In this document: positions 1 through 49,593 of the stretch, in pieces
Layout: each line of letters opens with the position of its first letter
How positions within the stretch are numbered: position 1 is the stretch's first letter
Virus record (IMG/VR): IMGVR_UViG_3300025529_000009
Span: 1-49,593 of that record
DNA from: a virus
Taxonomy: Duplodnaviria; Caudoviricetes
Reading direction: 5' to 3' (one strand)
Length of the DNA stretch: 49,593 nt
The notes under the pieces: model-generated
The model's database searches: none
What the model was told of the DNA's origin: nothing
What the model saw: the letters and a program-made list of their open reading frames with translations, nothing else
Position numbers and translations under genes: made by a program

Positions 1-10
1 GGGCCCACCA
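1..10 (+). tRNA. 3' end of an upstream tRNA, truncated by the window edge
   Basis: GGGCCCACCA ends in CCA 32 bp before the next tRNA; isotype cannot be determined. Confidence 0.5.
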
Positions 11-42
11 TGAGACAGACGATTGTAAAAGTTACATAACAT

Positions 43-118
43 GATCCGGTAGCTCAGTTGGGAGAGCACCATCTTGACAGGGTGGGGGTCGCTGGTTCGA
101 ACCCAGTCCGGATCACCA
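43..118 (+). tRNA. tRNA-Val(GAC), the prophage integration target
   Basis: 76 nt; acceptor stem GATCCGG/CCGGATC, D arm TAGCTCAGTTGGGAGAGC, anticodon loop TT-GAC-AG, T loop GGTTCGAAC, encoded CCA. Confidence 0.95.
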
Positions 119-120
119 TA
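74..120 (+). repeat. attL core, 47 bp (tRNA 3' half)
   Basis: TTGACAGGGTGGGGGTCGCTGGTTCGAACCCAGTCCGGATCACCATA is identical to 48442-48488. Confidence 0.95.
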
Positions 121-132
121 CATAAGAAGCTG

Positions 133-161
133 AAACCCTTGAGAAATCAAGGGTTTTTCTT
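133..161. terminator. Intrinsic terminator after the tRNA, convergent with int
   Basis: AAACCCTTGA-GAAA-TCAAGGGTTT hairpin followed by a T-rich tail. Confidence 0.75.
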
Positions 162-163
162 AT

Positions 164-228
164 GTTGTCATGTACCCACCCTGACAACATGGTCCCTCTT
201 CGTTGTCGCTTGACAACATTTTGACAAC
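164..228. promoter_or_regulatory. Putative integrase arm-type sites, left
   Basis: TGACAAC at 182, 211 and 222, inverted GTTGTCA at 164; the same motif occurs three times near attR. Confidence 0.7.
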
Positions 229-238
229 CTTTATTGAA

Positions 239-1378
239 CTAAAGCGTTTTCGGACGACTTTGCTTCATCATCTTCTCGAAGTTGTCAGCAGCTTCTTTTT
301 GCATATCGGGCAAGACGTGGCTGTACACATCCATGGTTATGCCTACCCGGCTGTGTCCAAGTCGTTCTGAAACCACTTTCGGATGCTCTCCGAGCTGCAA
401 GAGCATCGTCGCGTGTGTGTGCCGCAGATCGTGGAAGCGAATGTACGGCAGGCCACTTCTCTTTATGATCCGCTCGTAATGCCGAAGGAGGTTGCGCGGG
501 TCTTGCGGCCGACCGTCATCGTAGCATACAACGAGATCGTGGTCCTGGTAGCCAGCGCCATATTGAAGCTTGAACTTGTTTTGCTTGGCCTTGTGAGATT
601 TTAACTCCTGAACAACGAAATGTGGGATGGCGATCCGCCTTTTCGCGCTTTTTGTTTTTGGCTCCTGGAAGATGATCCCTGAATTAGAGGGACGGTATAG
701 GGTCTGCTGCACGCTGATTCTAGCCTGATCGAAATCGATATCCTTCCAACGCAGGCCCAGAATTTCCCCGCGTCGCATGCCGGTGTAAATCGCCAGGACA
801 AATGCGATGTAGTATTTATCCTCCTTGGCATATGACAAAAACTCATTTGCTTGTTCTGCTGTCCAGGTGACGATTTCCTTTTGGGCCAGACGCGGAGGAT
901 CGACATGCTCCATGATGTTTTTCGGGATCAGCTGCCATTTCACTGCTTGGTTGAGGGCCTTACTCAGCACTGCGTGCAGATACTTAATGTAGTCGGCGGA
1001 GAGATCCTCTTTTTGAAGATCCGTCAAATATTTGGTGACATGCAATGGTGACAGCTTGTCCAACTCGTGGTGACCGAGCGCAGGGATGATTCGGCTCCTC
1101 ACGGCAACCTCGTGGTTGGTATAGGTGGATTGCCTGAGTTTTGTCTTTGCATAATTCTCCAACCAAAATTCCAAGTAGCTCGCCAGCGTTTGTTTCTTCG
1201 AAATGACCAGCTCGCCGCGCTCATACTGAGCGATCATCTCAGCGCATGCAATCTCCGCCTCTTTTTTGGTCTTAAATCCGGAGCGTGTAATCTGCCGGCG
1301 CTTTCCTGTCTCGGGGTCAGTCCCCAGAGAAACTGCGAACGACCAAGTACTGCCACGTTTTCTAAAATGTCCTTTCAT
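239..1378 (-). CDS. int: Prophage tyrosine integrase with N-terminal arm-binding domain
   Basis: N-term KRRQITRSGFKTKKEA; catalytic motifs TGMRRGE, HDLRHTHA, LGHS, DVYSH; next to attL. Confidence 0.95.
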   Translation of the reverse strand: MKGHFRKRGSTWSFAVSLGTDPETGKRRQITRSGFKTKKEAEIACAEMIAQYERGELVISKKQTLASYLEFWLENYAKTKLRQSTYTNHEVAVRSRIIPALGHHELDKLSPLHVTKYLTDLQKEDLSADYIKYLHAVLSKALNQAVKWQLIPKNIMEHVDPPRLAQKEIVTWTAEQANEFLSYAKEDKYYIAFVLAIYTGMRRGEILGLRWKDIDFDQARISVQQTLYRPSNSGIIFQEPKTKSAKRRIAIPHFVVQELKSHKAKQNKFKLQYGAGYQDHDLVVCYDDGRPQDPRNLLRHYERIIKRSGLPYIRFHDLRHTHATMLLQLGEHPKVVSERLGHSRVGITMDVYSHVLPDMQKEAADNFEKMMKQSRPKTL

Positions 1379-1436
1379 GGAATCCCATCCTTTCTCGCTA
1401 ATTCAGAATTTATGATGTAGAGAAGCACTGTTAAAA

Positions 1437-2516
1437 TCAAAACGGAAGGTCATCGTCCTTTATTTGAAAATCCGCAAATGGATCAATAGATGCTTGTTTT
1501 CTTATATCTTCGTTCTCCTCTTCCCATGATTTCAATAACCCGGATTCAAAAAACGTAGAAGTCGAGCCACACTGAACACAAAACCGAGCATCACCGTCTA
1601 AAAATGCTCCACAACTATTTTGGAATTCAATATGCCAAGGGCCATTATACCGGTTACCCGGTTCATCCGAGAAACCAGTGCATTTGTTAACCAAATATGC
1701 TCCACAAATTTGACAATAGTCACCAATGATATGTTCGTTCTGACATCTAGGGCATTGGATAGCCCTATGTAATTCATCCAAGTTAATTCCGGAGTAATGC
1801 ATTTCATCGAACCCCTTTCTCTTTGACAAATGGTTATGCCCACAGACTGGACAGAATTTTGCAGTTTGATGGATAAAGTAATGGTTGCAACGTAAACAAT
1901 ATTTTGAATTAAGGACCGAATGTATAAATCCTTTGAATTGGGTAAGTAGTATGAATGCAAAATTTATTGCTTTAAGCGAATCCTTTTTTAAAAACTGAAG
2001 CCTTGTTCTAGCTGCAGATTGAGAGACGTGAAAATAATACACTAAGTCATGCACAGATTTTATTCTTAATTTATTCACTAGAGGGGCTGGAGCCAGTGTG
2101 TTTCTGGCAAAACAGTTTGCCTCATTTTCCAGAACTTTGTATTTCTCTTCGGTTAATTTGCTTCTTGATAGTATTGTTTCTTCAAAATCAACTAAATGAT
2201 TTAGATAAATATGGCCGATTTCATGCATTAAGGTAAAACGGATTCTTCCAAAATTATCAATCGTGTCGTTATAAGCAATTGTGTAATTTCTTCCGTTAAA
2301 CATCACGTATCCGTCTTCACTTTGAAACGCTTCACAAATTTCGGCCACAGTAACATTATGCTCATTTGCTAGTTCTGAATAAGTACAAAGCCCCCATTTG
2401 TTTCTTCTAATTATTTCAAAAGGGTCTATAGGAAATTCCGTTATGTCCTCTTTTAAAAGAAAATCATAGGCAGATCGCATAGCCTTTTCATATCGAGCAG
2501 CTTTAGGAAATTGCAT
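1437..2516 (-). CDS. ImmA/IrrE-family metallopeptidase (anti-repressor) with C-terminal zinc ribbons
   Basis: RFTLMHEIGH (HExxH), ENEANCFA, several CxxC pairs; lies between repressor and integrase; AT-rich. Confidence 0.88.
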   Translation of the reverse strand: MQFPKAARYEKAMRSAYDFLLKEDITEFPIDPFEIIRRNKWGLCTYSELANEHNVTVAEICEAFQSEDGYVMFNGRNYTIAYNDTIDNFGRIRFTLMHEIGHIYLNHLVDFEETILSRSKLTEEKYKVLENEANCFARNTLAPAPLVNKLRIKSVHDLVYYFHVSQSAARTRLQFLKKDSLKAINFAFILLTQFKGFIHSVLNSKYCLRCNHYFIHQTAKFCPVCGHNHLSKRKGFDEMHYSGINLDELHRAIQCPRCQNEHIIGDYCQICGAYLVNKCTGFSDEPGNRYNGPWHIEFQNSCGAFLDGDARFCVQCGSTSTFFESGLLKSWEEENEDIRKQASIDPFADFQIKDDDLPF

Positions 2517-2878
2517 TACTTATCATCTCGCGCCTCATCACCTCGGTTACTTAGTGATTTAATCAAATTTTTGAGCAGAACCCTGTTCCCTGAATCAAGT
2601 TTCTGAATATCCCTAGCTAGCGATCTGACTTCTTCATCAATATCTTCAAAGTCGGCATTTGTTGGCTGTACATACGGATCGTTTGTACGGCCAAGCAGGT
2701 AATCTGTAGATACACCTAAAATCGATGCGATTTGATTCAATTTTTCAGTAGGTGGGGTGCTTTTGTCCCGCTCGTAACTGGAAAAGTTGGCTTCGGTCAT
2801 ATTCAACTTTTCTGCCATTTGACTCTGTGTAAAGCCTCTTTTCAGCCGAAACTCTCTGATCCTTGAACCAAGAGACAT
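2516..2878 (-). CDS. XRE-family HTH repressor (ImmR/CI-like)
   Basis: HTH TQSQMAEKLNMTEANFSSYERD and GVSTDYLLGRT; coupled to the peptidase gene; divergent from cro. Confidence 0.9.
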   Translation of the reverse strand: MSLGSRIREFRLKRGFTQSQMAEKLNMTEANFSSYERDKSTPPTEKLNQIASILGVSTDYLLGRTNDPYVQPTNADFEDIDEEVRSLARDIQKLDSGNRVLLKNLIKSLSNRGDEARDDK

Positions 2879-2890
2879 AATTAACCACTC

Positions 2891-2946
2891 CTAAAATTAA
2901 ATTTTAGCAAAAGGGTATTGCTCAAATAAAATTTGAGTGGTATAGT
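2891..2946. promoter_or_regulatory. Genetic switch: two 17-bp operators and the rightward sigma-A promoter
   Basis: CTAAAATTAAATTTTAG (2891-2907) and CTCAAATAAAATTTGAG (2921-2937); TTGCTC-17-TATAGT (2918-2946) with extended TG. Confidence 0.8.
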
Positions 2947-2979
2947 GATATTACAGCAACAGAGGAGGTGTAAAACGGA

Positions 2980-3213
2980 GTGGCTGGAACCACTAAACCA
3001 CGAATTCGACTGAAGGAACTCAGGATGCAAAAAGGGACTCAGCGCAAGGTGGCGCAGGATTTAAACATCACCGAAACACACCTTCGTGAGTTGGAAAACG
3101 GAAGGTCGGTGCCGGGAACCAAACTATTGATTAGGATCGAACACTATTTCGGTGTGTCCGATAAGGAGCTGTTCCCCGATTTGCATGAACCCAATTTTTA
3201 CTTGTGTGATTGA
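2980..3213 (+). CDS. Cro-like XRE HTH protein
   Basis: TQRKVAQDLNITETHLRELENGRSVP; RBS GAGGAGGTG; divergent from the repressor. Confidence 0.85.
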   Translation: MAGTTKPRIRLKELRMQKGTQRKVAQDLNITETHLRELENGRSVPGTKLLIRIEHYFGVSDKELFPDLHEPNFYLCD

Positions 3214-3323
3214 CTCAAATTTAGTTTTACCAGATAGCTTGATTATATACCTAAATTTGAGTTTCCGCAAGTATAATTTGTGGTGCTTATTTAAGTATGC
3301 CCAAAACTCAAATTTAATTTGAT
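3214..3323. promoter_or_regulatory. Additional operator copies downstream of cro
   Basis: CTCAAATTTAGTTTTAC (3214), AAATTTGAG half-site (~3253-3261), CTCAAATTTAATTTGAT (3307). Confidence 0.65.
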
Positions 3324-3338
3324 ACGTGAGGTGAAAAG

Positions 3339-3542
3339 ATGGAACAGTTACAGATTTTCAATCACGCTGACTTCGGTGAGGTGCACATTATTCACATCAA
3401 CGGCAAGGAGATGTTTGCTGCTACTCAAGTGGCGACAATCCTTGGCTACTCAAACCCTCGAGACGCAATCGCAAAGCATTGCCGCGAAGAGGGGGTCGCG
3501 TTTTACGACGTCCCTACTCCCGGCGGCACACAGCAATTTTGA
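3339..3542 (+). CDS. Truncated Bro-N domain protein (possible pseudogene)
   Basis: LQIFNHADFGEV...VATILGYSNPRDAIAKHC...GGTQ, then a stop before the Bro-N INESGLY segment. Confidence 0.65.
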   Translation: MEQLQIFNHADFGEVHIIHINGKEMFAATQVATILGYSNPRDAIAKHCREEGVAFYDVPTPGGTQQF

Positions 3543-3560
3543 TATGAGAGGTGACCGACG

Positions 3561-4367
3561 GTGGACAAACCGCAGATTTTCCGACATTCAATTTTTGGCG
3601 ATCTGCCAGTAATCATTGTGGACGGGGTTGAATGGTTCGGGGCAACGGAAGCAGCTAAGGCGCTATCATTTGCAAAACCTCATGATGCTATTAACAACCA
3701 CGTGGATGAAGATGACTCCGCGGTCTACGGAGTCACCGACTCACTCGGTAGAACGCAGCAGAAAAAATTCATTAACGAGTCCGGCCTTTACAGCTTAATT
3801 TTCGGAGCTGCCAAACAAGGCAACAATCCAGAGATTCAAGCTAAGGCCAAAGAATTCAAAAGATGGGTCACAAGTGAAGTCCTCCCGTCCATCCGCCAGC
3901 ACGGCGGTTACCTGACGCCGGAAAAAATCGAGGAAGTACTGCTCAACCCGGACACGATCATCGACCTGGCGCAGCGGCTTAAACAAGCAAATGAAGAAAA
4001 AGCCAAACTGGCCGCAAAAATCGAAGCTGACAAACCGAAAGTCCTCTTTGCAGAAGCTCTCGAAACATCAAGCAACAGCATCTTGATCGGCGAATTAGCA
4101 AAGCTGCTCAAGCAAAACGGCGTCAATATCGGCCAGAATCGGCTATTTGAACGGCTGCGGAATGAAGGGTACCTGATGAAGACGAAGGACGAACGCTGGA
4201 ACGATCCGACGCAAAAAGCGCTTGAACTCGGACTGTTCGAGATCAAGAAACGAACAATTAACGGCCCTGACGGCACGGTGCGAACGGTCAAGACCACGAA
4301 GGTGACCGGAAAAGGCCAGATTTACTTTATCAACAAGTATAAGGGCGAAGCAGTACAAGCCATATAA
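3561..4367 (+). CDS. Phage antirepressor, Bro-N plus KilAC/ANT domains
   Basis: FINESGLYSLIF, FKRWVTSEVLPSIRQHGGY, KPKVLFA, TTKVTGKGQIYFINK. Confidence 0.92.
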   Translation: MDKPQIFRHSIFGDLPVIIVDGVEWFGATEAAKALSFAKPHDAINNHVDEDDSAVYGVTDSLGRTQQKKFINESGLYSLIFGAAKQGNNPEIQAKAKEFKRWVTSEVLPSIRQHGGYLTPEKIEEVLLNPDTIIDLAQRLKQANEEKAKLAAKIEADKPKVLFAEALETSSNSILIGELAKLLKQNGVNIGQNRLFERLRNEGYLMKTKDERWNDPTQKALELGLFEIKKRTINGPDGTVRTVKTTKVTGKGQIYFINKYKGEAVQAI

Positions 4368-4381
4368 GGGAGGCGCTGGCG

Positions 4382-4606
4382 ATGCACGCTGTCGAGAAAC
4401 GGCTGCTTGAGTTGGTTGGAATTCTTCTGCAGCGTCAGCTAACGACTGTCGAACGTGACGACCTGCGATTCTGTCACCGGTTTCTTGTAGAACGCGAGTG
4501 GAAGTTGGGACTGCTTGAAGCCCAGTCATATCTCGCGAGCCTATCCAACGATACCGAATGGCAGCACGAAATTTGCCGGCAGATTGATGCTCTTGATGGG
4601 AGGTGA
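4382..4606 (+). CDS. Hypothetical phage protein
   Basis: RBS GGGAGG; fits operon packing. Confidence 0.7.
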   Translation: MHAVEKRLLELVGILLQRQLTTVERDDLRFCHRFLVEREWKLGLLEAQSYLASLSNDTEWQHEICRQIDALDGR

Positions 4607-4610
4607 GACT

Positions 4611-4811
4611 TTGAAAGCGCTGGAAGACCTGCCAGCGATCCTCACGGCACAGGATATCGCTGAATACCTTCGCATCTCTGAACGCCGGGCATATGAACTG
4701 ATGGGGTTGAAATCATTCCCTCTGATTCAAGGGCTTGGACGCAGCAAGAGGGTCACCCGGGAATCGTTTAAGCAATGGCTCCAGTCGAATGAACGCAAGA
4801 CTGTTGATTGA
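4611..4811 (+). CDS. Excisionase-like HTH protein
   Basis: LPAILTAQDIAEYLRISERRAYELM...RVTRESFKQWL; TTG start after GGGAGGTGA. Confidence 0.8.
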   Translation: MKALEDLPAILTAQDIAEYLRISERRAYELMGLKSFPLIQGLGRSKRVTRESFKQWLQSNERKTVD

Positions 4812-4825
4812 AAGGAGGTAATCGA

Positions 4826-5053
4826 GTGTTCACAAAAGAGGAATTCGCTCACTCGCTGGAACAGACGTATCGCACAAGTGGGCTCCAGAATGCAGGCAGA
4901 TGGTTCGGCCTGGTGTATCGCAGCCTGCGTCTGTCGATGTTCATCGAACCGGACAAAGACGTCAAAGACAGGATCAGCCAAAAGCGCCAGGAACTGCTGG
5001 CGACCTGGAAAGAATTTGCCGGCCGGTTTCAGAAAGGCGGTGACAATCGATGA
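4826..5053 (+). CDS. Hypothetical protein
   Basis: RBS AAAGGAGGT before GTG; overlaps the next start. Confidence 0.65.
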   Translation: MFTKEEFAHSLEQTYRTSGLQNAGRWFGLVYRSLRLSMFIEPDKDVKDRISQKRQELLATWKEFAGRFQKGGDNR

Positions 5054-5265
5054 ACACTTTCAGTAAACGGGCCATCTGGCTGGCGGTTAACTCCGAACAC
5101 GGTGACCGTCTCGTGCAGATCACCCAGGAACACATCAGATTGGCACGCGACCTGGCTGAGCACCGCCTTTACATGTCTAGTGTTGAGGTCGAAATACTGA
5201 AGTCCAGGATCGAGGAGTTGCGCAAGGAGCGCGACGCTATCCTGGCTCAGTTCGAGGGGAGGTGA
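5050..5265 (+). CDS. Hypothetical coiled-coil protein
   Basis: ATGA and GTGA translational coupling on both sides. Confidence 0.65.
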   Translation: MNTFSKRAIWLAVNSEHGDRLVQITQEHIRLARDLAEHRLYMSSVEVEILKSRIEELRKERDAILAQFEGR

Positions 5266-5828
5266 AGCCGTTGAACTGCCAAACCATAAGCGATCAAATG
5301 CGGCCTCACCTGAAACTGGTCCATCTCGTCGCATATCGCTTCGAAAGTAGATACAAGCTGCCGCCAGGCGTTGATCATGACGATCTCGTTCAGGAGGGAA
5401 GCCTCGGGCTGTGGGAGGCTTTGCGACGTTACGATCCCTTGAAGGGGAGCTTCTCAACTTTCGCCATCATATGCATCGAATCCAAAATCGGGAAACTTTT
5501 TCGGAAATCACGGGCACAGAAACGATACGGCTCACCGGTGTGTTACCTTTCTGATCGGACAGTTGATGACTGCACACTGGAAGAAGTAATCCCCTCCAAA
5601 GAATCGGTTGAAACTGCTGTGGTGTTGAAAGTTCTACTGGAGACCTTGCCCGCGCGTGAGCATCGCATGCTCATGATGTACCTAAACGGTTACAGGCAGC
5701 CGGAACTTGCTAGACGCTTCGGGTTGACACAATCGTATGTCAGCAAGCTCTTACGTAGGAACATAAGAGATTTGAGGCGTGGCTACAGCGACCGGCTTCT
5801 GGAAAACAAAAAAACTAAGAAAGGATGA
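5262..5828 (+). CDS. Phage sigma-70 family RNA polymerase sigma factor
   Basis: Region 2 DDLVQEGSLGLWEALRRYDPLKGSFSTFA; region 4 HTH QPELARRFGLTQSYVSK. Confidence 0.85.
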   Translation: MKPLNCQTISDQMRPHLKLVHLVAYRFESRYKLPPGVDHDDLVQEGSLGLWEALRRYDPLKGSFSTFAIICIESKIGKLFRKSRAQKRYGSPVCYLSDRTVDDCTLEEVIPSKESVETAVVLKVLLETLPAREHRMLMMYLNGYRQPELARRFGLTQSYVSKLLRRNIRDLRRGYSDRLLENKKTKKG

Positions 5829-5834
5829 TGCGGT

Positions 5835-6116
5835 GTGAAGGGATACGATTTCAAAGCAGCTCGTCGGAGAATCGAAGAACTGAAACTGATCTACCGGCAA
5901 ATGAAACGCTGGTACGAAGATGATGATACCTGGAGTTGGTGGATCATGGCGCAGATCGAGGAAATCGAACGGGAAATCGAAGAAGCCCATCAGGCCCAAA
6001 AAGGCAGAATGGCCGTCGGGCAGGACGGCCATCCAATAAACGCTTTTGGAAATGTTCTTACTCCGATTATACCGGCTTGGAGCCGGGGGAGCAAGGAGGA
6101 TCTGCAACATGTCTGA
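5835..6116 (+). CDS. Hypothetical protein
   Basis: RBS AAGGATG; contiguous in the early operon. Confidence 0.6.
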   Translation: MKGYDFKAARRRIEELKLIYRQMKRWYEDDDTWSWWIMAQIEEIEREIEEAHQAQKGRMAVGQDGHPINAFGNVLTPIIPAWSRGSKEDLQHV

Positions 6117-6462
6117 ACAAAGACGTGACGCCGCAGCCGATCTGGCGATGTGTGAGGCAGCGACGCCGGGCAAATGGGAAGGAAAACATGCCATTCAACC
6201 GTATATCTCGGTGTTTACTGGCGTCGCGGAAGAAGTGATCGCGACGACATACACAAGGGGAAATCTGCGCTTCATCGCCGAATCCCGCACAGCCCTGCCC
6301 CACTGGATCAATCGGGCGGTGGCAGCGGAGGCGGAGGTTGAGCGGTATCGTATCCTGCTTCACAACGTATTGGAGCGTAGCAAATGGGGAGATGCCGAAA
6401 ACGCCTTGGTAAAGATCGTTTTGATGATTGAAAATCATTTGTCTGAAATTGATAGCGAGTAA
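6109..6462 (+). CDS. Ead/Ea22-like protein, paralog 1
   Basis: DLAMCEAATPGKW...RFIAESR...AVAAEAEVER; RBS AAGGAGGA. Confidence 0.7.
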   Translation: MSEQRRDAAADLAMCEAATPGKWEGKHAIQPYISVFTGVAEEVIATTYTRGNLRFIAESRTALPHWINRAVAAEAEVERYRILLHNVLERSKWGDAENALVKIVLMIENHLSEIDSE

Positions 6463-6713
6463 CGCAGGCTTGTCCTGCGCGGAGGGCCCATGCTTTCGCA
6501 CACGCCAACGTGCGATTGACCACCCAAAAATCTTAATGCTATCCATGGGCTCTCCCCGGAGGACACGCTTCGGAGGCAGCGATCACATAACTGTGCAGCA
6601 CAGTTGTCCCATAGGTCGATGCTTCCGTCGAGAACCTCCACTACATAGCGAGGCCAAGCGGCGCAGCCGAGGAGCTGCAGCGGCCGCGCAGAGGTTGGGG
6701 CGCGGTGGCCTCG
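6463..6713 (+). ncRNA. Candidate structured RNA in the early operon
   Basis: Nested helices 6481-6492/6544-6555, 6572-6578/6620-6626, 6587-6595/6599-6607 and 6649-6656/6706-6713; no ORF with a credible RBS. Confidence 0.5.
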
Positions 6714-6739
6714 TGATCCACGAAAGGGGGTGAGTTTCG

Positions 6740-6907
6740 ATGCAGGTAAAGAAACGTGAAGACCTTATCGGCCAGACCGGAAGCATAACCAGGAATTTCA
6801 CGATCATCGACGCCAAGGAAGGCAAATTCGGAATCGACATCCGCGTCCGGGACGATCGGGGCGAGGAATACTGGACCAGCCTGGAGGACGTTTCCTTGGA
6901 TGGGTAA
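6740..6907 (+). CDS. Small hypothetical protein, 55 aa (not in the ORF track)
   Basis: RBS AAAGGGGGTGA; MQVKKREDLIGQTGSITRNFTIIDAKEGKFGIDIRVRDDRGEEYWTSLEDVSLDG. Confidence 0.7.
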   Translation: MQVKKREDLIGQTGSITRNFTIIDAKEGKFGIDIRVRDDRGEEYWTSLEDVSLDG

Positions 6908-7004
6908 AGTAAAAGACCCTGCGTGGCAGCGCAGAGTCTCAAACAAAACACAATTATCACCTCAAGCGTAACGTGTTCCGCTTGAAAAATCAAGGAGGGT
7001 AAAT

Positions 7005-7418
7005 ATGAACATCACGTTGAACATCGTGGCCGGTAGCCCGGCAGAACTGCAAGAAGCTGTCACCGGACTGACAGGTATCATGGGCGGCGTAGTCGTACCT
7101 CAACCCACTGTCGCAACGGAGGAACCGGAAAAGCAGAATCGGTCCAGAAAACAAGAAAAGCAGCCAGATTCTGAGCCGAAAAAGGCTGAAGAGAAGCAGG
7201 ATTCGAGCGCTGCTGACGAAACCGACCATACTGCTGATGATGCAACTGAATACGTACCTACTGTCGTTGAGCTTCGCGCCAAGGCCCAGGAAAAAGGGAA
7301 AACGCCGGAAGGCAAAAAGGCAATTAAGGCACTCCTGGATGAGTTCGGAAGCAAATCGATTTCTGACGTTCCGGAAGAGAAACGCGCGGCATTCCTTGCA
7401 GCACTGGAGGCCCTGTAA
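7005..7418 (+). CDS. Conserved phage replication-module protein preceding DUF2800
   Basis: RBS AAGGAGGG; C-term ELRAKAQE...IKALLDEFGSKSISDVPEEKRAAFL is typical of this position. Confidence 0.75.
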   Translation: MNITLNIVAGSPAELQEAVTGLTGIMGGVVVPQPTVATEEPEKQNRSRKQEKQPDSEPKKAEEKQDSSAADETDHTADDATEYVPTVVELRAKAQEKGKTPEGKKAIKALLDEFGSKSISDVPEEKRAAFLAALEAL

Positions 7419-7711
7419 TGGCACGTGACTTGGAAAAAGACTTGGCGATCTGCGAAGCGGCAACGCCGGGACCTTATACAATCGAACCCTGCGGATGCGG
7501 TCATTCAGCTTGCAATTTTGTGTTCATTCACAAAATCAATTATTCAGACGGCCGCTTGTTACCGGAAGATGCCCGTTTCATCGCCGAAGCCCGCATCGGC
7601 TGGCCGTATGCGATCCGGCGCGCGCTGGCGGCAGAGGCGGAAGTCGACCACCTCCGGAATGAACTGAACATCCTGCAGGAGCAGTTGGAGCAACGGAGGT
7701 GCGGCGCATGA
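7418..7711 (+). CDS. Ead/Ea22-like protein, paralog 2
   Basis: DLAICEAATPGPY...DARFIAEAR...ALAAEAEVDH. Confidence 0.7.
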   Translation: MARDLEKDLAICEAATPGPYTIEPCGCGHSACNFVFIHKINYSDGRLLPEDARFIAEARIGWPYAIRRALAAEAEVDHLRNELNILQEQLEQRRCGA

Positions 7712-8898
7712 CAATGGCACACGCAGAACGTGCTCACGCATTACTCAGCGCATCCAAGGCGGCGCAGTGGATCAACTGCCCGCCCAGCGCCCGGCTGCAG
7801 GAGGGCATCCCTGACAAGCGGAGTGAATATGCAGACGAAGGCACGACGGCCCACGAGCTCGGGGAAATCAAGCTGCGCCGCCGGATAACGATCTGCAACT
7901 CGGCAGAGCGTGCCAGGTTGGATGCGGAGCTGGAGCGCATCAAGGCAAGCCCTTATTACAACGCCGAAATGGAGAACGCCATCCAGGAGTACGTCGAGAT
8001 TGTCGGGGAGCGTTTCATGGAAGCGAAGGCAAGATCCAGTGACGCGGTGGTGCTGCTGGAGGAGCGGCTGGACTTTTCGGAGTGGGTGCCGGAAGGATAC
8101 GGCACCGGCGACGTGGTTCTCATCTCGGACGGGGTGCTGGAGATCATCGACCTGAAATACGGCAAAGGCGTACCTGTCAGTGCGGTAGGTAACCCGCAAA
8201 TGCGCCTGTACGCGCTTGGAGCGTGGTCGGCTTACAGCTACCTGTATGACATCCAAGAAGTACGCATGACCATCGTACAGCCACGTCTCGATAGCGTCAG
8301 CACGGACATACTTTCGATCGACGAGCTGCTGGAGTGGGCAGAGACAGTCGTCAAGCCGGCTGCTGCTCTGGCCGATGCCGGCGAGGGAAAGTTTAAGGCG
8401 GGCGAACATTGCCGCTGGTGCAAGGTTAAGGCAACATGCCGCGCAAGGGCGGAAGCAAACATGGCCGCGCTGGCTTATGAATTCAAGGAGCCGGCTCTAC
8501 TGACTCTGGAGGAAATCGGCAGCATCCTGCATATCGCCGACCAGCTACAAGCCTGGGCGAAAGACGTCGAGGAGTACGCTCACGAACAGGCGCTGAAAGG
8601 CAACAAGATCCCACAGTGGAAACTGGTCGAAGGCAGGAGCAACCGGCAAATCACGGACAAGGAGGCGGCCCGTGTCGCGTTGGAGGCGGCGGGTCTGGAG
8701 CAAGAAAAATATCTCAAGGTTGAACTGCTCGGCATCAGTGAGCTTGAAAAGCGGATCGGCAAGAAGGAACTGACAGCACTGATCGGCGATCTGATTGTCA
8801 AGCCGGCCGGCAAGCCTGTACTCGTTCCGGAGACGGACCGGCGCCCAGAGCTGAACAGCATCGAAGAAGAATTCGCAAATATCGATATGGAGGTTTGA
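7708..8898 (+). CDS. DUF2800 family PD-(D/E)XK (Cas4-like) exonuclease
   Basis: HALLSAS...WINCPPS, EGTTAHE, GTGD, IIDLKYGKG, QMRLYALGA, HCRWC. Confidence 0.9.
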   Translation: MTMAHAERAHALLSASKAAQWINCPPSARLQEGIPDKRSEYADEGTTAHELGEIKLRRRITICNSAERARLDAELERIKASPYYNAEMENAIQEYVEIVGERFMEAKARSSDAVVLLEERLDFSEWVPEGYGTGDVVLISDGVLEIIDLKYGKGVPVSAVGNPQMRLYALGAWSAYSYLYDIQEVRMTIVQPRLDSVSTDILSIDELLEWAETVVKPAAALADAGEGKFKAGEHCRWCKVKATCRARAEANMAALAYEFKEPALLTLEEIGSILHIADQLQAWAKDVEEYAHEQALKGNKIPQWKLVEGRSNRQITDKEAARVALEAAGLEQEKYLKVELLGISELEKRIGKKELTALIGDLIVKPAGKPVLVPETDRRPELNSIEEEFANIDMEV

Positions 8899-8904
8899 TT
8901 CAGA

Positions 8905-9507
8905 ATGAAAATCGATAATCAAGCAACAAAAGTAATCACCGGAAAGGTTCGTCTTTCTTACGTACACGTCTTCGAGCCGCAGCAGGACGACCAAGGCAAT
9001 GACAAATACAGCACGGCCATCCTGATCCCCAAGTCGGATAAGGAGACACTGCGCAAGATCAAAGCCGCCATTGACGCCGCTGTCGAGCTTGGCAAAAACA
9101 GCAAGTGGGGCGGCAAGGTCCCGGCCAACCTCAAGAAGCCGCTGCGTGACGGGGACGAAGAGCGCCCGGACGATGAGGCATATGCCGGCCACTACTTCCT
9201 CAACGCAACCAGCCGCAATAAGCCGGGCATCGCCAAACCGATCGGCAAGGGGCCAGACGGCAAAACCAGGTTCCAGGAGATCACGGACAGCACCGAGGTA
9301 TACAGCGGCTGCTATGCCAAAGTAAGCCTTAACTTCTACCCATTCGATGCGAAGGGCAATCGCGGGGTAGCTGCTGGCCTGAATAACATCGTGAAAGTGC
9401 AAGACGGGGATTTCCTGGGCGGTCGTGCAAGCATCCAGGATGAGTTCGCCGACGAGGAATTTGACGACGTTATTAACGCCGATGACGACGAAGACTGGAT
9501 GAGCTAA
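8905..9507 (+). CDS. DUF2815 family ssDNA-binding protein (T7 gp2.5-like)
   Basis: VRLSYVHVFEP, PLRDGDEER, VYSGCY, GNRGVAAGLNN, acidic tail. Confidence 0.9.
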   Translation: MKIDNQATKVITGKVRLSYVHVFEPQQDDQGNDKYSTAILIPKSDKETLRKIKAAIDAAVELGKNSKWGGKVPANLKKPLRDGDEERPDDEAYAGHYFLNATSRNKPGIAKPIGKGPDGKTRFQEITDSTEVYSGCYAKVSLNFYPFDAKGNRGVAAGLNNIVKVQDGDFLGGRASIQDEFADEEFDDVINADDDEDWMS

Positions 9508-9516
9508 CGAGACAAG

Positions 9517-9546
9517 AGGGGATTCGACAGCGGGTCCCCTTTCTTA
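9517..9546 (+). terminator. Intrinsic terminator
   Basis: AGGGGATTCG-ACAG-CGGGTCCCCT followed by TTCTT. Confidence 0.65.
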
Positions 9547-9571
9547 TCCAAAGATGAGGAGGTTTTGATGG

Positions 9572-9862
9572 ATGGACGTGATACTTCTGACCCCAGCGAT
9601 TTTAAGCGTTCTGAAAGAACGAAAAAGACAGGATCAGAAATGGGGGGAGCAAAATCACGAACCCACTGTCTGGCTTGGCATTCTAGGAGAGGAGTTCGGT
9701 GAGCTTTGCCAGGCTGTCAACGAGACATGGTTCGATAACGGGCCGGAGGAACGGAAAAAAGGCGGATATGAAAATATGCGGAAAGAGGCGATCCAGGTGG
9801 CGGCTGTGGCTGTTGCCCTGATTGAATGCCTGGATCGGCGGCATGGCGGGAGTATGTCATGA
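9572..9862 (+). CDS. MazG-like nucleotide pyrophosphohydrolase
   Basis: ERKRQDQKWGEQ, ILGEEFGELCQA, EAIQVAAVA. Confidence 0.8.
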   Translation: MDVILLTPAILSVLKERKRQDQKWGEQNHEPTVWLGILGEEFGELCQAVNETWFDNGPEERKKGGYENMRKEAIQVAAVAVALIECLDRRHGGSMS

Positions 9863-11817
9863 CCATCTTGCAAATCGACCTTGAAACCTACAGCAGCGTC
9901 GATCTAACCAAGTGCGGTGTGTACCGATACGTCGAAGCGCCTGACTTTGAGATCCTGCTTTTCGCCTATGCTTACGACGACGAGCCGGTGCAAGTGATCG
10001 ACCTGACTGCCTTCGAGGACTTGCCGGAGCGCGTACTGCACGATCTGACAAACCCGGATGTGATCAAAACCGCCTACAACGCAAACTTTGAACGGACTTG
10101 TATCTCCAAACACTTCGGTATTGAGTGCGATCCTCTCCAATGGCGATGCACTGCAGTTCATGCGCTGGCGCTGGGCCTGCCCGGCTATCTGGAAGGTGTC
10201 GCAGATGTGCTCAAGTTGGAAGCGCAAAAAGATGCTCGGGGGAAAAACCTGATCAAGTATTTCTCCGTCCCATGCAAGCCGACCAAGGCCAACGGTGGGA
10301 GGACGAGAAACTATCCGCACCACGATCCGGAGAAGTGGCAGCAGTATATCGAGTACAACCGGCAGGACGTGGTGGTGGAACGGGAAGTGCGTCGCAGACT
10401 TGAGCGCTTCCCGGTTCCAGAACACGAGTGGAAGTTGTGGGCGTTGGACCAGCGGATCAACGATCGGGGTGTCCGGCTCGACCCGGTGCTCTTCCAACAG
10501 GCAATCGCGTGCGATGAGCAATACGAGGCGCGGCTGATCGCAGAGGCCAAGGAGATCACCGGGCTGGACAACCCAAACAGCCTGACTCAGCTTAAAGCGT
10601 GGCTTGCGGAGCGCGGCGTCGACGCCTCGGAAGGTCTGTCCAAGGAGCATATGCCCGTTCTGCTGGATCAAGCCCCAGACGAGGAGACACGCCGGGTTCT
10701 GGAGCTGCGGCAGGAGATGTCAAAGACAAGCGTGGACAAATACAACGCCATGGAGCGCAGCATGTGTGCGGACGAACGAGCCAGGGGACTGCTCCAGTTC
10801 TGCGGGGCGAACCGCACATGGCGATGGGCCGGCCGGCTGATCCAGGTTCAAAACCTCCCACAGAACAAGATCGAGGACTTGGCGTTGGCGCGGGAGACGC
10901 TGCGGAGCGGAGATTTTGACCTGCTGGAGATGTTGTTCGGCGCCCCACCGTTTGTACTCAGTCAGTTGATCCGCACCGCGTTCATCCCGTCTCCCGGCTG
11001 CCGGTTTATCGTGGCGGATTTCAGTGCGATCGAAGCGCGCGTAGTCGCGTGGTTGGCAGACGAACATTGGGTGCTGGACGTTTTCCGCAGTCACGGCAAA
11101 ATCTACGAGGCGACGGCGGCGCAAATGTTTGGCGTGCCGCTGGAGACGATCGTCAAAGGGCATAAAAATTACGAGTTGCGGGCCCGCGGGAAAGTGGCTG
11201 TGCTCGCCTGCGGCTATCAAGGCGGCCCTAACGCGATGGCCGCGATGGACAGCAAAAAAGAGATTGATCCGGACGACTATCCGCGCCTTGTCCGGCAGTG
11301 GCGTGACGCAAATCCGAACATCGTTAAGCTGTGGTATGCGGCTGAGGATGCCGCGATTACGGCGGTTAGGGAAAAGACGACCGTTAAGCTCAAGCACGGC
11401 GTTCGCTACCGCTACGAACCAGGTTATCTTTTCGCAGATCTGCCAAGTGGCCGGAGTCTTGCATACGTCAACCCGCGCATCAAGCCAGACCCAAACTTCG
11501 GCAAGGACGGCCTCGTCTTCGACGGGATGGATCAGGTCAAAAAGAAATGGATGTCGCACAGGACGTATGGCGGCCGCCTGGTGGAGAATCTGGTGCAGGC
11601 TATCGCGCGGGACTGCTTGGGCGTGAGTCTGGTGCGGCTGGACGCCGAGGGGTACGACATTGTCATGCACGTCCATGACGAGGTCGTGCTGGATGTGCCG
11701 ATCGGGACCGGCTCCGTGGATCATGTGACCGAGATCATGAGCCGGCCGATTGAGTGGGCACCGGGATTGCCGTTAAGTGCTGCCGGATTCGAGTGTGACT
11801 TTTATCAGAAGGACTGA
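9859..11817 (+). CDS. Phage family A DNA polymerase with 3'-5' exonuclease
   Basis: Exo IDLETYS and AYNANFE; motif A DFSAIEAR; motif B RARGKVAVLACGY; motif C HVHDE. Confidence 0.95.
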   Translation: MTILQIDLETYSSVDLTKCGVYRYVEAPDFEILLFAYAYDDEPVQVIDLTAFEDLPERVLHDLTNPDVIKTAYNANFERTCISKHFGIECDPLQWRCTAVHALALGLPGYLEGVADVLKLEAQKDARGKNLIKYFSVPCKPTKANGGRTRNYPHHDPEKWQQYIEYNRQDVVVEREVRRRLERFPVPEHEWKLWALDQRINDRGVRLDPVLFQQAIACDEQYEARLIAEAKEITGLDNPNSLTQLKAWLAERGVDASEGLSKEHMPVLLDQAPDEETRRVLELRQEMSKTSVDKYNAMERSMCADERARGLLQFCGANRTWRWAGRLIQVQNLPQNKIEDLALARETLRSGDFDLLEMLFGAPPFVLSQLIRTAFIPSPGCRFIVADFSAIEARVVAWLADEHWVLDVFRSHGKIYEATAAQMFGVPLETIVKGHKNYELRARGKVAVLACGYQGGPNAMAAMDSKKEIDPDDYPRLVRQWRDANPNIVKLWYAAEDAAITAVREKTTVKLKHGVRYRYEPGYLFADLPSGRSLAYVNPRIKPDPNFGKDGLVFDGMDQVKKKWMSHRTYGGRLVENLVQAIARDCLGVSLVRLDAEGYDIVMHVHDEVVLDVPIGTGSVDHVTEIMSRPIEWAPGLPLSAAGFECDFYQKD

Positions 11818-11823
11818 TGAGCA

Positions 11824-12627
11824 GTGTCCAACTATCGAATAAAAGCTGCTGGAACACCAGTCCCGAGGCGAGATGTTGAGATGGGATCTTCCGGCAGCGG
11901 TCCGGTAATCACGTACAAATTACGCCCCGAAGAAATTGAAAAATGGAAAAAGGAGGGTATTTTCCCAATGCTGACCCGAGAAAAGTATCTGCAGCTTCGC
12001 TTGGACGGCATGTCCCGCACTCATATACAACGCAATTACTTCCCCAGTAACCCAACGAAATTTTATGCTCTGCTTACGGAGTGGGGGTTGAAAGAAAAGG
12101 ATGCCGAAGAACGAGCACTGGATATGATGCCAACGGTTAAAAAAGCAGCAGAGACGTCTGGAAAAGATCAAGACGGGACCAATAAAAATGAGGCGGCGGC
12201 CCCCGGGGTCGACTGGGAAGGCCTGTTGCGTATGAAGAATGAAGAAATCGAGCAGTTGCGCCAGGTGACTCAGGATCTGGAGGCGAAACTCGATTCTTTT
12301 GCCAACGGTATTCTGGAACGGGACCAGGAGATCAATCGCCTAAATGAAGAAATCGGCCGTTGGCAGGCCCGACTGGAGGACGCGGTCGGGCGCTTGGCCC
12401 AATACGAGGCTGAGAAGCGCTCCGGCTCGGTAGATGACATTGAATGCATCGACGTGATCGAGATAGCCACAACCGGTCTGACCGGGGGCGATGCCTTCTG
12501 CACCGGGGCGGTGATCGAATATCTGTGGCGATGGTCACGCAAAGGCTACGTGGAAGATCTTCGGAAAGCTCGTTGGTATATTGATCGGTTGATCAGGGAA
12601 CCGGAGGTGAACAGCGATGCAAGCTGA
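11824..12627 (+). CDS. Coiled-coil protein with C-terminal DUF3310-like segment
   Basis: IECIDVIE...FCTGAVIEYLWRW..K..VEDLRKARWYIDRLI; start codon uncertain. Confidence 0.7.
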   Translation: MSNYRIKAAGTPVPRRDVEMGSSGSGPVITYKLRPEEIEKWKKEGIFPMLTREKYLQLRLDGMSRTHIQRNYFPSNPTKFYALLTEWGLKEKDAEERALDMMPTVKKAAETSGKDQDGTNKNEAAAPGVDWEGLLRMKNEEIEQLRQVTQDLEAKLDSFANGILERDQEINRLNEEIGRWQARLEDAVGRLAQYEAEKRSGSVDDIECIDVIEIATTGLTGGDAFCTGAVIEYLWRWSRKGYVEDLRKARWYIDRLIREPEVNSDAS

Positions 12628-12997
12628 GGCCATCGCCAAAATCAAAGCGGAAATGGACGGCAACAAGAACAACCCGTACATCCAGGTGATCGGAGACTTC
12701 CTGCTCCGCCACCTGGAAGCTAATCCGGAAGCCGCGGAGAAAATCGTGGCCGCTGACAAGACAATCGGCAAAAGCCTGGACGCCATGCGAAACGAGGCGC
12801 GGAAGAAGCAGCACAAAGGCATGGCGATCCTCACCGATGCCGAAGGATTCGCTATCGTACTCAAGTATTTCGGGATCGAGGGGCCAGTTTACTCGGGGGC
12901 TGCTCCGGCGGCGCCAGCCTCCCGACCGACCGTTACAGCGCCCCCAACGAAGCCCGCCGCCCCTGATTTCGACGTCAAGCTGGATGACTTTCTGTGA
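12617..12997 (+). CDS. PcfK-like protein
   Basis: KTIGKSLDAMRNEARKK...LTDAEGFAIVLKYF; directly upstream of the PcfJ-like gene. Confidence 0.7.
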   Translation: MQAEAIAKIKAEMDGNKNNPYIQVIGDFLLRHLEANPEAAEKIVAADKTIGKSLDAMRNEARKKQHKGMAILTDAEGFAIVLKYFGIEGPVYSGAAPAAPASRPTVTAPPTKPAAPDFDVKLDDFL

Positions 12998-13011
12998 GGG
13001 AGGCACGGGGC

Positions 13012-14568
13012 ATGTCAAAGGCCAATGATCACCAGGAGTTTTTCACTCACTTCCCGCAAACGGTTAGCCAGGCGGTTGTCGACTTTGCCATCAACACGGT
13101 TTTCCTCTCAAGCCGCTATTTGTTCGTGCGGCGCATCGGGAAAGAACAGTATGGCTACTGCACCCACTGCCGGCAGGAATATCTCACTGGTCTGGGGGCG
13201 TCTTACCTTCGTCACGGAGAAAGCTGGCAGTGCATGAAATGTAAGTCGCTGGTAATCGTCAAAGCAAGCGGTATCAGCCGCAAACGCTTGATCGACGATG
13301 CCTATTTCGTCTGGTACGAAAAGTCTGCGGTTAATCCGGAAGCGATAGTCGCCCTCGGAATTTATGCAGTGCGCGACTATCGTGGTGACTACTACAAGAT
13401 AGAAACCGAGTTCAAAACAGTCGCCATGTATCTGTTTGAACCGGGCAAGAGTAGAATGCTGCGACGCGACTATTGGGCCGAACGATGGTACGAAGCCAAG
13501 TCGATCTTTTCCGAATTTGATCACTCGATGAAAAGCAAGCGTTGTTACCTTGCACTGGAAAGCGTCGTTCAGGCGGTCCAGGGCACACCTTTTCAGTACA
13601 GCACGTGGGGCAAATACACCGAGCAGTCGCCCGATCTCGTCAAGTTCTTCGATTTGGCCGCGAAATATCCGTGCGTCGAATATCTGACCAAGCTCGGCCT
13701 GAGAAGCTTCGTTGATGCAAAGCTATGCGGATACAACACCTACGGCGCGATCAACTGGCGTGGAAAGACGATGGAGAAGGTGCTGCGGTTATCGAAGGCC
13801 GAGATCAGAGAGATGAGATCGGCACGGCTCACAGTGAATCCGATCACGCTGTACAGCTATCACTTTTTCAAACGTAAGGGGCTGCGGCTGACATTCAAGC
13901 AGGCACACCTGATGGAGGGCCTGACGACAAAATACTACACGGATATGCTGAAACCCCTGCTCCAGTATGGCACCTTTGAACGCGTCGTTAGGTATTTTCT
14001 GAAGCAACTCGAACGAGGAGAAAGGCATTACATCACTGCTGGGCAGATACTTACCGCCTGGCGTGACTACTTGAAAGAGTGTCAGGAGCTCGGGATGGAT
14101 CTCTCGCAGGAACATGTACTGTTCCCGAACAACCTGCACGCTGCGCACCTGAAAACAACCGCAAAAATTAAGATCAAAAGGGACGAAGCGCTAAACGCAA
14201 TGATCGCAAAGCGGCTTCCCAAGCTGGAGAAATTTACGTTCGAGAAAGATGGACTCTTCATTCGGCCGGCAAAGGACAGCTCCGAACTGTTCCTGGAAGG
14301 CAAAGCGCTGCAGCATTGTGTCGGCCAATACGCAAAAAGGTACGCTGAGGGACACTCCGACCTGTTTTTCATCCGGCGATCAGAGGAACCGGACAAACCA
14401 TTCTACACGGTTGAAGTGGTTGGTAACAAAATCACGCAGGCGTACGGCTATCGAAACTGCTTACCTACGCCAGAGGTGCAGGCGTTTATCGATGCGTTCA
14501 AGGCAGAGAAGCTCATGAAAAAGAAGGGCAGGAATAGAATCACAGAGCTGCAGGGGGTAGCGGTATGA
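13012..14568 (+). CDS. PcfJ-like protein
   Basis: GYCTHC zinc site, WRDYL, FPNNLHAAH, EGKALQHCVGQY, PFYTVEV. Confidence 0.88.
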   Translation: MSKANDHQEFFTHFPQTVSQAVVDFAINTVFLSSRYLFVRRIGKEQYGYCTHCRQEYLTGLGASYLRHGESWQCMKCKSLVIVKASGISRKRLIDDAYFVWYEKSAVNPEAIVALGIYAVRDYRGDYYKIETEFKTVAMYLFEPGKSRMLRRDYWAERWYEAKSIFSEFDHSMKSKRCYLALESVVQAVQGTPFQYSTWGKYTEQSPDLVKFFDLAAKYPCVEYLTKLGLRSFVDAKLCGYNTYGAINWRGKTMEKVLRLSKAEIREMRSARLTVNPITLYSYHFFKRKGLRLTFKQAHLMEGLTTKYYTDMLKPLLQYGTFERVVRYFLKQLERGERHYITAGQILTAWRDYLKECQELGMDLSQEHVLFPNNLHAAHLKTTAKIKIKRDEALNAMIAKRLPKLEKFTFEKDGLFIRPAKDSSELFLEGKALQHCVGQYAKRYAEGHSDLFFIRRSEEPDKPFYTVEVVGNKITQAYGYRNCLPTPEVQAFIDAFKAEKLMKKKGRNRITELQGVAV

Positions 14569-15410
14569 GTGAATTAACGACGAGAACGCCACAGGTCATT
14601 GCGGCTGAGATCCGCAGCATTGATACACAGACCCGGGAAATTGTTCTGCGCAGCGCAATTGAGATCGGCAAGCGGCTGAACGAAGTCAAGGCACTCGTCC
14701 CTCACGGTGAATGGGGAGCGTGGCTGGAGGCGAATGTCCACTATAGCCAGTCCACCGCCAACAACTTCATGCGGATCGCGGACGAATACGGCTCAAATTT
14801 CCAAGCGATTGAGAATTTGAGTTACACAAAGGCACTCGCCCTTCTCGGCGTCCCGGCAGAAGAACGGGAGCAGTTTGTACAGGAACATGACGTGGAAAAC
14901 ATGTCCGCGCGCGAGCTGCAGCAAACGATCAAAGAGAAAAAGCAGTTGGAGAAGGAATTGAAAAAGCTCCAGGAAGCGGCCGAAAAGGAGAGGAAGGAGC
15001 GCGAAGCACTGGAGAAGCGTGTCGCGCAACTACAGGACGAATTGCTTGACGCAGACATAAACGGAAATGACGCCGAAGTCCAAAGACTTCAGAAAGAACT
15101 GGAAGAAACACAGGAAAAAGTAAAACGGCTGGAATCGGAGTTGAAGGCGAAGCCGATCGACGTGCCCGCGGTAGTAGAGAAGATTCCGGAAGAAGTCGAA
15201 AGGGAGCTGGCCGAGCTACGAAAGAAGGTGGCGCAACCGGGCAACGAAACCGCAATCAGGTTTAAAGTCCAGTTTGACGGCCTTGTTGCCGGTTTTCGGG
15301 ATCTGCTGGCCACGCTGGCGGAGATCCAGGCTGCAGATCCAGAAACACATGAAAAGTACAAAGGTGCAGTGCGCGGGCTAATTGGGAGGATGTCGGAAAG
15401 ACTTCAATGA
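14565..15410 (+). CDS. DUF3102 domain protein
   Basis: IEIGKRLNEVKALVPHGEWGAWLE...STANNFMRIA followed by coiled coil. Confidence 0.85.
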   Translation: MSELTTRTPQVIAAEIRSIDTQTREIVLRSAIEIGKRLNEVKALVPHGEWGAWLEANVHYSQSTANNFMRIADEYGSNFQAIENLSYTKALALLGVPAEEREQFVQEHDVENMSARELQQTIKEKKQLEKELKKLQEAAEKERKEREALEKRVAQLQDELLDADINGNDAEVQRLQKELEETQEKVKRLESELKAKPIDVPAVVEKIPEEVERELAELRKKVAQPGNETAIRFKVQFDGLVAGFRDLLATLAEIQAADPETHEKYKGAVRGLIGRMSERLQ

Positions 15411-15429
15411 CGACAGGAGGGAATCGGAA

Positions 15430-15720
15430 TTGAGTATTTGGGGAGAAGTGTTCTTCGGGCCAGATGTGAGACAGCTCAAAGAAAGAGCGCTTCAGCTACA
15501 TGGACAGTTGCAACGCGGTGCTGGTTGGTTGGAAAAAAGGCGAATCCGGTCTCAGCTGGTCAGGGTCCTTGATGAAATCGAGTACCAAGAAGGCCGCAAA
15601 CAGTACGCAAATCGACCGTATACGAAGCCGCCTGCATACCCTCCTGGAATGGGCTGCAAGAAAACGCTTGATTGCAAGTGCGGCTGCTGGATTGAAACTC
15701 GAAAGGCCATAGGAATTTAA
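15430..15720 (+). CDS. Hypothetical protein
   Basis: TTG start after AGGAGGG; Cys-rich C-terminus. Confidence 0.55.
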   Translation: MSIWGEVFFGPDVRQLKERALQLHGQLQRGAGWLEKRRIRSQLVRVLDEIEYQEGRKQYANRPYTKPPAYPPGMGCKKTLDCKCGCWIETRKAIGI

Positions 15721-15739
15721 ACACACTGGAGGTAAGAAC

Positions 15740-15949
15740 ATGGTAGCACTGAACGGTTTGAAGCGTGGCGATCGAGTCCGGCACGTAAAGAGTAACGGAA
15801 GAAGCCACTGGTACAAGTCTCTGAACAACGGAACTGTCGAAAACGTCTCTCGGTCGGGCAAAACAGTATACGTGAGATGGGTAAACGACGGCGGGGACTT
15901 GCATCATTGGGCCGGGTACAGGTGCGAGATGCTGGAGAAGATCGAGTAA
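15740..15949 (+). CDS. Small SH3/KOW-like beta protein
   Basis: LKRGDRVRHV...GTVENV...VYVRW; RBS GGAGGT. Confidence 0.65.
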   Translation: MVALNGLKRGDRVRHVKSNGRSHWYKSLNNGTVENVSRSGKTVYVRWVNDGGDLHHWAGYRCEMLEKIE

Positions 15950-15968
15950 GTCGGGAGGCAAGACCAAA

Positions 15969-16229
15969 ATGAGACTGACCGAAAAGCAGAAAGCAGTGCT
16001 GCTGGCATTGACCAATGAATGGCAGACTCCGACGCAGATCGCAAAAAAGCTGCCGGGAATCAACGAGGAATGGGCCGCGATGTATGGTTCCTCATACGTC
16101 AACCAGCCCCTCAAGGCCCTGATGCGCGAGGGATTGGTCAAAAAGAAACCTGATACGCGAGGGCAGTACCGGTTAACTCCATTCGGTGCGCATACCAAGG
16201 ACAAGGTAGCACGCGAAACACAACGGTAA
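15969..16229 (+). CDS. Winged-helix DNA-binding protein
   Basis: LTEKQKAVLLAL...TPTQIAKKL...LKALMREGLVKK...YRLT. Confidence 0.7.
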   Translation: MRLTEKQKAVLLALTNEWQTPTQIAKKLPGINEEWAAMYGSSYVNQPLKALMREGLVKKKPDTRGQYRLTPFGAHTKDKVARETQR

Positions 16230-16256
16230 ATTGAGATAAACGGGAGGGAACAGAGC

Positions 16257-16631
16257 ATGAAGACCAAAAATGTCCTGATGCTTTATCGAATTTTGGCACA
16301 AACAGAAACCATTAGCATTGAAGCGAAAACCAGCCGCGCTGTTACGGAGAAAGAAGCAATAGAAGATGCAAAGAAACATGTACTCCATCCTGAAACCGTA
16401 GCAGCAGGGGGTTATCGACCATTCGTGGTACTCCCTATGGGTACAGAACATCAATGGAAATATGGGCACATCAACTTCTGCCCGCGCTGCGGCGCCTATA
16501 TAGGTGACGAAATGGGCGATCCAGAGATCGACATCGCAAACAATGAACAGGAATTTGAATGTCCAGAGTGTTATGCCACTGTCTACACGAACATCATCCG
16601 TACACCGGAAGAGTCGGACGAAGACGAGTGA
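16257..16631 (+). CDS. Zinc-ribbon protein
   Basis: FCPRCG...FECPECY; RBS GGGAGGG. Confidence 0.7.
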   Translation: MKTKNVLMLYRILAQTETISIEAKTSRAVTEKEAIEDAKKHVLHPETVAAGGYRPFVVLPMGTEHQWKYGHINFCPRCGAYIGDEMGDPEIDIANNEQEFECPECYATVYTNIIRTPEESDEDE

Positions 16632-16676
16632 AATACTTAAGGGCAGTGAAAGACGAGAAATGAAGGAAGTGGCGGC

Positions 16677-19034
16677 ATGCACGACATCGAACTGGATATT
16701 TCTTTCGGCAAGCACCGTGCCGACACGAACTGGAAACCTGAATTTTTAACCTGGGGCGAGTTCGTTGATCGCTTGCGAAAGGTCCGGCGGACGAGCGAGA
16801 CGATGGCGCAATATGACGCAATGCACGCGGCAGGGAAAGGGAAGGTGAAGGACGGGCCCGCTTTCGTTGGCGGGCTCATCCGAGGCGGCCGGCGCAAGAA
16901 GGAGAACGTAGACACGCGCAGCCTGATCACGCTGGATGCCGATTTTGCAGACGATGATTTCCTCTTCACCGCGGAGCTTGTGTTGGGGGGCCGGGCCTAT
17001 GTGGTCTACTCCACGCACAGCCATCGGCCACACAAGCCCAAATACCGCCTGATCGCGCCGGCCGATCGCACCATGAGTCCGGACGAGTACGCGGCCGTCA
17101 GCCGAAAGGTAGCCGAGCAGATCGGCATGCACTACTTCGATAAGACGACGTTCCAGGTCCACCGCCTGATGTACCTGCCGAGCTGCAGCAAAGACGCGGA
17201 GCCGGTGTTGGAGGTCTACGAAGGAGACCCGATCTGCGTGGACAACATCTTGGCCGAGTATGAGGATTGGCGTGACGTGATGAGTTGGCCGCGGCATCCA
17301 GAGGAGAAAAGGGAGCTCAAGACCGCCACCAAAAAGGCCGAGGACCCACGAGAGAAATCCGGAATCATCGGTTTGTTCTGCCGGGCATTCACGATCGAGG
17401 AGGGGATCGACACGTTCCTGTCCGACGTATACGTGCCCGGAACCATGCCCAACCGGTACACCTACGTCCACGGCACGTCAGCGAACGGGCTCCAAATCTA
17501 TCCGGACCAAGAGCTGGCCTACTCCCATCAGGACAGCGACCCGATCGCAGACGGACGGACGTACAATCTATTCGACCTCGTGAGGGTTCACAAGTTTGGC
17601 CATCTCGATGACCAAGTCAAGGAGCACACGCCGGACGCCAAGAAGCCGAGTCATCTCGCAATGGAACGTTGGGCGGCGGATCGGCCGGAGGTGAAAAAAC
17701 TCGCGGCGGCTGAGCGGCAAGCGGAGTTTGCCGAGATGGCGGAAGACCTGGACGGAGAAGAAGGAGACGAGCCTGGCGAGGAAGACTGGGAAACCAAACT
17801 GGAACTGCACCATAAAACTGGCCTACCTCTACCGACAGCCGGAAATGTCGAGCTTATCCTTACAAATGGCCCTTGGCGAGGGGTGCTTGCCTATGACGCC
17901 TTCGGGAACACGGAAGTCATACGGAAGCCGCTGCCGTGGCGCGACCGCGAACGGCCGAACCGTTCTTATGAGCCATGGCTGGCGGCTGACGACAAGCGGC
18001 TTCAACATTGGTTCGCCAAAGTGTACGGCATCAATTCGGCCAAGCTGATCCAGAATGCGTTCACAGAAGTCGTCCACAAGAATACATTTCACCCGATCAA
18101 AGCCTACATCGAGAGCACGACATGGGACGGCGTGGCGCGCGCGGAGCGAGTGTTTATCACGTATCTGGGGGCGGCCGACACGCATTACGTCCGGCAGGTG
18201 ACTCGAAAAATGCTGCTGGCCGCAATAACGCGGCTCTATCGCCCGGGGTGCAAATTCGACCAGATGCTCGTCTTGGTTGGCCCACAGGGGGCCGGCAAAA
18301 GTAGTCTGCTGGCGAAGCTGGGCCGGGAGTGGTTTTCCGACAGCCTGCGGACATTTGAGAACAAGGAGGCCGGCGAACACCTGCAGTCGGGCTGGATATT
18401 TGAGATCGGAGAGCTGTCGGCCATGAAGAAGTCCGAGGTCGAGGAGGTTAAAGCCTTTCTGTCCAAAACGGAGGATCGCTACCGGGTGGCCTATGACCGG
18501 CAAGTGTCGGAGTTCCCGCGGAAGTGCGTATTTTTCGGAACGACGAATACGAGGGATTTCTTACGGGATACGACGGGAAACCGCCGATTTTGGCCGGTAG
18601 AAGTTGACCCGTCGCGGGCAGAGTTGAGCCATTGGGAGCATTTGACCGACGACGTGGTAAGCCAAATCTGGGCAGAAGTTTTGAGCTGGTACAGGGCGGG
18701 CGAGGGCCTGGAACTGGACAACGAAGCCCGCGAGGAAGCAGAGCGGCAGCAAGCTGCACATATGGAGAGCGATCCGCGCGAAGGTCTTATTCAGGAGTGG
18801 CTGGAGTCCGAAGAGCTTGACGAGTTGGACCGGCCGACGGGCCAGAAGCGGCAGCGCGTCTGCGCAGCCCAGATATGGGTGGAGTGCCTTGGGAAGCGGA
18901 GAGGCGATATGCGCCCATGGGAAGGTAAGGAGATCATGGACATTCTCCGCCGCATACCCGGATGGGCGGAACGAAAAGGAAAAGCGAAAGTGCCGGGTTA
19001 CGGGGTCCAAAGGGTATTTGAGCGGTTGCCGTAG
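16677..19034 (+). CDS. Primase-helicase: N-terminal prim-pol-like domain and VirE/VapE P-loop ATPase
   Basis: LDAD, YSTHSH, PGCKFD, Walker A GPQGAGKS, FEIGEL, GTTN, TGNRRFWP. Confidence 0.92.
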   Translation: MHDIELDISFGKHRADTNWKPEFLTWGEFVDRLRKVRRTSETMAQYDAMHAAGKGKVKDGPAFVGGLIRGGRRKKENVDTRSLITLDADFADDDFLFTAELVLGGRAYVVYSTHSHRPHKPKYRLIAPADRTMSPDEYAAVSRKVAEQIGMHYFDKTTFQVHRLMYLPSCSKDAEPVLEVYEGDPICVDNILAEYEDWRDVMSWPRHPEEKRELKTATKKAEDPREKSGIIGLFCRAFTIEEGIDTFLSDVYVPGTMPNRYTYVHGTSANGLQIYPDQELAYSHQDSDPIADGRTYNLFDLVRVHKFGHLDDQVKEHTPDAKKPSHLAMERWAADRPEVKKLAAAERQAEFAEMAEDLDGEEGDEPGEEDWETKLELHHKTGLPLPTAGNVELILTNGPWRGVLAYDAFGNTEVIRKPLPWRDRERPNRSYEPWLAADDKRLQHWFAKVYGINSAKLIQNAFTEVVHKNTFHPIKAYIESTTWDGVARAERVFITYLGAADTHYVRQVTRKMLLAAITRLYRPGCKFDQMLVLVGPQGAGKSSLLAKLGREWFSDSLRTFENKEAGEHLQSGWIFEIGELSAMKKSEVEEVKAFLSKTEDRYRVAYDRQVSEFPRKCVFFGTTNTRDFLRDTTGNRRFWPVEVDPSRAELSHWEHLTDDVVSQIWAEVLSWYRAGEGLELDNEAREEAERQQAAHMESDPREGLIQEWLESEELDELDRPTGQKRQRVCAAQIWVECLGKRRGDMRPWEGKEIMDILRRIPGWAERKGKAKVPGYGVQRVFERLP

Positions 19035-19273
19035 GTGGTTGCCAAAGGGTTGCCGAGGTTGCCGTGAGAGGTTGCCACGGTTGCCGAAAGGTTGCCATAA
19101 ACACACCGGTTCGGAAACTTCCCGAGCTCAACAACATCAAGGTTTTTTCAGCTTCGGTTGCCATGGTTGCCGTAAAATCCTTAAAAGTATAAAAAATAGT
19201 ATTTAAGTATACGCCGGGTATAGTTAAACAGGAAAAAATAGAGTACGCGCGCGTAGAGGGCAAAATGGCAACC
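19024..19273. repeat. Putative phage replication origin: GGTTGCC iterons plus AT-rich tract
   Basis: GGTTGCC at 19024, 19037, 19048, 19057, 19070, 19079, 19090, 19156 and 19165; inverted GGCAACC at 19267; AT-rich ~19173-19240. Confidence 0.75.
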
Positions 19274-19289
19274 GGGAAAAGGAGGCAAC

Positions 19290-19571
19290 ATGAGGGAGTC
19301 TACACTTGAACGGCGCTTGGTGCGGGAGGTCGAGCGGATCGGCGGCCTGGCACCAAAATGGGTCAGCCCCGGCCATCGCGGAGTGCCGGACCGGCTGGTC
19401 ATCCTGCCGGGTGGCAGGGTGGCGTTTGTTGAGATGAAGGTGCCGGGGAAACCGCTGCAGCCATTGCAGGAGAAGTGGGCGCGGACACTTCGGGGGATGG
19501 GGCACCGGGTGTACAAACTCGACTCACATGACGACATTGACCGATTCATCGCCGAGGTGAGCGAAGAGTGA
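19290..19571 (+). CDS. VRR-NUC domain nuclease
   Basis: MRESTLE...KWVSPG..GVPDRLVILPGG..AFVEMK. Confidence 0.92.
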   Translation: MRESTLERRLVREVERIGGLAPKWVSPGHRGVPDRLVILPGGRVAFVEMKVPGKPLQPLQEKWARTLRGMGHRVYKLDSHDDIDRFIAEVSEE

Positions 19572-20944
19572 AATATATACCGCACAAATATCAGGAATAC
19601 GCGACCCAGCGCATCCTGGACACGCCATATATAGCCCTGCTGCTAGAAATGGGCCTTGGGAAGACCGTGTTAACGCTGACCGCCATTGATTTGCTGTTGA
19701 ACGACTACTTTGAAGCTAACCGCGTGCTGGTGATTGCACCGTTGCGGGTGGCGGAAGATACCTGGAGCCGCGAGATTGATAAGTGGGATCATCTGCGGCA
19801 TCTGCGGATCTCGAAGGTGTTGGGAAGCGTGGCGCAGCGCCGGAAAGCGCTGAAAGCCGATGCTGACATCTACGTGATCAACCGCGAAAACGTGGAGTGG
19901 CTGGTCAGCGAGCTTGGCACCAAATGGGACTTTGACACGGTCGTCATCGACGAGCTGTCCAGCTTCAAAAACCATCAGTCGAAGCGATTCCGTGCCCTCC
20001 GTCGAGTCAGACCGATGATGAAACGGGTGATCGGTTTGACTGGTACTCCAGCACCAAACAGCTTGATAGACTTATGGCCGCAAATCTACTTGCTGGATCA
20101 GGGGGAGCGCCTCGGAAAGACAATCACGGGATACAGGGAACGGTATTTTATCCCTGGCGAGCGCAGCGGCCATATCGTCTACAAATGGCACGAGAAGAAA
20201 GAGGCGGAGCAGCGAATCTACGAGGCCATTAGTGATATCGCCGTCAGCATGAAGGCTGAGGATTGGCTGGAATTGCCAGAGAGGATTGATCGCGTGGTCC
20301 CGATTCGACTTTCTGAGCAAGCGCGGGCGTTGTACAAGAAATTGGAGCGAGATTTGCTGCTGCCGTACCAAGACGCGGACGTAGTAGCGAGCACCGCGGC
20401 CGTCCTGAGCAACAAACTGCTGCAGATGGCCAGCGGCGCGGTATACGACGAGGAGAAAGGGGTCAAGCTGATCCACGACGCCAAGCTGGACGCCTTGGAG
20501 GACATCATCGAGGCGGCACAAGGCAAACCGGTGATGGTGTTCTACAACTTCAAACACAGCCTTGAACGGATCCAGCAGCGGTTCCCGCAAGCGCGGACGC
20601 TGCGGAAAGGAAAAGACGGAAACGAGGACATTCGGGCCTGGAATAATGACGAGATCCCGCTGCTGCTTCTTCATCCGAAAAGCGCGGGGCACGGCTTGAA
20701 CCTGCAGGAGTCGAGCTGCCAAACCGTTGTGTGGTTCGATCAGATTTGGAGCTTGGAAGAAGATCAGCAGGCGAACGCCCGCGTCCATCGGCAGGGGCAG
20801 ACCAGGCGAATCGTCGTGATGCGGTTGGTGGCAGAAGGGACGATGGACGAGGAAGCAGTAGAGGCGCTGGAGCGGAAAGCCGCTGGGCAAGAAGCGCTAA
20901 TGCAGGCGGTCAAGGCACGGATTGAGAGAGTGAAGCAGGGATAA
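19568..20944 (+). CDS. SNF2-family helicase
   Basis: EMGLGKT, VIDELS, LTGTP, SAGHGLNLQ, QANARVHRQGQ. Confidence 0.93.
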   Translation: MKYIPHKYQEYATQRILDTPYIALLLEMGLGKTVLTLTAIDLLLNDYFEANRVLVIAPLRVAEDTWSREIDKWDHLRHLRISKVLGSVAQRRKALKADADIYVINRENVEWLVSELGTKWDFDTVVIDELSSFKNHQSKRFRALRRVRPMMKRVIGLTGTPAPNSLIDLWPQIYLLDQGERLGKTITGYRERYFIPGERSGHIVYKWHEKKEAEQRIYEAISDIAVSMKAEDWLELPERIDRVVPIRLSEQARALYKKLERDLLLPYQDADVVASTAAVLSNKLLQMASGAVYDEEKGVKLIHDAKLDALEDIIEAAQGKPVMVFYNFKHSLERIQQRFPQARTLRKGKDGNEDIRAWNNDEIPLLLLHPKSAGHGLNLQESSCQTVVWFDQIWSLEEDQQANARVHRQGQTRRIVVMRLVAEGTMDEEAVEALERKAAGQEALMQAVKARIERVKQG

Positions 20945-20985
20945 CATTCCGACAACTTAGTGGTTTCATCAGGAGGGTGAGCAGA

Positions 20986-21528
20986 ATGGCGCAAAAACAA
21001 GTATTAAGTCCGCAAATGCTTGAAGAGATTGCCCGTGTAGCTGTACAAGCAGTACTGGACTTTCAAGAGAAAGAAAAGCAGAAGCAGCAGAAGGCGAAAA
21101 AGGATTGGCGGCTGCGTAATACAAAACTGTTGTTGAAGCATTACCGGTCGTTCGTAAAACACAGCGAGGGCGTGAAGGAAAAGTTGTCGGCATTGGAGAG
21201 GGCAGAAGCCCTTGAAGAACTCTACACTGATGAGCTGGCGATCGAGGCAATCAAGCGAAGCAAAAAGCGGACGCTGGCGATGGTCCAGTTCATCCAAAAA
21301 ATGCTGGGCGTCTACAAAATGATGTGCGAAACGTCGGGGCAGCTAGAAGACATGAGACGATATCAGATCATCCACGAGCTGTACATCGCCGAAGAAAAAA
21401 GAACGGCGGAAGAATTAGCCGAATGTCACAAAATAGATACCAGAACGGTGTACAGAGACGTGAATGAAGCAGCAAAAACCTTGTCAGTTCTGATTTTTGG
21501 GGTTGATGGGGTCGAACTGGTCCGATGA
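20986..21528 (+). CDS. Late transcriptional activator (RinA/ArpU/Ltr-like)
   Basis: RLRNTKLLLKHYR and C-terminal HTH AEELAECHKIDTRTVYRD; last gene before the packaging module. Confidence 0.75.
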   Translation: MAQKQVLSPQMLEEIARVAVQAVLDFQEKEKQKQQKAKKDWRLRNTKLLLKHYRSFVKHSEGVKEKLSALERAEALEELYTDELAIEAIKRSKKRTLAMVQFIQKMLGVYKMMCETSGQLEDMRRYQIIHELYIAEEKRTAEELAECHKIDTRTVYRDVNEAAKTLSVLIFGVDGVELVR

Positions 21529-21536
21529 CAAAATCG

Positions 21537-21584
21537 TGTCAAAAAGACGTCATTTTCCCGTCACTCGTACCGTGATAGTATGAT
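21537..21584 (+). promoter_or_regulatory. Putative activator-dependent late promoter
   Basis: GTCA repeated with 11-bp period (21538, 21549, 21560), then TGATAGTATGAT containing a -10; no canonical -35. Confidence 0.6.
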
Positions 21585-21616
21585 ATCGTGGAAAAATATA
21601 CAAAGCGAAATGCACG

Positions 21617-21649
21617 AGCCATCCGAACAAACGGGTGGCTTTTGTTTTT
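21617..21649 (+). terminator. Intrinsic terminator in the late leader
   Basis: AGCCATCCG-AACAAA-CGGGTGGCT followed by TTTGTTTTT. Confidence 0.7.
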
Positions 21650-21660
21650 GGAGGGGTCGC

Positions 21661-21780
21661 ATGAAAATTATCCAGATCACGTTGCCAGTGAGAGAGTGGG
21701 AAGACTGCGTGCTGGCCTTCCGCGAGAAGGAAAAGCGCAAGTGGCAACGCAAGCTTGAAGCGCAGTGCGCGGGGAAATAA
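21661..21780 (+). CDS. Small basic protein, 39 aa
   Basis: RBS GGAGGGG; MKIIQITLPVREWEDCVLAFREKEKRKWQRKLEAQCAGK. Confidence 0.55.
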   Translation: MKIIQITLPVREWEDCVLAFREKEKRKWQRKLEAQCAGK

Positions 21781-21781
21781 T

Positions 21782-22016
21782 CGCGAGACATACGGCGTCG
21801 GCCACCTCGCTCCCCGTCCAGTGTGCCTCATATTCGAACACGCCAATCCTGCCCCAAGTGTGCAGTGACACGTACCTTTTGCGGCAAGCAGGGGCAAATG
21901 CTTGTCGGTTGGCTGGTATCCCGCCAGTCGGCTGCACTACCTCCTACGGCCTGTGACCGCAGCAGGCATAAGGATGGCTCGCGGCGGCTGCCTCACGCCG
22001 AAGGAAGTGAGGCATA
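21782..22016 (+). ncRNA. Candidate structured RNA upstream of terS
   Basis: Closing helix 21782-21791/21974-21983, GTGCAG/CTGCAC multibranch, terminal hairpin TGCCTCAC/GTGAGGCA. Confidence 0.55.
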
Positions 22017-22222
22017 TACAAAACAAACACTATGTCGGCGCCACGAATTTGGAAAAAATGGAAGTTCTTTATGCAGGATTTTATGCATACTTGCCTTCGG
22101 GAAATAAGCCAAAATGCCGAAAAATCAAGGGTGCATAAACATACACCGGCTGATAAAAGTTGAGTAGGGGTATAAAGCCCTTGGAGGTTTAGTGTTTTTT
22201 AGGGTTTTTGTACTTTTCCAGT

Positions 22223-22250
22223 GGGTCCGATAGCGAGTATTATGTAAACT
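22223..22250 (+). other. dif-like Xer recombination site
   Basis: GGGTCCGATAG-CGAGTA-TTATGTAAACT (11-6-11); right arm matches the B. subtilis dif right arm as recalled. Confidence 0.65.
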
Positions 22251-22329
22251 TCTTCAGGGACATTATGCATATCTTATGCATGGTAACAGCCTTTCATTTT
22301 CCAGTTTAAGGGCGGTGAGGTGACATGTA

Positions 22330-23133
22330 GTGGCAAGAGAACGAAGCCCAAACAGAGATAAAGCTTTCGATCTGTGGGTAAACAGCGCCGGCACTATGAA
22401 GTTGAGGGATATCGCTCAAGTCCTGGGCGTGTCCGACTCGCAAATTCGCAAGTGGAAGAACCAGGACAACTGGGATGACAAACTGAAAGGTAACGTTACC
22501 AATCCGAAAAGTAACGTTACCGATAACAGACAAAGTAACGCTTCCAAACGCAAAGGTGGGCCGGGGGCTCCGAAAGGAAACAAATACGCCGTAGGGAACA
22601 GAGGCGGAGCTGCGCCGAAAGGAAACAGCAATGCAGTCACCCACGGCTTTTTTCGTCGTATTTTCCCAGACGACGAGGAGACGCATGCCGTCATAGGAGA
22701 GATCGGCGTGAAAAGTCCCCTGGACATTCTTTGGGAGAACATTGTCATTCAGTACACGGCGATCGCGCGGGCTCAAAAGATCATGTTCGTCCGTGATCAG
22801 CAAGACTTGACGCGCGTACTAAAAAGACAGAAACCGGGCATGTTTGGAGACGAGGTTGAGTGGGAGTTGCAGCATGCCTGGGACAAACATGCAACGTTCC
22901 TGCAGGCTCAGTCCCGGGCCATGTCAACACTCCAGAACATGATCGCGAGGTATGAAGAGCTGTGCCGATCCGACTTGGCCACAGAGGAGCAGCGTCTGCG
23001 GATTGAAAAGCTCAAAGCCGAAATAGCCATGGTGAAAGGCGATGAGGAAGGCGCCCAGGATGACGGATTTATTGACGCGCTGAAAGGGAAAGCGCTGGAG
23101 GTATGGCAGCATGAAAGCGAGACTGAGGGTTAA
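22330..23133 (+). CDS. terS: Terminase small subunit
   Basis: N-terminal HTH (LRDIAQVLGVSDSQIRKWK..DNW), GAPKGNKYA and PKGNSNAVTHG repeats; overlaps terL. Confidence 0.9.
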   Translation: MARERSPNRDKAFDLWVNSAGTMKLRDIAQVLGVSDSQIRKWKNQDNWDDKLKGNVTNPKSNVTDNRQSNASKRKGGPGAPKGNKYAVGNRGGAAPKGNSNAVTHGFFRRIFPDDEETHAVIGEIGVKSPLDILWENIVIQYTAIARAQKIMFVRDQQDLTRVLKRQKPGMFGDEVEWELQHAWDKHATFLQAQSRAMSTLQNMIARYEELCRSDLATEEQRLRIEKLKAEIAMVKGDEEGAQDDGFIDALKGKALEVWQHESETEG

Positions 23134-24400
23134 GGCTTCGACGTTTCGCTGGAAGCCGTTTTCCGTCAAACAACTCCAGGTGCTCACGTGGTGGATGCCG
23201 GAGAGCCCGCACCACAACAAAAACGCGATCATTTGCGACGGGTCGGTACGCGCCGGAAAGACCGTCGCAATGTCCTTCAGCTACGTCTGTTGGGCGATGG
23301 AGATGTTTCAGCATGAGCAATTCGGGATGGCCGGGAAGACGATCGGAGCGCTTCGCAGGAATGTAATCGGTCCACTGAAGCAGATGCTCAAGAGCCGTGG
23401 GTATTACGTGCACGACAGCTTGACTGACAACATGCTCACGATCAGACGCGGCAGAGTGACGAACTACTTTTTCCTGTTTGGCGGAAAAGACGAGCGCAGC
23501 CAAGACCTGATCCAAGGGATCACGCTGGCGGGTATGTTCTTCGATGAGGTTGCCCTGATGCCGGAGTCTTTCGTAAACCAGGCTGTTGCCCGCTGCTCCG
23601 TAACGGGGGCAAAACAGTGGTTTAACTGTAACCCGGCCGGCCCGTACCACTGGTTCAAGCTTGCGTGGTTGGATCAGCTTGAGAAGAAAAACGCGCTCCA
23701 CCTCCACTTCACGATGGACGACAACCTGTCGCTTTCGGAAGAGCGCAAAGAATTCTACAAGCGTATGTTTACCGGCATCTTCTATCAGCGGTATATCCTC
23801 GGCTTATGGGTGTTGGCTGAGGGGATCATCTACGACATGTGGGATGATGACCTGAACACATTCGATGATGACGACCTTCCACTTGGCTTCAAGGCCAGAG
23901 CTCGCAGGTATATCGCCGTCGACTACGGCACCAGCAACCCCATGGTGTTTTTGGACATCTGGGATGATGGCGATACGTGCTGGATCGTAAACGAGTACTA
24001 TTACGACGGCCGCGCAAAAGGTGTCCAGAAAGAAGACAGCCAGTATGCCGACGATTTTGTGAAGTTCGTCGGGACGGAAACTCCTCCTCTCTACGTGATT
24101 CTTGACCCATCAGCGGCAAGCTTCAAAGCCGCGCTCCGCAACCGCGGGTACCGCGTGAAGGATGCGGACAACAACGTGGAAGACGGAATCCGGATGACGT
24201 CCACGATGATCGCAAAACGAAAACTGCGCGTACATCGGCGGAACTGCCCGAACTTCCTGAAGGAGCGCGCCAGCTATGTGTGGGATGAAAAGTCGGCTGA
24301 ACACGGTAAGGAAAAGCCCCTGAAGCAGAATGATCACAGCATGGACGCGATCAGATACTTCACGAAAACTGTAATCAAACCCAGACGTCTTCTGGGGTAA
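23111..24400 (+). CDS. terL: Terminase large subunit, PBSX-like
   Basis: DGSVRAGKT, FFDEVALM, CNP, VDYG, DPSAASF, DHSMDAIRY. Confidence 0.93.
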   Translation: MKARLRVKASTFRWKPFSVKQLQVLTWWMPESPHHNKNAIICDGSVRAGKTVAMSFSYVCWAMEMFQHEQFGMAGKTIGALRRNVIGPLKQMLKSRGYYVHDSLTDNMLTIRRGRVTNYFFLFGGKDERSQDLIQGITLAGMFFDEVALMPESFVNQAVARCSVTGAKQWFNCNPAGPYHWFKLAWLDQLEKKNALHLHFTMDDNLSLSEERKEFYKRMFTGIFYQRYILGLWVLAEGIIYDMWDDDLNTFDDDDLPLGFKARARRYIAVDYGTSNPMVFLDIWDDGDTCWIVNEYYYDGRAKGVQKEDSQYADDFVKFVGTETPPLYVILDPSAASFKAALRNRGYRVKDADNNVEDGIRMTSTMIAKRKLRVHRRNCPNFLKERASYVWDEKSAEHGKEKPLKQNDHSMDAIRYFTKTVIKPRRLLG

Positions 24401-24415
24401 GAAAGGAGGACGCCA

Positions 24416-25957
24416 ATGACCAGACGCGAGCGAAGCGCTACAAGGGACGCTAGGCAGCCGCCTAAGAGGCCTGAGCCAAAGATGCCCAGGGGCCTGACCA
24501 CCGACGCTTTTTCCAACGTTCTGGCGCGGCTGGGGTACGGTACACCGAATCTCATGGAGGGCACGGAATACCCGTTAACCCGGCTTACGCAGAACTACCA
24601 GCTGATGAACAGTCTGTATCGCAATAACTGGATCGTGCGGAAAATCATCGACGTGATTCCGGAGGATATGACGCGCAACTGGATCACCATCACGACTCAG
24701 CTGCCGCCTGATGAGATCCGGAAGCTGAACAAGCTTTGGCGTGTGCGCCGGGTACGGCAAAAGATACTGACCGGTTTAAAGTGGGGCCGGCTGTATGGCG
24801 GTGCGGTTGGTGTCATCATGATCGAGGGTCATGAGGATATCCTTCATGAGCCGTTGGACTTTGACACGATAATGCCAGGCTCCTTTAAGGGATTGCTGAT
24901 CCTGGATCGCTGGTCCGGAGTGTCTCCCAGCGCAGAGCTGGTCGCCAACATCGACGACCCTGAATTCGGCCTGCCTGAGAGCTATCAGGTTACCATGGAG
25001 GACGGCCGCACGCAGAGAGTGCATCACAGCCGGATCGTTCGGTTTATCGGGCGGGAGCTGCCATATTGGGAGAAGCTCGCGGAGTCGTACTGGGGTGCGT
25101 CTGAAGTGGAAGTCGTCTTCGACGAGCTGAAGAAACGCGATAACACGTCCTGGAACATCGCGCAGCTGATCTTCTTGGCCAACCTTCGCGTGTTGAAGAT
25201 GTCAGACCTAGGCGAAATGCTGGGAGTCGGGGATGAACAGGCACAGCGAGAACTGTACAACACGTTACAGGCACAAAATTGGCTCATGTCAAACATGGGC
25301 CTTTATTTGTTGAACAAAGACGATAGCTTTGAGACGCATCAGTATACGTTCTCCGGCCTGAATGATATCTACGAGAGTTTCATGCTCGATATTGCCGGTG
25401 CGTGCCAGATCCCGGTTACGAAATTATTTGGACGCTCCCCCGCGGGCATGAATGCAACTGGGGAAAGTGACATGCAAAACTACTACGAGGTGATTCAGCA
25501 GCAGCAGGAGTCCATCCTCGGCCCGGTGCTGGATAAGCTTCTCCCCATCATGTGCATGTCCGAATTTGGCGCGATCCCGGACGACCTGGAGTATACGTTC
25601 AACCCGATCCGCACACCGGATGATGAAGAAATCGCCGACTTGGCTGATAAGAAGACCAAGTCGATCCTCGAAGTGTACAATGCTGGGCTCATCAGCCAAA
25701 AGACGGCGCTGAAGGAGCTGAAGCAGCTCTCTACCACAACCGGCATGTTCAGCAACATAACGGACGAGGACATCGAGAACGCAGACGACAGCACCCATCA
25801 AGGCGAGGAGGGGTTTGGTGGTGATTTAAGTTATGGCGAATTCACTTTGGGCGCCGAGACGTCGAATCGAACAGGCGTACCGCAGGGCGATACAAGCAGC
25901 GTTGAAAAGTTTAGGCGAGTCCTTGACCGGATTAGAAGACGTTTCCGAAATGCTTGA
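24416..25957 (+). CDS. Portal protein (DUF1073-like)
   Basis: Follows terL; LYRNNWIVRKIID, GRLYGG, IPVTKLFGRSPAGMNATGESD..NYY. Confidence 0.9.
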   Translation: MTRRERSATRDARQPPKRPEPKMPRGLTTDAFSNVLARLGYGTPNLMEGTEYPLTRLTQNYQLMNSLYRNNWIVRKIIDVIPEDMTRNWITITTQLPPDEIRKLNKLWRVRRVRQKILTGLKWGRLYGGAVGVIMIEGHEDILHEPLDFDTIMPGSFKGLLILDRWSGVSPSAELVANIDDPEFGLPESYQVTMEDGRTQRVHHSRIVRFIGRELPYWEKLAESYWGASEVEVVFDELKKRDNTSWNIAQLIFLANLRVLKMSDLGEMLGVGDEQAQRELYNTLQAQNWLMSNMGLYLLNKDDSFETHQYTFSGLNDIYESFMLDIAGACQIPVTKLFGRSPAGMNATGESDMQNYYEVIQQQQESILGPVLDKLLPIMCMSEFGAIPDDLEYTFNPIRTPDDEEIADLADKKTKSILEVYNAGLISQKTALKELKQLSTTTGMFSNITDEDIENADDSTHQGEEGFGGDLSYGEFTLGAETSNRTGVPQGDTSSVEKFRRVLDRIRRRFRNA

Positions 25958-26663
25958 CCGAGTCCGGGACTATGCCTACAGTCCACAATTTGCCGAATAC
26001 GCTGAGGCATCAGCTTTGAAGATGGTGACTCACCTGTTCAGCGACGCTGGACGTACCTGGAGGCAGGCAGCGAAACATAACAGCAAGGGGCGTCTCATCT
26101 TTGCAGCGCTGCAAAAAGAGCTGCGAGGTCCGATTGGGGCCGCTGTTAGGTTCCAGGTCGAGCGTAACGCGGCGATCATTAAGTCACTGCCTCTCGATAT
26201 TGCAAAACAGGTAAACGAGCATGTCCTGCGGGAGGCCATGAAGGGGACCAGGGCTAGCGAGATCGCGGAACAGATTAAGGCGTTCTTTCCCGAGACGTCA
26301 AAGGCCAAGGCGAACCTGATCGCAAGGACCGAAGTGAGTAAGACGGCCACCGCATTGACGCGAGCGCGGAGTGAGGAGATCGGTGTGAACTGGTACATCT
26401 GGCGCACCAGCGGAGACTCCCGGGTCCGTGATTCGCACAAGCTGATGGACGGGGTGCTTGTGAAGTGGACGGATCCGCCAAGTCCTGAAAGGCTGAACGG
26501 GGAAAAACGTACGTTTGGGAACTACCATGCGGGCGATATCTTTAACTGCCGCTGCTTTACGGAGCCCGTGATTGATCTGGACCTAGTCAGCTGGCCCGCC
26601 AAGGTTTACTACGGTGGCCGGATTCACCGCGTGACGAGGAGGCAGTTCGAGCGGATCGCATAA
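25833..26663 (+). CDS. Minor head protein (SPP1 gp7/Mu F family)
   Basis: LIARTEVSK, YIWRTSGDSRVRDSH, FNCRC. Confidence 0.9.
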   Translation: MANSLWAPRRRIEQAYRRAIQAALKSLGESLTGLEDVSEMLDRVRDYAYSPQFAEYAEASALKMVTHLFSDAGRTWRQAAKHNSKGRLIFAALQKELRGPIGAAVRFQVERNAAIIKSLPLDIAKQVNEHVLREAMKGTRASEIAEQIKAFFPETSKAKANLIARTEVSKTATALTRARSEEIGVNWYIWRTSGDSRVRDSHKLMDGVLVKWTDPPSPERLNGEKRTFGNYHAGDIFNCRCFTEPVIDLDLVSWPAKVYYGGRIHRVTRRQFERIA

Positions 26664-26691
26664 TGCGGCCGAAAGGAGGTGAAAGACAAGT

Positions 26692-27972
26692 ATGAGAGCA
26701 TATTACGGATCACGCTTTAGCCCAAACATGACGGTCACCCCAGAACGCTTTTTGATATGTCATAACGTCCCTATCGCTCGGACAGGCTGGTACGAATACC
26801 TGGGCGAAGAGATTGGCGCGGACGACAAAAAGGGCGAAATTGTGAAGGTGTATCGCAGCCCGGAAGAAGTATTCAGCCCTGCTGCTATAGCCAGCTTCGA
26901 GGGTAAAGTGGTTACCGACGAGCATCCTCCTGTACCCGTTACCTCTGAAAATGCGACTTGGTATGCGAAAGGTACCGTGCAAAATGTCCGGCAAGGCACG
27001 GGAGAAAACAGTGATCTTTTGCTTGCCGATCTTGTTGTGTACGACCAGACACTCATCGCTGAGATTCAGGCCGGAAAACGAGAGGTGTCCTGCGGTTACG
27101 ATTGCGTGTACGAGGTTATGGAGGACGGCACGTATCAACAGAAGCAAATCCGAGGCAACCACGTTGCTGTTGTAAAAAGTGGTCGTGCTGGTGACCGAGT
27201 TGCGATAAGAGATGCAAATTCCCAAGCGCTTGGGAATCTTAACTCGAACCTGAAAGGAGATATGAGTATGGCAAAAAAGATTGCACTGCCGAAGAAACAT
27301 TCGCGCGTCACTGATTTTCTGGCCGCTATTGGCCTGAAGCAGTTTGCGCAGGACGCCGAACCGGAGGATATCAAAGAAGCTGTGGACGCACTGGTCGAAG
27401 AGAAAGGAACGGTTGACGAGGAACCGAAGCCAGAAGGAGGGGCGACCGATTCTCAGGACCCGGCAATTCAGGCTTTGGCCGAGCAAGTTGCCAAGCTGAC
27501 AGAGCTTGTAGCTAGTCTCGCGGAAAACGCGGCGAAGGACAGTGAAAAAACGCCGGAACAGCAGATCGATGATGCGATCGCGGAACTTGAAACGAAACTG
27601 GAACCCGCCGCTGATGACGAAGAAGAAAGCCACACAATCCCCGTCGAGCACATGGATGACGAGGAAGGACCGGTATCTGATCCCGATGACCGCCCGCAAA
27701 GCATACTGGACAACGCGTACAAGATCGAGGCGCTGAGAGCGATCAAGCCGATTATCGCGGCTATTCCGGATCCGGTTGTACGCAAACGGGCTGCTGACGC
27801 CGCAATCGCAAGCATCAAGAGTCGGCCTGTCAAGAACACGTACGCAGCCATCACGCCAAAGAAACCGCAGCCGGCCCTGGATACAAAAACTGTTGATCGT
27901 CAGCAGCTGATCGCGGAACTTGGCCGTAACATCGCCAAGAAGCACAATCCCCACTACAAGGAACGCTCCTAA
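26692..27972 (+). CDS. DUF2213 prohead protease/scaffold
   Basis: PIARTG.YEY, VYRSPEEVF, TDEHP, REVSCGYD, NHVAVV..GRAG; acidic scaffold-like C-terminus. Confidence 0.88.
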   Translation: MRAYYGSRFSPNMTVTPERFLICHNVPIARTGWYEYLGEEIGADDKKGEIVKVYRSPEEVFSPAAIASFEGKVVTDEHPPVPVTSENATWYAKGTVQNVRQGTGENSDLLLADLVVYDQTLIAEIQAGKREVSCGYDCVYEVMEDGTYQQKQIRGNHVAVVKSGRAGDRVAIRDANSQALGNLNSNLKGDMSMAKKIALPKKHSRVTDFLAAIGLKQFAQDAEPEDIKEAVDALVEEKGTVDEEPKPEGGATDSQDPAIQALAEQVAKLTELVASLAENAAKDSEKTPEQQIDDAIAELETKLEPAADDEEESHTIPVEHMDDEEGPVSDPDDRPQSILDNAYKIEALRAIKPIIAAIPDPVVRKRAADAAIASIKSRPVKNTYAAITPKKPQPALDTKTVDRQQLIAELGRNIAKKHNPHYKERS

Positions 27973-27997
27973 GAGCGTAAGAAAGGAAGGATGAAAA

Positions 27998-28513
27998 ATG
28001 CCAGGATTTGCAGTTGGAAAGGCTTTGAATCTCGGTTATCCCGGGAGTGTTTCGCGCAGCGCTGACGCGATCATCACGAACCGCTTGGTCCGGGAGACGG
28101 ACACAGAAAACATTAACTTTGGTGACGCCGTTGTCCTGAACAGTGACAATACCTATTCCAAGTTCGGGGCTGGCGGAACAGCGGCAACCTTCGCCGGCAT
28201 TGCGGTACGTGAAGTAAAGCAGTCTACAGACTATTTCGCTGCTCAAGGTTTCTATCGACCGGGAGAGCCGTGCGACGTCATTGTACGCGGGTCTGTTACG
28301 GTTTTCTGCAATGTGGGCACACCCACTGCAGGCGGAGATGTGTATGTGCGCGTGGCCGAGAACCCTGCAGTTCCTGATGGGGTGGTCGGTGGGTTCGAAG
28401 CAGTGGCAGACGGAGCAAACACTGTCAAGCTGCCCGGGGTCAAGTGGAAAACGGACAAGATCGACGCTAATAAAGTCGCCGAGGTCACGATTCTGCAGCG
28501 GAATAATCCGTAA
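27998..28513 (+). CDS. Head decoration/cement protein
   Basis: Between protease and capsid genes; FG.AVV, FAGIAVR, VRGSVTV, GGDVYVR. Confidence 0.75.
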   Translation: MPGFAVGKALNLGYPGSVSRSADAIITNRLVRETDTENINFGDAVVLNSDNTYSKFGAGGTAATFAGIAVREVKQSTDYFAAQGFYRPGEPCDVIVRGSVTVFCNVGTPTAGGDVYVRVAENPAVPDGVVGGFEAVADGANTVKLPGVKWKTDKIDANKVAEVTILQRNNP

Positions 28514-28532
28514 TCAAGGGGGATGAGCACAT

Positions 28533-29549
28533 ATGAACGCACCAAAAGCACCTATGGCACGCAAAGTGCACACGATTGATGGCCTCGGGCCGTCGATGAT
28601 GATGAATGACGCCGCGATCAGTTCCGGGATGGCCTTCCTGGTAGGGGAGCTGGAAAAGCGAGATCCGCGGCTCCTGGAACCGTTGAACAGTGTAACTTGG
28701 ATGCGCGACATCGTGGCGAAAACTGGTGGCGGATGGGTTGAGTTCACGTCCAATCAGTTTATCAACTACGCCACGACCGGCGGCAATGAGAATGGCATTA
28801 TCGGTGGAGAGACCAACGACATCCCAGTGATGCAGGCCGACGCGACCAAAGATGTTTACAAGGTCTTCACTTTCGCCAACATCCTGAAGGTTCCGTTTGT
28901 CGACCAGCAAAAGCTGCAAGGAATCGGGCGTAGCCTTGACGACATCTTGGACAAAGGAATCCGACTGAACTACAACAAGTCGATCGATAACATCGTCTAC
29001 ACCGGGGTACCACGTGCGGGCGTTTACGGGCTTGTGAACCACCCGGACATTACGGCTCGCTCTGTTTCCGTGGGGGCTGCCGGCCAAACCAAGTGGAGCA
29101 GCAAAACCCCGGATGAGATTCTGGCGGACGTCAACACGATTATCACGGAAACGTGGGCGGCGTCCGAGTATGATCTGACTGGTATGGCGAACCACATTTT
29201 GATTCCGCCGCAGCAGTATGCGTATCTCGTTGGAACCAAAGTGAGCGAAGCCGGGAATATCTCCATCCTGCAGTTCCTGCTTGATAACAACATCGGCAAG
29301 AACCAGGGTGTTGATCTTGTGATTGCTCCTTCCCGTTGGTGCGCAGGGGCCGGCACAGGCGGCACGGACCGGATGGTTGCTTACGTCAACGACGAGGACC
29401 GCGTAAACTTTGACCTGACTGTGCCGCTGAGCCGTGTCATGACGCAGCCGCAAGTTACCGAGATGGCGTACCTGACCGCGTATGCGGCCCAGATTGGCCA
29501 GGTCAAGTTCTTGTACACCCAGTGCGCTCGCTACGGCGACGGCATCTAA
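28533..29549 (+). CDS. Major capsid protein (DUF2184-like)
   Basis: FLVGELEKRDPRLLEP, YGLVNHP, WSSKTPDEILADVN, GTDRMVAY. Confidence 0.88.
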   Translation: MNAPKAPMARKVHTIDGLGPSMMMNDAAISSGMAFLVGELEKRDPRLLEPLNSVTWMRDIVAKTGGGWVEFTSNQFINYATTGGNENGIIGGETNDIPVMQADATKDVYKVFTFANILKVPFVDQQKLQGIGRSLDDILDKGIRLNYNKSIDNIVYTGVPRAGVYGLVNHPDITARSVSVGAAGQTKWSSKTPDEILADVNTIITETWAASEYDLTGMANHILIPPQQYAYLVGTKVSEAGNISILQFLLDNNIGKNQGVDLVIAPSRWCAGAGTGGTDRMVAYVNDEDRVNFDLTVPLSRVMTQPQVTEMAYLTAYAAQIGQVKFLYTQCARYGDGI

Positions 29550-29563
29550 GGAGGGTATAACGC

Positions 29564-29905
29564 ATGCGTATCTTCGCGAAAAGAGCATTTCAATTTGATC
29601 ACCCGGCGGGCCATGAGCCCGCTGTTGTTGTTCAGTCTCAGAGCTTTGCTGATGTACCGGATTGGGTCGCGGCGTCGACCATGTTCAAGTTGGCAAGTAT
29701 AAGCGGTGACGTCACTGTGATCGAGAGCAAGCAAGACGAAAAGGCAGCTGAGAGTGGAAAAGGCAAAGCATCCACGAGAGGTAGAAAAGGAAATCCCAGC
29801 GAGAAGGTTAAGGAACCAGGAGAGGGTGGCCTCCCTGCAGAAGGCGAAGGTTTCGACGTCCCCACAGAAGGGGAAGGTACCGACGTACTTGATGATGAGC
29901 TCTAA
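29564..29905 (+). CDS. Hypothetical head-associated protein
   Basis: RBS AAGGAGGG; directly after the capsid gene. Confidence 0.7.
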   Translation: MRIFAKRAFQFDHPAGHEPAVVVQSQSFADVPDWVAASTMFKLASISGDVTVIESKQDEKAAESGKGKASTRGRKGNPSEKVKEPGEGGLPAEGEGFDVPTEGEGTDVLDDEL

Positions 29906-29921
29906 AGGCAGGTGAGCTCGT

Positions 29922-30422
29922 ATGTCAATCGCAAATGACGGGGGTCTGAGCGCGTCCGGGGTTATCGGACGCGCTTCAAATATCAGGCCAGGGAGTAACC
30001 CCCCATTTACGTATGATGACTTCCTCGCTATGTACCCTCAGTTCGGTCCTGATGCTAACGGGGTCTACGTTGTGCCGCAGGCGATCACGCAAATGTACAT
30101 CGACCTGGCCAACGCAAGCATTCGACAGGCACGTTGGCACGCTTACTGGAGAACTGCGATGGGTTGGTTTGTCGCCCATTTCTGCACCCTCTATCTCCAG
30201 GGCACAGCAGACCCGAACAGCGGCGCTGCTGGGGTCTTGGCCGCCGGACAGACTAGGGGACTGGTTACTTCTGAGTCAGCGGGTGACGTATCGGCCAGCA
30301 TCGATTATTCAGCGATTGCGCAGGATCTGGACGGTTGGGCTGCATGGAAGCTGACTATCTATGGCCAGCAGCTCGCGACGATCGGCAGGATAGTCGGGGC
30401 AGGTGGCATTTATGTTTACTAG
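29922..30422 (+). CDS. Head-tail adaptor (DUF4054-like)
   Basis: FLAMYPQF, FVAHFCTL, SESAGDVSAS, TIYGQQL. Confidence 0.8.
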   Translation: MSIANDGGLSASGVIGRASNIRPGSNPPFTYDDFLAMYPQFGPDANGVYVVPQAITQMYIDLANASIRQARWHAYWRTAMGWFVAHFCTLYLQGTADPNSGAAGVLAAGQTRGLVTSESAGDVSASIDYSAIAQDLDGWAAWKLTIYGQQLATIGRIVGAGGIYVY

Positions 30423-30433
30423 GAGTGGCACCC

Positions 30434-31012
30434 ATGTTTAGCGCCCTGTCCAATGTCACCACGGGCATCGATAAGACAAACGAGATCAAGAAGCTCCTGG
30501 ACGGCCTGGCGAGGAAGCAAGTGTATGTGGGAATCCCGGAAGGCGGCGAGAGGGTTGAGGAACCGGGCCAGGCTATCACAAACGCTCAGCTGCTTTATGT
30601 GCACACACACGGCGTACGCCAAAAGGCCATGCGTGACGAGATGAATCCAAAAGTGGAGAGCGGCGAGATGACGTACAGCAAGGCCTATGAGTTGTGGCTG
30701 CAAACACATGGTTCTCCACTTTGGCACTCACCGCCGCGCCCGGTTCTCGAACCCGCCATCGAGTACAACAAGGAGGCGATCGCCAAGCAGTTGCGAAGGG
30801 TGTCGGAGGTTGCCCTTGATGGTGGCGACCCGACACCTGAGCTGCACAAAGCAGGCATGATGGGGCAAAACTTCGCGCGGGACTGGTTTACGAACCCTGC
30901 AAATGGATGGCCTCCTAACGCCCCGACTACTGTAAAGAGAAAAGGTAGCGATAAACCCCTGATTGATACCGGGGAGCTGCGTAAAGCTATCACCTACGTT
31001 GTGAAGGACTGA
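30434..31012 (+). CDS. Neck/tail completion protein
   Basis: VYVGIP, PPRPVLEP, PNAPTTVKRKGSDKPLIDTGELRKAITY. Confidence 0.8.
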   Translation: MFSALSNVTTGIDKTNEIKKLLDGLARKQVYVGIPEGGERVEEPGQAITNAQLLYVHTHGVRQKAMRDEMNPKVESGEMTYSKAYELWLQTHGSPLWHSPPRPVLEPAIEYNKEAIAKQLRRVSEVALDGGDPTPELHKAGMMGQNFARDWFTNPANGWPPNAPTTVKRKGSDKPLIDTGELRKAITYVVKD

Positions 31013-31017
31013 TGTAA

Positions 31018-31368
31018 GTGATAAACGTAAGTCGTGTCATCACAAGCCCGAATTTAGCCCAGCCCTATGTTGTTCATCGCAAGTCCGCTACCTGGTCCGC
31101 TGGCCGCACGGTGCTGACCGAAACACAGCTGACGATGAGAGGAGTTGTGACTGTAGCGGACGCCGAAACAATGGAGCAGCTGCCGGAGGGTGATCGCGTT
31201 TCAGGTTTGATGTGCTTCTATGCCAACCGGGAATTGTTCAGGACACGGGAAGACGGCACGTCCGACCAGATCGTATGGCGCGGCGAGCGGTACCGGGTGA
31301 AGCAGGTTTTCCCGTATGGGGACTACGGCTACTACAAGGCTGTGGCTGAAAGGATGGCAGGTGATTAA
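31018..31368 (+). CDS. Head-closure-like protein
   Basis: QLPEGDR, SDQIVWRGERYRV; synteny. Confidence 0.7.
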   Translation: MINVSRVITSPNLAQPYVVHRKSATWSAGRTVLTETQLTMRGVVTVADAETMEQLPEGDRVSGLMCFYANRELFRTREDGTSDQIVWRGERYRVKQVFPYGDYGYYKAVAERMAGD

Positions 31369-31370
31369 AG

Positions 31371-31907
31371 ATGGCGGACACGGTACTCTCGTTAACCGAG
31401 ATCGAGAATATTTTTTGGCTGTTCACCATCAAGAGTCTTGGTCTTGATCCTGTAGCAGACAAAAGCCAAAAACGGATTCGCATCGGGTACCCGGCAGAAG
31501 GTGCCCCGGCCTGGAAGCATGACGAAGACGTTGGTTTTATTTTCATCGCAAGTGTTGACGAGCCCATTACACAGCAGGTCGAGGTGGGGTACAACAAGAT
31601 GAGTGAGACCGCGGCCGAGCGTGTCGCCAGCTACACGAGGGTGCATCAGGTAACATGGACCTTTTATGGACCGAATAGTTTCGACGATGCGGACCGAGTG
31701 CGATCTGGCTTATATACCCATCCCGCACTGTTCGCTCCGCTGCGTCTTGTAACCAGCGTTACCGCTCCCGTCCGTTTGCCGGAGTTGTTTGCCGGACAAT
31801 GGTGGGAGCGCTCCACTTTTACTGCGCGGTTTAACGAGAAGGTTGTTCGCACATCCTCGGTCAACTACATCGAGTCGGCAGAGGTAAAAGTTGTCCCGAA
31901 CAGGTAA
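31371..31907 (+). CDS. Tail terminator-like neck protein
   Basis: Precedes sheath; FYGPNSFDDA, QWWER. Confidence 0.7.
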   Translation: MADTVLSLTEIENIFWLFTIKSLGLDPVADKSQKRIRIGYPAEGAPAWKHDEDVGFIFIASVDEPITQQVEVGYNKMSETAAERVASYTRVHQVTWTFYGPNSFDDADRVRSGLYTHPALFAPLRLVTSVTAPVRLPELFAGQWWERSTFTARFNEKVVRTSSVNYIESAEVKVVPNR

Positions 31908-31925
31908 GAAAGGTAGGTGTTTTTC

Positions 31926-33029
31926 TTGGCGCAATCTCTTGACGACATCGTAAAGGTGAACGTCACTGTATCACCGCAGGCGCAAAGTGCCGGGTCTTTC
32001 GACATCGGCTTGATCGTCGGTAAGTCAGCGGTTATTTCCACGCAGGACCGTGTGAAGATTTATACAAGCCTCGCAAGCATGAAGTCTGATGGCTGGACCG
32101 GCGAAGAACCTGAGTACAAAGCGGCTGCACTATACTTCAGCCAATCTCCTACTCCATCGAAACTCGTGGTGGGCAGATGGGATGGGACCGGGGAAACGGC
32201 AGTTGATGCCGTAGATGCTTGCCGCGCCGCGAATAATGACTGGTATGGCTGCTACGTTGTGAATGCGACTCCCGAAGAGATCGAGGAGGTAGCTGCAGCT
32301 GTAGAAGCAATGAAACCAGAGTCGACGTTTTTCTACACGACGAATGACGAGGCCGTGAAGAATGGGACACCGGGGAACATCATGGAGGCATTGAAGGGTG
32401 CCGGCTACAAACGTACATTCGGTATGTTCAGTACCACTGAGCATGCAGCGGCTGCCGTAATGGGTTATGCGATGGGCGCGAATACCGGCGGAGCAAATTC
32501 TGCGTACACGTTGGCCTACAAATCATTGGTTGGTGTAACCCCTGAGCCTCTCTCCACGACAGAGGTGCAGAAAATCCTCGCCCTGAACGGCAACGCATAC
32601 ACGCACTACGGGACCAACTACAAACTGCTTGTACAGGGCACTATGGCAAACGGCGTACCCTTTGACGAAGTTCTGAATCTGGATATGCTCACGGCAGAAA
32701 TCCAGATCGGGGCGGTCAACGCTCTTGTGCGAGCGGCAAAGATCCCGCAAACCGAGGACGGGATGTCGCTTTTGATCAACGCAATTGAGGAACAGTGTGA
32801 AAAGTCGGTAGTCCGGGGAGCCATTGCACCGGGTGTGTGGAAGGCCTCACCTGTGCTGACCTTACAAAGAGGCGATACGCTGTCGAAAGGATACTTGGTG
32901 TTGGCCGAGAGCATCGCAAGCCAAACGCAAGAAGACCGTGAAGCTCGGAAGGCTCCACCGATTTATGTACCAGTAAAGATGGCCGGGGCGATCGAACATG
33001 TGGTTATTAATGTGACGGTCAACCGCTAG
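31926..33029 (+). CDS. Tail sheath protein (DUF3383-like)
   Basis: PEYKAAALYFSQSPTP, KIPQTEDG, DREARKAPPI, GAIEHV. Confidence 0.88.
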   Translation: MAQSLDDIVKVNVTVSPQAQSAGSFDIGLIVGKSAVISTQDRVKIYTSLASMKSDGWTGEEPEYKAAALYFSQSPTPSKLVVGRWDGTGETAVDAVDACRAANNDWYGCYVVNATPEEIEEVAAAVEAMKPESTFFYTTNDEAVKNGTPGNIMEALKGAGYKRTFGMFSTTEHAAAAVMGYAMGANTGGANSAYTLAYKSLVGVTPEPLSTTEVQKILALNGNAYTHYGTNYKLLVQGTMANGVPFDEVLNLDMLTAEIQIGAVNALVRAAKIPQTEDGMSLLINAIEEQCEKSVVRGAIAPGVWKASPVLTLQRGDTLSKGYLVLAESIASQTQEDREARKAPPIYVPVKMAGAIEHVVINVTVNR

Positions 33030-33046
33030 AAAGGATGTGAAGGTAA

Positions 33047-33484
33047 GTGGCGTATACAACATACAGCTTTGAGGACGTATCGCTGGTGATCTCGCACCCG
33101 TCGGTAGGGCAGTACGTGGCGACTGGAAAAGGTCTTGGCAGCATCACTACCACCATGACGACTGAGCGTACGGTGCATGATGTCTCTGCCGACGGGTCGG
33201 TCATGGTCTCAAAGATTGTTGGGCGCAATGGCAGCCACACTATTTCCGTTCAACAGACATCCGATCTGAACAAGTGGCTGACGAAGTTGTACAACTACCT
33301 GGAGCAGGCGCCGGCATCCGAGTGGGCTAGGATCAGCCTTACGATTCGTTCACCGTACATGCAGGATTTGATCCGCTCGACCGGTGTATCTTTCCAGAAG
33401 CTGCCGGATAAGCCGTACCAGGCACAAGGGCAGCAGGTGAGCTGGGTGCTTATGGCAGCTGACGTCGATCAGACAGTCGCATAG
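33047..33484 (+). CDS. Tail tube protein (DUF3277-like)
   Basis: TYSFEDV, SADGSVMVS, QQTSDLN; follows sheath. Confidence 0.85.
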   Translation: MAYTTYSFEDVSLVISHPSVGQYVATGKGLGSITTTMTTERTVHDVSADGSVMVSKIVGRNGSHTISVQQTSDLNKWLTKLYNYLEQAPASEWARISLTIRSPYMQDLIRSTGVSFQKLPDKPYQAQGQQVSWVLMAADVDQTVA

Positions 33485-33501
33485 AACAATACATTTTAAA
33501 G

Positions 33502-33522
33502 AAGAGCCTAAAAGCTCTTTTT
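33502..33522 (+). terminator. Short intrinsic terminator after the tube gene
   Basis: AAGAGC-CTAAAA-GCTCTT followed by TTT. Confidence 0.5.
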
Positions 33523-33542
33523 ACTTTTAGGGAGGGAACGGC

Positions 33543-34001
33543 ATGCAACCGCGCGTGAACTACAAAGACGTTGAGGTGAAGGGCCGGAAGTTCCGTATTC
33601 GGAAATTTTCGGCCCGTGTGGGTTCTTTCATGATCATCAAGTTGACTTCGATTTTGGCGCCGATGTTTTCTCGCATGAAACTGAGGGCGGGAGGCATCGA
33701 GGATTTTAACCCCGATGACTTTGATATCTCGGGCTTTTTGGAGCCGCTCGCCAGAATGTCGGAAAAAGACTTCAACTACATCCAGGAGCAAGCTCTTCGG
33801 GTCTGCTTCGAGCTGTTGCCCGCCGGGCCCGCACCGGTGCTGAACGAAAACGGCTCGTTTGGGGTAGCGGACCTGGAGGACGACACGGCAGCCGTCATGG
33901 AACTGACGATCCACGCGCTCGGATTCAATCTGACCGGTTTTTTTCAAGACAGCGGCCTGAGTGGACTAATGGCCGGCTTGACTTCATCCCGGCAAGACTG
34001 A
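33543..34001 (+). CDS. Tail assembly chaperone (G-like)
   Basis: Between tube and tape measure genes; slippery T7 at 33938-33944. Confidence 0.8.
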   Translation: MQPRVNYKDVEVKGRKFRIRKFSARVGSFMIIKLTSILAPMFSRMKLRAGGIEDFNPDDFDISGFLEPLARMSEKDFNYIQEQALRVCFELLPAGPAPVLNENGSFGVADLEDDTAAVMELTIHALGFNLTGFFQDSGLSGLMAGLTSSRQD

Positions 34002-34189
34002 TTAACGTGGACGAGTTTCTGTTCGCCCCTGTCCTCGGCGGTCTCTGGCAACACCGGGATGTCGTTGAGGATGTGTTCGACATCGATGATCTGTTGGACG
34101 CTCACGAAATCATGGCAGTGCGGGAAGAAAATATACGCAGAGCGCAAGAAGCGGCCAGACTGCAGCAGGAAGGGGGGACGCTAAGATGA
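33938..34189 (+). CDS. Tail assembly chaperone frameshift extension (T-like, -1 frame)
   Basis: The -1 frame is open from the T7 run through ORF 34007-34189. Confidence 0.75.
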   Translation, partial: FFSRQRPEWTNGRLDFIPARLINVDEFLFAPVLGGLWQHRDVVEDVFDIDDLLDAHEIMAVREENIRRAQEAARLQQEGGTLR

Positions 34190-36090
34190 TTGACGTGATC
34201 AAAGAGTACTTGGTCTCGCTCGGGATGCAGGTAGACAAGAAGTCATTTGACGCAGCAGATAAAACGATCAATACGCTCGAACAAGGCGTCAAAAGCTTTG
34301 CGGGGTCGACAATCCGAAACTTCGCCCTAGCGAGTACGGCTGTTGTCAGCGCGATGGCCACCGCGAGCATCGGTATCCTGACCTTTCTCGGCAGTCTGGC
34401 AAAAGCCGATCTGGAGACTGAGAAGTTCGCCCGGCGGATGTGGCTATCAAAGGATGCTGCAGCAGAGCTGAGCAACACTCTAAAGGCCATGGGCGCTACG
34501 ATCGAAGACCTATACCTCAGTCCAGAGCTCATGCGGAACTTTCAGCAGCTCCGTTCCACGATAAACGAGATGAAGCCTCCACCTGAGTTTCAGAACCAGA
34601 TGAAGTTCATACGGTCGATCCAGTTCGAGTTTCAACGGCTGCGCCTGGAAGCGACATATGGGCTGCAGTGGATCGGCTATTACCTGTTCAAGTACCTGGA
34701 AGGGCCGTTGGTGAGGGTTAAAACCACTTTGCAGGCCATGAACAAAAACGTTATCCAGAACATGCCGAATTGGTCGAAGAATATCGCACAGGTACTGAGT
34801 TGGGTTGGTCGTCTCGGTGCGACCTTCATTCATGCAGGCGCTGATGTGCTTCGGCTAGTCTCAGAACTCGGCGATCGTATCCCGCGGACTATCAAGATCA
34901 TCGGAGCGTCTTTGCTAGGGCTGGCCGTACTGCTGAAAACAGGGCCGCTTGGAATCATATTCGCCCTTTTGACGTCGTTGCTTTTGCTTCTTGACGACTT
35001 TTACACGTTTCTGGAAGGCGGCGAAAGTGCTCTCGGCCCGCTGTGGAAGAAGCTGCAGGACTTTTACAAGCTCCTCAAAGACACTGGCGCCATCGATCGG
35101 TTGGGAAAAGCGTTTGACAACGTATTTCGAACGATCGAGGACTGGCTTAAACGAGCATGGGGTTGGTTGCAGCAGCTCTACAACAAGTTGCAAGAGCGCG
35201 GCTATCTCGATACCCTGGAGAGCGCGTGGTCGTCAACGTTTGGGCTGTTGTTCAAGATTGTGCAAGGTCTGTGGGGCTGGGTTACGGCTTTCTTTGACGA
35301 GTTGAATGACGAAGGAATCTTATCCGGATTGATCGACTCGGTCATTGATCTCGGTAAAGAGATCAACGAAACGATTGGCTGGGTAGCCGATCTGGTCTCC
35401 AAGTTTTTGGAACTGGAAGAAGTGCAGAGCGTTTTGGAGGGGATCGGGAACTTCGTGTCCGGGACGCTGAAGTTCGCGCTTGAACTGGTCAAGAATACGA
35501 TCGACGGCATCACAAACAGCATAAAGATTGCACGTGCATGGCTATCCGGGGACGACGAGGGGCTGCAGCAGGCTTTAAAAGAGCAGGACGCGCTGAGGAA
35601 ACGGGAAGCTGAGTTCGGCCAGCGCTACGGCGGGAAGATCAAAGACTTTTTCAACTTCATGTTTGTGGATGAGAACGCACCGAATCCGTTTCTCTCTGGT
35701 ACAGCCGAGTCAAGCAAACAAGCAGACAAGATCAATACCAGTGTCACTAACCTACCAAAGGGAATGGAGCCATCATTCAAAAAGGCGCTGAATGAATCGG
35801 AGCTTGTAAAGGGGTTCCGCAGTTTCAATCAGGACCTGAACAAAGGTTTTAACCTGCTGGCCATGATGATTAACCCGGAAGCACTCCGACAGTACCATGA
35901 TATGAGTATGGGCGGACTGCCGAGCAGCTACATGTACACAGCAAGCACGACTTCCAATCAAACAATCATCAGGACCGAAAACAAACCTACGTTCTACATT
36001 ACCAGCACTGACCCGAAAGCTGCTGCTCAAGAAGTAGGGCAAATATGGACGGGCATGAATATCCGCAGCATGCGTCCCGCTTTCGGATAG
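34186..36090 (+). CDS. Tape measure protein
   Basis: IKEYLVSLG N-terminus, helical W/F-periodic body, hydrophobic segment; follows the chaperones. Confidence 0.85.
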   Translation: MIDVIKEYLVSLGMQVDKKSFDAADKTINTLEQGVKSFAGSTIRNFALASTAVVSAMATASIGILTFLGSLAKADLETEKFARRMWLSKDAAAELSNTLKAMGATIEDLYLSPELMRNFQQLRSTINEMKPPPEFQNQMKFIRSIQFEFQRLRLEATYGLQWIGYYLFKYLEGPLVRVKTTLQAMNKNVIQNMPNWSKNIAQVLSWVGRLGATFIHAGADVLRLVSELGDRIPRTIKIIGASLLGLAVLLKTGPLGIIFALLTSLLLLLDDFYTFLEGGESALGPLWKKLQDFYKLLKDTGAIDRLGKAFDNVFRTIEDWLKRAWGWLQQLYNKLQERGYLDTLESAWSSTFGLLFKIVQGLWGWVTAFFDELNDEGILSGLIDSVIDLGKEINETIGWVADLVSKFLELEEVQSVLEGIGNFVSGTLKFALELVKNTIDGITNSIKIARAWLSGDDEGLQQALKEQDALRKREAEFGQRYGGKIKDFFNFMFVDENAPNPFLSGTAESSKQADKINTSVTNLPKGMEPSFKKALNESELVKGFRSFNQDLNKGFNLLAMMINPEALRQYHDMSMGGLPSSYMYTASTTSNQTIIRTENKPTFYITSTDPKAAAQEVGQIWTGMNIRSMRPAFG

Positions 36091-36100
36091 GAGTGATTGT

Positions 36101-36688
36101 ATGGCGATCAATCCAATTCTGGACCTCAGCTCTCAGCCTATCGCGTCGCTCGTCTACCTGAAGACCAACATCGGCGGCTGGTTTTTTGACGCTTTCTTGC
36201 GATCGACGCACACCAGCCGTCTGAACATCACCCAACACCCGGTCCAGACGGGAGCTGCACTCACGGATCACGCTTTTCTACAACCCAAAGAGCTGACCAT
36301 GGAGATCGGGATGTCGGACACGGCGACCGGTCTCATACCAGGTCAGTTTACGGGCGGCTGGAGCCGGTCCGTGCAAGCGTTCAAGGTGTTGCAAGAACTG
36401 CAGGCCTTGCGCGTTCCGCTCCAGGTGCACACCCGTTTGGGTTTGTACCAAAACATGCTCATAGAAGAGATCTCTGCACCTGACGATTTCACGACGCTGT
36501 GGGGGCTGCGGTGCACAGTGACTCTGCGAGAGATCATCGTCGCGCAGGTGCGGACGGTGAAGATCAGCAGCAAACCGGCTGTGACGGATCGGGCAAATCG
36601 TGGGAAGTTGGAACCCGGCGACCCTAATCAGAGCGTTCTAAAGCAATGGGGGGTTGACAAGGCGATGAGCAAATTGTTTGGAGGGTGA
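36101..36688 (+). CDS. Tail tube initiator/Dit-like baseplate protein
   Basis: ITQHPVQTGAALTDHA, LYQNMLI, LREIIVA. Confidence 0.8.
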   Translation: MAINPILDLSSQPIASLVYLKTNIGGWFFDAFLRSTHTSRLNITQHPVQTGAALTDHAFLQPKELTMEIGMSDTATGLIPGQFTGGWSRSVQAFKVLQELQALRVPLQVHTRLGLYQNMLIEEISAPDDFTTLWGLRCTVTLREIIVAQVRTVKISSKPAVTDRANRGKLEPGDPNQSVLKQWGVDKAMSKLFGG

Positions 36689-36692
36689 TTTT

Positions 36693-37034
36693 ATGCCGAG
36701 CACTATCTTGCCGATTGTCCCGTCCATGAATCAAAACTTTACTTGCACGCTTCCTGTCGATTCCAAGAACATCACACTGGATTTTTCTTTGACGTACAAC
36801 ACACCGGGTGGGTACTGGTTTATGTCTATTACCGACCATGAAACGGGAAAGTTATTGGTTGATTCTTTACCTTTGCTGCCAGGAGAATATCCTGCTGCTA
36901 ACTTGTTGAGTCAATATAGCTATTTGGAAATTGGAAGTGCAGTGCTCGTTTCGGTTACGGGTGATGGCACAATGCCTACATTTGAATCTTTGGGAAGAGA
37001 CCATTTCGTGTTATGGGGAGACAATACCTCATAA
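36693..37034 (+). CDS. Small baseplate protein
   Basis: LTYN..GGYWFMSI, NLLSQYSYL; synteny. Confidence 0.75.
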   Translation: MPSTILPIVPSMNQNFTCTLPVDSKNITLDFSLTYNTPGGYWFMSITDHETGKLLVDSLPLLPGEYPAANLLSQYSYLEIGSAVLVSVTGDGTMPTFESLGRDHFVLWGDNTS

Positions 37035-37140
37035 ATTGAGTAAAGGGCCCTTTCCAAAATACGATCATTAGCAAAATTCTACAAAAAACCCTCCTTTTTA
37101 TGGTAGTATACCGTTAATCAATAAATTAGGGGGTAATTGG

Positions 37141-37770
37141 ATGAGCTTTTTAAGAGTGCTTCTCGCGGTATTTATTGTAGCTTCGCTCACTGCGAACGTA
37201 GCGTATGCAGCTGAGACCCCGATGAAAGCAAACACAGTGACAACTCTGCAGAAAGAACAACCAATCAGGGGGTTGCCGGCCACAGCTAAAGATATTGCAG
37301 AGGCTAAAGACAAAAGAAAATTTGTAGAAGATAACTATGCAAACCTTTTGAAGACATTTCCAGACACAGTTGATATGGCTTCGACTGGCCGGACGTTTGT
37401 AAGAGTCCGGAAAGGATTGTATCAGGAAGCGAAGCTCACTAACAGTCGGTATGATTTGGTCCTGCAGCTTGGTGTTACTAGCCTTGTGCCTGCAGACCAA
37501 AGAGATACTATAATTTTTAAATTGGTACTTCCAGACGGTCGAGAAATCGGGGCTGCTGAAATCGGGCTCGATGAGGAATCTTTATGGGTACAACAATTTT
37601 TTGCTTATCCTCTCCAAAAGCTATTGCCCATTACCGTGAATGTCTGCTTTGGGGTATCTGAAAAGGTCGACCCTTCTACCTGCATTTTAAGGGTATACGA
37701 TGGAAATGAGCACATAGATCTTAAATTAAACAGTTACTGGGAAAACGGCCGGATGCAAGTGAAAATATGA
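37141..37770 (+). CDS. Moron: secreted protein with signal peptide
   Basis: Sec-like signal MSFLRVLLAVFIVASLTANVAYA; AT-richer than neighbours; TGGTAGTAT extended -10 at 37101; own terminator. Confidence 0.75.
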   Translation: MSFLRVLLAVFIVASLTANVAYAAETPMKANTVTTLQKEQPIRGLPATAKDIAEAKDKRKFVEDNYANLLKTFPDTVDMASTGRTFVRVRKGLYQEAKLTNSRYDLVLQLGVTSLVPADQRDTIIFKLVLPDGREIGAAEIGLDEESLWVQQFFAYPLQKLLPITVNVCFGVSEKVDPSTCILRVYDGNEHIDLKLNSYWENGRMQVKI

Positions 37771-37781
37771 TTACTTTCATT

Positions 37782-37811
37782 AAACCGCTCCTTTTGGGGC
37801 GTTTTTCTTTT
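37782..37811 (+). terminator. Moron terminator
   Basis: CGCTCC-TTTT-GGGGCG followed by TTTTTCTTTT. Confidence 0.7.
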
Positions 37812-37837
37812 CGTCAGATCTGGGGGGAGATGGTGGC

Positions 37838-39295
37838 GTGGCAGACATCAAGAGCCTCGCTATTTATGAAGCACAGGTACAGGGTGTAGATGTCAATATC
37901 GTACTGGCTACACTGGAAGCAGAGACGAATTTCAGGAATATAACGGGCGACCATGGAAACGCTCTGGGCCCTGGACAAGTGTGGCCGAAGTGGCATACGG
38001 ACTCTTTCAAGTGGGCAGCTGAACGATTTCACCTGGTTTGGCCATCAACATTGCAGGAGCAGACCAAACTTGTCCTGAGCAATGACCACTTTGCTACGGC
38101 CGTAGCTGTACGTGTGATCGGCAGGGCTTGGAAAGCGGCCAAAGGCGATTTTCGAGAGTTTTCCAAAATATATGTCGGCCCGAAGATCCCGGATTCCGAT
38201 TACCAGCGTCGTTTAAACATCTATTTAAAGTACACCGGCGGGGCTGGCGCCGCAGCCGTCGCGTCTGCTCCTATCGGGTCTGTATATGGGGGCTTTGGCA
38301 GCGATCAAGCCCCGAGCCAATTCAATGATGTGGTGATCCCCTCAACAAACTACGGTGTGGTTGCGAACAGCCAAAGGTACGGTAACGTCCTGTATGGGCG
38401 ACGATACCGTGTACTGGTAGCTAACTCGAAAGGTACGGCGCTTGACGTATCACAGTTGAGGTGCACATTTGATGTTCAAAAGACCATGATGCAGCCGCAG
38501 TTTTCAACGGTGACCATCTATAACTTGAGTGCTGCTACAGAGAACCAGATCATAAATGAAGGGGATACCATCATCTTGGAGGCAGGATATGAAGGTGAGC
38601 AATACGGACTGATTTTTCGGGGGGATGTTGTTCAGCCGATCCGCGGCAAAGAAGACGGTGTGACGTACAAGCTAACGTTGAACTCCATAGACAGCGACAG
38701 AGCGCTCAACTTTGGCTTTGTCGCTTTTTCTGTGTCCAAGGGGCAAACCTCTCGGGATATTGTCCAAAATGTCGCCAGCAAAGCTAGGCTGCCAATGGAA
38801 TTGGGATTTATCTCGGATGGCCTCTCAACGGCCAAGCTTACGCGCGGTAAAGTGTTCTTCGGTACGGCAAAGGACTATTTGAGGCAGTTGGCCCATTCAA
38901 ACGCTGCTACGTTCTACATGGAGGACGGCAAGGTAAATATCATCCAGGCGACCGATTATCCGCCAAACGAAATCGTTGACCTGGCTCCGGAGTCGGGCTT
39001 GATTGGCACACCGCAGCAGAGCGATTACGGGGTGAGCTTTAAGTGCCTGCTCAATCCGCGATTGAAACTCAACTCGCTTGTTCGGATCAACAACAGCCTG
39101 ATTCAAGCGCAGACTTACCAGTTCGGTCAGATTCCGCGTGCGCTGGATGCAGAGGGGATTTACCGGATAATTGAGCTGCGCCACACCGGTGATACCCGAG
39201 GTGATACGTGGTACACGGAGTGTACAGCCGTTTCCCAAGCCGGTGGCGTCGTACCGGGCCTGATGTCGTCGCCCAGTGCAAATCCTTGGAGGTGA
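37838..39295 (+). CDS. Baseplate hub with N-terminal lysozyme/transglycosylase-like domain
   Basis: LEAETNF...GPGQV in the N-terminus; hub motifs TIYNLS, LEAGYEG, GLIGTP, CLLNP, GDTRG..WY. Confidence 0.8.
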   Translation: MADIKSLAIYEAQVQGVDVNIVLATLEAETNFRNITGDHGNALGPGQVWPKWHTDSFKWAAERFHLVWPSTLQEQTKLVLSNDHFATAVAVRVIGRAWKAAKGDFREFSKIYVGPKIPDSDYQRRLNIYLKYTGGAGAAAVASAPIGSVYGGFGSDQAPSQFNDVVIPSTNYGVVANSQRYGNVLYGRRYRVLVANSKGTALDVSQLRCTFDVQKTMMQPQFSTVTIYNLSAATENQIINEGDTIILEAGYEGEQYGLIFRGDVVQPIRGKEDGVTYKLTLNSIDSDRALNFGFVAFSVSKGQTSRDIVQNVASKARLPMELGFISDGLSTAKLTRGKVFFGTAKDYLRQLAHSNAATFYMEDGKVNIIQATDYPPNEIVDLAPESGLIGTPQQSDYGVSFKCLLNPRLKLNSLVRINNSLIQAQTYQFGQIPRALDAEGIYRIIELRHTGDTRGDTWYTECTAVSQAGGVVPGLMSSPSANPWR

Positions 39296-39300
39296 GTCAT

Positions 39301-39900
39301 TTGTCAGTCCCCGTCAGCGAGCGTATAAAAGAAAACAGCATTGAGTTTTATAACACGTTGCTCGATAAGGTTTTTAACTCACTTCGTGTCAGTGTCCCCG
39401 GCATTATACAAGACTTTGATCCGATTACGCAAACAGCCACGGTACAGATTGCACTTCGTGAGCACGTGCGGCAGGAGAACATGGAGTACGCCTGGACAGC
39501 CATTCCTTCGCTGCAGGACGTTCCGATCGTCTTCCCTAGGGGCGGCGGGTATGTCCTCACGTTTCCGGTCCGACCTGGCGATGAGTGCCTGGTGGTCTTT
39601 TCGGACATGTGCATCGACGCGTGGTTTAGTCTGGGAGGGGTGCAAAACCAGATTGAGAAGCGCCGGCATGACCTCTCGGATGCGATCGCCATCCCCGGGT
39701 TGTGGTCCCAGCCGAGACGTCTGCAGGACTATTCAACCAAACACGTGGAGCTGCGCGATGAGAGCAGAGCGCAGTTTGTCCGCATCACAGAGGACGCGAT
39801 TGATCTTGTCGCGCCGCGGGTCCGCGTGAACGGTGTGAATATCACGGATAGCGAGCACTACAACAGCTGGATAAACGGAGGAGGGAAGGTTGATACATGA
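39301..39900 (+). CDS. Baseplate spike (gp138/gpV-like)
   Basis: PGIIQDFDP, DVPIVFP, GDECLVVF.D.CIDAW, RRHDLSDA. Confidence 0.85.
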   Translation: MSVPVSERIKENSIEFYNTLLDKVFNSLRVSVPGIIQDFDPITQTATVQIALREHVRQENMEYAWTAIPSLQDVPIVFPRGGGYVLTFPVRPGDECLVVFSDMCIDAWFSLGGVQNQIEKRRHDLSDAIAIPGLWSQPRRLQDYSTKHVELRDESRAQFVRITEDAIDLVAPRVRVNGVNITDSEHYNSWINGGGKVDT

Positions 39901-40244
39901 TCTATCGTCCGATGGTCGGCGGAGACTACACCATGGGCCTTCCATTCTTGTCCGGCGCGGATGCTGTTAAACAGGCTATCAACACGCGCTTGAAACTTCT
40001 CATGAACGAATGGTGGGAGCAGATGGACGATGGCCTACCTCTCTTTCAACACATCCTCGGGGTAAAAGGGCATCCGGATAGTCTGCGAGCGGTTGATTTG
40101 CTCGTACAAGAACGGATCATGGGCACGCCACATGTCTCCAGAATTGTAGATTTTCAAAGCTCATACGATGGCCGCGCGTACTCTTGCCAGTGTAGTGTAG
40201 AAACGACATTCGGCGAGACGCTCCCGATTACGACTACGTTCTGA
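39897..40244 (+). CDS. Baseplate wedge/sheath initiator
   Basis: GDY, AVKQAINTRLKL..NEWW....GLP. Confidence 0.8.
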   Translation: MIYRPMVGGDYTMGLPFLSGADAVKQAINTRLKLLMNEWWEQMDDGLPLFQHILGVKGHPDSLRAVDLLVQERIMGTPHVSRIVDFQSSYDGRAYSCQCSVETTFGETLPITTTF

Positions 40245-40261
40245 TGGAGGTGAAAAGGAAA

Positions 40262-41440
40262 ATGGCCTACTTCACACCATACATCGACGAAACCGGCTTC
40301 CACATACCAAGTTACACAGACATCCGTGACGAGTTGATCGATCAAGCCAAGCAAATATTTGGTCAGGACATCTATCTCGGAAACGACAGCCAGGATTATC
40401 AACTCATCTCCGTTTTTGCAAACAAGCTCTATGACGCCTACCTAACCTGCCAAGCCGTTTACAACAGCAGGGGGCCATCAACCGCCGTAGGTACGGGACT
40501 GGATGTCATCGTAGGAGTAAACGGCATAAGGCGTCTGAAAAGCACAGCCTCGAAAGCAACGGTGGTACTGACTGGTACGCCCGGAACGCTTATCACGAAT
40601 GGAGTTGTCTCTGATGCAGGCGGGAATCAGTGGGTATTGCTGTCTCCAGTGACAATCGGTTCAAACGGGATCGTTACTACGGTAGCCACTTGTCAGGTGC
40701 CCGGGCCAATCGAGGCGGCCCCCAACACTATTACCGGAATTGTCACACCGACCCTGGGTTGGACCAGTGTGACGAACCCCGAGCCGGCGATCCCGGGAAG
40801 GCACACCGAAACAGATCCACAGCTACGTGCCCGCCAGGCGATCAGCACGGCCAATCCAAGCCGAACGGTGCTGGAGGGTATAAAAGGCGGCATCGCAGCG
40901 ATAAGCGGCGTCACGCGCTATGAGGTGTACGAAAACGACACGGATGTGGAAAACGAAATGAGGCATCCTCCACACTCAATTACTGCTGTCGTTGAAGGTG
41001 GCGCCGATGAGGATATAGCTCAAACTCTCTTCAATCGGAAGACGCCCGGCTGCTATACCAATGGCACGACGATCGTAACGGTAACGGATAAGTACGGAGA
41101 GTCCACCCCGATCAGATTTTTCCGGCCGGCTTACGTGGATATAGACGTTGTAGTAAGCGTGAGGAGGCTGACCGGTTATACCACTCAAACGGCCGGCGAT
41201 ATCACCGAATACGTGGCCGAGTTCATCAACAGCCTGCAGATCGGCAGCAGTTTGGCCATATCCAGCCTGTGGGGCGCAGCTTTGCAAGCCAACCGGGTTC
41301 CGACAAACCCGTACTTCTCCATCGTCAGTTTGACGGCTGCAAGGGCGGGAGAGCCGCAAGGGACTACCGATATTGCGCTTCTCTTTAACGAGGCGGCCAG
41401 GTGCTCACCTGAGAACGTTACAGTTAACATTGCAGGATAG
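40262..41440 (+). CDS. Baseplate J-like protein
   Basis: AVGTGLD, ETDPQLRAR, VYENDT, PHSITAVVEGG. Confidence 0.9.
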   Translation: MAYFTPYIDETGFHIPSYTDIRDELIDQAKQIFGQDIYLGNDSQDYQLISVFANKLYDAYLTCQAVYNSRGPSTAVGTGLDVIVGVNGIRRLKSTASKATVVLTGTPGTLITNGVVSDAGGNQWVLLSPVTIGSNGIVTTVATCQVPGPIEAAPNTITGIVTPTLGWTSVTNPEPAIPGRHTETDPQLRARQAISTANPSRTVLEGIKGGIAAISGVTRYEVYENDTDVENEMRHPPHSITAVVEGGADEDIAQTLFNRKTPGCYTNGTTIVTVTDKYGESTPIRFFRPAYVDIDVVVSVRRLTGYTTQTAGDITEYVAEFINSLQIGSSLAISSLWGAALQANRVPTNPYFSIVSLTAARAGEPQGTTDIALLFNEAARCSPENVTVNIAG

Positions 41441-41450
41441 GAGGCGGGGC

Positions 41451-42023
41451 ATGTCTATCACGCCGTATCTGGACTTGATCACTTCTCAACATCGCGACAA
41501 AGACAAGTTTATCCGCTGGGCGACCGTCTTGCTTGAAAAAATAGACGCCGCGGCCACTGCAGCAAACAGCATACCAAGCGCGTTTGACATTGAGAATGCT
41601 GTTGGGGTGCAGCTGGACACTCAAGGAGAGCTGATCGGCAGAACAAGGTATCTGCCTTTCCAGCTTCCCGACGGCACGTCTCCAGTACTGAACGACGAGG
41701 ACTACCGTACCGCGTTGAAAGCCAAGATCGCGCAGAACCAGTGGGACGGAACGATACCGAAAATATACGAGTTATGGGATGATCTGTTTCCCGGTGCAAA
41801 ATTGCGGATCACGGATAACCAAGACATGAGCATGAAGGCAACCATCCGGGGCGAGCTCGGATTGCAAAGCGTCCACCTGGTGACCGTCGGATACATCATC
41901 CCGAAGCCAACAGGGGTACGCTTAGACATCGCCTGGGAGTCCGAACTCAGCCGAGTTGATTACGTGGGGATGCTCGTGACAGAAAGGGATGTAGTACAGA
42001 TTGCTTGTGAGGTTCCAGAGTAG
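41451..42023 (+). CDS. Baseplate wedge protein (DUF2612-like)
   Basis: FDIENAVGVQLD..GELIGR, LNDEDYR..LKAKI, DNQDMS, PKPTGV. Confidence 0.85.
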   Translation: MSITPYLDLITSQHRDKDKFIRWATVLLEKIDAAATAANSIPSAFDIENAVGVQLDTQGELIGRTRYLPFQLPDGTSPVLNDEDYRTALKAKIAQNQWDGTIPKIYELWDDLFPGAKLRITDNQDMSMKATIRGELGLQSVHLVTVGYIIPKPTGVRLDIAWESELSRVDYVGMLVTERDVVQIACEVPE

Positions 42024-42044
42024 ATCAAAAGGAGGGCGGAGTAA

Positions 42045-42710
42045 ATGGCGTTATACGGACAGATGGTTATCACCGATTTGGGCAGGAGGCTGTATGCGAA
42101 GGCGCAGACCGGATCTCCGCTCGTCTTCACGAAGATGGGGATCGGTTCCGGTTCGTATTCTGGGGACCCAAGGAGCCTAACGGAGCTAGTCCGTCCGATC
42201 GGCTACTTTGAAATAAACTCAATCACGGCGACCGGAGACACGGCTCACGTCAAGGGTGTTTTCTCAAACATGGAGATCACACAGACAACCTATTCCTGCG
42301 AGCTCGGGTTGTACGCCAATGATCCGGATTACGGGGAGATCTTGTACGCCTACGCGAATGCCGGGAGCAATGGAGACTACATCCCGGCGATCGCGGCAGG
42401 CCCGTTCTCTCGGGAGTTTCAGATCAACGTGGTTGTCGGCAGTGCAACTGAGGTGACGGCAACTATTCCCTCAACAGCCTTTGTTGCAGTTTCTGACTTC
42501 GATGAGCATGTAAACAACAAAGACATCCACATTACACGCGGCGAATTTGAGGCAGCCATTTCGAGTCTCAGGAACGAGGTGCAGCTTATCAAGTCCACAT
42601 TCCCGGACAGCTTCACGCACAACCTGTTCTCAAAAGTGTTCACGACACTTGATGGAGTTGTGCTCACTCGTGGTTACTTCAATGAGGCACAGGCCCGCCT
42701 GGAGGTGTGA
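42045..42710 (+). CDS. Tail fibre/collar attachment protein
   Basis: ITDLGRRLYAK...FTKMGIGSG, ELGLYANDPD.GEILYAY. Confidence 0.8.
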   Translation: MALYGQMVITDLGRRLYAKAQTGSPLVFTKMGIGSGSYSGDPRSLTELVRPIGYFEINSITATGDTAHVKGVFSNMEITQTTYSCELGLYANDPDYGEILYAYANAGSNGDYIPAIAAGPFSREFQINVVVGSATEVTATIPSTAFVAVSDFDEHVNNKDIHITRGEFEAAISSLRNEVQLIKSTFPDSFTHNLFSKVFTTLDGVVLTRGYFNEAQARLEV

Positions 42711-42766
42711 TTCCAGCATGAGGAAACTTTCGGATAACGGCCATTTAAGACGAAAGGGGGAGAAAC

Positions 42767-44083
42767 ATGGCATATACTCTTCATGAAACAAAAAGTGTCA
42801 GCGAGTACAAAAACGTCGAAATTTCTGGATGGACTGCATTTGTACAGGCGCAGTTGAACGGTGGGAATGTTATCCCTTATGTTGATACAGAAATTGGTAG
42901 TGGTGTTTCTTTTAGTCCGATATCATCATCGGTTTTCAACAAGTATAGATGGAAATTTGTACTGGAAATACCCACAAAAGCCGGGATGAAGACACTTGAA
43001 TCTAGTGTTTTCACTTCAACATCATTTACTCAGTCTATGGGGCCGTTTGGTAGTGGATACACGACAGCTAATGATAATATTCCACAGGGAAATCAAACGG
43101 CGTCTTACAAGCTATATAAAGAACTGATCAACAACAACCCATCAATCAACCTAACGTCCCCTCTTAACAATCAAACATTATCCGAAGGTAACGTGTTCAG
43201 CATCCAGGGATCGGCCGGCGACACTGACAGCGGCAACGTGGTGACGGTCAAGTTCAAGATCAACGGCGGAACAGCTAGGGCTATCGCCTCCGGCGTCTCG
43301 GATGGCAGCAGCCCTATATCTTTTTCCAAGGCCCTCACTTACAGCAACAAACGACTTTGGGACGGCAGCACGGACGTTGCCGGCGTCGATCTGGCTGAAG
43401 GCGTCGACCACACCCTCACCGTATGGGCCGAGGACGACCAGGGCGGCAAGTCGGCAGAGATCACACGCAAGTTCCGCGTCATCTGGAACCGGCCGCCGAC
43501 CATTTCTGGAACCGACACGGACCTGGGCGTAATAAGCGTCGCGCCGAGCCAGACATATACCGTGAGCGATCCCGAGGGCCAGTCGTTCACCATCACGGAG
43601 TATCTGGACGGAGAAGTGCTGCGAACGTTCTCGGGTGTGGCCGGTCAGGAGTATACAGTGACTGTCCCAACCGATAAATGGCTCCGCACGTCCCTTGCAC
43701 AGCACACGCTGAAAGTCCGCGCCACCGACAGCGCCGGCCAGTATTCAGAACGGATTTACACGTTCACGCGGACGGACGACCGGATCGTCTTTGAACTTGA
43801 TGAACCGTTCCTGACCGACGCGAAGGCCAACCGTATCCTGGTCACGCTTGATGCTGTGATCCCATCCGGCGCCTCGTATATCGTGGAGGCGTGCAACAAC
43901 GCCTTCGACGCGCAGCCGACCTGGGAAGATGTTACCGGCCCCGTATCCGCCGGCCGCGGATATATCTTCACCAACGAAACGAAGACGGCAGCCAATTGGG
44001 GTGTCAGCATCCGTTTCACCTTCCTGAAAGGGACGGCAACAGAAAAAATCCTTATCAACGGGTTTGGGGGTGCGTTTGATTGA
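42767..44083 (+). CDS. Tail fibre/receptor-binding protein with Ig-like repeats
   Basis: NNNPSI and NRPPTI repeat starts, HTLTVWAED, HTLKVRATDS, CNNAFD..PTWED. Confidence 0.75.
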   Translation: MAYTLHETKSVSEYKNVEISGWTAFVQAQLNGGNVIPYVDTEIGSGVSFSPISSSVFNKYRWKFVLEIPTKAGMKTLESSVFTSTSFTQSMGPFGSGYTTANDNIPQGNQTASYKLYKELINNNPSINLTSPLNNQTLSEGNVFSIQGSAGDTDSGNVVTVKFKINGGTARAIASGVSDGSSPISFSKALTYSNKRLWDGSTDVAGVDLAEGVDHTLTVWAEDDQGGKSAEITRKFRVIWNRPPTISGTDTDLGVISVAPSQTYTVSDPEGQSFTITEYLDGEVLRTFSGVAGQEYTVTVPTDKWLRTSLAQHTLKVRATDSAGQYSERIYTFTRTDDRIVFELDEPFLTDAKANRILVTLDAVIPSGASYIVEACNNAFDAQPTWEDVTGPVSAGRGYIFTNETKTAANWGVSIRFTFLKGTATEKILINGFGGAFD

Positions 44084-44292
44084 TTGAGTTGAAAAGACAA
44101 AAGCCAATCTCGCAGATTCGCGAAGAGGAACGGCAGAGCCCCGAGGCCAGAATCGCTCAGCTTGAAGAGGAGAACGCCGACCTTCATTCCACCATCCAAA
44201 AACTCCAAAACGACCGAAAGACGCTCATGCTGGCCGTGACGGAGTTGTATGAGTTGCTGATTCAACAACAACAGTCAGGAGGGACATCGTAG
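44080..44292 (+). CDS. Small coiled-coil tail-associated protein
   Basis: LMLAVTELYE motif typical of genes preceding XkdX/CD1375-like ORFs. Confidence 0.7.
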   Translation: MIELKRQKPISQIREEERQSPEARIAQLEEENADLHSTIQKLQNDRKTLMLAVTELYELLIQQQQSGGTS

Positions 44293-44408
44293 TGCTTATC
44301 GTTGCATCGATATACGCTGATTTGATTCGGGAAGGGGACAAGACAATTGACCAGGTGCCGGAGAGTCTGAGAGATGAGGTGCAAAAACTGCTTGATGAGG
44401 ACAGTTAG
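44292..44408 (+). CDS. CD1375/XkdX-like small protein, copy 1 (38 aa, not in the ORF track)
   Basis: IYADLIREGDKTIDQVPESLRDEVQKLL; RBS GGAGGG. Confidence 0.7.
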   Translation: MLIVASIYADLIREGDKTIDQVPESLRDEVQKLLDEDS

Positions 44409-44460
44409 GCGAATGGTTATCAACTTGCTCTTGTATCTCCTGAAAGGAGGTGACGAACCC

Positions 44461-44619
44461 GTGAAAGCTATCATCGCTATTTACTCGGCCCTCATCATTG
44501 AGGGGGATATAGTGATCTGCGACGTGCCAAAATCCATCCGCGAAGACGTTCGCGGACAACTGCGGCAGCTCGGTCTTTCCCATCTGGCTGATGTCCAGTG
44601 CGCAGACGAGCCGCAGTGA
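44461..44619 (+). CDS. CD1375/XkdX-like small protein, copy 2
   Basis: IYSALIIEGDIVICDVPKSIREDVRGQL; RBS AAAGGAGGTGA. Confidence 0.7.
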   Translation: MKAIIAIYSALIIEGDIVICDVPKSIREDVRGQLRQLGLSHLADVQCADEPQ

Positions 44620-44688
44620 CGCCTTTTCTCAGTTCGACGAGAGAAGGCGTTTTTTCATGGGGAGCTGCAGACGTGGCTCCCCTTTTTG
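44619..44688 (+). terminator. Two tandem terminator hairpins before the holin
   Basis: GACGCCTTTTCTC...GAGAAGGCGTT with T tail; GGGGAGCTGC...GTGGCTCCCC-TTTTT. Confidence 0.65.
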
Positions 44689-44760
44689 CATCAAGACCGT
44701 GAGCCCGCCCCGTGCCGAGCGGGACATTAGTTTTGCCCTTGGGGCCAGGAGGAAAGACCA

Positions 44761-45216
44761 TTGAGCATTAAAAACACTTTGATCACAGCAGCAATTGGAA
44801 CGAATGGAAAAGAAGCAGCCTTTGGTGGGGCTGTAGCCGTTGTTGGATCAGCGGCAAGCGCTTTTCTTGGGGGGTGGGACATCACCCTCAAGCTACTGGT
44901 ATATGCCATGATCGCAGACTATATCACGGGGTTGCTCGGGGCCATCAAAAACAAAAAAGTGGACTCGGATGTTATGTTCTGGGGCGGAGTGCGAAAGAGT
45001 GTTATTCTGCTCGTAGTTGGTCTGGCCGTCATGCTGGATCAGCTCATGGGGAATGACTCGCCGGTGTTCAGGACATTGGCCTTGTACTTCTACATCGGTC
45101 GAGAAGGTATCTCCATTCTCGAAAACCTGGGGCACCTTGGCGTACCGTTTCCTGCTTTTTTCAAGCAGATCATGGAACAGTTGAATGAAAGGGGGGATCA
45201 AGGTGGCAGCAACTAA
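44761..45216 (+). CDS. Holin (TcdE/phage holin 4-like)
   Basis: LGGWD, DYITG, EGISILENLG..GVP; transmembrane segments; precedes lysin. Confidence 0.9.
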   Translation: MSIKNTLITAAIGTNGKEAAFGGAVAVVGSAASAFLGGWDITLKLLVYAMIADYITGLLGAIKNKKVDSDVMFWGGVRKSVILLVVGLAVMLDQLMGNDSPVFRTLALYFYIGREGISILENLGHLGVPFPAFFKQIMEQLNERGDQGGSN

Positions 45217-45964
45217 AGGTATCGATTGTGCAGTTCCCTTGACGGCAGAAAAAGCAAAAGAGATGGCGGCGGCAGGCATGCGTTTTGTTTGCCGCTACCT
45301 GGTCCCTGTCAGCATGGCATGGAAGCGCCTGACCAGGGCAGAAGCCGAGGCGATCACGGCCGCCGGTATGAAGATCGTGTCCGTTTTCCAACGCGGCGCC
45401 AATGACGCAGCAGGCGGCGCTCCGAACGGCACCCGCGATGGAAAGGCAGCTTACCAAGAGGCCAAGGCAATTGGTCAGCCGGCCGGCACAGCCATCTACT
45501 TCGCCGTGGACTTCGACGCGCAGCCGAAGGACTACGACGCGATCGAGGCATACCTGAGAGCGGCAGCCAAGGAGCTGCCCGGCTATAACGTGGGAGTATA
45601 CGGTTCTTATGCCGTCGTGGAAGAGATGGCCCGTCGCGGAGCATGTGCCCACTTCTGGCAGACGTATGCATGGAGTAAGGGGCGCCTCTCTGCTGCCACA
45701 AACATCTACCAGTACAAAAACGGCCAGACGCTGGCCGGCCATACGGTGGATTTCAATGAGTCGTTCGGCGACGAAGGGTGGTGGGATACGAGTATGAAAA
45801 ATGTGGATAAGCCTGTAAATAACTCTGTTGATAAAGAAGCGGCCGAGAAAGTGATCAGTGTTTTGGGATCACTTTGGATGGCAAGTGCGGATAAAAAGGT
45901 CCAAGATGCTGCGCACTACGCTGCCAATGCACTGCGGGATGCGGCCGGGATACCTAGACCATAA
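45203..45964 (+). CDS. Endolysin, DUF1906/GH25-like glycoside hydrolase
   Basis: GIDC, FVCRYL, IYFAVDFD, GVYGS, WQTYAWS, VDFN. Confidence 0.88.
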   Translation: MAATKGIDCAVPLTAEKAKEMAAAGMRFVCRYLVPVSMAWKRLTRAEAEAITAAGMKIVSVFQRGANDAAGGAPNGTRDGKAAYQEAKAIGQPAGTAIYFAVDFDAQPKDYDAIEAYLRAAAKELPGYNVGVYGSYAVVEEMARRGACAHFWQTYAWSKGRLSAATNIYQYKNGQTLAGHTVDFNESFGDEGWWDTSMKNVDKPVNNSVDKEAAEKVISVLGSLWMASADKKVQDAAHYAANALRDAAGIPRP

Positions 45965-45967
45965 GAG

Positions 45968-46010
45968 AAGCCCTCTGCCGGGAAGCCGGTGGAGGGCTTT
46001 GTTTTGTTTT
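45968..46010. terminator. Terminator at the end of the late operon, between convergent genes
   Basis: AAGCCCTCTGCCGG-GAAG-CCGGTGGAGGGCTT followed by TGTTTTGTTTT. Confidence 0.8.
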
Positions 46011-47056
46011 TATCTGCTCCGTACCATCTCCACTAGTCCATGATCAAGCTGATGGCTGTGGAGCGGGTGCCTTTTCATGGCGTCCATGACCTTGCTCGTG
46101 TCGATCGCCAGGTAGTGCTCCAGCGTCTGGACACGAGCGTGGCCGCTGATCTCTTTCAAGACGAACAGGTCCACTCCCTGCTTGTGCAGGAACGTCAGGC
46201 AGCTACGCCGCAGCGCATGGAGGCTGAGCCCGTCCTTGTAGATGCCGAGCTTCTTGGCATATGACTTGAACAGCCAGTCGATCCCCTTCTCGCTGTATGG
46301 CTTACCGTATTTGGTCAGAAACAAGGTCTGGTCGTCCTCATTCGTGACAAAGTATTTCCTGCCGCACCGGTACCGGTTGATTTCGTGTCGACTCTTCCTC
46401 TTCCTCTTCTTTTTCTGAATCTCCTCATACACGATCCCGTTTTGCAGATAGAGCTGCAGCGCGTTGACCAACTGCGGAATCATCGGGATCACCCGGTCCT
46501 TACCGCCTTTCCCGTCCCGCACATGGATGTACCCCTCTTCGAAGTTGACGTCGTATGTTTTCAAGGTGATCAGCTCGCTCACCCGAACGCCAGTAAAAAG
46601 GAACGTGGCAAAGATGGCGTAGTCGCGGATCGCATACCTTCCAGTCAGCATAATCCCGTCCAGCAGAGTTTTTGCCTGCTGCTCCCCAAGCGTAATCGGC
46701 ACCGTCTTGGGCACCTTCATCCCCTGGATGTTCTTGGCCGGGTTTTTGACGATGTCGTAGTCGTCGTGATCGACAAAGTACTCATAGAACGACCGGATCA
46801 CGGACATATGCCGATTGACGGTACGTGGCGCCAGACCAGCGTCGACGAGACTGAATTTGTACTCACGGATATCCTGCTGCCGAAGCTCCAGCACGTCTTG
46901 CGTGGTAAAATGGCCGATGAACCGGCGCAGATCAGTTTCGTACCCAGTCAGCGTCTTCGGCCGCGCCCCTTTGTCGCTTTTCATGTACAGCAGAAATTCT
47001 CGCACGTAGAGATCGTTGGTCTGAGTTTTGACGATGCTCACCACATTCCCGTGCAT
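46010..47056 (-). CDS. Second tyrosine recombinase, XerC/D-like without arm domain
   Basis: TGVRVSE, GKGGKDR, HALRRS, SGHA, LEHY: complete R-K-H-R-H-Y set; RBS GGGAGGGG. Confidence 0.9.
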   Translation of the reverse strand: MHGNVVSIVKTQTNDLYVREFLLYMKSDKGARPKTLTGYETDLRRFIGHFTTQDVLELRQQDIREYKFSLVDAGLAPRTVNRHMSVIRSFYEYFVDHDDYDIVKNPAKNIQGMKVPKTVPITLGEQQAKTLLDGIMLTGRYAIRDYAIFATFLFTGVRVSELITLKTYDVNFEEGYIHVRDGKGGKDRVIPMIPQLVNALQLYLQNGIVYEEIQKKKRKRKSRHEINRYRCGRKYFVTNEDDQTLFLTKYGKPYSEKGIDWLFKSYAKKLGIYKDGLSLHALRRSCLTFLHKQGVDLFVLKEISGHARVQTLEHYLAIDTSKVMDAMKRHPLHSHQLDHGLVEMVRSR

Positions 47057-47131
47057 GGAATCCCCTCCCTGGATTGTTCCAGAGCAGGGCCTAATGCTAA
47101 GATATAACCATCAGGCGCTGCCTGGTGGTTC

Positions 47132-47174
47132 AAAAGCCGTTTCTCATGTCTGCCAGGACGGGAACGGCTTTTTT
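47132..47174. terminator. Bidirectional terminator-like hairpin
   Basis: AAAAGCCGTTTC...GGAACGGCTTTT. Confidence 0.7.
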
Positions 47175-47754
47175 AATTTTTTGTATCAGTAATTGATTTT
47201 TTGGAGCGGAAGTGGTGTTCCGTCGATTGAATAAGTCGCGGGATCGCGGCGCGAATCAGTTTGTCTGGCGAACCAAAGCGCTTGTTCGTGAAGGGACAAA
47301 CATACTGCGGGTGAGTTTTGATCTCCGTTAGGTCTTCGCCTGCTCGGAATAGATTACGAAACAGTGCATCCTTTGCCTCTGCCAATACCACAGCTGGCTT
47401 GTCGCTGTAATCCTCGGAGCAGATCATCCACAAATGCTCTACTTCACGCCGAGTGAGTCGTTCGACGTTCTGACTTGAGTTACTTTTTTCTAACTTGATT
47501 CGCAATCTACCGATTTCCTCGAATGCCTCCATCACTTGCTTCCTGTGGTTCTCGGCTTCTTCCTTCCAGTAGTGAACCGTATCGACAGAGGCCCCTTGCA
47601 TTGGCTGCTGCATCAGTTGACGAAGAAAAGCTGCCACAGTCTTTCCAGATGCTTCAATCTGTTCCCATTCCTTCGCCGTAAGCGTTAACGATACCTTGCG
47701 TGTAATTCCCAGTGCCTTGCGTCCAGCGCCTGGTCGTTTCCCACCTCGTGCCAT
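47173..47754 (-). CDS. Putative DNA-binding protein
   Basis: N-term RGGKRPGAGRK, then RKVSLTLT strand-helix-helix (RHH-like) and coiled coil; RBS AAGGAGTG. Confidence 0.75.
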   Translation of the reverse strand: MARGGKRPGAGRKALGITRKVSLTLTAKEWEQIEASGKTVAAFLRQLMQQPMQGASVDTVHYWKEEAENHRKQVMEAFEEIGRLRIKLEKSNSSQNVERLTRREVEHLWMICSEDYSDKPAVVLAEAKDALFRNLFRAGEDLTEIKTHPQYVCPFTNKRFGSPDKLIRAAIPRLIQSTEHHFRSKKSITDTKN

Positions 47755-47768
47755 ATGATCACTCCTTA

Positions 47769-47838
47769 TTGAATTAAGTTACTTAAATCATAAAAAGCAA
47801 ATTCTACGCTGTCAATAGATTTAAGTAACTTAATTCAA
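47769..47838 (-). promoter_or_regulatory. Sigma-A promoter bracketed by a perfect 21-bp inverted repeat
   Basis: TTGAATTAAGTTACTTAAATC / GATTTAAGTAACTTAATTCAA; minus-strand TTGACA-17-TATGAT (47815 to 47787). Confidence 0.8.
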
Positions 47839-47859
47839 AAAGAAAGAACAGGAGTTGGG

Positions 47860-47940
47860 GTGAACAATTCACCCACTTTGACCGGTGAGCAGGAATACTT
47901 TCTGAACAAGTGGGAAAGAATAAGGGCCGGCATCAGGTAA
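47860..47940 (+). CDS. Possible 26-aa peptide
   Basis: AGGAG then GTG; MNNSPTLTGEQEYFLNKWERIRAGIR. Confidence 0.3.
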   Translation: MNNSPTLTGEQEYFLNKWERIRAGIR

Positions 47941-47973
47941 GAATTCTCGACAAAGTAGGAGGAGTTCTTAACT

Positions 47974-48177
47974 TTGACAAGAACTAAGAGACGCAAACGA
48001 CCAACCATCAAGATAGTGGCTCATTACATGATGATTGATGGAAAGGAAGTAGAGATCAACCCATTTAAGACTGATTTACCGGATCGCTGCAAACTGGTGT
48101 TGGCTGAAATTGCAACCGGACAATCTTGCCGTTTTGTGGAGGAGGGGAAGACCGGGGACAGGAGTGAACCGGATTAA
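47974..48177 (+). CDS. Small hypothetical protein
   Basis: RBS AGGAGGAG before TTG. Confidence 0.65.
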   Translation: MTRTKRRKRPTIKIVAHYMMIDGKEVEINPFKTDLPDRCKLVLAEIATGQSCRFVEEGKTGDRSEPD

Positions 48178-48303
48178 AAAAAATCTCGATTGGTACGACG
48201 GCCCGGAAAAGGGAGGTATCAAATTACGGCCTAGCCAATCACCGTAATGAGCAGACGAGAGCCTTCCAGGAATAACGGCATCATGAACAACCTCAGCGGC
48301 TCT

Positions 48304-48335
48304 TTGACAACAGCATTGACAACCAAATTGACAAC
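48304..48335 (+). promoter_or_regulatory. Putative integrase arm-type sites, right
   Basis: TTGACAAC three times with 12-bp period (48304, 48316, 48328). Confidence 0.75.
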
Positions 48336-48441
48336 GCACTTAAAGAAAACAGGTAAATTTAAATTAACTGGATACAAGAAAAACCGCAGTAGAATGCGGT
48401 TTGTGCAGTACGGTTAACTATTTGTAATATGGTTGATCAAA

Positions 48442-48488
48442 TTGACAGGGTGGGGGTCGCTGGTTCGAACCCAGTCCGGATCACCATA
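48442..48488 (+). repeat. attR core, 47 bp (duplicated tRNA-Val 3' half)
   Basis: Identical to 74-120. Confidence 0.95.
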
Positions 48489-49593
48489 ACAGGTATATCA
48501 AGGGTTTGTAGACGATTAGACAACATAATAAATGTTGTGGTCGAATACAAACACGCTTTCAAATAGAAAGCACACTTTCTTTCAGTATCAGAAAACTGGA
48601 GGGGAGTGTGCTTTTTCGTGTTATTAAAGTTTGCCATTAAAGATTTCAAGGAGGATCGAGAATTTAAAAACTTATCGCCTAAAACAATCGAAACGTACAT
48701 GTCATCCCTCAATGAGTTTCAAGAATTCTGCGGAAAACAAGAAATTGTCGATGTGAGTGACGTAACACCTAATATCATTAAAAATTATCTGATGTATTGT
48801 CAGAAAGAACGAAACAACAATGTAACGACCAGAAACAGTAAACTCCATGTTCTGAAAATCTTCTTTAATTACCTTGAAGAGATCGAAGTCATTACACAAA
48901 AACAAAATCCTGCTAAAAGAATTGGGTATGGGAAAGAGGACATAAAAATTGAAGTATTCCAAGATAGGCACATTCATCAAATGCTTAGTTACTACAGGAG
49001 ATTAAAGCAACGCGAAAAATCGTTCTTTGCTTACAGAGATTACACTATGATTGTGTTTTTGCTTGGAACAGGCGTTAGATTAGGCGAATTGGTCAATCTG
49101 ATCTGGAATGACGTTGACTTGAAAAACGGTACAATTATCGTTTTTGGCAAGAAGCGACAGCAAAGTTCTATCCCGTTAACCAAGAAACTGATCAAAGAAC
49201 TTTGCGAGTACAGGGTATTTTGTGAGCAGACGTTTGGTGAGATTCCCGACTATGTATTTACAGACGTTGAGGGGAAAAAACTCACTGATAATGCTGTAAA
49301 GTGCGTCTTTAAGCGACTAAAAGAGATCATGAATTTTTCTGATGTACGTTTATCAGCCCATACTTTCAGACACACTTTTGCCCATAGAATGCTGATGAAC
49401 GGTTGTGATGTTTTCACATTGCAAAAAATGCTCAGGCATAGCAATATTGCAATGACGCAAAGGTATCTGGCAATCTGGGGAGTAGCACTTAGGGAACAAA
49501 ATTCAAAATATAATCCATTGAACACCTTGGATATTTAGAAGAGGACACATTACCGGTCAAATGAAAAGAATCTGAATGAAAACTAAGGGAGGA
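48489..49593. mobile_element. Left end of a second integrative element in tandem at the same tRNA
   Basis: AT-rich DNA with a tyrosine integrase ~130 bp from the tRNA 3' duplicate; continues beyond the window. Confidence 0.7.
48618..49538 (+). CDS. Tyrosine integrase/recombinase of the adjacent element
   Basis: TGVRLGE, GKKR, SAHTFRHTFA, LRHS, TQRY; start at 48606 or 48618. Confidence 0.9.
   Translation: MLLKFAIKDFKEDREFKNLSPKTIETYMSSLNEFQEFCGKQEIVDVSDVTPNIIKNYLMYCQKERNNNVTTRNSKLHVLKIFFNYLEEIEVITQKQNPAKRIGYGKEDIKIEVFQDRHIHQMLSYYRRLKQREKSFFAYRDYTMIVFLLGTGVRLGELVNLIWNDVDLKNGTIIVFGKKRQQSSIPLTKKLIKELCEYRVFCEQTFGEIPDYVFTDVEGKKLTDNAVKCVFKRLKEIMNFSDVRLSAHTFRHTFAHRMLMNGCDVFTLQKMLRHSNIAMTQRYLAIWGVALREQNSKYNPLNTLDI

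Follow-up and report, generated by a model that had tools for sequence, protein, structure and literature searches.

A prophage ImmA-type metallopeptidase ending in a tip like that of the host single-stranded DNA-binding protein: a candidate tether to the replication fork

P0001, a predicted metallopeptidase of the ImmA/IrrE type encoded in a prophage, ends in a peptide that looks like the C-terminal tip of bacterial SSB, the protein that binds single-stranded DNA. Comparative support is strong for regarding tails of the P0001 type as putative host-tuned mimics of this tip. In addition, several homologs carry host DnaX's C-terminal domain, with the tip or replacing it and in separate clades, which would be a new observation. 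The switch itself is of a known kind: P0001 is a member of the M78 ImmA/IrrE family (Peptidase_M78, COG2856) and, by its context, part of an ImmA/ImmR-like switch; what seems to be new is the addition of host-tuned SSB mimicry and of an unexpected second module. In the full-text literature searched (main texts), no description was found of an ImmA protease bearing an SSB-like tip or a DnaX domain. The window, that is, the whole stretch of viral DNA analyzed, comprises 49,593 nucleotides, and its features are collected in Table 1.

Table 1. Coordinates of P0001, its parts and the surrounding features in the window.
Feature	Position	Strand	Basis
P0001, M78 metallopeptidase of the ImmA/IrrE type (359 aa), bearing zinc ribbons and an SSB-tip-like tail	1437..2516	-	ORF translation, Pfam
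Peptidase_M78 domain of P0001 (residues 67-173)	1998..2318	-	Pfam, fold search
HEIGH of P0001 (residues 98-102)	2211-2225	-	translation
First zinc ribbon of P0001 (C207, C210, C222, C225)	1842..1898	-	alignment
C-terminal zinc-ribbon module of P0001 (residues 255-331, the last being the invariant W331; in some relatives encoded by a gene of its own that has the tail)	1524..1754	-	alignment
Putative SSB C-terminal-tip mimic of P0001, IDPFADFQIKDDDLPF-stop	1437..1487	-	translation, alignment to SSB tails
XRE/ImmR-like repressor, 120 aa, HTH only, predicted substrate	2516..2878	-	Pfam; PADLOC capH 3e-17
Cro/Xis-like HTH gene, divergent, 77 aa	2980..3213	+	ORF list, Pfam
Tyrosine integrase (379 aa), immediately downstream of P0001	239..1378	-	ORF list, Pfam
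attL, perfect repeat of 47 bp, within tRNA-Val(GAC) (43-118), 3' part	74..120	+	repeat search
attR, other copy of the 47-bp repeat	48442..48488	+	repeat search
Operator-like 17-bp palindrome 1	2891..2907		pattern derived from sites 1 and 2
Operator-like 17-bp palindrome 2	2921..2937		pattern derived from sites 1 and 2
Operator-like site 3, immediately past the Cro-like gene	3214..3230		2-3 mismatches
Operator-like site 4	3307..3323		1-2 mismatches
Phage's own SSB, Enc34/gp2.5 type, C-terminus ...DDDEDWMS	8905..9507	+	Pfam, PHROG

An earlier note, made from the sequence alone, had described P0001 as an ImmA-like HExxH protease with zinc ribbons, and this description holds: besides the HEIGH motif, the protein contains Peptidase_M78 (PF06114, 35.8 bits against a cut-off of 22), a DZR match that is also above its cut-off in Pfam, and five CxxC pairs. 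The four cysteines of the first ribbon are invariant in 105 of 105 aligned rows, as are E130 and E132 in the alignment, one of which is likely the third zinc ligand. The AlphaFold model, based on 105 alignment rows, has a pLDDT of 94. A fold search of this model with Foldseek returned CapP (7t5t, E 2.2e-4) and PprI (8sln, E 8.7e-4) as the sole PDB matches at E<=0.001, with TM-scores by query of only 0.25-0.30. P0001 also matches capP in PADLOC (4e-17) and PHROG 19315, of unknown function (7e-86), while no NCBIfam model scored above its cut-off. Both CapP/CapH (a CBASS regulator, 7T5T) and IrrE(PprI)/DdrO of Deinococcus (8SLN, 3DTI) combine an M78 peptidase and HTH fold like that of P0001 with an XRE repressor that the protease cleaves, as is predicted here too. 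CapP and IrrE, however, end in a GAF domain, which neither Pfam nor the AlphaFold model revealed in P0001, where zinc ribbons, a helix and the tail make up residues 201-359; for this reason P0001 is considered CapP/IrrE-like in its working, yet is classed as neither. The accounts of CapP and IrrE compared, as far as their available parts go, mention no tail mimic.

The C-terminus of P0001 reads DPFADFQIKDDDLPF (translation of 1437-2516 on the minus strand), and the longer C-terminal stretch reads ...KQASIDPFADFQIKDDDLPF-stop, with its last 16 codons at 1440-1487 and the stop codon at 1437-1439. A helix is predicted at residues 331-343, just before the SSB-like tip. PF00436, the OB fold of bacterial SSBs, was not found in P0001 or in G000, which makes the protein a candidate SSB mimic and not an SSB. 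A search of the ESM Atlas with residues 240-359 gave nothing but zinc-ribbon clusters. The gene has a GC content of 36.5%, against 53.7% across 3001-47000. A contig of sequencing run X1 spans 135-3400 without mismatch, X1 being possibly the source of the window and hence not independent; runs X2 and X3 (RNA) cover only small pieces of the stretch. Among GenBank phages 33 records match, four of them across more than 80% of the length; all four are annotated there as hypothetical, and one also lists the neighboring repressor.

The neighborhood of P0001 is an immR-immA-int module, in a 48.4-kb prophage bounded by the 47-bp att repeats. The repressor, whose stop codon overlaps the start of P0001, has HTH matches alone in Pfam and no S24 domain in its 120 residues, as had been stated from the sequence. 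The divergent promoter (2879-2979) and the stretch past the Cro-like gene have four related 17-bp palindromes in or near them; the pattern was built from sites 1 and 2, and 0.45 chance matches to it are expected in the window. Perfect matches to the consensus of a LexA/DinR-type box numbered none in the window against 0.96 expected. The ImmA/ImmR systems of Bacillus subtilis ICEBs1 and phage phi105, as they appear in the account of PMC8767453, share with this module an XRE repressor lacking a self-cleavage domain, and an M78 anti-repressor and an integrase in one immR-immA-int unit. ImmA is a protein of 19 kDa in that account, whereas P0001 is 359 aa long and bears both zinc ribbons and the SSB-like tip. 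A route of induction independent of CI self-cleavage had been proposed together with the tail: it fits the general rule of ImmA/ImmR switches, but it is not specific to the tail. The possibility that the tail copies the phage's own SSB was rejected, given that this protein is of the Enc34/gp2.5 type and has another C-terminus; the model copied would then be the SSB of the host.

The tails of 15 host SSBs of the Bacillales type align to DPFAxDGKPIDISDDDLPF. The tail of P0001 has both elements of these proteins, the DPFA element and the IxDDDLPF tip, and fits the ISDDDLPF type best (five of eight residues); the nearest homolog of named source comes from a Brevibacillus bin (63%). With the tip of SsbA (...ISDDDLPF) P0001 shares acidic and hydrophobic residues, a Pro-Phe at the true C-terminus and the DPFA upstream, and lineage-specific variants occur alike in SSBs and in the P0001 family. 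The SSB tip sits on an OB fold, whereas that of P0001 sits on a protease, presumably without the four-fold display on single-stranded DNA (ssDNA).

The match was quantified in pairs formed by each tail and the SSB of the same tip-bearing genome, the copy ahead of an rpsR-like frame being preferred; tip-less homologs were excluded, as were G020 (no PF-ended SSB), G198 (no SSB match), G327 and G396. Over the eight residues before PF, 39 pairs have 124 identities against 75.2+-6.7 by permutation. After removal of eight near-duplicates, 31 pairs have 100 identities against 59.9+-5.7 expected, which bears out the likeness to host SSB on which the earlier note had turned, and 14 de-duplicated pairs from searches blind to the tail have 55 against 37.1+-4.3. 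All three sets reach the floor of 20,000 permutations (P 5e-5); when only the first 11 tail-blind pairs are taken, P is 0.055 at the position preceding PF and 0.002 over eight residues. Five tails belong to hosts whose SSB has an extra residue after PF, and three of these tails have it too, against none of the 34 others; the EELPFN of the Lachnospiraceae type is among the host-matched tips. Individual tails illustrate the match: FMNIPDDIDEELPFN against FMNIPDGIDEELPFN in the host SSB (L246), PIDDGDIPF against PVDDGDIPF (L252), NIDVDDDVPF against DINVDDDVPF (L022), and DGKPIDIDYDDLPF against DGKPIDISDDDLPF (L155). The similarity extends over 10-15 residues and includes the residue past PF.

Kinship among the proteases was considered in two comparisons, both of which rest on a poorly resolved module tree of 97 columns. 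Tails resembled the SSB of their own host better than that of the nearest relative's host, where this was of another type, in 18 cases, worse in six and equally in seven (p 0.023), and a partial Mantel test controlling for kinship gave r 0.33 (p 2e-4). There are also mismatches with the host: L018, L025, L063 and L072 share none of the last four residues, and L040 and L051 lack the extra residue of the host SSB. In 12 tail/ssb comparisons, identical codons are used at 45 of 94 identical residues. This divergence of codons where residues are kept makes selection at the protein level likely; a recent capture of DNA from ssb was rejected on the same codon identity.

The family of homologs is large: a profile search counted 635 clusters (50% identity, E<=1e-30). 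In the first 121 homolog records (two of them identical) a PF or PW end was found in 79; among 150 representatives at 50% identity, 90 have a Pro-aromatic end and 14 more have one with an extra residue. When these searches were pooled, 253 homologs had the last zinc module complete, and in 182 of them the tip was present, lying 26-158 residues past the last CxxCG; the queries included the tail, so that these counts are biased towards tail-bearing homologs. Searches with a tail-free profile of the module (A2), over 401, 400, 401 and 292 scored genomes, identified 22, 17, 5 and 20 module-holding genomes, of which 12, 3, 3 and 7, respectively, have the tip; the search that gave 3 of 17 covered one clostridial class. 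In total this amounts to 23 of 62 distinct genomes, five of the 62 being broken or without a listed ORF. The conservation of the tail, central to the earlier note, is thus confirmed for most complete homologs, but the tail is missing in 71 of the 253 and is present in a minority of the tail-blind genomes.

The tip follows the zinc ribbons. In loci L001-L087, one extra residue being allowed, a Pro-aromatic end was found in 29 of 62 zinc-ribbon ORFs and in none of 32 ribbon-less M78 ORFs (Fisher 3e-7). The background among neighboring ORFs of at least 100 aa is 7 of 611, of which one is a host SSB and two look by eye like phage SSBs. These figures agree with the proposal that the protease ends in an SSB-tip mimic. 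When 269 bodies were placed on a tree built without the tails, the tip proved scattered, with 48 changes of presence; it is missing from six of 16 integrase-linked loci (one of the six being frameshifted). Wear is common among the tips: only 112 of 182 still have a pair of adjacent acidic residues close to the end, and in one Bacillus clade little more than LPF is left. A terminal LPF or LPY is found in 86 of the 182 tails, that of P0001 included, the others ending in IPF, MPF, VPF or PFN, and P0141 has two tandem tips. Nine loci (L025, L035, L040, L046, L051, L063, L071, L072, and L085) have a split form, with a long tail-less protease followed by a separate tip-bearing zinc-ribbon gene of 110-146 aa. 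The genes upstream of homologs are nearly all of the XRE type (87 neighbor ORFs scanned of 143 listed), and an integrase or serine recombinase lies at most two genes downstream in 16 loci. The AU test against a single clade for the Lachnospiraceae-type tips gave p 1e-36, which is weak support in view of the fact that this group was picked after seeing the 269-body tree. On these comparisons the tip is judged to be real, linked to the zinc module, either ancient or gained repeatedly, and often lost.

A second type of C-terminal extension points to the same host machinery. Among 33 homologs with at least 67 residues past the zinc module, eight extensions (six distinct) match the last 77-123 residues of Lachnospiraceae DnaX with 41-61% identity. 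The extension of L245 is identical at 57 of 100 positions to the C-terminus of the DnaX of its own host, identified via NCBIfam and the gene order dnaX-ybaB-recR, and shares 22 of 55 codons with that dnaX; this locus has a repressor-like gene on one side and a recombinase-like ORF on the other. The extensions of P0094, P0249 and L245 reach the terminus of tau itself, while P0107 and P0115 have the tau domain and a PF-x tip together. The six distinct homologs do not form one clade (AU p 1.8e-5, the group having been set by BLAST before the tree); P0249 and the tip-bearing P0218 are sisters with a support of 99. P0139, P0185 and P0192 have more remote matches to a DnaX profile (3e-10 to 2e-6). 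In the ESM Atlas the extension of L004 scored 0.86-0.88 against clusters of DnaA_N and PolC-N, which are leads only, and a profile from 13 extensions matched DnaA domain I only at E 0.19; for the remaining extensions, among them the groups L004/L252 and L025/L046, no DnaX or DnaA assignment was reached. P0001 lacks the DnaX domain, and in the six homologs the domain is detached from the clamp-loader ATPase to which it belongs in DnaX. According to work in E. coli and Bacillus, the C-terminal domain of DnaX is the one that binds the helicase or the polymerase. Binding of DnaX to the helicase and to PolC is reported (PMC13220808).

The SSB tip and the tau domain are unrelated host modules, found at the same position and both taken from hubs of the replication fork, which favors a role as a tether; the presence of DnaX domains there also favors, of the options in the earlier note, that in which the protease reaches the fork. 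With about even confidence, and judging from sequence comparison, we propose that the tip is an accessory tether of the predicted ImmA-type protease to the fork machinery of the host. The known partners of the SsbA tip are RecO, PriA, RecG, RecQ, RecS, RarA, RecD2, and DnaE. The tip would copy the docking tip of the host SSB and likely bind host fork proteins in the pockets that take the SSB tail; this binding would tether the protease at replication forks, where ssDNA or RecA filaments may switch it on. The activated protease would then cut the neighboring repressor and induce the prophage. RecO would be the first choice as a partner, a guess based on its action where RecA is loaded, with PriA, RarA, RecG, RecQ/S, RecD2 and DnaE as alternatives. 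The tether would raise the sensitivity or speed of induction and would not be the core trigger; since many relatives have no tail, the tip is read as an accessory or amplifier and not as a defining element.

Published work offers a setting for this proposal. The C-terminus of SsbA directs repair proteins to forks, and RecA loading depends on it, RecO being the key partner (PMC3000357, PMC10804225). ImmA cleaves ImmR, and both RecA and RapI raise its activity by a mechanism that the account at hand leaves unexplained (PMC8767453). Activation by ssDNA is described for CapP and PprI in the portions available (bioRxiv 2022.04.27.489752, PMC10904395), and the pneumococcal ImmAR prophages vary in their dependence on RecA, according to the part of that report consulted (PMC12637031). 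It is important to note that the tip would rival the abundant SSB for the same pockets, so that binding at the fork is not self-evident. No partner shared by the SSB tip and DnaX is described in B. subtilis, which suggests the fork, and not one protein, as the common ground of the two modules.

The best surviving alternative, which we regard as unlikely, is that an SSB partner sequesters or inactivates the protease through the tip, and that the tails on accumulated SSB-coated ssDNA free the protease, which then cuts the repressor. Conservation and host match fit this equally well, and the split forms carry the tip on a small separate zinc-ribbon protein that might be a regulator. A phage SSB-like protein with a DDIPF tip is the subject of preprints, and one with an FDDDIPF tip is proposed to disturb a host SSB partner and thereby trigger DRT10 (10.64898/2026.04.29.721553). 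The trigger could be SSB-coated ssDNA from damage or the SSB of an incoming phage. Nevertheless, loss of the tail would be expected to cause constitutive induction, yet tail-less versions are found in apparently stable integrase-linked loci; moreover, SSB tails do not compete off the variants with a DnaX domain.

Three further alternatives are improbable, each to a similar degree and more so than the preceding one. In the first, the tip is a pseudo-ligand in a pocket of the protease's own body, and its displacement by SSB tails or ssDNA would allow direct sensing. Such a latch would also explain host tuning. The tail has a pLDDT of 71-80 in P0001 and 63 in a homolog with a long linker, above what is usual for a fully free tail; across linker and tail of both AlphaFold models the values are 63-85, with no stretch below 50, and the length of the linker varies from 26 to 158. 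Basic residues R91, R118, R172, R251, and R311 are conserved, and among the columns listed, M239 (86/53%), F322 (83/53%), I270 (77/55%) and K217 (34/10%) are commoner in tail-bearing than in tail-less proteins. These four differences are not robust to the tree, however, with median sign-test p of 0.125, 0.227, 0.125, and 0.031, respectively, uncorrected for some 330 columns. Nor was covariation found between tail and body by mutual information over 148 rows (the highest z was 3.7, whereas pairs inside the body reached 13), and the DnaX domains, which as folded modules suit a tether and not a pseudo-ligand or a degron, are left unexplained. A predicted complex of the tail-less body (residues 1-342, A1) with a 30-residue host SSB tail (A4) scored 0.01, and it is counted on neither side.

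In the second, the terminal LPF would be a degron that delivers the protease to ClpXP, maybe via an SSB-partner adaptor, keeping its level low until stress stabilizes it and induction follows. In Streptococcus mutans UA159, a terminal LPF or DDDLPF makes GFP and SsbA substrates of ClpXP, and the last six residues of that SsbA, DDDLPF, are the same as in P0001 (PMC5143411, in the part available). More ImmA derepresses ICEBs1, according to the account cited above (PMC8767453), and LPF alone survives in worn tips. Against this, the same S. mutans source states that LPF led to degradation in just three of six strains and not in vitro, and that none occurred in E. coli, S. gordonii or S. sanguinis (PMC5143411); thus the motif is strain-specific there, and many tails of the P0001 family end otherwise, LPF or LPY closing only 86 of 182. 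The matches to host SSB also span 10-15 residues and the residue past PF.

In the third, the tip would be a bait for annealases of the RecT, Sak, and Red-beta types brought by incoming phages, whose binding would activate the protease. Phage annealases act via the SSB tail in a host-tuned manner, as far as the available parts of two reports indicate (PMC11846896, PMC13490951), and restriction-modification or candidate defense genes lie downstream in several loci. The outcome could be escape of the element or expression of a defense cargo. On the other hand, the DnaX domains suggest contacts with the host replisome, and most close homologs adjoin integrases and not defense genes. Finally, it is very improbable that the tails are functionless leftovers from recombination events involving ssb or dnaX 3' ends: frequent loss (71 of 253; 48 changes on the tree) would agree with this, but residues are kept while synonymous sites diverge in both ssb (45 of 94 codons) and dnaX (22 of 55), the tip remains at the true C-terminus over a long-branched tree, P0141 has it in tandem, and it never occurs in ribbon-less M78 relatives (0 of 32).

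The accessory tether can be extended, more tentatively and with somewhat less than even confidence, to a widespread group of replisome-tethered proteases in Bacillota, in which mobile elements would have repeatedly grafted a host-tuned SSB tip or a DnaX/tau domain onto ImmA. On the question of how ImmA-type anti-repressors sense damage, the tip offers a handle of six to nine residues. This handle could be removed, moved from one host's version to another's, or exchanged for the DnaX domain as a natural alternative, and the natural tail-less and split versions serve as controls. If the proposal is true, this would be a first physical route bringing an ImmA protease to its damage signal, and the decision between lysis and lysogeny, or on excision, would be read directly at the replication fork. 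If the tether holds, prophages and integrative elements would plug their switch into the fork hub of the host by mimicry, which would also bear on their host range.

The C-terminal SSB-like tip, where present, normally follows the zinc-ribbon module in the homologs of the window protease, and several variants of this arrangement were found. The tail of P0141 consists of two Lachnospiraceae-type tips in tandem (…IDEELPFSSDDYDEELPYN), and the tip is also found on short zinc-ribbon ORFs of three loci (L151, L166 and L168). P0215, a 236-aa M78 protein, lacks CxxC and yet ends in an acidic IPF tip; it is an exception to the link between tip and zinc module. In L004, L252 and L258 a further domain, whose fold weakly resembles those of the PolC N-terminus and of DnaA domain I, is inserted between zinc module and tip. 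P0118 (614 aa) carries three N-terminal HTH domains fused to protease and tip.

A split form is present in nine loci (L025, L035, L040, L046, L051, L063, L071, L072 and L085), in which a protease of 457–485 aa, ending in an 80-residue alpha/beta domain, is followed downstream by a gene for a zinc-ribbon protein of 110–146 aa with the SSB tip. Next to this pair, on its downstream side, L035 has genes for a TcmP-like and a radical SAM protein, and so, judging by size and Pfam, do L040, L046 and L071. Other homologs are interrupted by a frameshift or stop, or are split (L007, L008, L246 and L248), and the downstream piece still bears the tip in L007, L246 and L248. A tail-less clostridial group (L031, L036, L044, L055, L060, L065 and L174–L186) adjoins genes of housekeeping type, among them those for a transporter, URO-D, prismane and an HAD hydrolase, and not integrases, and is perhaps a domesticated repressor-protease pair.

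In the window itself, GC content is 36.5% in the protease gene and 41.9% in the repressor gene, against 50.6% in the integrase gene and 53.7% in the rest; the two low-GC genes are therefore suggested to be a swapped-in immunity cassette. Four related 17-bp palindromes are candidate repressor operators, and a BRO-N/KilAC antirepressor, preceded by a short BRO-like ORF, is a possible second route of derepression. At the right end of the prophage, the tRNA-Tyr predicted by ARAGORN overlaps attR and is possibly an artefact of a duplicated tRNA end.

Features of the window and of the homolog and host loci
Feature	Location	Strand
Low-GC protease and repressor genes	window 1437-2878	
Candidate operators	window 2891-2907, 2921-2937, 3214-3230, 3307-3323	
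Short BRO-like ORF	window 3339-3542	(+)
BRO-N/KilAC antirepressor	window 3561-4367	(+)
Second tyrosine recombinase, within right end of prophage	window 46010-47056	(-)
tRNA-Tyr	window 48393-48486	
Third tyrosine recombinase, just beyond attR	window 48606-49538	(+)
Inserted domain	L004:4012-4263	
Inserted domain	L252:1183-1434	
Inserted domain	L258	
Split form, example	L046:4938-6696	
Interrupted homolog	L007:2980-4381	
Interrupted homolog	L008:5001-5804	
Interrupted homolog	L246:1426-2516	
Interrupted homolog	L248:1405-2515	
Homolog with DnaX C-terminal domain	L245:1141-2460	(-)
DnaX of its host	L311:1414-3024	(-)
Host YbaB/EbfC	L311:1019-1372	(-)
Host YbaB/EbfC	L307:1974-2327	(+)

EbfC may be a further native carrier of a PF tip, since both host YbaB/EbfC proteins end in GGFPF and Streptococcus mutans EbfC has LPF at its C-terminal end, according to PMC5143411. 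The C-terminal domain of DnaX (tau) of the host is fused to ImmA-zinc-ribbon homologs, with identities of 41–61%. Apart from the L245 protein, compared with the DnaX of its own host, the domain is carried by P0094, P0107, P0112, P0115, P0116, P0119 and P0249, and its carriers fall in separate clades. These fusions are a finding in their own right, beyond the support that they give to the proposed tether to the replication fork.

Follow-up and report, generated by a model that had tools for sequence, protein, structure and literature searches.

The DNA analysed here (the window, 49,593 nt) comprises one complete prophage between two copies of a 47-bp repeat (74–120 and 48442–48488) in tRNA-Val; its early, packaging, tail and lysis modules are standard. 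Because the attL junction matches Brevibacillaceae genomes, with identity of up to 93% over 201 bp, we take the host to be a member of that family. The Xer-like site that is our subject is intergenic and lies between an HTH ORF that ends at 21528 and terS, which starts at 22330. The following genes bear on its interpretation.

239–1378, minus strand: phage integrase (Int), tyrosine type with an arm-binding domain; its own TGACAAC arm repeats are at attL and attR
20977–21528, plus strand: HTH protein, probably late-regulator-like, the last of the early module (phrog_1558, HTH_11)
22330–23133, plus strand: terminase small subunit, terS (phrog_509, NF040601), 80 bp 3′ of the core
23111–24400, plus strand: terminase large subunit, PBSX family (phrog_2, TIGR01547)
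46010–47056, minus strand: 348-aa Xer-like tyrosine recombinase with R-H-R-H-Y motifs and without an arm-binding domain

With an Int of its own and intact att repeats at tRNA-Val, the prophage does not need the site for integration, as the first-pass annotation had stated. The TGACAAC repeats flank the att core (164–228 and 48305–48335) as three direct copies on each side plus an inverted copy at 164, and are likely to be the arm-type sites of Int. Just beyond attR, at 48606–49538, lies a third tyrosine recombinase, so a second element probably shares the tRNA-Val site. An ARAGORN tRNA-Tyr call (48393–48486) overlaps attR and is probably the 3′ half of tRNA-Val plus chance sequence. A 25-bp inverted repeat (47765–47842; 96%, 28 bp apart) sits immediately 5′ of a 193-aa ORF (47173–47754) and the 348-aa recombinase, and is a candidate operator or a candidate site of that recombinase.

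The dif-like core previously placed at 22223–22250 and the five TTATGCA positions reported around it all hold. The core reads GGGTCCGATAG-CGAGTA-TTATGTAAACT, and the TTATGCA copies start at 22069, 22081, 22263 and 22274 on the plus strand and at 22132 on the minus strand. The site has the following elements, in which invariance refers to four Brevibacillaceae prophages including the window.

22069–22087, plus strand: distal tandem of two TTATGCA half-sites with a 12-bp period (TGCATAA-AATCC-TGCATAA on the minus strand); 14 of 14 positions invariant
22098–22107, plus strand: conserved CGGGAAATAA motif; 10 of 10 positions invariant
22122–22131, plus strand: AAATCAAGGG, an A-tract/ATCAA motif directly 5′ of the box; its ATC-A core is retained in relatives
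22130–22147, no strand: ARG-box-like palindrome, with the core TGCAT-AAAC-ATACA at 22132–22145
22146–22222, no strand: 77-bp linker, free in sequence and fixed in length; 20 of 77 positions invariant
22223–22233, plus strand: XerC (CodV)-type arm GGGTCCGATAG; 9/11 against the host-family dif and 10/11 invariant
22234–22239, plus strand: 6-bp central region CGAGTA, variable and unlike the host TATATA
22240–22250, plus strand: XerD (RipX)-type arm TTATGTAAACT; 11/11 against the host-family dif
22266–22280, no strand: palindrome TGCAT-ATCTT-ATGCA (TGHAT-N5-ATDCA) formed by the 3′ TTATGCA pair, with its centre at +36.5 on the XerD side

We compared the core with the dif of the host family, a check that the first-pass annotation had proposed. 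The appropriate reference is the Brevibacillaceae dif, which fits the left arm far better than does the B. subtilis dif quoted there and is GAGTCCGATAA-TATATA-TTATGTAAACT in 29 of the 30 loci fetched; the dif pattern was found in 49 of 61 Brevibacillaceae genomes, nearly always once. Against this sequence the arms of the phage core agree at 20 of 22 positions (9/11 and 11/11), better than in all 100 shuffles of the window (best shuffle 17), whereas the centre agrees at only 2 of 6. The centre is also the part that varies. Two near-identical phages (L002 and L003) have CGAGGA and CGAAGA between arms that are both kept, the 40 members of the site family contain 35 distinct spacers, and 29 of the 40 agree with the host dif at two or fewer central bases. 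The surroundings differ too: none of 30 host dif loci has two or more repeats in the 200 bp upstream or any in the 100 bp downstream, and none of 29 has the N5 palindrome nearby. Identity with the chromosomal dif was rejected on the grounds of the centre and of an integration site that is not at the terminus, and a captured host dif is ruled out because the tRNA-Val site is 0.83–0.88 Mb from dif in three host-family genomes (G012, G024 and G042). A search for SRS/KOPS-like octamer motifs found none near the site. A weak sigma-70-like match (9/12) overlaps the core, in a promoter scan whose yield was at chance level (1 found, 1.0 expected).

The seven TTATGCA copies in the whole window are what chance would give (mean 4.9; reached in 25 of 100 shuffles), but the placing of five of them within 212 bp was seen in none of 200,000 random placements and none of 20,000 local shuffles. 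On the XerD side, 21 of 27 dereplicated sites have TGHAT-N5-ATDCA no further than 60 bp from the core (mean 1.2 and maximum 5 in shuffles); the set of 27 was partly chosen through these very motifs and is not phylogenetically independent. The centres of this palindrome are mostly 26.5 or 36.5 bp, and otherwise about 46 bp, from the core centre. The half-sites on this short side are phased at 10.5-bp steps (R = 0.98), whereas the upstream offsets are not cleanly phased. The third base of the palindrome varies between A, C and T, as in ARG half-sites. On the other side, the distal tandem is also a marker of dif-like cores elsewhere among the phages and plasmids of Bacillota, and GGAAATAA comes after the distal half-site in B. 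cereus-group phages too; the AAATCAAGGG A-tract is a possible bending element. These conserved motifs at fixed offsets around a dif-like core bear out the earlier comparison with plasmid Xer sites and their accessory sequences.

Other parts of that first description need amending. The repeats had been taken for XerD half-sites, a reading that we reject, as only the 7-mer is conserved and it matches an ARG half-site. The 22081 copy does match the XerD arm at 9 of 11 positions (2 mismatches), but the resemblance is incidental because the bases that follow TTATGCA differ in relatives. Likewise, AAATCAAGGGT at 22122 echoes the motif TCAAGGG beside attL (147) and attR (48498) as described, but that motif is present at three further places.

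To place the central palindrome we used an ARG matrix made, without phage input, from 65 boxes that an ARG seed pattern located 5′ of argC; 33 of 35 Bacilli contributed boxes. Its top-scoring position in the window is 22130–22147, at 9.9 bits, the low end of a range in which host boxes mostly score 10–21 bits; three distinct Brevibacillaceae prophages (L062, L243 and L244) score 13.0–15.9 bits at the same −98 offset. The box of the host argC operator is nearly the same as the window box; these host operators have TGTATAAAAATACA or TGTATAAAAATGCA at their end, the latter identical to the middle element of L062. Full ARG boxes (≥9 bits) are found near 11 of the 27 dereplicated sites (2.3 in shuffles). 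The other 16 lack one, and most sites outside Brevibacillus have half-sites only, with no full N4 box there. Hits at 9 of 29 host dif loci were set aside as artefacts that overlap the XerD arm. ArgR is encoded in 21 of 21 host-family genomes, and XerC/XerD and an M17 peptidase are each present in 5 of 5. ArgR is the candidate accessory protein; the case for it is strongest at the central box and weaker at the tandem and N5 elements. Because 16 of 27 sites have no full box and the N5 and tandem spacings are non-canonical for ARG boxes, another binder is possible, and a different host protein could recognise the tandem and N5 elements. According to a passage of PMC2409434, ArgR failed in a binding test with an Arg-box look-alike (16/18) located near loxP of P1.

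The expectation that the site would be conserved 5′ of terS in related phages is borne out in part. L062, L243 and L244, which were reached by motif and DNA searches, keep the whole layout 5′ of terS at identical offsets with a divergent linker, and across these three and the window 19 of 22 arm positions are invariant. However, among 32 viral loci with TerS relatives only three (L001–L003, TerS 99–100% identical) carry the core, and none of 14 genomic loci carries the core with repeats, several of these loci being short upstream. The site is patchy among TerS relatives and therefore dispensable. Contigs of relatives from other sequencing runs diverge inside the 77-bp linker with its length unchanged. 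The core was present in 5 of 20 Brevibacillaceae regions fetched, and 4 of these 5 had been chosen for matching the site.

Beyond these close relatives, motif scans brought the site family to light; a blastn search of GenBank phages with the region matched only the start of terS. A strict arm-plus-3′-pair pattern found 2 viral loci, and a pattern of the Brevibacillus layout found the core in 5 of 10 viral and 1 of 63 metagenome loci, all known already or identical to the window. Scanning part of the viral collection for the core alone gave at least 119 loci (about 350 estimated), many of them apparently in small unrelated elements, with the N5 palindrome in 14 of 103 scored. Scanning for the tandem alone gave at least 113 viral loci (about 480 estimated), and in 22 of these 113 a dif-like core lies no more than 250 bp away, whereas 385,784 bases of flanking DNA contain 2 cores. 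Some of the 22 are near-copies of the window or of one another. Gene content was scanned for 63 of 87 ORFs at 17 loci (14 of the 22, plus L055, L090 and L117). Terminase or portal genes are present within the 6–12-kb locus in 15 of the 17; the remaining two have an unannotated family that precedes terL elsewhere (L272) and an integrase (L327). The flank of L090 had no match among GenBank phages. Several sites lie between terS and terL or after the portal gene, and in the GenBank phages IEBH, LY4, phi4J1, BMBtp3, PfNC7401 and CUBc25 the site is 5′ of the terminase genes. In PfNC7401 and CUBc25 (L216/L217) the 28-bp core is inverted against the same accessory flanks as in IEBH, a natural test of which arm faces the accessory DNA. 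Priestia plasmids also carry the site. With one such copy as the query, 377 plasmid records match at E ≤ 1 (367 from Priestia or Bacillus), 7 over most of its length and many only partially, and several Priestia and Peribacillus plasmids have two or more cores in direct repeat, 300–700 bp apart. Near-identical sites occur in phages with a phrog_9 TerL and an HNH gene (L301, L311 and L330), a family that we take to be cos-type.

Which enzyme acts on the site can be judged from the recombinases that accompany it. The complete provirus G067, the source of L062, has the same layout and encodes serine recombinases but nothing that matches PF00589. IEBH, LY4, PfNC7401 and CUBc25 match neither PF00589 nor PF00239; in all, 5 of the 15 records searched had a PF00589 match, and the positive control recovered all three in the window. 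IEBH is listed as a proven circular plasmid prophage without a recombinase (PMC8026635, Table 1). Conversely, a good dif-like core is absent from three of four complete phages whose recombinases are 78–85% identical to the 348-aa protein; in the fourth (G003), a core without repeats lies beside a separate 188-aa mini-recombinase. Because the site occurs without any tyrosine recombinase, Int has its own arms and relatives of the 348-aa protein are mostly found without the core, host XerC and XerD are, on this comparative evidence, the most likely acting enzymes. A lambda-type attP with arm sites was also considered and rejected, as no cognate arm-binding integrase co-occurs with the repeats. 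The G003 locus (L492, 734–1530) runs from an ArpU-like gene through the dif-like core and the 188-aa mini tyrosine recombinase to a terS-like ORF, and is a different module at an equivalent genome position. G071, the genome of L002, has a near-identical packaging module and the 348-aa recombinase, with a serine integrase in place of the tyrosine Int of the window.

At plasmid sites of the cer/psi type, accessory proteins wrap two sites and XerCD then recombines direct repeats on one supercoiled molecule only, as described in passages of PMC5357621, PMC9113270, PMC2699498, PMC2831885 and bioRxiv 10.64898/2026.02.23.706985. In such a site the core is accompanied by some 180 bp of accessory DNA that includes an ARG box (passages of PMC2699498, PMC2409434 and bioRxiv 10.64898/2026.02.23.706985). 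This logic would fit the phage site because it has dif-like arms, a centre that would not pair with the host dif, fixed spacing and a regulator box on the XerC side. ColE1 cer and pJHCMW1 mwr, which use XerCD with ArgR and PepA, share with it a dif-like core whose centre is unlike chromosomal dif and, next to the XerC arm, a conserved stretch of about 150–180 bp that contains one ARG-box-like palindrome (22069–22222 in the phage, delimited by conservation only); the box of cer itself also has TGCATA. Both cer and the phage site have 11-bp XerC and XerD arms, but the centre is 8 bp in cer and 6 bp in the phage. The box centre is 98 bp from the crossover centre and 84 bp from the XerC arm, and the agreement of the former with the cer figure in a passage of PMC2409434 is a coincidence of measure: on the same measure the distance is 84 against 106 bp, which puts the box two helical turns nearer than in cer. 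Accessory DNA is on one side only in cer, whereas the phage family has a palindrome on the other side in the 21 of 27 sites noted above. The phage site further differs in its extra tandem half-sites, its XerD-side N5 palindrome, its Bacillota host and its presence in tailed phages as well as plasmids, and outside the core and box it has no sequence relation to cer or mwr. Because of the other-side palindrome and the inverted cores in some phages, we file it as a site that would work like cer and not as a member of the cer family.

Other systems share single features with it. The psi centre is 6 bp long, as in the phage site. The directionality that accessory proteins impose at pSC101 psi (XerCD with PepA and ArcA) is, by analogy, the mode that we propose for the phage site; the phage accessory motif, however, matches ARG half-sites, and we know of no ArcA in this host group. 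The headful phage P1 has its recombination site, loxP, close to the origin of packaging. The phage site resembles loxP/Cre in being a single such site near a presumed packaging origin, but it has no cognate phage recombinase and its core is host-dif-like. The attP of IMEXs (CTX, VGJ, TLC and GGI) is likewise a dif look-alike on a phage, whereas the present prophage has its own integrase and tRNA site, a centre not homologous to dif and an internal site. The pdif sites, or dif modules, of Acinetobacter share dif-like cores, variable spacers and a setting in mobile DNA, and the plasmid members of the phage-site family are paired; in dif modules, however, two sites flank cargo, whereas the phage has a single core and a long accessory array.

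The site is a real, conserved element, a variant of plasmid-type Xer sites. Its function is probably that of an accessory-controlled resolution site for host XerCD, acting in Bacillota as cer does in ColE1 and resolving circular phage multimers, a role already among those suggested for it and the best reading of the sequence data. Host XerC and XerD would bind the 28-bp core and exchange strands between two sites, with ArgR at the central box as an accessory protein and a PepA-like architectural partner. Recombination would be directional and would convert multimeric circles of phage DNA to single genomes, presumably in circular DNA after infection or excision or in a plasmid-like state, and the altered centre would prevent an integrated prophage from recombining with chromosomal dif. 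Among the points that count against this reading, the need for monomers is not obvious for an integrating phage, resolution alone does not account for the position at the packaging genes, and the paired close sites on plasmids fit cassette boundaries equally.

Alternatively, host XerCD might circularise the incoming genome by joining the two copies of the site that terminal redundancy would place in headful-packaged DNA, much as P1 circularises its incoming genome through loxP. The terminase and portal genes at 15 of 17 loci, the sites between terS and terL or after the portal gene and the PBSX-type TerL are consistent with this. The core in the window, however, lies upstream of terS. In SPP1, pac overlaps the promoter, ribosome-binding site and 5′ end of terS, and pacL is the non-packaged side (passages of PMC6316719); with pac in an SPP1-like position, a site upstream of terS would therefore fall outside the redundancy. 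The near-identical sites in presumed cos-type phages and on plasmids also argue against circularisation, as does the requirement of cer-type synapsis for supercoiled DNA that the sources excerpted above describe, and we consider it unlikely. We find it improbable that Xer-mobilised cargo cassettes (dif modules) instead land at the site or have left it behind as a boundary, an idea that would explain morons near packaging genes. Direct-repeat cores lie 300–700 bp apart on the Priestia and Peribacillus plasmids and 1.6 kb apart in the viral locus L095, L282 has a HicB-like gene beside a site between terS and terL, and spacers vary freely; but the only core of the window is not accompanied by cargo, a single full site is retained immediately next to terS in each of four distinct Brevibacillaceae prophages, and cer-type accessory arrays block intermolecular recombination (same excerpts). 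Recombination might not occur at all: XerCD with ArgR could tune or repress the terS promoter or pac, XerD could unload SMC-type complexes, as XerD-bound sites are able to do, or the repeats could be TerS boxes. The distance of 80 bp to terS, the sigma-70-like match over the core and the repression of Pcer by XerCD in cer (a passage of PMC2831885) suit such a platform. However, the promoter match is at chance level, both arms and the exact 6-bp length of the centre are retained, and PfNC7401 and CUBc25 have the core in the opposite orientation between unchanged flanks; the repeats are not TerS boxes, because they accompany five or more TerS families, occur downstream of portal genes and are present on terminase-free plasmids. 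This proposal too is quite improbable.

Two further roles raised by the first-pass annotation fare worse. Backup integration into chromosomal dif, with the site as an IMEX-type attP, could draw on the 20/22 arm match and on the use of dif look-alikes by IMEXs (passages of PMC5357621), but it is contradicted by the mismatched centre, by Int and its intact att repeats at a tRNA-Val site about 0.85 Mb from dif, by the mid-genome position of the site in every prophage seen and by the bare flanks of host dif loci; we regard it as very improbable. Still more remote is the idea that a phage recombinase is the user, be it the 348-aa protein (46010) or Int acting at arm-type repeats. The repeat–core–repeat layout is attP-like, and the 348-aa protein is Xer-like and also encoded in the genome of L002. 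Yet G067 has the same layout and no tyrosine recombinase, the genome of L002 integrates by a serine recombinase, the arm repeats of Int are TGACAAC, the 348-aa protein has no arm-binding domain and most phages with its close relatives have no good core. The occurrence of the site family in genomes without a tyrosine recombinase leaves both the 348-aa partnership and dif integration unsupported.

If the resolution reading is extended, Bacillota may have their own accessory-controlled Xer system, parallel to enterobacterial cer and psi, in which ArgR/AhrC would read phased TGHAT half-sites. It would be used by hundreds of plasmids and many tailed phages, with the site parked at the packaging origin so that host XerCD sets genome topology (monomer or circle). 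We advance this wider proposal tentatively and consider it possible but doubtful. If true, it would tie the state of the phage genome to the host arginine level and would explain recombinase-less plasmid prophages such as IEBH. We know of no Gram-positive counterpart of accessory-dependent Xer sites; those described belong to enterobacterial plasmids (a passage of PMC9113270). In the open-access literature, with subscription papers and supplements outside the scope of the search, we found neither a description of an Xer site with accessory DNA from phages or plasmids of Bacillota nor the motif grammar around a dif-like core or its link to ArgR, and passages of the Gabija preprint, PMC5418689 and PMC6669507 contain nothing on such sites. 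Now that a motif grammar and a candidate host factor can be named, B. subtilis offers a direct test of how Bacillus plasmids, and plasmid prophages that lack a recombinase, are maintained as monomers. The findings also bear on why tailed phages retain dif look-alikes at their packaging genes, and the site could provide a small host-driven stability or marker-excision element for Bacillus vectors.

The intergenic DNA 5′ of terS holds other features of note. At L004 and L010, the 300 bp 5′ of terS contain other att- or res-like stretches, with different repeats and CCCTTG/CAAGGG motifs and without a dif arm. In the window, a conserved non-coding element (21780–22020) lies just 5′ of the site, and it has matches in many of the 61 Brevibacillaceae genomes, often near terminase genes. 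An Rfam search over 21400–22500 gave no matches at E ≤ 1, the RNAalifold covariation term is near zero and the single-sequence z is −1.3. Thirteen aligned copies nevertheless give a multi-helix consensus, with 92.7% of cells paired and two-sided changes at 10 of 42 pairs, and the element is a candidate structured RNA of the phage.
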